Numbered from the stretch's first letter, positions 1 through 26,822 are shown. The stretch: DNA of 26,822 bases from a virus (IMGVR_UViG_3300035532_000270:1-26822), one strand, 5' to 3'. Made by a program: numbers and translations. The notes: generated by a model from the letters alone, not told the origin.

Positions 1-1096
1 GTTCAATGTCAAAATCCATATACAGCTTGCCTGCCATAAGATTTTCCTTGCTGTTCAAGGTGGGATCCATCCAGCATTTTCCGCCCAGGATGGCACCCAC
101 GGCCTTGAGGTGGCGCAGGTAGGCATTGACACTTTCCCGGATGTCGATAATCAGGTTGGCGCTGATGGGGCGGTCCTGTGCCCACAGGAAGGCATTTTCA
201 ATGCTTTCGTAGATCATGTCGGCCGTCCGGCGCACGGAGAGAAACGCCCACATGGGATCTGTGGCGCAGGTGCGGTTGCCCCAGAGGCGGTAACCGTTTT
301 TGTGGACGATGGTGGCAACGTCCTTTGCGTTGAGCAGGTTGGCTTCACAGTTTTTGTCACTCAGGGAAAAGTCCACGGGCCTGGCCGCGCCCACAATGCC
401 GTTGAGTGTCTGGTTTGACGGGCTCCACCAGAAACCGCGCTCATCGTCCATCTTGGCAATAAGACCGGCCACCCTGGCCGATGCCGGACGATTCACCGGG
501 GCGCTTGTGGTGGTATCCCAAACCTTGACCCCGGGATCCACCACATAGATCCGGCTGCTGTCCCAATCTTCGCGGTAGGTGATGGCATCGGTGCGGTTGG
601 TGTTGGGACCGTCGGCAATGATGACCGCCCTCATTTTTTCGGCAATGCCCTTGAGTTCCGCCACCACGGCATTGGCCACACCGCCGGTCCGGCTGCCGGT
701 AAACCCCGGCGCACACAACACCCGTGGCGTCACCTTCACCGCGTTCTCCGACGCCACCAGGGCATGGACCCCGGTGCCGGCGGCAGAGCTGCCCACGACA
801 TTAGACAGTGTGGCGGCATCGTCCGCACCTTCCTCCACGCGGATCACCACCACCATGGCACCGATATGGTCAAAAATATCGTCCATGGCATCCTTAAGGG
901 TTCCGGTGCCGCCCAAGTCCGCCGCAGCCCTGGGATTACCTGCAATCAACACCGGTGTATTCAGGGGAAATATGGCGGCATCCGCGTCCGGCGCCGTGCC
1001 CACCACCCCGATAACCGAGGACTTCACTGTCCTGATGGGCCGGGTCCCGTCATCAATCTCCACGGTTTCAATGCCGTGCAAAAATGTGTCTGACAT
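1..1096 (-). CDS. Phage tail sheath protein (P2 gpFI-like), truncated by the window edge
   Basis: Not in the ORF track because it runs off the edge. My translation: SD AAAGGAG, ATG at 1096, MSDTFLHGIETVEIDDGTRPIRTVKSSVIGVVGTAPDAD...FPLNTPVLI...TPRVLCAPGF, a typical P2 FI N-terminus. Confidence 0.92.
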   Translation of the reverse strand, partial: MSDTFLHGIETVEIDDGTRPIRTVKSSVIGVVGTAPDADAAIFPLNTPVLIAGNPRAAADLGGTGTLKDAMDDIFDHIGAMVVVIRVEEGADDAATLSNVVGSSAAGTGVHALVASENAVKVTPRVLCAPGFTGSRTGGVANAVVAELKGIAEKMRAVIIADGPNTNRTDAITYREDWDSSRIYVVDPGVKVWDTTTSAPVNRPASARVAGLIAKMDDERGFWWSPSNQTLNGIVGAARPVDFSLSDKNCEANLLNAKDVATIVHKNGYRLWGNRTCATDPMWAFLSVRRTADMIYESIENAFLWAQDRPISANLIIDIRESVNAYLRHLKAVGAILGGKCWMDPTLNSKENLMAGKLYMDFDIE

Positions 1097-1121
1097 AGTG
1101 TCTCCTTTTAAGATAAAAGTA

Positions 1122-1541
1122 TTATTCTTGAACCGGTGATACAGGCCAGGGGATCGGGTCGATAATTACAGTCAACGTTGCCGGAAAATCCCTTAATGCC
1201 TGCCGGTATGTTACCCATTGTTCCCGCGCTGAATCTGATATGGGGTAATCCGGAATCATATATTTGTCCGTAAGTGTTAAGCTTTGATCTCTTTGCGGGC
1301 GGACAAAGGTCCCTTTCCACGTTTCTAAATCAGTATACTCCTGGGGCAAGGTGAAAGTGATATTTCCGTTTTCGTCAATCTCTGTGTTATCAGGCCCGGC
1401 CAGATGGGGGTAATTGCCAAAAATTTGCGTTATCTCTTCTTGGGAGAGTTCCCTGTCCGTTGCAGAATCAATTGCCAGGCGTTCTGCGTCTGCTGCATTA
1501 TCTGCGTTAACCACTATGTTACTATTTATAAAAACTCTCAT
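1122..1541 (-). CDS. Tail fibre assembly chaperone-like protein
   Basis: C-terminal R..RD..L..TD....PDYP......W..YRQALRD.P.......WP motif of phage tail assembly chaperones; directly downstream of the fibre gene. Confidence 0.85.
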   Translation of the reverse strand: MRVFINSNIVVNADNAADAERLAIDSATDRELSQEEITQIFGNYPHLAGPDNTEIDENGNITFTLPQEYTDLETWKGTFVRPQRDQSLTLTDKYMIPDYPISDSAREQWVTYRQALRDFPATLTVIIDPIPWPVSPVQE

Positions 1542-1550
1542 TACTTCCCT

Positions 1551-2825
1551 TTATTGATATGCGTAAACTGTCACGCCGTTAATTGTTTCGAAATAAATTG
1601 ACACTGTTGTGGACGTTGGGATGGTCGAAATTCCGCCTGGGTTTGCATCCGCCCGGCCGGCATCCTGTCCCATTGAAAAAGTGTTTGTGTTACTTGTTCC
1701 ACGCGCAATGTTTGCCCCGGAAGTTATCCTAAAAGCAGCATAGCGCCCGTCACCACCGTCTGTATCCCTAACCCCCAGATATAGCGGCTTGCCGACGGTC
1801 AACCCGGTTAATGTCCACGTTCCATTTGTCGTTCTTGTCCCGATTCTTGACGCAACGCCATTAAACGCATTGACAGCAAGGAGAAAACTCGACGCGTGTT
1901 TGCCGTCCAATAAATCCGCATCAAGTTTGCATCCGCTCCCGTCAACAGTTCTTAAAAGGGCAAGTATCCGCGCGGCCGTTATTTCTGCATGCGTATGAGA
2001 CGACAAAGAAAAATCCGATGCATGTTTGCCATCCAGCAAATCCGCATCAAGCTTGCATCCGCTCCCGTCAACGGTTCTTAAAAGGGCAAGTATCCGCGCA
2101 GCCGTTATTTCTGCATGTGTATGAGACGACAAAGAAAAAGCTGATGCGTGTTTGCCGTCCAACAAATCCGCATTAAGCCCGCACCCGCTACCATGAACGG
2201 TTTTAAGCTTTGATAGCACATCCGAAGCCGTATATCCGATTTGAGACTGTGTAACATTGTGGGGATTGTTCGTGTTATTCAGGTGATCCTCCCACTTCTT
2301 TGCCTGGGTATCTGTCAGGTGCTTCTTTTCAGATCCGGTCCGGGTCGGATCCACAATTAAAGCCGCATGATTCGCCAAAGCTGCAGCACTTGCCAGGGCC
2401 GTATTGCCGTCCAGGGAGAGGTTCACCACATCGGCATTCTCAAAATGCAGCGGTATCCGAAGGACCATGTCTCGGGTGGAGCCGTTGACGGCTACCGGTT
2501 TTTCGGTGACGGGCCAGTTGCCGACGATGCACAGGGTGCCGTCGGCGTCTTTGAGGCCGACATCCCGGATGGTGAAGGGGCCGTCCGTGGCCGGGATGGC
2601 GAACTCGAAAACAATGGTGTTGGGATCCGCCTTGGATCTGGTTCTGCTGCTGACCGGGCCGGACCAGACTTGATTGGCAAGGGCGGTCTGGCCTTTGTTG
2701 GGGATGACCGGATTGCCGTTGCCGTCTCCCACCACGGCGGTGGTGAGGTTGAACGGGTTGTCCATGGTGGCGTCACCTATCTTGGTCAGACCCTGGTCGG
2801 TCCACAGGGTGTAAAAATCAGGCAT
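1551..2825 (-). CDS. Tail fibre protein (P2 gpH-like/DUF3751 N-terminus, internal repeats, variable C-terminus)
   Basis: N-terminus FYTLWTDQG...VGDGNG...IPATDGPFTIRDVGL....G.L...GN.P...KP; NPHNVT and DADLLDGKHAS fibre motifs; follows gpI. Confidence 0.9.
   Translation of the reverse strand: MPDFYTLWTDQGLTKIGDATMDNPFNLTTAVVGDGNGNPVIPNKGQTALANQVWSGPVSSRTRSKADPNTIVFEFAIPATDGPFTIRDVGLKDADGTLCIVGNWPVTEKPVAVNGSTRDMVLRIPLHFENADVVNLSLDGNTALASAAALANHAALIVDPTRTGSEKKHLTDTQAKKWEDHLNNTNNPHNVTQSQIGYTASDVLSKLKTVHGSGCGLNADLLDGKHASAFSLSSHTHAEITAARILALLRTVDGSGCKLDADLLDGKHASDFSLSSHTHAEITAARILALLRTVDGSGCKLDADLLDGKHASSFLLAVNAFNGVASRIGTRTTNGTWTLTGLTVGKPLYLGVRDTDGGDGRYAAFRITSGANIARGTSNTNTFSMGQDAGRADANPGGISTIPTSTTVSIYFETINGVTVYAYQ
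1884..2220 (-). repeat. About 2.6 tandem copies of a 126-bp (42-aa) unit in the tail fibre
   Basis: aaatccgca recurs at 1912, 2038 and 2164 (126-bp period); unit LDADLLDGKHASxFSLSSHTHAEITAARILALLRTVDGSGCK. Confidence 0.95.
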
Positions 2826-2836
2826 GATTAAAATCC

Positions 2837-3400
2837 TTAAATATCATCCCCGATGCCGATGCGGCCCAGGGGGTATACGGTCGTGGTGCAGCCGCCGATG
2901 ACAACGGCGCTGTATGTGGGAACCTGGGACATGCCTGCCGGAGTGAGCTGGATGGTGCCCAGGTGGCTTCTGGTGTTTTTGGCCTTGATGGCCACCTTTT
3001 CCACTTCATCATAGGTAGCCTGGTTCACCATGTATCCGCCAGGCACCAGGATATTCAGGTCAAAGGTGCCCCGGGTGCCTTTGGGATCCTTTTCCCACCA
3101 CTCGATCACTTCCACCCCAAAGCCCAGGGACGCCAGGGCGATCTCCAAAGCACCCCGGGTTCCCTTGTGGCGGTGGACGGAAATGGAATTTTTAACAACC
3201 TGGCGCTGCTGGGTCACTGTCCAGGCCGGCTTCCACTCATCCACGGAAACGGCCCAGGCCAGCCAGGGCAAAACAGATACCGGGCACTTGTCCGGATTCC
3301 ACATATCCCGGATGGGGACGGCAATGCCTTCAATCCTTATGGCCTGGGTGCCGTCGGCAGCCAACTCAAGGGCAGAGGAATTGGGTGATAAAATACTCAT
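2837..3400 (-). CDS. Phage tail protein I (P2 gpI-like)
   Basis: IRDMWNPDKCP...LPWLAWAVSVDEW...HRHKGT motif; lies between J and the fibre gene. Confidence 0.92.
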   Translation of the reverse strand: MSILSPNSSALELAADGTQAIRIEGIAVPIRDMWNPDKCPVSVLPWLAWAVSVDEWKPAWTVTQQRQVVKNSISVHRHKGTRGALEIALASLGFGVEVIEWWEKDPKGTRGTFDLNILVPGGYMVNQATYDEVEKVAIKAKNTRSHLGTIQLTPAGMSQVPTYSAVVIGGCTTTVYPLGRIGIGDDI

Positions 3401-4287
3401 GCCGCCTCCACGGTGATGCCGGTGCAGTAAGGGGCTTGGTGACCCTGGGCGGATACGTCGGCCCCAGGGCTGGTGAGGGTCACCTTTTTTACGCCGGGCT
3501 GGTGCAGCGCCGCTTTAAGGCCGGAATCGGTTGCCGCATCTCCCAGGCTGTGGCGGGCTGCAGTGTATTTGGCAACGGCATCAATCGCTGCCTGTTTCAC
3601 CACTTCCCGGTCCGGGCCGTCATAAAATTCAAGGGTGGCGGCAACGGTGTAATTGAGGATTTGCGCACCCTGGACCGTAACCTCATCGGTAAGGGGGCGA
3701 ACCATTTTTGCAGTGACCGCATTGGCCACTTCATCCAGAACCGATTGCGCCGGCACCCCGTTGCCGGTACGTCCCAGAACGGTGAGCACCACTTCAACGG
3801 GATTGGGGCTGGTCACAGAAGCGTCCCGAACGCCTGCCACGCTCAAGGCATGAAAAATATAGGCGCCGTCCGGCCCGGCCGTTGAGAATCCCTCAGGAGC
3901 CATCTGCATGCGGCCCCGGAATTCATCATTGGATTCCATGGTGGGCGGCACCGGCGGCACGGCATCGGGATCCCCGGGATCAATGGTCTTGCGCCTAAGG
4001 GGAATCAATGCGGCCAGATGGTCCTGGTCACTGTCCCGGGCAAAGGCCGTCATCACGGCCCGGGCACCGTCGTTCACCCGCTGCCGGATGATCATTTCAC
4101 GGTAAGCACCGGTCTCAAGGAGTTTAACCAGGGGCTCGGATTCCAGATCCAAATCAGCGGCTGCATCCGGATAGCGCTGTTTAAAATCGGCTTTCCATTG
4201 GGCCAGGATATCCTCAAAGGCAAGATCTTCCACCACCTTGGGGGCGGGCAGCTTGGACAGGTCAATATCGGTAAATGCACTGGTCAT
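3397..4287 (-). CDS. Baseplate J-like protein (P2 gpJ)
   Basis: IDLSKLPAPKVVEDL..E, LESEPLVKLLE..AYRE, EGFSTAGPDGAYIFHA, VRPLTDEV, QAPYCT. Start moved from 4344 to ATG 4287 (ATGA overlap with the gpW stop). Confidence 0.92.
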   Translation of the reverse strand: MTSAFTDIDLSKLPAPKVVEDLAFEDILAQWKADFKQRYPDAAADLDLESEPLVKLLETGAYREMIIRQRVNDGARAVMTAFARDSDQDHLAALIPLRRKTIDPGDPDAVPPVPPTMESNDEFRGRMQMAPEGFSTAGPDGAYIFHALSVAGVRDASVTSPNPVEVVLTVLGRTGNGVPAQSVLDEVANAVTAKMVRPLTDEVTVQGAQILNYTVAATLEFYDGPDREVVKQAAIDAVAKYTAARHSLGDAATDSGLKAALHQPGVKKVTLTSPGADVSAQGHQAPYCTGITVEAA

Positions 4288-4619
4288 TGAATCACAATTC
4301 CTTTCATGGCCACGGGCTTGCCGTCCACCAGATAGGTGCCCCAAAGGCCCAGTACCAGGCGGCCGGCGATTGCCTCCTCAATCCCCACCCTTGTGACCCG
4401 GAGCCGGGGCTCCCACCGGTCAAGGGCCTCGGCCGTGGCCGCAAAGATCTCAATATTCAAATCCGGGGTCATGGGCGCGTCGATCAGCTCCGGCAGCCTG
4501 GACCCGTAATCCCGGCGCATCACCCGGGTGCCGATGGGCGTACTCAGAATATCGGCAATGCTCTGGTGCAGGTGGTCCAGGCCGGTGAGATTCCGCCCGG
4601 TGGCGGCATTCATGCCCAT
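4284..4619 (-). CDS. Baseplate wedge protein (P2 gpW / T4 gp25-like)
   Basis: GMNAATG...DHLHQSIADILSTPIGTRVMRRDYGS.L..LID.P...AL.RWEPR signature. Confidence 0.93.
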   Translation of the reverse strand: MGMNAATGRNLTGLDHLHQSIADILSTPIGTRVMRRDYGSRLPELIDAPMTPDLNIEIFAATAEALDRWEPRLRVTRVGIEEAIAGRLVLGLWGTYLVDGKPVAMKGIVIQ

Positions 4620-4802
4620 CTACTTGGCTGCCGTCTTTTTGGGTTTGGGCGTCTGGGACTTAAGTTCCAAATGTCCGGACATCAAAAGATACTTGGCCTG
4701 GCGCCCGGTGATGGAGACTTCATCCCCCGGCACCTTGGGTTCGGCAACCGGCCGGCAGGGCTTTTTAACGATATATTCTGAGACTTTCAGGTCATTAGGC
4801 AT
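4620..4802 (-). CDS. Small hypothetical phage protein
   Basis: 60 aa, fills the gap between V and W exactly, GGAG upstream. Confidence 0.65.
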   Translation of the reverse strand: MPNDLKVSEYIVKKPCRPVAEPKVPGDEVSITGRQAKYLLMSGHLELKSQTPKPKKTAAK

Positions 4803-4805
4803 TTT

Positions 4806-5405
4806 TTATTCTCCTAAGATTGAAGTTCTGCCCCCATGGGGGCATTCATGGTCATGTTCGGTCACTTCAACACCGCCGGCCTTGACGCTGGGGGCGGAGA
4901 CTGATCCGCTGCCGGTGATGTCCACAGCGTCCAGGGACGTATCGCTGGTAATGCCCTGGGTCACATGCAGCGGGCCGTTGACCCGGACTGCGGCCGTAAC
5001 AATCACATTTTGGGCTGTTGCCTCAATGGTTCCCGGGATATCGGCCTTCAGCCGGTGGGCGGCCCGATCATACTCAATAACGGCACCGTCATCGTAAACC
5101 GTCCGGTGAACCGTCCGAACATCGGCCGGGGCTGGGAACATATCCCGGTAAATACTGGGCAGGATGACGCCCAAACAAGGTTCGCCATAGGGACAAAGCA
5201 GCACCACTTGCTCTCCGGGCTCCGGTGCCCACCATGACCTGTCTTTGCCCGCCCGCAGGGTCAACCACGGCAGAAAGCCGGTTTTAAGGCCGGAGCCGTC
5301 CCGGACAACGGCCCGGTCCCCCTGGGTCACGTCCACCGTACAAATGCGGATCATATTGTTCATCCGCCGCTCCAGCTCACTGACCCGGTATTCAAGTTCC
5401 ATCAT
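4806..5405 (-). CDS. Baseplate spike protein (P2 gpV-like)
   Basis: ELERRMNNMIR, LPWLTLRAG..RSWWAPEPGEQVVLLCP.G, YDDGAVIEYD, C-terminal HxH (HDH) metal-binding apex. Confidence 0.92.
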   Translation of the reverse strand: MMELEYRVSELERRMNNMIRICTVDVTQGDRAVVRDGSGLKTGFLPWLTLRAGKDRSWWAPEPGEQVVLLCPYGEPCLGVILPSIYRDMFPAPADVRTVHRTVYDDGAVIEYDRAAHRLKADIPGTIEATAQNVIVTAAVRVNGPLHVTQGITSDTSLDAVDITGSGSVSAPSVKAGGVEVTEHDHECPHGGRTSILGE

Positions 5406-5962
5406 TCCGGCACCTCCCGGCCCGCAATCAGCCTGTAGTCATCCTCATGGCCCTCCCCGATATCCGGTGCCATGCCCAGGTACAATTCAGAGGGCATGGG
5501 GAATTCAGTCCGGTAAACATCCTCGCCTAACCGAACGGTTTGCGGCCAGGTCACGGCCCACAGGGCTACCCCTTTTTGGGCAATGATACCGGAGTAGAGG
5601 TTCCTGGAAGCGGCGGGCTTGGCGGCATAAACACGATCCGGGAATCCCCAGTTCTGCTGATAGATCCTGGAGACCAGCCCCTCCACCATGTTCAGGGCGG
5701 CCTGGGCACGGGCCAGCTTGCGCTGATCCGTTGCCGCCACATAGGCCGCAAACGTGACGGGGACATCCTGCTGGCCGTTACCCACCTCAATGCCCTTGCC
5801 CGTGGACAGCACCGCCACAAAAACGGCAGGTGCCCGTCCGGACACCCGGGCGATCTCTTTGCCATCGAACCGGCCGCCGTGGGGGGTGCAGGTTTTAAGC
5901 TCCGGCAACCAGGTCTTGATGGTGGTGCAGATCGCCTCTGTCAATTCGTTTAAGGTCATCAT
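5402..5962 (-). CDS. Putative tail completion/terminator protein (Mu gp37-like)
   Basis: HGGRFD..EI.R....APAVFVA and NLYSG...KGVALWAVTWPQ motifs; position after gpG-like. Confidence 0.6.
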   Translation of the reverse strand: MMTLNELTEAICTTIKTWLPELKTCTPHGGRFDGKEIARVSGRAPAVFVAVLSTGKGIEVGNGQQDVPVTFAAYVAATDQRKLARAQAALNMVEGLVSRIYQQNWGFPDRVYAAKPAASRNLYSGIIAQKGVALWAVTWPQTVRLGEDVYRTEFPMPSELYLGMAPDIGEGHEDDYRLIAGREVPE

Positions 5963-6498
5963 TCCCCCATGATCTGGTCATCAAGCCATTCATCCACAAT
6001 GGCCAAGACCTTATCTTCATTATTTTCGGAAAGGCCGAGGAAAGGCCGGGCCGGGATGTCAACCTCTCGGTTGTGGGCACTAACAAAGGCCACACCAGAC
6101 GCCGTTCCTTTTCTATCCCGGCTTTTCACTTTGCGGCGATGGGCTTTAATCTCCAATGTGTCTTCCAACCCCAATTGGTGGGTGCGGCCGTACACAAGAT
6201 TAGTGCCCACGACAACTTCATCCCCGTTAACCTCATAAGAAATAGATTCAAACAGAGCGCCTTCACCTTCCAAAAGGCTCTGACCATCATGACGGCTTTT
6301 TTTATACCCTTGTGACCATTCTTCCCATTCAACTCCCGACGGATCGGTTTTCTCTTCTTCAATCCGCTGTTTGGTCTGGTCTTCTATTTCGGAGCCGATA
6401 TTGTCCAACAATTCATCAAGCTCCATATCAGCCAGGGTATTCAGCCGCTCAGCCAGGCGCTCAAGCTCCGAATCAATGACAATACCGACGCCGGCCAT
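5959..6498 (-). CDS. Phage virion morphogenesis protein (Mu gpG / P2 gpS family)
   Basis: VGTNLVYGRTHQLG...IPARPFLGLS signature. Confidence 0.9.
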   Translation of the reverse strand: MAGVGIVIDSELERLAERLNTLADMELDELLDNIGSEIEDQTKQRIEEEKTDPSGVEWEEWSQGYKKSRHDGQSLLEGEGALFESISYEVNGDEVVVGTNLVYGRTHQLGLEDTLEIKAHRRKVKSRDRKGTASGVAFVSAHNREVDIPARPFLGLSENNEDKVLAIVDEWLDDQIMGE

Positions 6499-6926
6499 TA
6501 AAAAATCCCCTTCATGGAATTCCGGCTGAAAAGCCGCTCAGGCCCGGAGACCACCACCCCTCCGGAGGGGGTCGCCCCAGCCTCTTCAATCCCTAAAGCC
6601 ATGGTGCCGGCAGAGATCCGCCCAAGGGTCTTGACCGCATCATCATAACGCTGCCGGCGCTCATCCGTACTGCCCACCTCATCCCGGACCATCCGGTACA
6701 GGGCAATATCCACAGAGAGGCGAACCAGCAGCTCCGGCACCTGGGCCAGGGGAAGATTATGCTTGACGGCCAGGTACGGGTCGATCTCGGCGGCCGCATC
6801 TCCCAGGGCCTTGGCCACGGCCCTTTCATCCACAATATCCTGATCCGGATCTTGGGGATCCGGAATCATGGGATAGATGACATCATCGTACCGGTCGTCA
6901 ATGTCCTGCCTGGTTGCGTAGGCCAT
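6498..6926 (-). CDS. Mu gp36-like head-tail connector (DUF1320)
   Basis: MAYAT..D, AL.DA.AEID.YLA....LPL..VP..L.....DIALYR...R.RYDDA...L..I..G. Confidence 0.9.
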   Translation of the reverse strand: MAYATRQDIDDRYDDVIYPMIPDPQDPDQDIVDERAVAKALGDAAAEIDPYLAVKHNLPLAQVPELLVRLSVDIALYRMVRDEVGSTDERRQRYDDAVKTLGRISAGTMALGIEEAGATPSGGVVVSGPERLFSRNSMKGIF

Positions 6927-6929
6927 GGG

Positions 6930-7403
6930 CTACTCCTGCGCCCCCTGGCTGATCAGGTCCCAGGCGCGGTCTCGCTCAGCCGCATCAACATCCCGGCCCA
7001 GAATCTCCTCCATCGCCTTGACGATGGGTGCACCCGTTGTAATAGTCTGGCCGGCAGCAACAGCCTGCCGGGCAGCTTCCAGAACATCCGGGGCCACTTC
7101 ATTCCCCTCTCCTTGGGCCGGACCACTAAAGGCCGGTGCTTTTGTTTCAGGGTCAAGATCAACGGTGCCGCCACCGCCAACAACGACATCAGTATCAGGA
7201 ATGCCATTAACTTCCTCCTCGGGCTTGGCGGACGGTGCCGGGGCATCGTCCGGGATGATGGTTACGGAGAGCTTGGGCTCATTGATCAGGCGTTTAAGCT
7301 CTTTTTCAGTGAACCGGCCGTCCGGATGGATGACCGGGGATTTGCTGTGGCTGACGCCGCACCGGCGGAATCCCTCTTTGGATGATTGAATAACAATAGA
7401 CAC
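6930..7403 (-). CDS. Mu gp35/HI1506-like protein
   Basis: GTG start with GGAGG; N-terminal GFRRCG..HS motif; C-terminal LGRDVDAAERDRAW; directly after the capsid gene. Confidence 0.7.
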   Translation of the reverse strand: MSIVIQSSKEGFRRCGVSHSKSPVIHPDGRFTEKELKRLINEPKLSVTIIPDDAPAPSAKPEEEVNGIPDTDVVVGGGGTVDLDPETKAPAFSGPAQGEGNEVAPDVLEAARQAVAAGQTITTGAPIVKAMEEILGRDVDAAERDRAWDLISQGAQE

Positions 7404-7429
7404 CTGTGCACCTCCTTAAATCTTGCAGG

Positions 7430-8332
7430 TTAAATCCAAGCCGGAACCAGAATGTCCAGCTCACCGTGAAGGGTGTTGGTCTCACCGCCCTTGATGATCT
7501 CTTTCATCACTTCCTTGGCCTGTTTCTTCTGGCCGGAACGTACAACAAGCAGGTTGGGACGGATGCCCAGCTTTCTGCCGCCGTCAGCCTTAAAATCTTC
7601 CATGGCCTGGATAGCAGCCCAGATGTTGTCTGCCGTGAGATCCTGTTTTGAGCAATACCCCAGCTGCCAAAAACTGAATCCGGCATTGGCCCGGCAGTCC
7701 ACGCCGTAGTAATACTGCTTGTCCATAAAGACATTGCTGTCATTGCGCTTGTCCATGCGGTCAAACTTCATGGGCTTGCGTTCCTGGTAGATCAGCGGCT
7801 TGAGCGCCCGGGTGGTGTCCAGGACGTACCAGGCCGGCCCGGCACCGTCGGCATAGTTGGAAACAGAGACCGCCGCACCGGTGCCGTCCACCTTGGGGTA
7901 GACCGGATGGTCGGTGTCAAAAAAATACTGGCCGTCATAGCATTCAGTTGTCAGGCCTGCTTCCAGCAACGGAAATATCTGTTCATCCGGGAACACCTCT
8001 GCGGCCCGGCCCATCTCCTGGAAAAGGGGACCGTATACACCGATTTCATCGTCTTCAATGTCGTCACGGTCCACACCGATGGAGGATTCAAAGGCCTTGT
8101 TCACAATGCTGTAACCGTGGGCCTTCATCTCGTTGATCACACGGGAGCCGATCCATTCACGGAATTGGGGCCATTGGCCCAGCCAGCCGTAAGTGGTTGA
8201 TTTGCCGGAGCTGGGCACCTTGGTGGCGACCTGAAGATACTGGGATTTGGCCATAGCCTGGCCTTCCTGGAACTTTTTGCTGTACCCCACCATAAGGGCC
8301 TGGAGTACAGCCGGGGTGATGATGGTTGCCAT
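7430..8332 (-). CDS. Mu-like major capsid protein (gpT)
   Basis: TYGWLGQWPQFREWIGSR, FESSIGVDRDDIEDD.IG, CYDGQYFFDTDHPV, KPLIYQER, YGVDCRANAGF.FWQL. Confidence 0.95.
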   Translation of the reverse strand: MATIITPAVLQALMVGYSKKFQEGQAMAKSQYLQVATKVPSSGKSTTYGWLGQWPQFREWIGSRVINEMKAHGYSIVNKAFESSIGVDRDDIEDDEIGVYGPLFQEMGRAAEVFPDEQIFPLLEAGLTTECYDGQYFFDTDHPVYPKVDGTGAAVSVSNYADGAGPAWYVLDTTRALKPLIYQERKPMKFDRMDKRNDSNVFMDKQYYYGVDCRANAGFSFWQLGYCSKQDLTADNIWAAIQAMEDFKADGGRKLGIRPNLLVVRSGQKKQAKEVMKEIIKGGETNTLHGELDILVPAWI

Positions 8333-8838
8333 CAGCTAACCTCCTTTTTCGTTTTAAGATATTCGTCTTCAGGAATGTCCAAGCGCCGGCATACCGCCTT
8401 ATCCTCTTCAGACAGGCTCCCCTGTTTTTGATTCAGATCCTTTTCCTCAAGGTCCGTATCCTGACCCAGGGCCGGAGCGGATTCGACATAGGCCTTAAAC
8501 CGCTCCAGGCCGCCTTCGGTCCTGCATTGGGCCTTGTGGTACTCTTTGCTTGCCGGGGTAATGGTGCCGGCTTCCAGGGCCTGATTGATGGCCGTTTCGA
8601 TCTCGGCATCAAGCGCTTGAGCCTCATGGTCGGCAAGTCTCTGTTCCGCATTGGATGCCCGGTCCAGGGCCGCGTCATAGTCGGAACGGGGAACGAACTT
8701 GGCAAGGTCCGGGGTGTCGGCCCGGTTTTGGGCTGTTGCCAGATCCCCCTTCAGGGCACTGACCTTGGCCAGGGCCTGCTCATCTGTGGTGCCGTCTGCC
8801 AGTCCCAGGGCCTGGCAAATGGCCTTTAATAAATCCAT
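8332..8838 (-). CDS. Nested in-frame scaffold protein (Mu gpZ-like)
   Basis: Internal GAGGAG-aaagaa-ATG (MDLLKAI...) in frame with gpI, as in Mu I/Z. Confidence 0.65.
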   Translation of the reverse strand: MDLLKAICQALGLADGTTDEQALAKVSALKGDLATAQNRADTPDLAKFVPRSDYDAALDRASNAEQRLADHEAQALDAEIETAINQALEAGTITPASKEYHKAQCRTEGGLERFKAYVESAPALGQDTDLEEKDLNQKQGSLSEEDKAVCRRLDIPEDEYLKTKKEVS

Positions 8839-9315
8839 TTCTTTCTCCTCTGTTTGGGTTTCTTCCCGGTTCAGGGCGGTGAGGTGCAGATTGGGCTGGT
8901 TGGTCAGCCCGGCGGAAGTCAGCCGAAGGATACGGCGGTCATGCCGGGTAAACACAAAAACAGGGGAGAGATACCGGTACCGCTTGTTAACGACATCATC
9001 CTCCCCCTTATCCGTCCATTCAATGCGGCCCCAGATGGCCCCGTCCCGGAGTTCCATAGCCTTTATCCACCCGGCAGCCGGTGCAGGCTCCCCCTTGGGG
9101 GCCTTCTTTTCCGTGGCATGCTCCCAGTCAATGGGCAGGTCCGCGTCATCTTCGTGGAAGACAGCCACCACCGTTTCAGGGGTGGGGTTGATCCACTTGC
9201 GGCCGTCCCGGCCGGCAACGATTTCGCCGGCCGGGATGAGTTCCACCCATTCGGGCAGGCTGCCGTCATCGGGCAGCCGGATGTTCAGGGCAAGTTTTAA
9301 AGTCTGCTTTTCCAT
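8332..9315 (-). CDS. Mu-like prohead protease gpI (with C-terminal scaffold region)
   Basis: LPIDWEHAT, APAAGWI, IEWT..G.......YRYLSPVF, AGLTNQPNL motifs. Confidence 0.93.
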   Translation of the reverse strand: MEKQTLKLALNIRLPDDGSLPEWVELIPAGEIVAGRDGRKWINPTPETVVAVFHEDDADLPIDWEHATEKKAPKGEPAPAAGWIKAMELRDGAIWGRIEWTDKGEDDVVNKRYRYLSPVFVFTRHDRRILRLTSAGLTNQPNLHLTALNREETQTEEKEMDLLKAICQALGLADGTTDEQALAKVSALKGDLATAQNRADTPDLAKFVPRSDYDAALDRASNAEQRLADHEAQALDAEIETAINQALEAGTITPASKEYHKAQCRTEGGLERFKAYVESAPALGQDTDLEEKDLNQKQGSLSEEDKAVCRRLDIPEDEYLKTKKEVS

Positions 9316-9366
9316 GGAGGAGAAGATAATCCGTAAAGGAAGACAGGGGGATTTTAAGCGTTTGAA
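9316..9366 (-). promoter_or_regulatory. Putative late promoter (PI-like) with Mor/C activator site
   Basis: TTCAAACGCTTAAAA (9366-9352), 23 nt, TATCTT -10 candidate, 7 nt, ATG; the same 15-mer lies upstream of the lysis operon. Confidence 0.7.
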
Positions 9367-9517
9367 AAGAAATATTCAGGGAAGATGAGAAAAGCCGGGA
9401 GAGGTAGGAGGGAAAATTTCGGTCAGAATGGGGTGAAATTAGCGTTTAAGGGCCTTAAAAGGGATTAAGTATATAATAAAGCATGCCTGATGCCAAACAG
9501 CCCAATACGGCCCGGTT

Positions 9518-10321
9518 TTATCCCCCTTGACCCCATACTTGCTTTGCCGCGGCTTTGTCTGCCGGGTGAACCCTGGACAATTTGTCATCCAGGAGCCTGT
9601 CAAGATGCCGGTCCCGGCCCATGCCGGGATTATAATCCCAGCCCGGATCAATGCCCTGGGCCACATAAACGGTGTCTCCGGTCCGTTTGTTTTTCCATTT
9701 ATGCATCCGGATGACCGGGGCCTCACTGACACCGCCCAGGCGGTCGGCTTCCCGCTGGGAGATTTGCCGGACCCGGCACTTGCATCCCCATCCGTTGGGC
9801 GGGAAATGGGTTTTCCAGAAATCATGATCCACGGGCAGGATAAGCCCGGCCCAGGACAAATGTAAATCACGGTGGACCCGGGACGGCCCAACGGAATAAA
9901 CCAGATAGGGCCGGTATTTCTTGGTCCGCTGAGCACGCTCCCACTGCCCGGCGGCCCGGGCCGTTCTCATATTGGTCCGGTAAATTGTTTTCAGCCGCCG
10001 GGGGGAGCCCAGCTGGGCTGTGACGGTTTCACCGGTAACCGGATCCACCATATCCTTTTTGCCCCACCAGCCCTTTTTTTGCAGCAGCGGGCTAAGCTGT
10101 TTTTTGAACTGGGCAAAGGTCTCACCATCGGCCAGGGCCTGGTCAACCGCCTCCCGGATATCCCGGAGCAGGTCCAGCTCGGTGACCTTGGCAACGGTAA
10201 AGGCATTGGCATGCTCGGCCTGCCATACATCCCGCCAGTCAAATCCGATTTCCCAGCCCTTGGCCCTGAAAAAGTCCAGTGCTTCCCTGGGCACCGGTCC
10301 GGGATGGTATCCGTCAGCCAT
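9518..10321 (-). CDS. Mu gpF/gp30-like head morphogenesis protein
   Basis: EHANAFTVAK, LGSPRRLKTIYRTN, FW.THFPPNGWGCKCRV, GIDPGWDYNPG. Start moved from 10366 to ATG 10321, overlapping the portal end. Confidence 0.9.
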   Translation of the reverse strand: MADGYHPGPVPREALDFFRAKGWEIGFDWRDVWQAEHANAFTVAKVTELDLLRDIREAVDQALADGETFAQFKKQLSPLLQKKGWWGKKDMVDPVTGETVTAQLGSPRRLKTIYRTNMRTARAAGQWERAQRTKKYRPYLVYSVGPSRVHRDLHLSWAGLILPVDHDFWKTHFPPNGWGCKCRVRQISQREADRLGGVSEAPVIRMHKWKNKRTGDTVYVAQGIDPGWDYNPGMGRDRHLDRLLDDKLSRVHPADKAAAKQVWGQGG

Positions 10322-11858
10322 CGGTTGCATCCCCCATACCACGGGCCTTAAACGTCGCCCGGGCAAGTTTGTTGATCAGCTCATCCGGATTCATCTCCTC
10401 CAGGAGCCGGGGCAGTTCGGCCAGAAATTCCTCAAAGGATTCTGCCTGCCCGGCCAGGGCCAGCACCGGATTGACAATGGGCGCCATCACCGGCTCCCAC
10501 TCTTCGGCCTCTGCATCGGCCATCTCTTCCAGCATATCCGCTTCGGGCCTGCTCCGGTTCATGGCCGTAGCCGTCCGGTGGTTCTCCGCCACGGCAGGGA
10601 CCGGGGCCGGGGCTGGGGCTTCCAGCAATTCCTCCCCCTCTTTGGGCTCCGGGATATTGAACTTTTTCCTGGCCCAGGATGCGGACGCTTTAACGCCCAG
10701 GGGGACTAATTTCTCAAGGGCCTCGGACAGGGCCTTCAAATCCTCGGGTTCCGGTACCGGGAACAGGACCCGGGGATATTTCTCCCGCTTCCCGTAATTT
10801 ATATCCACATAAGGCTTGACCATGTCCCGGTTGACGGTGGTGGCCAGGGCCTTGGCATCGGCCTTTTTAATGTCCTGCCTCACTTCCTCCTGGGCGTCGT
10901 CACCGCCCAGTTTGCCGGGGGTGCCCTCGGTGCTGGCCACCTGGCCCAGGACCGCTTTGGAGACCTGCCGGTCCAGCCATTCGGCCAGGCCCCGGAACAG
11001 CTTTTCACCCCCTGCGGACTTGGCGGCTTCCACAAATTCAATGCGCATATTATCCGGCAGCACGGCAGCGGCATCCGTGCCGATATTGGCAACGGCCTTG
11101 ATCAGGGTTTCAATGTCTTTTTTCAACGCCCCGGGCTTGTGGCGGCCGATACGCAGGGGCAGCCCAAAGATTTCGGCAAAGGCCATCCAGTCTTTGAGGG
11201 TGAATGATTTGCACATATAAGAGGCGGCTGCCAGCCGGGCCAGCCCGCCCCGGATGGGAATGCCGGATTTCAATTTAGGCAGATGGACAATAAACTTGTA
11301 AGGCGGCAGGGGCAGGCCTTGGGGATGGCTCTCATCCATCAGGCGCAGGGTGGTGCCGTCCTTGTCATCAAACTGGAAAAAACGGGGATCACGCCATTTA
11401 TATCCAGGGGTCCATACCGCTCCCCTGTCCCACATCATTTCAACGACGGAGTATCCCTTGCCCAGGGCATCCAGAAGCTCATCCACCGCTTCGCCAAATG
11501 CAGGCTTGCGGGTCTGTTCCCGGACGTCGGCGGCAATCTTCACATCTTCGGCATCTTCGGACGCCGCCTCCACCGTTACCTCAAGCCCGGATATGGTCCG
11601 TTTCCTGGTCCCCAGGACCGATGCGTAATGGGGCTCCCGCTCTTCCATCTCCTCTGCCAGGGTCAGATAATCCCAGGCGTTGCCCTGGTCCGCTTCCCTC
11701 AAAACAGCGGCCAGCCGCCGGGGTGTCAGGTGGCCGGCAACGGAATTGTATCCCCACACCGACCTGATCCCGGTAAGCGTGGGCGCAGCCACCTCCTCTT
11801 CAAGCTGCCGTCTGGGCAAAAGCCTGCCGTCCGGCCCGTAAAGCCGCACTTCCTTCAT
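10314..11858 (-). CDS. Portal protein (Mu gp29, DUF935)
   Basis: LAEEMEERE.HY.SVL.TRK, DALGKGYSVVE, KDWMAFAEIFGLPLRIG, SKAVLGQ. Confidence 0.93.
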   Translation of the reverse strand: MKEVRLYGPDGRLLPRRQLEEEVAAPTLTGIRSVWGYNSVAGHLTPRRLAAVLREADQGNAWDYLTLAEEMEEREPHYASVLGTRKRTISGLEVTVEAASEDAEDVKIAADVREQTRKPAFGEAVDELLDALGKGYSVVEMMWDRGAVWTPGYKWRDPRFFQFDDKDGTTLRLMDESHPQGLPLPPYKFIVHLPKLKSGIPIRGGLARLAAASYMCKSFTLKDWMAFAEIFGLPLRIGRHKPGALKKDIETLIKAVANIGTDAAAVLPDNMRIEFVEAAKSAGGEKLFRGLAEWLDRQVSKAVLGQVASTEGTPGKLGGDDAQEEVRQDIKKADAKALATTVNRDMVKPYVDINYGKREKYPRVLFPVPEPEDLKALSEALEKLVPLGVKASASWARKKFNIPEPKEGEELLEAPAPAPVPAVAENHRTATAMNRSRPEADMLEEMADAEAEEWEPVMAPIVNPVLALAGQAESFEEFLAELPRLLEEMNPDELINKLARATFKARGMGDATDG

Positions 11859-13501
11859 AAAACACCTCCTCTGGATCTAAAGCCCGCCGTAATGCTCACC
11901 GGCCGGTCAATGGGATCATCATCTTCGGATACGACATGCTTAACCGGGATATAGCCAAAGGACTCCACATCGCTCCTGGAGGCAAAGTGGCCCAGGGCCG
12001 CGGAAATGGCAGCATCCCCATGGCGTTTGAGTTTTGAATCTTTCGTATCCGCCTGCCTGAGCTTGGGCAGTTTGACCACACCGTCGATGCGCTCCAGCGC
12101 CCGGATATCGTTCTTTACGTCGGCATCCCGGGGCAGGTCTATGGTTCCGTCTTCAAAGGCCTGGACAAAGGGTTCCATGTTTTCCCGGAACCAGGCATCA
12201 TTGAATTTCACCATGAAAATACGGTCATAGCCGAATTCATCGGCCGTGTATTCCGCAATGGTAAAGCCGTTGCCCGTGGCGTCCATGGCCCCGCAACGGA
12301 ACCGGGGCAGGCAGCGGATGATATGGAAAATAATTTGCTGCTGGTGCCGGGTGGGCACGTTGTGCATCTCCAGCATCCAGGGCACCTTCCGGGTCAGGTT
12401 CTGCTCAATGGCCATGGGGCCGAAGGATGCAAAATCGCAGTACCGGGAATAATCCGAACCGAATACATGCTCAAGCTCCGGATTAAGCAGCGCAAACAGC
12501 GGATCGATATGGATGCGGATAAATTCTTCAATCCAGGAATCACGCGCTTCAAGGCTCTGCAAAAGGAAGTCGTCTTCCATGGCCAGGCGGACAATGGGCC
12601 GTTCCTCCGTCATGCATTTTTCCACCAGAACCCCCGGGATGGCCACGCCGGATCCTTCCCTGGGAATGGCGTCCAGCTCCTCCAGCATGGCCGCTTTACG
12701 GGTGCCGTAGCCCTTGCGGACCTTTTCGTACCACTCCCGTTTGCCCTGGAGGGTGGGTCTCCACCCTTTGATCATGCAGACCCGCTCGTAAAGGCCGTTG
12801 GCAACGGCATCGTCAAAGGTCACATGAAACACCTTAAAGGCATAGAGCCCGGCCCGGGAATCAAGGATCAACTGGTTAAAGGGATTTTTAACCCCGTTAT
12901 GGGTGGAGATGATACGGATCTTGCCGCCCCAGATCACCAGGGCCAGGCAGGCCTCGATCACCGCGCCGACGTCCTTATGAAAGGCTGCCTCATCAATGTT
13001 CACAATGCCCTGAAGACCACGGATATTGGCCGGGTTGCTGGACAGGGCAACGATGTGGAACCCCGAGGCAAACCGGATCCGGTAGGAGGTGATCTGCCGG
13101 GTATTGCCCTCCTTGTCCTGGTCTTCAAAAAGAAAGACCTCAATACCGGCCCACCCTTTGGCCATGGAAGCGGCCATGACCTTTGCCATATGGGCACAAT
13201 ATCCGATAAACTCAAGGCCCTTATCCTTGGTATCGCCCACGTAATAGACATGATCCCCGCCGGCTGTCCGGCTACTGGATGCCGTGATAGTATCGTCCAG
13301 GGCCGTGGCATAGGTGATGCCGGTACGGCGGCCTTTCTCTACAATATTCAGATCCGCTTCATGGATCTGCTTGCACCATTCCACCTGGTGTTTCATCAAA
13401 AGGCCGTCGGCAATGGGGTTCTTATCCTTGGGCAGTTCCCGGACACTGGCAGGCAGTTCCTCCCAGTCCAGGATTCTTATGACATCGCCGGAAACGCTCA
13501 T
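11855..13501 (-). CDS. Terminase large subunit (Mu gp28-like)
   Basis: Walker A EKGRRTGIT, ALSSNPANIRGLQG...IDEAAF Walker B, IISTHNG..NPFN, DATGNG and HGDAA nuclease motifs. Confidence 0.93.
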   Translation of the reverse strand: MSVSGDVIRILDWEELPASVRELPKDKNPIADGLLMKHQVEWCKQIHEADLNIVEKGRRTGITYATALDDTITASSSRTAGGDHVYYVGDTKDKGLEFIGYCAHMAKVMAASMAKGWAGIEVFLFEDQDKEGNTRQITSYRIRFASGFHIVALSSNPANIRGLQGIVNIDEAAFHKDVGAVIEACLALVIWGGKIRIISTHNGVKNPFNQLILDSRAGLYAFKVFHVTFDDAVANGLYERVCMIKGWRPTLQGKREWYEKVRKGYGTRKAAMLEELDAIPREGSGVAIPGVLVEKCMTEERPIVRLAMEDDFLLQSLEARDSWIEEFIRIHIDPLFALLNPELEHVFGSDYSRYCDFASFGPMAIEQNLTRKVPWMLEMHNVPTRHQQQIIFHIIRCLPRFRCGAMDATGNGFTIAEYTADEFGYDRIFMVKFNDAWFRENMEPFVQAFEDGTIDLPRDADVKNDIRALERIDGVVKLPKLRQADTKDSKLKRHGDAAISAALGHFASRSDVESFGYIPVKHVVSEDDDPIDRPVSITAGFRSRGGVL

Positions 13502-14055
13502 TTAATCCCCAGGATCTTTTCGCGCCAGAGCTGGGCCTGTTCTTCGGTCAATCCGGTTTGAATCGCACTCTCTTCAACAGTCTCCGCAGCCTGTTCAAGC
13601 ACCTGGCGTCTGAGCTGTTCCTCCCGCTCCAGGCTGATCTTACTGGCCCGCTCAATGCGCTGGGCGATCAGGGCCACCTTATTCAGGGTATCCACGTCCA
13701 GTTCCCCGCCGTTGAGCACCAGATCAAAGGACAATGTCTTCACCATCTCCGTGACGGCCCGGCCCAGATCCGTGCCTTTATGCTCGCCTAGGCCGCCCAC
13801 CAATGCATCCGCCGCCTCCCGGGCCTCCCGCATCATGGAGCCCTTTTCTTCCACCTGTATGGAGTACCGGTTAAAAGCGCTTTTGGAGACGGGATCATGC
13901 CCCCGTTTTGCAAGCTCGGGATTGATCTCATCCAGAATCTGCTTCTGGGTCTTGGTCCGGCCCCTTAAATCAGCATTGACCTGCACCCGGATATCCTCCG
14001 GCAACAGGTCAATGGTGGAGAGCCGGCCTCTGCCCGGCCTCTTTTTCTTTTCCAT
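13498..14055 (-). CDS. Terminase small subunit (Mu gp27, DUF3486)
   Basis: GR.STIDLLP..I, VSKSAFNRY; position upstream of TerL. Confidence 0.88.
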   Translation of the reverse strand: MEKKKRPGRGRLSTIDLLPEDIRVQVNADLRGRTKTQKQILDEINPELAKRGHDPVSKSAFNRYSIQVEEKGSMMREAREAADALVGGLGEHKGTDLGRAVTEMVKTLSFDLVLNGGELDVDTLNKVALIAQRIERASKISLEREEQLRRQVLEQAAETVEESAIQTGLTEEQAQLWREKILGIK

Positions 14056-14057
14056 GG

Positions 14058-14357
14058 CTACCGCCTCCTGGCAGAAGGCCGCTTGATGCCCGGCACCGTG
14101 ACCCGGCCCCGGGCCGCATCGCCCCCTCGCTCGGTCAGCTCGGCAATAATGATCTTGGGATCATCATCATAGGCCACCAGCCCCTGTTCCTTTAACCAGG
14201 CCAGCTGGGTGCGGACCTTGTCCCTGGACGGGGTAAACCCGTAATCTTCGGTCAGATCCGTGATCAAAGATTCGTTCAGGGTGTAATCTGGATCTTCCAG
14301 CAACAGCCGCAGAATGGTAATCCGCAGGTGTTCCTGCAATGTCTGTTCAAAGCTCAT
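14058..14357 (-). CDS. Mu gp26-like winged-helix protein
   Basis: R..ILRLL...Y..NES, SRDKVRTQLAWLKEQGLV, LTERG.D.A.GR..VPGIKRP. Confidence 0.85.
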   Translation of the reverse strand: MSFEQTLQEHLRITILRLLLEDPDYTLNESLITDLTEDYGFTPSRDKVRTQLAWLKEQGLVAYDDDPKIIIAELTERGGDAARGRVTVPGIKRPSARRR

Positions 14358-14686
14358 CGGCCTTCTCCGTTCTTCATGAGATATTCCTGTATCCGGTCCA
14401 CAGCGCGCTCAATTCCCTTGACTGATCCGCTCATTTCTGAGACCTGGTCGGACACTTCGTTTATCCGGTCATACACCTTGCCAAGCTCTTGAAACGTGAT
14501 GGTGCCGGTCTCAAGCTTGACCACCCGGGTTTCGATTTTGCCCACATCCTGCCGGGTCCGGGCCAGGTCACCGGCCTGGGCCTTTTGCCGATTGGACATC
14601 CAGGTATAGATCCATAAGGCAACCGCAATGGCGTACTGTCCCACGCCAAACCAGAAATGCCATGCCTTGTAATCAATCATTTGCAT
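14354..14686 (-). CDS. Mu gp25-like membrane-anchored coiled-coil protein (DUF2730-like)
   Basis: N-terminal TM followed by coiled coil; start moved to ATG 14686 (GAAGGG upstream) or 14680. Confidence 0.7.
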   Translation of the reverse strand: MQMIDYKAWHFWFGVGQYAIAVALWIYTWMSNRQKAQAGDLARTRQDVGKIETRVVKLETGTITFQELGKVYDRINEVSDQVSEMSGSVKGIERAVDRIQEYLMKNGEGR

Positions 14687-14885
14687 GGTTCCCTTCGTAT
14701 TCCATCTGGCAGGCCACGCACCGCTTGTAGCCCGGCATCGCCTTGCGGCGCTTTTCCGGAATAGGTTCACCGCAATCCCGGCAATGGGTCAGGGACGGCC
14801 GGGTCACCCGGTGGGCAAGCACCCGGCCCACGGCCTGCTTCAAAAAGCGTTCGGCCTGGATATTGCCCTGGTCGCATTCGTCCAT
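14673..14885 (-). CDS. TraR/DksA C4-type zinc finger protein
   Basis: MDECD N-terminus and C..CGEPIPEKRR.A.PG...CVACQ. Confidence 0.9.
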   Translation of the reverse strand: MDECDQGNIQAERFLKQAVGRVLAHRVTRPSLTHCRDCGEPIPEKRRKAMPGYKRCVACQMEYEGNHAND

Positions 14886-15535
14886 CAAACGCCCGGAACC
14901 TTAAGTTTTTTGGCCATACCCTTGGCGGCCATACGGTCCCCGAACCACCAGGTGACAGAAGTCACCGTCAAATAAAAAATAATGCCCACGGCGTCGGATG
15001 TGATGCCGGTTGCCATCTTTGCAGTGATCTGGGACGGGTTGATTTTATCCAAAAGCTGCCAGGATTTAATGGTGATCCAGGTGCTGATCCCCAGCAGGTA
15101 AAAAGTGATCCCGGGCCGGGCAGACCCTTTGACCAGGTCAAGTGTTCCAAAAAAGAGCGCCAGCAAAATACCGGCAGGGACCGCCAGGTATCTCAGCCGT
15201 CCTTCAACGGCAAACAGTCTTTCCATGTAAGACGCATCAAAAAAATTAGCCTGAATAGATCCAAGGCTTTGGGTAAACGCTTCGGTCTCGGCCAGATCCA
15301 CGGCCCCGGACACCCGGGCTGAAACGACTTCGATCTGCGCCCTGGACTCGGCAATGGTTGCGTCTGATTCGGCTTTCACCATTGCCAGTTCATGGGACCG
15401 CCGTCCGGCTTTATCCTTGATCTCCAGCGCATACAATTTACGTTTATTGTGGCTGGACCAGATCGTACCGATCAGTCCGGTAATGCCGCCCAGCACCCCG
15501 CCTGTGGCAAGATTTGCCAATATTCCCTCAAGCAT
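14885..15535 (-). CDS. Putative holin-like membrane protein
   Basis: Several hydrophobic segments, RP..T and WWFGDR motifs as in 3TM GTA-type holins, basic C-terminus, next to the putative lysin. Confidence 0.6.
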   Translation of the reverse strand: MLEGILANLATGGVLGGITGLIGTIWSSHNKRKLYALEIKDKAGRRSHELAMVKAESDATIAESRAQIEVVSARVSGAVDLAETEAFTQSLGSIQANFFDASYMERLFAVEGRLRYLAVPAGILLALFFGTLDLVKGSARPGITFYLLGISTWITIKSWQLLDKINPSQITAKMATGITSDAVGIIFYLTVTSVTWWFGDRMAAKGMAKKLKVPGV

Positions 15536-15980
15536 GCTGCCTCCATTGTTCGATAATGGTTATACGGGCCTTTCTGCCCTTCATGATTGAATTAAACCGC
15601 CTCACCATAGGTCTTGATGCCAATATGGCCCGCTGGCCGTTTAAACAGCCGAATTTTGAGCCCAGCAGCACACAGCCCTGTACGTGGGTTTTCCAGCCTT
15701 TTGCCACATCCCCGGCATAATTGCCCGAATGAATCAGGATATAGGACCTGCCCGGAACGTTCCGGATGTGGAACGCTTTCCAGCGCCTGGACTCCCGCCA
15801 CGCAACCGGGTAGGTGCCCGGCGGGATACAGGAGACACAGGTCCTGTTATCCCGCCAGGGCAGTTCCAGGCAGGGGCAGTAAAATTGCAGACCGGGTGCG
15901 GACAGCCTTCCTTCCGTGCCCTGGTCAGATCTGCGCAGCCGGTGAATATAAAGCTCTATGGTGTCTGTGGTGTAGCTCAT
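15528..15980 (-). CDS. DUF5675-like protein, putative endolysin
   Basis: LELPWRDN....SCIP.G.Y, VPGRSYILIHSGN...GCVLLG (His/Cys motif); occupies the lysin slot. Confidence 0.75.
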   Translation of the reverse strand: MSYTTDTIELYIHRLRRSDQGTEGRLSAPGLQFYCPCLELPWRDNRTCVSCIPPGTYPVAWRESRRWKAFHIRNVPGRSYILIHSGNYAGDVAKGWKTHVQGCVLLGSKFGCLNGQRAILASRPMVRRFNSIMKGRKARITIIEQWRQHA

Positions 15981-16029
15981 GGCAGGATTATGCCGGCCAT
16001 GGGGTTCCGGTGGGTTTTAAGCGTTTGAA
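15981..16029 (-). promoter_or_regulatory. Putative late promoter (Plys-like) with Mor/C activator site
   Basis: TTCAAACGCTTAAAA (16029-16015), 22 nt, CATAAT, 6 nt, ATG. Confidence 0.72.
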
Positions 16030-16044
16030 TTAATGGGAGGAGGG

Positions 16045-16076
16045 AAAATAAAGGGCGGCTCAGGAAGAACCGCCCT
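16045..16076 (-). terminator. Rho-independent terminator ending cargo-island transcription
   Basis: Minus strand AGGGCGG-ttcttcctgag-CCGCCCT followed by TTATTTT. Confidence 0.8.
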
Positions 16077-16220
16077 GGATGGAATATGTTAAATAATCCT
16101 CACTGAATAGAAAGATATGAGCCTCAAGATGTTGTGTCCGGCATCGTTTTGCGAAAAGCAAGCGTTTATAGACAAAAGGCTCGCTTTTCTATTACTCAAA
16201 AGTTTTGATTTATTTGCGAT

Positions 16221-16272
16221 TTTTAATGATTCAAAATCACCGGCTTGTCCGTGTGCATTTTGATTGTTGAAT
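16221..16272 (-). other. Degenerate attC-like site 3
   Basis: Minus strand ATTCAAC-aatcaa-AATGCAC-acggacaagccg-GTGATT-ttgaatc-ATT; L box with one extrahelical base, R' GTT not intact. Confidence 0.6.
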
Positions 16273-16288
16273 TTTCATGCATTTATGC

Positions 16289-17311
16289 TCAAATATAGAT
16301 TTGATCTCCTTTTTCTTGTTCGATCCAATTATTAATAATTTTAAAAATATCATTAAATACAGGATTTGTTTTTAATTTGCTGCTATCATTTAAGTTTACT
16401 TTTGAATGTAACCGCGGTATTTGCCCGTCGAAGTCTGTTAAAATGTGCGTTCCACCAAAATCTTTAACATAATTTTTAATGAATTCAATTGAGTATTCTA
16501 AACTGCCTTTCTTATTTGGATTGAAAGTCGAATACGTGAACCTTAATGGGTCTAAAATCTGACTTGTTTCAAAAGTTGTCCACGCAACAACATTGGGATG
16601 TGTATTGTTTGTTCGTAATTTTATATTCAATGGTGAAGGAACATAAATAAACGCTTTAGGGAGATTGGGTGAGTTTGTTAATAAATCAATTGTTTCTTTA
16701 GACAAAAAGCTTCCAATAGCCCTTGGAATATTATTTAGAAAAGAATATTCATGGTTCAAAAATAATATCCCATCTAAGTCTTCAATCCATGGTGCACCGT
16801 CCCGATTTGTCTTTAAAAATTCAGAATAAACAGACTTAGAAACAATAATAGGGATGCCTGAATCTGAAAACCAGCTATCAGGACTGACAGCGCTTAATAA
16901 AGTACAGAAATTACCTTTCAACTGAGGTTTTAATCTAACACTTCCATATCCAGCATCTATTATTTTTCTTTTTCCTTCTAAACTCAAAACATCTACTTTT
17001 CCATCTGTTGTCGTAGCCACGACCTCTTTATATCCTTCAACAATTTGTTTTTTAATTTCTGGTCTCCATAATTTTCCAGGTAGCTTTGGAATATATTCTG
17101 AAAGATAAAAATTCTTTAATTTCACAATTTGACCCGGTGCAATTTTTTGGGGATTAAAAATACATTCCCAAAATTCTTTTGAGCTCTTCAATTTTACAGG
17201 ATTGGTTATTGTTTTTTTGATATTTAATTTTAAGTAATCGTAAACATTAAAATACCCAAAAGTGTCTTCTAATAATCTTGAAAAAAAGTATTTCTTTGTT
17301 TCATTAAGCAT
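16289..17311 (-). CDS. Hypothetical protein, cassette 3 (340 aa, AT-rich, apparently soluble)
   Basis: Long AT-rich ORF, SD AAAGGGG, flanked by attC-like sites; no family recognised. Confidence 0.8.
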   Translation of the reverse strand: MLNETKKYFFSRLLEDTFGYFNVYDYLKLNIKKTITNPVKLKSSKEFWECIFNPQKIAPGQIVKLKNFYLSEYIPKLPGKLWRPEIKKQIVEGYKEVVATTTDGKVDVLSLEGKRKIIDAGYGSVRLKPQLKGNFCTLLSAVSPDSWFSDSGIPIIVSKSVYSEFLKTNRDGAPWIEDLDGILFLNHEYSFLNNIPRAIGSFLSKETIDLLTNSPNLPKAFIYVPSPLNIKLRTNNTHPNVVAWTTFETSQILDPLRFTYSTFNPNKKGSLEYSIEFIKNYVKDFGGTHILTDFDGQIPRLHSKVNLNDSSKLKTNPVFNDIFKIINNWIEQEKGDQIYI

Positions 17312-17366
17312 ATTTCCCCTTTAAAGTTTCACGGCTCAATGAGTCGAAATATCGAAATATGGCCGG

Positions 17367-17443
17367 GGTGAACGTGCCCTTCACCAGCCGGGCGGCGAAC
17401 AATGGCACTATAGCTCGGTCCGAGTGCGAGGAGCTGGTTAGGC
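17367..17443 (-). other. attC-like recombination site 2 (77 bp)
   Basis: Minus strand GCCTAAC-cagctc-CTCGCAC-tcggaccgagc...gcccggctg-GTGAAG-ggcac-GTTCACC, starting 2 nt after the stop of the 146-aa gene. Confidence 0.82.
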
Positions 17444-17445
17444 CA

Positions 17446-17886
17446 TTAATGATTGATAAACCAACAAATACCAATCCCAAAAATTATAATATGTATAATC
17501 CCCCAAAGAATATTCAGCTTCCAATTAAATAAAATTGGATGTTTTCCCTTTGATATTGTTCCGGCTGTTTCTCTTATCTCTTTCAAATTGAGATCTTTTA
17601 ACAACCGATCAAGCTCGTCTCGGTATGCACGAGCTCTTTCTAAGTGAAATGAAAATCGTTCATGCTCTTTCATTGTGAAAATGGCACCGAAAATGCCAGT
17701 TAGACTGAGTATGATTGAAGGAATTACATCTGCACAAGTAATACTTTTATCAAAAAATATCAAAGCAGTAATTGCGCCTGCCACAGCAAGTAGAACCCCT
17801 GTGACCTTTATTCGAAGATCCCTGTGTTGCCGGCACTGTATCCATTCTTCCTGATAAAATTTAAATAGGATTTCAGTATTTTCCAT
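17446..17886 (-). CDS. Three-TM membrane protein, cassette 2 (146 aa)
   Basis: SD AAGGAG; three hydrophobic segments with an N-terminal Y..E..Q.RQH..LR helix; bounded by attC-like sites. Confidence 0.82.
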   Translation of the reverse strand: MENTEILFKFYQEEWIQCRQHRDLRIKVTGVLLAVAGAITALIFFDKSITCADVIPSIILSLTGIFGAIFTMKEHERFSFHLERARAYRDELDRLLKDLNLKEIRETAGTISKGKHPILFNWKLNILWGIIHIIIFGIGICWFINH

Positions 17887-17905
17887 GTTTAAAGCTCCTT
17901 ATAGG

Positions 17906-17966
17906 CCTGAACGTACTTTTCAGCGGCTGCGGCTTTTTGCGGTCGGCTGCAAAAGTTTTGTTAAGT
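17906..17966 (-). other. attC-like recombination site 1 (61 bp)
   Basis: Minus strand ACTTAAC-aaaact-TTTGCAG-ccgac-cgcaaaaagccgcagccg-CTGAAA-agtac-GTTCAGG; the gene stop TAA lies inside R'' as in many cassettes. Confidence 0.87.
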
Positions 17967-19091
17967 GATATTCTTTACATTAATTCTCATTTTAAGAGGC
18001 CTTGTTGGGTGTTTAACCAATCCTTGAGCAGGCCCATCAGATGTAAACAAATTGGATAGAACAGTAATTAATGCCCCTAACAATATATAGCCAAATAATA
18101 CATGAATACTCAATAGACAATGGGCAAACCAGCTATCTGGGGAAGCATACATATCACCAAAACCTAATGTAGTCATTGTTACTATTGAGAAATAAACACT
18201 TCGTATCGGCTGCCAAGGGCCTAAGTTTGAAATTAATGCAGGAAAGAAGAAGTATAGAACTGCAAAAAACATACATATACTGAAAAATGACTTTATTACC
18301 TGCATAGGAGATCGTCCATAGTCTGAGAAATACCAAAATATTTTAACAAATGTTGATAGGACATCTCCTTGTTTATCATACCAATCAACCCAGTTATGTC
18401 GGCGGTTGCAATATTGTAAAGTTTGACGTAGCCCAGCAGAAAAGCATGCATTCTCAAAACTAACTGATCGAAAATCTGTTTTCTTTGACACACAAGCGAT
18501 ATCAAAATAGGTAGTATTAGTAAATTTAGCATTGCAAAAAAGAGTACCACATAAATTGAATCGTAGCTCCCGATTTACCACTGGATTATGCCCACCTCCT
18601 AAAAATTTTGCGGCAGATAAGTCAGATCTTGAAAAGTCACACTCATAGAAATTTGAGGATAAAAATTCAACTGAAGTTAAATTTGCTTTTCGAAAGCTTG
18701 CGCATGTGAAGTCAACAAGCGCACATACTGAATTTTCAAAATTCGCTTGGTGCAAATCGGTTTCTTGGAATGTTGATCCTTGAATCTTAGCGCCTTGAAA
18801 ATCAGCTTCCCATAAGTGACACTTAGACATATCAACATTTGATAAGGATGCATCTTTGAACGATGCTTTATATAAATCAGCCCCTTCGCCTTTTTTGTTC
18901 TGAAAAATTGTATCTGAAAAACTTAGACCTACAAAATTTGCACCTCGTAGTCTTATGATATCATTAGAATTTGAAACATATTCATTCCACTTTTCGAAAT
19001 TATTTTTAGTAGCGCAGCTTAGAAGTAAACTATACTGTTCTTGATTTAATTCTTCTTTCACTAAAACACCTACATTTATTTGTAATACCAC
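17961..19091 (-). CDS. Pentapeptide-repeat protein fused to a two-TM potassium-channel pore (Ion_trans_2), cassette 1
   Basis: Many A(D/N/S)(L/F)xx repeats, then SDYGRS, TM, YFSIVTMTTLGFGD filter, TM. True start may be GTG at 19061 (AGGTG upstream). Confidence 0.9.
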   Translation of the reverse strand: MVLQINVGVLVKEELNQEQYSLLLSCATKNNFEKWNEYVSNSNDIIRLRGANFVGLSFSDTIFQNKKGEGADLYKASFKDASLSNVDMSKCHLWEADFQGAKIQGSTFQETDLHQANFENSVCALVDFTCASFRKANLTSVEFLSSNFYECDFSRSDLSAAKFLGGGHNPVVNRELRFNLCGTLFCNAKFTNTTYFDIACVSKKTDFRSVSFENACFSAGLRQTLQYCNRRHNWVDWYDKQGDVLSTFVKIFWYFSDYGRSPMQVIKSFFSICMFFAVLYFFFPALISNLGPWQPIRSVYFSIVTMTTLGFGDMYASPDSWFAHCLLSIHVLFGYILLGALITVLSNLFTSDGPAQGLVKHPTRPLKMRINVKNIT

Positions 19092-19194
19092 TTAACAAGT
19101 AGCTTTCCGATTGTCCGGCTATCTTGAGCATTCTGACATCTAACCACATATCATGAGGAATCAACGGATAACCGGAACGGTTTGACCTGTTAAC
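19090..19194 (-). other. attI-like primary site / imperfect inverted repeat at the head of the array
   Basis: Core GTTAAGTGGTA (19096-19086) matches the complement of the cassette-1 R'' end (GTTAAGTGATA) at 10/11; no L-box with extrahelical base; arms tccggctatc / gataaccgga. Confidence 0.65.
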
Positions 19195-19242
19195 ATCTTA
19201 GTATCTATATGAATTGCATATCATTATGGTTGACGAGTGTAA

Positions 19243-19271
19243 AGAATATTCAGGGAATAAGACTTTGTAAA
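19243..19271 (-). promoter_or_regulatory. Putative sigma70 promoter facing the cassettes (Pc-like)
   Basis: TTTACA (19271-19266), 17 nt, TATTCT (19248-19243). The region is AT-rich, so a chance match is possible. Confidence 0.5.
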
Positions 19272-19589
19272 TGAATTTGCCAGAAATCAACCGTTCTTGT
19301 GTCATCCGATATTCTCTGAACACTCAAATATTCGTGCGGTATTCATGATGAAAACAAGTAATACCAAGGCCCACAATAATGGTATGATTGAACTTTTTTT
19401 TCTGAAATTGTCCGACCACCAGATATTGTGTCTGCCCAGAAACGCCACCAAGAAATTTTCTATATTATAAATCTCCCTCGGATCTGCCACTCTTTTGATT
19501 CTACAATTTGTTCTATTAAATTGAGTTTGACGGACTTCTGAAAAATCAGGAATTTAATGTAATAAATTGATTTTTTATGATCTATTTCA

Positions 19590-19961
19590 TTATTCCTCAT
19601 ATTTGTAATAATGAAGTTTGCGAAGTGATAGCCAACCAAGACAACCAAAAAGGAAATACAACCCACATAGCATCAAAATGGTTTCTAAATTCGATACAAC
19701 ACTATTAAAATTGACAAGAAGGAAACCCAATTCAAAGAATAAGGCGGATGTAAATCCAATAATTAAAGCGCTTTTGGAATCACCATTTTCATAATCATGG
19801 ATGATTTCATTTGGTTTAGGATGGAACAGTGACAGAAATTTAAAACACCATAAATAGAAAGATGCTGATGCAAAAACCATTACACGGAATCCTTGCCAGT
19901 AGAAAAAACTTTTCTTTTTGTTATTCATTTTTTTATCCGTGATGGTGTTTATAGAAATCAA
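19590..19961 (-). CDS. Hypothetical AT-rich membrane protein (about 3 TM)
   Basis: Three hydrophobic stretches; start uncertain (an internal ATG at MNNKKK is plausible). Confidence 0.55.
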   Translation of the reverse strand: MISINTITDKKMNNKKKSFFYWQGFRVMVFASASFYLWCFKFLSLFHPKPNEIIHDYENGDSKSALIIGFTSALFFELGFLLVNFNSVVSNLETILMLCGLYFLFGCLGWLSLRKLHYYKYEE

Positions 19962-20020
19962 GATTATTGGAGATTAACCATCCCGGACAAAGAAACGCAA
20001 GAATAAATTTGATATATTAG

Positions 20021-20054
20021 TAAATAAATTGGGGGAGATAGATTCTCCCCCCAA
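20021..20054 (-). terminator. Rho-independent terminator after the Mor/C gene
   Basis: Minus strand GGGGGAGA-atcta-TCTCCCCC then AATTTATTTA; coincides with the GC-to-AT boundary. Confidence 0.72.
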
Positions 20055-20138
20055 TGCTTGCCACTCATTTAGCCGATCCGGCTTACCGTCACGGGTCCAG
20101 CTCAGTCTGATCCTCCCCGGCACCACAGACATACCCCA

Positions 20139-20591
20139 TCAATCCACATCCCCAAACGGCAGCTTCATCTGCACCCGGTCCAGCTTCAGCCGCCGCTGCC
20201 GGGAAATGATATTGTAAATCTGGGTGGTGGTCAGCCCGGTCTGCCGGGCCAGGGCCAGATGGTTCCCCCCGTCAAACGCCTTGTAGATCAGCGCATCTCG
20301 GATGGCCCGTTTCAACCGGTCATCCCGGGGCAGGTAAACGGCCCGGCCCCCGAGATAATGGGCAATCACCACCACAATATCCTGGACCACCTCCCGGGAG
20401 ACCTCCGGGTCCGTACCCCGGCGCCCGGAGAAATGGTCATAAAGCACCTCCACCAGATCCGCCAGCAGACTGGGCCAGTTCTGGGCATCCTGGCGGATCT
20501 CATCATCCAGGCCGTCCAGGACCATGTCCGCTGTCATGGCCGCCGGATCAAACAAAGAGAGCTGGTTTTCACGTATGGGCCGGGCCTTCAT
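20139..20591 (-). CDS. Mor/C family transcription activator
   Basis: WPSLLADLVEV, IAHYLGGRAVYLPRDD.L..AIRD..IY..FDG.N...LA....LT...IYNII; start moved to ATG 20591 (GAGGTG upstream). Confidence 0.92.
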   Translation of the reverse strand: MKARPIRENQLSLFDPAAMTADMVLDGLDDEIRQDAQNWPSLLADLVEVLYDHFSGRRGTDPEVSREVVQDIVVVIAHYLGGRAVYLPRDDRLKRAIRDALIYKAFDGGNHLALARQTGLTTTQIYNIISRQRRLKLDRVQMKLPFGDVD

Positions 20592-20678
20592 ATTCACCTC
20601 CTGTAATATTGCAAAATCAAGACTGGCAGGCTGCTGTTTATTCTCTTTGCCCACCTGCGCATATGTCCGCATATAACG

Positions 20679-21098
20679 CTATTCATGTTCCGCCTTTTGT
20701 CTGTTTCTCTTCTGGTGGTAAATCATCATCTTAAGCACGGCATGCAGGTCTTCAGCCGCCAGCCACTGCACGGTTTCAACGCCGAAGCGCTTTTGGGCAA
20801 TACCGTCCGCATACGCCCAGGGCAGATCCATATCCAGCAAAATAGCCTCCAGCTTTGCCATGATAGCCCGCTTGCTCATGGGCAGCCCGGCCACCTTCCG
20901 GGGCCGTTTGCGCCACTTGGATGTGGTACGGAACCCAAGCGCCTCAAACCGGGCCATCACCTTGCCAAAGGCGTCTTTCGTCAGCTCTGTGGACGACGAT
21001 GCCCCCACACTGCCCAGCAGATCCCGGTACTCATCCTCAGTCATCCCCACCTGCTTTTTAGCCACATGGATCACCTTGATTTTATCCTTGCTGATCAT
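20679..21098 (-). CDS. gemA: Mu GemA/gp16-like protein (DUF1018)
   Basis: IHVAKKQVGM.EDEYR.LL...G.SSSTEL, GF, KLEAIL....LPWAYADGIA...FGV..VQWL. Confidence 0.88.
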   Translation of the reverse strand: MISKDKIKVIHVAKKQVGMTEDEYRDLLGSVGASSSTELTKDAFGKVMARFEALGFRTTSKWRKRPRKVAGLPMSKRAIMAKLEAILLDMDLPWAYADGIAQKRFGVETVQWLAAEDLHAVLKMMIYHQKRNRQKAEHE

Positions 21099-21541
21099 GC
21101 CTTAATCCTCCCCATACACACAGGCCGCAAGCCATATTTAAGCCGCCGGGCAGAGGGCAAAAGCTCCCACTGCCCGGCCAGATATTTAACCCGTGAGCCG
21201 TCCCGGAACACATGATTCTCAACAAATCCGTACACAGATGACAGCTTGCTGCCCCTTGCGGTCAAATCGGTCTTTATCATGTATGCAACCCCTGCCAGAA
21301 AACGGATCACATCCTGCGCATCCCTTGAAGCCAAATAATCAATCAAAGAGAAACCAAAAAAGAAGCTTGTCCCGTATAGGCAATCATCACAAATCACTGT
21401 TCCGGCATCGGGCACATCAACATTACGAAAATAGAGGCCGGACGAATATTCTATGAAATGCCGTGCCCCGCACACCGGGCAAAACACCCGTTCAAGTACA
21501 GTCTTGTCATTAAGAATACACGCCATCCGTTTATATTTCAT
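21095..21541 (-). CDS. Hypothetical protein with CxxC...CxxC zinc ribbon
   Basis: CPVC and CDDC; start probably ATG 21541 (ATGA overlap with the upstream stop); lower GC. Confidence 0.6.
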   Translation of the reverse strand: MKYKRMACILNDKTVLERVFCPVCGARHFIEYSSGLYFRNVDVPDAGTVICDDCLYGTSFFFGFSLIDYLASRDAQDVIRFLAGVAYMIKTDLTARGSKLSSVYGFVENHVFRDGSRVKYLAGQWELLPSARRLKYGLRPVCMGRIKA

Positions 21542-21756
21542 GACACCGCCTTCCCAAGCTTCAGACACCCCTTACTGCCGAAATTCCAGTTATCCGCAGG
21601 AACAACCGAATTTGACCCGCATTTCGGACACGGATCACTGATCCGCCGTGCATCCCACAAATGTCCGCAATCGGTCTCCAGGCAAATCATGGTAGTCACA
21701 TACTTTGGCCGCTGTTTCAGGGGCTGGAACCAGCCCGTTGCCTCTCTGTCCTTCAT
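21538..21756 (-). CDS. Small zinc-ribbon protein
   Basis: SD AAAGGAG; C...DCGHLW...CPKCGS. Confidence 0.7.
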   Translation of the reverse strand: MKDREATGWFQPLKQRPKYVTTMICLETDCGHLWDARRISDPCPKCGSNSVVPADNWNFGSKGCLKLGKAVS

Positions 21757-21865
21757 ACGATCTCCTTTCTTGACAAGGGCAGCCCGGTTGGCTACCCTTG
21801 ATTTGCAACCCGTTCAAGTTGCGTTAAGGCCTGGATCACGATGCGCCAACATCGCCAGGCCGTTT

Positions 21866-22447
21866 CTATTTTTCCATATCCTCGTTTAACACCTTGATCA
21901 TCCGCTCACAGAGCCCGACAGCCTCCAGGGCCGCACGCTCCTCCCGAATTACAAGCCCGGAACAGACAAGCCGGTTCAGATTTACGGCATCCATCACCAA
22001 AGGGTCCGGCTTAAACGTCCCAACATTGGGTTTCCGTGCCTTATTCTGGCCCTTGAGCGTAAGGCGGAACATCTTTTCAGTGCCTGATCCGTATGTTTTA
22101 CGGGCACCGGCGGGCTTGATGTATCCTTCAGCCCGGTATTTGCGGAACAGCTTGTAAATGTAAGCCTTTGACGTATCCGCAAGCATGGCCAGATCCGCAT
22201 AGGAAAATACCTTTTTCACCTTCATGGCCCGCCACACCTTGTCCGTCACGTCACACCCCGGCTTTTCCACCACTGGATTGCTCTTGTACAGGCCATGGCC
22301 GATCCGTTCGATATAGCCCTGGCGCAGCAAGGTGTCGCAGGCCCGGTTGATCTGATCTGGTGTCATATCCAGGGCGATCTTGGCATCCTTGCGTTTAAAA
22401 ACCGCATTGGCCGCCGCATAGTTTCTGAGCATGTTGGTTACATCCAT
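21866..22447 (-). CDS. Tandem winged-helix DNA-binding protein of transposable phages
   Basis: Two HTH-like halves (L.RQGYIER...GLY; KVWRAMK....FS..DL..LA); directly after the B ATPase. Confidence 0.7.
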   Translation of the reverse strand: MDVTNMLRNYAAANAVFKRKDAKIALDMTPDQINRACDTLLRQGYIERIGHGLYKSNPVVEKPGCDVTDKVWRAMKVKKVFSYADLAMLADTSKAYIYKLFRKYRAEGYIKPAGARKTYGSGTEKMFRLTLKGQNKARKPNVGTFKPDPLVMDAVNLNRLVCSGLVIREERAALEAVGLCERMIKVLNEDMEK

Positions 22448-22450
22448 GGC

Positions 22451-23158
22451 CTAATTCTCCGGGGTCGGCTTGATGCGCCGCTCCGGTATGGCCTGTACAG
22501 CCTCTGGGTCAATGGCGTCGATCTTGTTGCTTTTGGCAATCACCTCCAGGTCCCGCAGGTCATGGTACAGCCCCCGGAACCCGCCCTTGCACCGTTTGAG
22601 CAGCATCGCCGCTGCATCCGGCTTGATCTTCAGGTCACACGCCTTCATGCCCAGGACCACCACATCCTCCAGAGTGACCGGCCCGAACTCCACGGTCTTG
22701 GTCACCCGGTCCCACAGCCGCCGCCGGGAATGCAGCTTGCCGTAAAGCGCAGGCTCACCCACCAGGACAACCGGCGTACCTGTCGCGTCATGAATGTCCC
22801 GCAGATGCTCAATGCCGTGTATGCACAATTTATCCGCCTCATCAATGAGCAGGGTCCGAGGCGATTCATCCAGCTCCTCTGCAATGATGCGCTTAGCATG
22901 CTTTTTCTGTCTGGGCTCCATGCCGTTCAGTTCCCGGCAGATGTCCTGCAACAGCCCCAAAGGCGTGGTCTCATCTTCCACATAAAGATAGACCGCCCCG
23001 CTGTTCACCGCATAATCCTCAACACAGCTTGTTTTTCCCCGGCCGGGAAGTCCCCACACCACCATCAGTCCGGGTTGGCCTTTTACCGTGTCTTCAACCA
23101 CCCGGACGGCCTGCCGAAAAGCCGCTACCCGCTTGGTTTCGATCAATAATTTTTTCAA
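22451..23158 (-). CDS. Transposition AAA ATPase (MuB-like)
   Basis: TTG start with GAGGAGG; Walker A GLPGRGKT, Walker B LLIDEAD, LRDIHD.TGTPVVLVG. Confidence 0.92.
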   Translation of the reverse strand: MKKLLIETKRVAAFRQAVRVVEDTVKGQPGLMVVWGLPGRGKTSCVEDYAVNSGAVYLYVEDETTPLGLLQDICRELNGMEPRQKKHAKRIIAEELDESPRTLLIDEADKLCIHGIEHLRDIHDATGTPVVLVGEPALYGKLHSRRRLWDRVTKTVEFGPVTLEDVVVLGMKACDLKIKPDAAAMLLKRCKGGFRGLYHDLRDLEVIAKSNKIDAIDPEAVQAIPERRIKPTPEN

Positions 23159-23173
23159 TGATTCCTCCTTGAG

Positions 23174-25300
23174 TTACAGGTTAAATAACAGCTTCAAATC
23201 CTCAAAGCGCTGCCTGTAGCTGTTAAAATCAGGCTGCGCCTCAAATTCCGCCATAAATGCCGCATCCTCGGCACCGGCGCTGCGCCCGTGTTCATGGATC
23301 AGCCGGAACACCCATTCATAATGTTCCAAGTCGGATTGCCAGTACTTCGGCCGGGGGATTTCCGGTTCAACAGCCATATCCGACTCAGCCTTTTCAACGG
23401 CCGCTTCCAATTGCAGAATCTCTTTATCTGATATAATCTCCGGTTCCTGGGCTTTGGAATCATCCTCGACAGCCTGTGCATCCTGAAGAATAGGTACTTT
23501 GGGATTAAAGGGCAGGATGTTCGCGCTGTTCTCAGCATTGGCCGATATCCCCAACCGCTCAAGCTGCTGTTTGTTCGCCCTGGCCATCCTGGCCTGGCGT
23601 TTATTCGCCTCAATCACCTGGTCAAGGGCAACCTGGTCTCCGAACAGTTTAGCTAATGGATGGCAGGCTTTAACGGGATATGCCTCCCCCAGATAAATGC
23701 CGTCCAGGGTGTAACACCAGACTATCCGCAGATCTGCCGTATTCACCGCAGCATAAATGGTCAAATCCGTATCAAGATTATGAAGAGAGTCCGATTCATA
23801 CTCGATCTTCCACAGCGTAATCCGGCAGCGCCGAGGCCGGACCTTGATCCGCAATAGAAAATCATAGTTCAACTGCACCGGATCAACCCCGGGGCCACGG
23901 TTTTCAAGAAACATGTCCGCAGGGCAGGACGGCAGATCCGAATGGGGCTGATCCGCATACCATTGAAAGTATCTGTCAATGATCATTGATGCCTCCCGGA
24001 TCGTGGGCACCCAACCCTTTGTCCGGGCTTCATGCATGGCTTTGTGCCACTTTTCGTTTCTGTGCATGTGGGCGGGTTTCGTCTGTATGGAATCGCCGCA
24101 AAAAGAAGGCATAAGCCATTCAAGCTGACTCTGGAATGTAAGGAAAAACCGTTCCACGACCTTTGACCTGCCGTTATAAGGCTTGGCAAAAAATACAGCG
24201 GTCCCCACCCGGGCATAAATACCGGTCAATTCCTCAAAGTCAGGATCTATCTTTGTAAAGAGCTTGGATTTAAACGCCCGGCCATTATCCAGGTATACGC
24301 TCTCAGGGTACTTGCCCAAGGCGATCACGGCATTGCGAAATGCCGTTAAAATACCCAGCTGGTTTTCCGATGGCATGATGTGCCAGCCACATGGATATCG
24401 CGATTTCCAGTCAAAAAAGACTATCAAAATCATACGGCAGGGCCGGCCGGTTACCGGATGCAGGATATTAAAATTCAACACCTTGCCGTCCGCCACCAGG
24501 CATTGCCCCACATCAAGGAGATCCGGATCACGGGTGATATAGGGCGCGTACTTATCCTGATATGCCTTCATCCCCTCCCGGGCCAGGCAGATGATACCGG
24601 CATTGAATTTTTTATAATCCTTGAGCCAGCGCCGCCAGGTGCTCTCGTTGGCCCGCTCGGGCTTGTCCATCTTTTCCAGGGTCATTTGGGCCATCTTGAT
24701 TGCCGTCTTCACACTCGGCCTGCCCCCATGCAGATAACATTGCAGGAAAACTTCCTTGGCCGTCTCAGACAGCTTCCGGCCCTTGTATGTATTGGTGCCG
24801 TGCTTTTTCCATCCACCGCGGCCGTCACAGAGCACCAGGTAATTATCCTTGTTCTCTTTCAGCTTTTTATCCAGTGCCTCCAGGGTCTTGAGCTGGATCG
24901 CCCCCACAGTGGTAAATACCTGGGGCAGCAGCACCCCGGCGTTATACGCCGTGACAAAGACCTCGGCCGCCTCCCCCTTTTTCCCCCAGCCCGCCTGTTC
25001 TTTGGTGATCCTGAAAGCATGGACCAGATTGTATTTAGCCAGGCCTATTTTATTGGATTTCTTAGGAACCGGGTTATTCGGCACCACAGCAGGCAGGCCG
25101 GCACCGGTAGCCGCCTGCCGGGACACAAGCGCTTCACGCACTTTAACCGGTAAAAGCTCCCGGACATAAAACAACTCATTTCCGCCCTGCTTGGGCCGTT
25201 TCACCGATGCCCAGTCATCCTGAACCGCCTTCATCCGCACCGCCCGGGTGCCCACATCCAGCACTTCAGACAATTCAGATTCCGCTACCAATGCACCCAT
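23174..25300 (-). CDS. Mu-like DDE transposase (MuA-like)
   Basis: N-terminal Mu-type HTH; catalytic VADG, YLDNGRAF, SKVVERFF; Y...PHS.L. Confidence 0.93.
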   Translation of the reverse strand: MGALVAESELSEVLDVGTRAVRMKAVQDDWASVKRPKQGGNELFYVRELLPVKVREALVSRQAATGAGLPAVVPNNPVPKKSNKIGLAKYNLVHAFRITKEQAGWGKKGEAAEVFVTAYNAGVLLPQVFTTVGAIQLKTLEALDKKLKENKDNYLVLCDGRGGWKKHGTNTYKGRKLSETAKEVFLQCYLHGGRPSVKTAIKMAQMTLEKMDKPERANESTWRRWLKDYKKFNAGIICLAREGMKAYQDKYAPYITRDPDLLDVGQCLVADGKVLNFNILHPVTGRPCRMILIVFFDWKSRYPCGWHIMPSENQLGILTAFRNAVIALGKYPESVYLDNGRAFKSKLFTKIDPDFEELTGIYARVGTAVFFAKPYNGRSKVVERFFLTFQSQLEWLMPSFCGDSIQTKPAHMHRNEKWHKAMHEARTKGWVPTIREASMIIDRYFQWYADQPHSDLPSCPADMFLENRGPGVDPVQLNYDFLLRIKVRPRRCRITLWKIEYESDSLHNLDTDLTIYAAVNTADLRIVWCYTLDGIYLGEAYPVKACHPLAKLFGDQVALDQVIEANKRQARMARANKQQLERLGISANAENSANILPFNPKVPILQDAQAVEDDSKAQEPEIISDKEILQLEAAVEKAESDMAVEPEIPRPKYWQSDLEHYEWVFRLIHEHGRSAGAEDAAFMAEFEAQPDFNSYRQRFEDLKLLFNL

Positions 25301-25301
25301 T

Positions 25302-26042
25302 CTAATCCTCCTCTATAATTTCAATAAGTTCTTTAAGGTGGCTCAGCACCGCCGCCTTTTTCATAGCCCGCCACCGGTTATTCTGTTCTTCCACAATAAT
25401 TTCCATCAGGATATTGTATTGACGTTTGAATAAAGCTGAGACCAGGGCCGTATTATCCACCTCCTTTTTAATCTCCTCTCGCCGCTCTTTTTTGGCTTCG
25501 CCCTTGACTTCCCGGACTGCTTTGTTCACGAGTGCGCCGGTCAGCTTCTTTTTGGGATCTTCCTGAATCTGAGGGACCACGCCGTCAAACCAGGCTTTAC
25601 ATACGTCTTCATCTTTTTTGAACTGTGTCAAAGGGCGTATTTGACGTTCATTGACTGGGAGAATTTTTGGGGAATTCTGGAAAAAATCCCCCATGGGGGA
25701 CGCTTTATCTAAAACAGATTCATCAGATTTTGAGGCCAATTGGTCCCATTTTGACTCAAGAAGATTAACAACGCGATAGGCTGCAACCTGTCGATGGGCA
25801 TGAGATTTACCCATGTCCCATATTTTTTTACAATACTTTTCAAAAGTCCATCCCGGATAATCCTCCCGGTACAAACGATTGTCCCGGATCTCAGCCAGGG
25901 CGCACCCAACTTCCAAAAACGTATGAAATCCCCGGGCAACAATTTGTTCGCACTCCGTAAACCTCGCCCGCTCACTCTCAGTGAGTGGGATCTCGATAAC
26001 TTCCTTGCCATGGGCAATCAATTCTGCCGTAGTCTGTGCCAT
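25302..26042 (-). CDS. Hypothetical phage early protein
   Basis: FLEVG.AL.EIRD.RLYR....TFE.YC...W......A.R and NERQIRPL motifs, common in phage early regions. Confidence 0.8.
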   Translation of the reverse strand: MAQTTAELIAHGKEVIEIPLTESERARFTECEQIVARGFHTFLEVGCALAEIRDNRLYREDYPGWTFEKYCKKIWDMGKSHAHRQVAAYRVVNLLESKWDQLASKSDESVLDKASPMGDFFQNSPKILPVNERQIRPLTQFKKDEDVCKAWFDGVVPQIQEDPKKKLTGALVNKAVREVKGEAKKERREEIKKEVDNTALVSALFKRQYNILMEIIVEEQNNRWRAMKKAAVLSHLKELIEIIEED

Positions 26043-26048
26043 TTCGCC

Positions 26049-26600
26049 CTAAATCCTCCCCAGATTCTTTTCAAACAACTGCGCTTTTTCCCGGAACTCC
26101 TGGGCCTTAAGAATCATGATCTTTCGCCGGTCATCACCGGTCACAACCTTAGCGTCAACAGCGCCGATAATGGCGTTCACAACCCCGAAACTTTTAAAAA
26201 TATGCTGGAAAGCGAAAAGGTAATAGGAGTCCAGGGGGTAGTTGATAGGGTCGGATATCATTTTATCCAAGGTGGTTTTTGCTAGTGGTTTCCTGCAAAG
26301 CGGCGGGGTCTGCTTGTAACGCTCTTCAGTCCGGCCAAGATATTCATTGACAAGGTCACAAAAAGTCTCGCGGCTGATTCCGGACGAACGCAGCTCCTGC
26401 TTTAAGGCCATGGCAATCTCCTGGCACAGCTCAAACTCGTTTTCTGCCTCCTGCCGAACCGGTCCGGCATTAACAATATCGTTCAGCGCATCGCCAACCG
26501 CTTTGTACTCTTTCATCATCTGGTTCAGATTGTCTTTAAAGCCGAATCCCGGTAAAGGGGGCTCGTTTTCGCCGAACTGTTTTTTCTTTTTCCTGGGCAT
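26049..26600 (-). CDS. Putative CII-like/regulatory early protein
   Basis: Strong SD AAAGGAGG before ATG 26600 (MPRKKKK), SG.SRE......EYLG and TLDKMIS pattern; the 26810 start is doubtful. Confidence 0.65.
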   Translation of the reverse strand: MPRKKKKQFGENEPPLPGFGFKDNLNQMMKEYKAVGDALNDIVNAGPVRQEAENEFELCQEIAMALKQELRSSGISRETFCDLVNEYLGRTEERYKQTPPLCRKPLAKTTLDKMISDPINYPLDSYYLFAFQHIFKSFGVVNAIIGAVDAKVVTGDDRRKIMILKAQEFREKAQLFEKNLGRI

Positions 26601-26822
26601 CGCTGCCTCCTTTCCGCTATCAAAAAGACAGCCGCAACTTGATAGCGATTTTGCGTTCACGTTTTCTGAGTTGATACCGAAATTTTGAAGTGTGATAGAC
26701 GTTGAAGTACCATTTGCAATGACGTATTCTGCCTCTAATACGGCAGCACAGGCAAAGAACTTGGCATCGTCATCAATCATAGGAGGTTGAATTTTGACAA
26801 AATTTAGCATAAAAATAAGCTA

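Follow-up and report, generated by a model that had tools for sequence, protein, structure and literature searches.

An attI-headed gene-cassette array without an integrase gene in a Mu-like prophage, probably captured from a Desulfobacteraceae host

The window analysed here, a stretch of 26,822 bp, is a Mu-like prophage with every gene on the minus strand, and it carries, between the Mor and lysis genes, a short array of gene cassettes headed by its own attI-bearing platform. This array is probably a host CALIN that bears an attI and no integrase gene, and that would have been captured ready-made into a general cargo slot of the prophage. Its parts and their phage flanks are listed below in the direction of transcription.

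20139–20672, minus strand: Mor/C late activator gene, the upstream phage flank (PF08765, E 1e-24; phrog_532)
19955–20020, minus strand: repeat V, dispersed and non-coding in Desulfobacteraceae, ahead of the 123-aa ORF, with many short matches in genomes G042, G045, G034 and G118
19590–19961, minus strand: 123-aa ORF with two hydrophobic segments and no attC, upstream of the platform; no family found
19386–19567, minus strand: repeat U, dispersed and non-coding, often preceding the left end of the platform
19096–19385, minus strand: platform of ~290 bp without intI, non-coding, with a candidate Pc and attI; found at 25 chromosomal loci
19243–19271, minus strand: candidate cassette promoter of the sigma-70 type, 17-nt spacer, 9 of 12 consensus matches
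19094–19125, minus strand: attI core, with the predicted crossover G/TT at 19096/19095; 63.7 bits with the solo-platform profile
17912–19095, minus strand: cassette 1, predicted size 1184 bp, ORF 17961–19091, with pentapeptide repeats and an Ion_trans_2 channel domain
17906–17966, minus strand: attC1, 61 bp, intact, score 31.0; family members in six other loci
17373–17911, minus strand: cassette 2, predicted size 539 bp, ORF 17446–17886, a 146-aa membrane protein with weak SLATT/8xMP likeness
17367–17443, minus strand: attC2, 77 bp, with one L-arm mismatch and a competing fold, score 25.9 (borderline)
16227–17372, minus strand: cassette 3, ORF 16289–17311, a 340-aa protein of no known family; ends not complementary
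16221–16272, minus strand: attC3, of a short 50-bp family, right core ATT; homologs with GTT in other genomes
16166–16227, minus strand: 3′ segment T, found after the last attC of several platform arrays
15528–15980, minus strand: DUF5675 gene, first of the downstream phage late operon, ahead of the Mu-like head genes (PF18925, E 1e-30)

The prophage genes follow the order MuA, MuB, GemA, Mor, and then head and tail genes, and the presence of MuA/MuB, Mor, GemA and Mu-type head genes identifies a Mu-like transposable prophage. Relatives of its terminase at 82–85% sit in Desulfobacteraceae assemblies and the window sequence occurs in oil-field metagenomes, so that the host of the phage is most likely a sulfate reducer of this family. 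The array lies in an island (16085–20030) with a GC content of 34%, bordered by sides of 57% and 53%, and the DUF5675 flank is conserved in loci L003, L004, L039, L040, L042, L050 and L230. The fourth ORF at 19590–19961 and the repeats bounding the array had been overlooked in the initial annotation of this DNA; repeat V also occurs in a prophage locus, L131. The same annotation had stated that the window holds no tyrosine recombinase, and this was borne out by tblastn with six IntI proteins, which gave nothing better than E 0.05, and by a scan of 36 ORFs of the window, none of which encodes such an enzyme. No remnant of intI was found in the platform either. Within these 26.8 kb, the array lacks the intI adjoining attI that would mark a complete integron, and the absence of an integron integrase nearby agrees with a CALIN.

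Three co-oriented ORFs of 376, 146 and 340 aa are present in the island, each followed by an attC-type site. GTT triplets stand at 19096, 17912 and 17373, and ATT takes the place of GTT at 16227. The three genes with attC-type ends had been described before at coordinates that proved right, and attC1 is sound, while attC2 is borderline and attC3 lacks GTT. Likewise, the complementarity previously attributed to the cassette ends extends over 10 of 11 bases in cassette 1, requires a one-base indel in cassette 2 and is limited in cassette 3 to the bases around GTT. The single co-oriented ORF and complementary ends of a gene cassette are found in cassettes 1 and 2 (the latter with one indel) and not in cassette 3.

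The attC sites were scored with a model that combines an end profile with pairing, its training set being 27 attC sites of arrays that adjoin complete integrons, and controlled with 60 random islands and the rest of the window; a first, looser scanner was dropped, its 4 sites against 2.6 expected being no better than chance. The score of attC1 (31.0) exceeds those of all 60 random islands (maximum 26.4) and of the rest of the window (26.4). For attC2, which reaches 25.9, 1 of the 60 random islands scores higher, as does one site in another part of the window, and the lowest-energy fold of attC2 differs from the attC hairpin. The third site is absent among the top-scoring ones, left unranked by the model because its right core reads ATT, and attC3 is likely inactive. 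Fold z-scores of the three sites (−1.3, −1.6 and −2.2) are weak when taken alone, and Rfam gave no match. The predicted circular site of cassette 1 folds better than its array form (−16.0 vs −10.0 kcal/mol). In addition, the attC1 and attC3 families recur in Desulfobacteraceae arrays, the 50-bp type of attC3 being common beside complete integrons. The array thus contains the two or more close attC sites expected of a CALIN, of which attC1 is clear, attC2 borderline and attC3 a degenerate member of a locally known family. The stretch 19090–19195 was also considered as a fourth attC and rejected, as its left core stems from a 9-nt insertion that the window platform carries relative to the other copies, and its fold z-score is −1.0.

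The protein of cassette 1 has a 33% homolog that adjoins a complete integron. That of cassette 2 has three hydrophobic segments and weak SLATT and 2TM matches; 8xMP occurs in 12–37% of the members of its nearest Atlas clusters, and a literature search on the 8xMP/RipA family found nothing relevant. Cassette 3 encodes a protein with 24 homologs, for which a confident model (pLDDT 78.8) had no Foldseek match at E≤0.001 and the PDB contained no sequence relative. At the DNA level, cassettes 2 and 3 have no match at E≤1e-12 in 161 genomes of the family. All leads towards defence are sub-threshold, namely HalA (E 1e-4), SLATT (E 0.013), a 2TM effector (E 0.04) and the 8xMP clusters. A part of the three genes in anti-phage defence is plausible, given that integron cassettes often encode defence, as stated in the accessible part of 10.1101/2024.07.02.601686, and that a sister array in genome G042 carries DRT8.

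The platform links this array to host chromosomes. Window positions 19080–19580 matched 33 of the 161 family genomes, some of them solely via the upstream repeat; among the loci fetched around the longer matches, 25 reach the 3′ end of the platform, and GTT stands at the expected place in 24 of these. Mean pairwise identity over 22 sequences is 0.70 in the 30 nt before GTT and 0.28 in the 30 nt after it, the identity of GTT itself holding by construction, since it served as the alignment anchor. These sequences are the window and 21 loci; left aside were two loci with a shared first cassette, one that lacks GTT and one situated at the end of a contig. The ORF after the platform is co-oriented in 19 of 21 loci. 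A 23-nt core pattern, from which the window core departs by 3 mismatches, was found at 46 places in 29 of the 161 genomes, against 1 match of the reversed control, and at least six of the 46 lie upstream of an IntI gene, or of a fragment of one, at a distance of ~100 nt. The core is located 102–145 nt upstream of, and divergent from, an IntI clade of ~445 aa that passes TIGR02249 (350 bits, cut-off 265), and it was recovered at 25 of 30 IntI loci. A profile of the solo copies matches the window as well as 13 of the 30 IntI loci. With a profile built solely from attI sites adjoining intI, the window site comes first in the window, at E 0.26. As likeness drops at GTT and the core adjoins the integrases of one IntI clade, the upstream GTT site is an attI as judged by position. 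The initial annotation had placed a core site ahead of the array, and this now takes a more precise form, in which GTT ends the platform and the array is headed by an attI by position and homology, the intI-adjacent profile being weak at its E value.

It is highly improbable that the 290-bp stretch represents the terminal part of a promoter cassette without a gene, having an attC-like hairpin of ~105 bp, or a secondary attG site. Positions 19090–19195 can form a long imperfect hairpin, and a gene-less cassette would likewise end in GTT, but the left core of this hairpin stems from the window-private insertion, its z-score is that given above for the rejected attC, and the core agrees with attI sites that adjoin IntI genes. 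Moreover, attG is described as unlike attI in the accessible text of 10.1101/2022.09.11.507474, whereas the entry site found here is homologous to attI. Regarding the promoter proposed earlier ahead of the array, the candidate is present at 19271–19243, and in 14 of the 22 platform copies where the block could be located, the −10-like hexamer is TATTCT or TAATCT; the consensus match of the candidate is not above chance, and promoter-like sites in the region are fewer than chance would give (10 vs 16.4 expected).

No IntI ORF was found beside the solo platform copies. For 15 copies in 9 replicons having IntI, the nearest one is 50 kb to 3.3 Mb away, and the genes upstream of the solo platforms are mutually unrelated. 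An IntI match of some kind exists in 13 of the 14 genomes with such loci, often of the second IntI clade of the family or broken, and G042 gave none. Many solo copies are interrupted by IS elements and many look decayed. Scanning detected an attC within 6 kb at 5 of the 25 solo loci, and at most 3 of the 25 copies have first-cassette ends with at least 4 contiguous or 6 of 7 complementary bases. Six of the 25 platform loci have the 3′ segment behind their last attC, as do three loci without a platform within ~9.8 kb, a count subject to bias, since the loci had been collected around platforms and the profile seeds chosen by likeness to the window. No empty platform was detected, a 14-base pattern giving 12 matches against 13 of the reversed control, none of them preceded by a platform. 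The whole layout, from platform to 3′ segment, is already present in chromosomes.

The chromosomal copy in G042 offers the closest comparison. Its platform is identical to that of the window at 279 of 280 positions and has no 9-nt insertion, and its cassette 1 is identical at 685 of 692 and 491 of 501 positions (98–99%), broken by IS elements and set among non-phage flanks. The identity between both arrays ends at attC1, two bases past GTT, so that the position of the breakpoint is not exact to the base. Beyond this point G042 has a DRT8 cassette (E 6e-162), the ends of which pair at 7 of 8 bases, and the window has cassettes 2 and 3. The 3′ segment of the window agrees with that of G042 at 42 of 62 positions and with the copy of another genome at 55 of 62. 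Since a 5′ part of 99% identity is joined to a 3′ part of 68%, attC1 appears to be a recent junction, as IntI-type exchange predicts; it is possible that homologous or illegitimate recombination near attC1 made it. The expectation that cassette content varies at GTT junctions behind the platform was supported, including at attC1 against this 98–99% identical copy, as was the integron type of the cassettes.

Regarding the phage population, one contig spans 14000–19995 without differences in 4 deep runs, and these runs are possibly the source of the window DNA. No joint indicative of cassette skipping or excision was seen in contigs of 8 runs, in four of which, being shallow, the parts without coverage were left out; contigs drop rare forms. 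It is unlikely that the array is a passive relic, that is, a fragment of a decayed host integron island that illegitimate recombination brought into the moron slot and that has ceased to recombine. The lost GTT of attC3, the misfolding of attC2, the non-complementary ends of cassette 3, a population that looks uniform and the many solo copies broken by IS elements are consistent with decay. Against it stand the three open ORFs, the intact attC1 and attI GTT, and the divergence at attC1 from a 98–99% identical copy, which implies recent exchange.

In Mu-like prophages, moron or accessory slots hold AT-rich, variable cargo between conserved modules. In nine related prophages, the slot between Mor and the late genes contains unrelated DNA of between 118 bp and 4.8 kb, one of these slots being empty, and the Mor-lysis slot is, on this comparison of sequences, a general cargo hotspot. 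In a distant Mu-like prophage, L019, this slot is occupied by a clean cassette. The island of the window resembles such slots in that relatives are empty or carry other cargo, and differs from them in that its cargo brings its own recombination sites: neither an attI core nor an attC above 19.6 was detected in the nine related slots. The initial annotation had regarded the landing pad as the phage's own, and this claim found no support in the comparison, the platform being a chromosomal module of the host family and 0 of 9 related Mor-lysis slots carrying a platform or a credible attC. Profiles of the platform, attI and 3′ segment matched none of 135 phage or prophage loci (1.93 Mb) except L001, which is identical to the window. 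Among the relatives compared, none is closer than 86% at the terminase, and alignment of terL and DUF5675 revealed no near-identical phage with other cassettes (relatives ≤86%), nor did a Mor search of viral contigs find a near-identical phage. With DUF5675, viral contigs gave only the identical L001 and metagenome contigs nothing; platform patterns had 0 matches in viral and metagenome contigs, in exact-match scans that are accordingly weak. Among 50,697 phage and 72,556 plasmid records, none matched the island.

It is quite unlikely that this lineage keeps the platform as a phage-resident landing pad, gaining and reshuffling cassettes as a prophage through a host IntI acting in trans. The attI, the candidate promoter and attC1 look intact, cassettes 2 and 3 differ from the chromosomal copy and have no DNA match among the family genomes searched, and the cassette of L019 occupies the same slot, all of which would fit such a pad. 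Nevertheless, the platform is absent from the related slots and, apart from the identical copy, from the phage loci searched, the full layout exists in chromosomes, and the cassette common to both arrays is the attI-proximal one, so that the differences between the window and G042 are distal.

Under the preferred reading, the capture of a ready-made host array, an IntI encoded elsewhere in the cell would recombine the orphan platforms in trans, cassettes entering by attI × attC and being exchanged by attC × attC recombination. The module would have been captured by the phage as a block, and in the lysogen cassette 1 would be expressed from the platform promoter. Cassette 1 would remain excisable, cassette 3 is probably locked by its ATT, and new hosts would receive the module through the phage. 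A broader proposal, tentative and on the doubtful side, is that of a Desulfobacteraceae family of mini-integrons, each with an integrase-less promoter-attI platform and a conserved 3′ segment, present in up to several copies per genome, loaded in trans by one distant IntI, often holding defence genes, and transferred between hosts once a copy enters a Mu-like phage, which would then act as a live cassette shuttle.

Several known systems come close to this array, and they are compared here as far as the accessible text of each source goes. Phage CALINs have been published, with 17 in 10,705 genomes and 5 of 6 attC sites recombining as IntI substrates, including one with its own attI in the Shewanella prophage M16-3, in which a complete integron is present as well (Qi et al. 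2023, PMC9892861). Like these, the present array has attC-bounded cassettes in a phage without intI and, like that of M16-3, an attI at its start. In contrast to M16-3, the carrier here is a Mu-like transposable prophage with no intI anywhere in the window, and unlike in the phage CALINs of that study, the attI belongs to a multi-copy family of solo platforms and a near-identical chromosomal copy shows cassette exchange. The action of IntI in trans has been proposed (Ghaly et al. 2022, PMC9668308), and the insertion route through attG has been described (Loot et al., 10.1101/2022.09.11.507474). The chromosomal CALINs and SALINs of both sources are likewise small arrays without intI, whereas the entry site here is a conserved attI with a candidate promoter and not a degenerate attG, and the arrays share the 5′ platform, plus the 3′ segment in six loci. 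Defective class 1 integrons flanked by MITEs or IMUs are non-autonomous and moved by functions in trans (review PMC3575428); the unit described here would similarly be non-autonomous and depend on trans functions, but it is not of class 1, and the repeats U, V and T that flank the array are not identical copies. In the literature searched, which covered few subscription papers, a dispersed solo-attI family is described neither for Desulfobacteraceae nor for a Mu-like phage. What is already published is thus the phage CALIN, including one with attI (PMC9892861, in its accessible part), and the new part is the dispersed solo-attI family.

Small arrays without an integrase are commonly interpreted either as integrons in decay or as stray insertions. 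In the present case the entry site has persisted, exists in many copies and appears to have swapped its cargo recently, which offers a third route, that of solo attI platforms served in trans. The system provides defined parts for a direct test, namely one IntI clade, its attI, and two copies, one in the phage and one in a chromosome, that part at a single attC. Should the platform prove functional on the phage, cassettes would travel between sulfate reducers on a transposable phage that has no integrase of its own.

The cassette 1 protein (window 17961-19091) combines pentapeptide repeats with a channel domain, and matches Hailong HalA only weakly (21 bits, against a cut-off of 250); genes for HalA partners are absent beside cassette 1 in the window. 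In G042, the chromosome carrying a near-identical platform and cassette 1, the cassette copy is interrupted by ~5.5 kb of nested IS elements (L111:10996-16502) with an 8-bp target duplication, and the cassette that follows it encodes DRT8. Proteins encoded downstream of solo platforms, the intI-less copies in Desulfobacteraceae chromosomes, matched PADLOC models in 11 of the 33 scanned (E<=1e-5), a count obtained without a control set. The matches, several of which are at domain level only, include PD-Lambda-2 A and B, SoFic, RdrA and TIR. The Mor-lysis slots of the related prophages L003, L040, L042 and L050 hold other AT-rich cargo; in L003, the one of these four covered by the scan, one slot gene matches PADLOC PDC-S31.

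An integron-type cassette is also found in L019, a distant Mu-like prophage (terL 64%):

2321-3620, minus strand, integron-type cassette of L019, attC at 3021-3080

This cassette is clean, its ends being complementary at 9/9 positions, and it occupies the Mor-lysis slot, as in the window, in an orientation opposite to that of the phage genes. The Desulfobacteraceae platform is absent at the cassette in this slot of L019.

As for the extent of the prophage, the metagenome contig starting at window 19981 reaches ~25 kb in three of the four deep runs and therefore extends ~18 kb beyond the window end (26822), an overrun consistent with an integrated prophage.

The island itself is bounded by non-coding repeats:

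19386-19567, non-coding repeat (window)
19955-20020, non-coding repeat (window)
16085-16190, non-coding repeat (window)

These repeats occur many times across Desulfobacteraceae chromosomes, and in another Mu-like prophage (L131:7000-11340) they delimit unrelated cargo. They may be the signature of a second system for delivering cargo.

At several attI junctions, the sequence directly 3′ of the GTT resembles the interior of an attC rather than a cassette start, as though the L box had served as the recombination point:

L117, L130, L136, L146, L148, L153, L161, L252, L254, L256: attI junctions with attC-interior-like sequence after the GTT

At the opposite, left end of the platform (window 19385), copies start at an identical base preceded by many differing sequences, and in L097/L251 and L256 the left-end motif is also present, just past the stop codon of intI. 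This common start, together with the position of the motif, hints that the solo platforms derive from mobile complete integrons.
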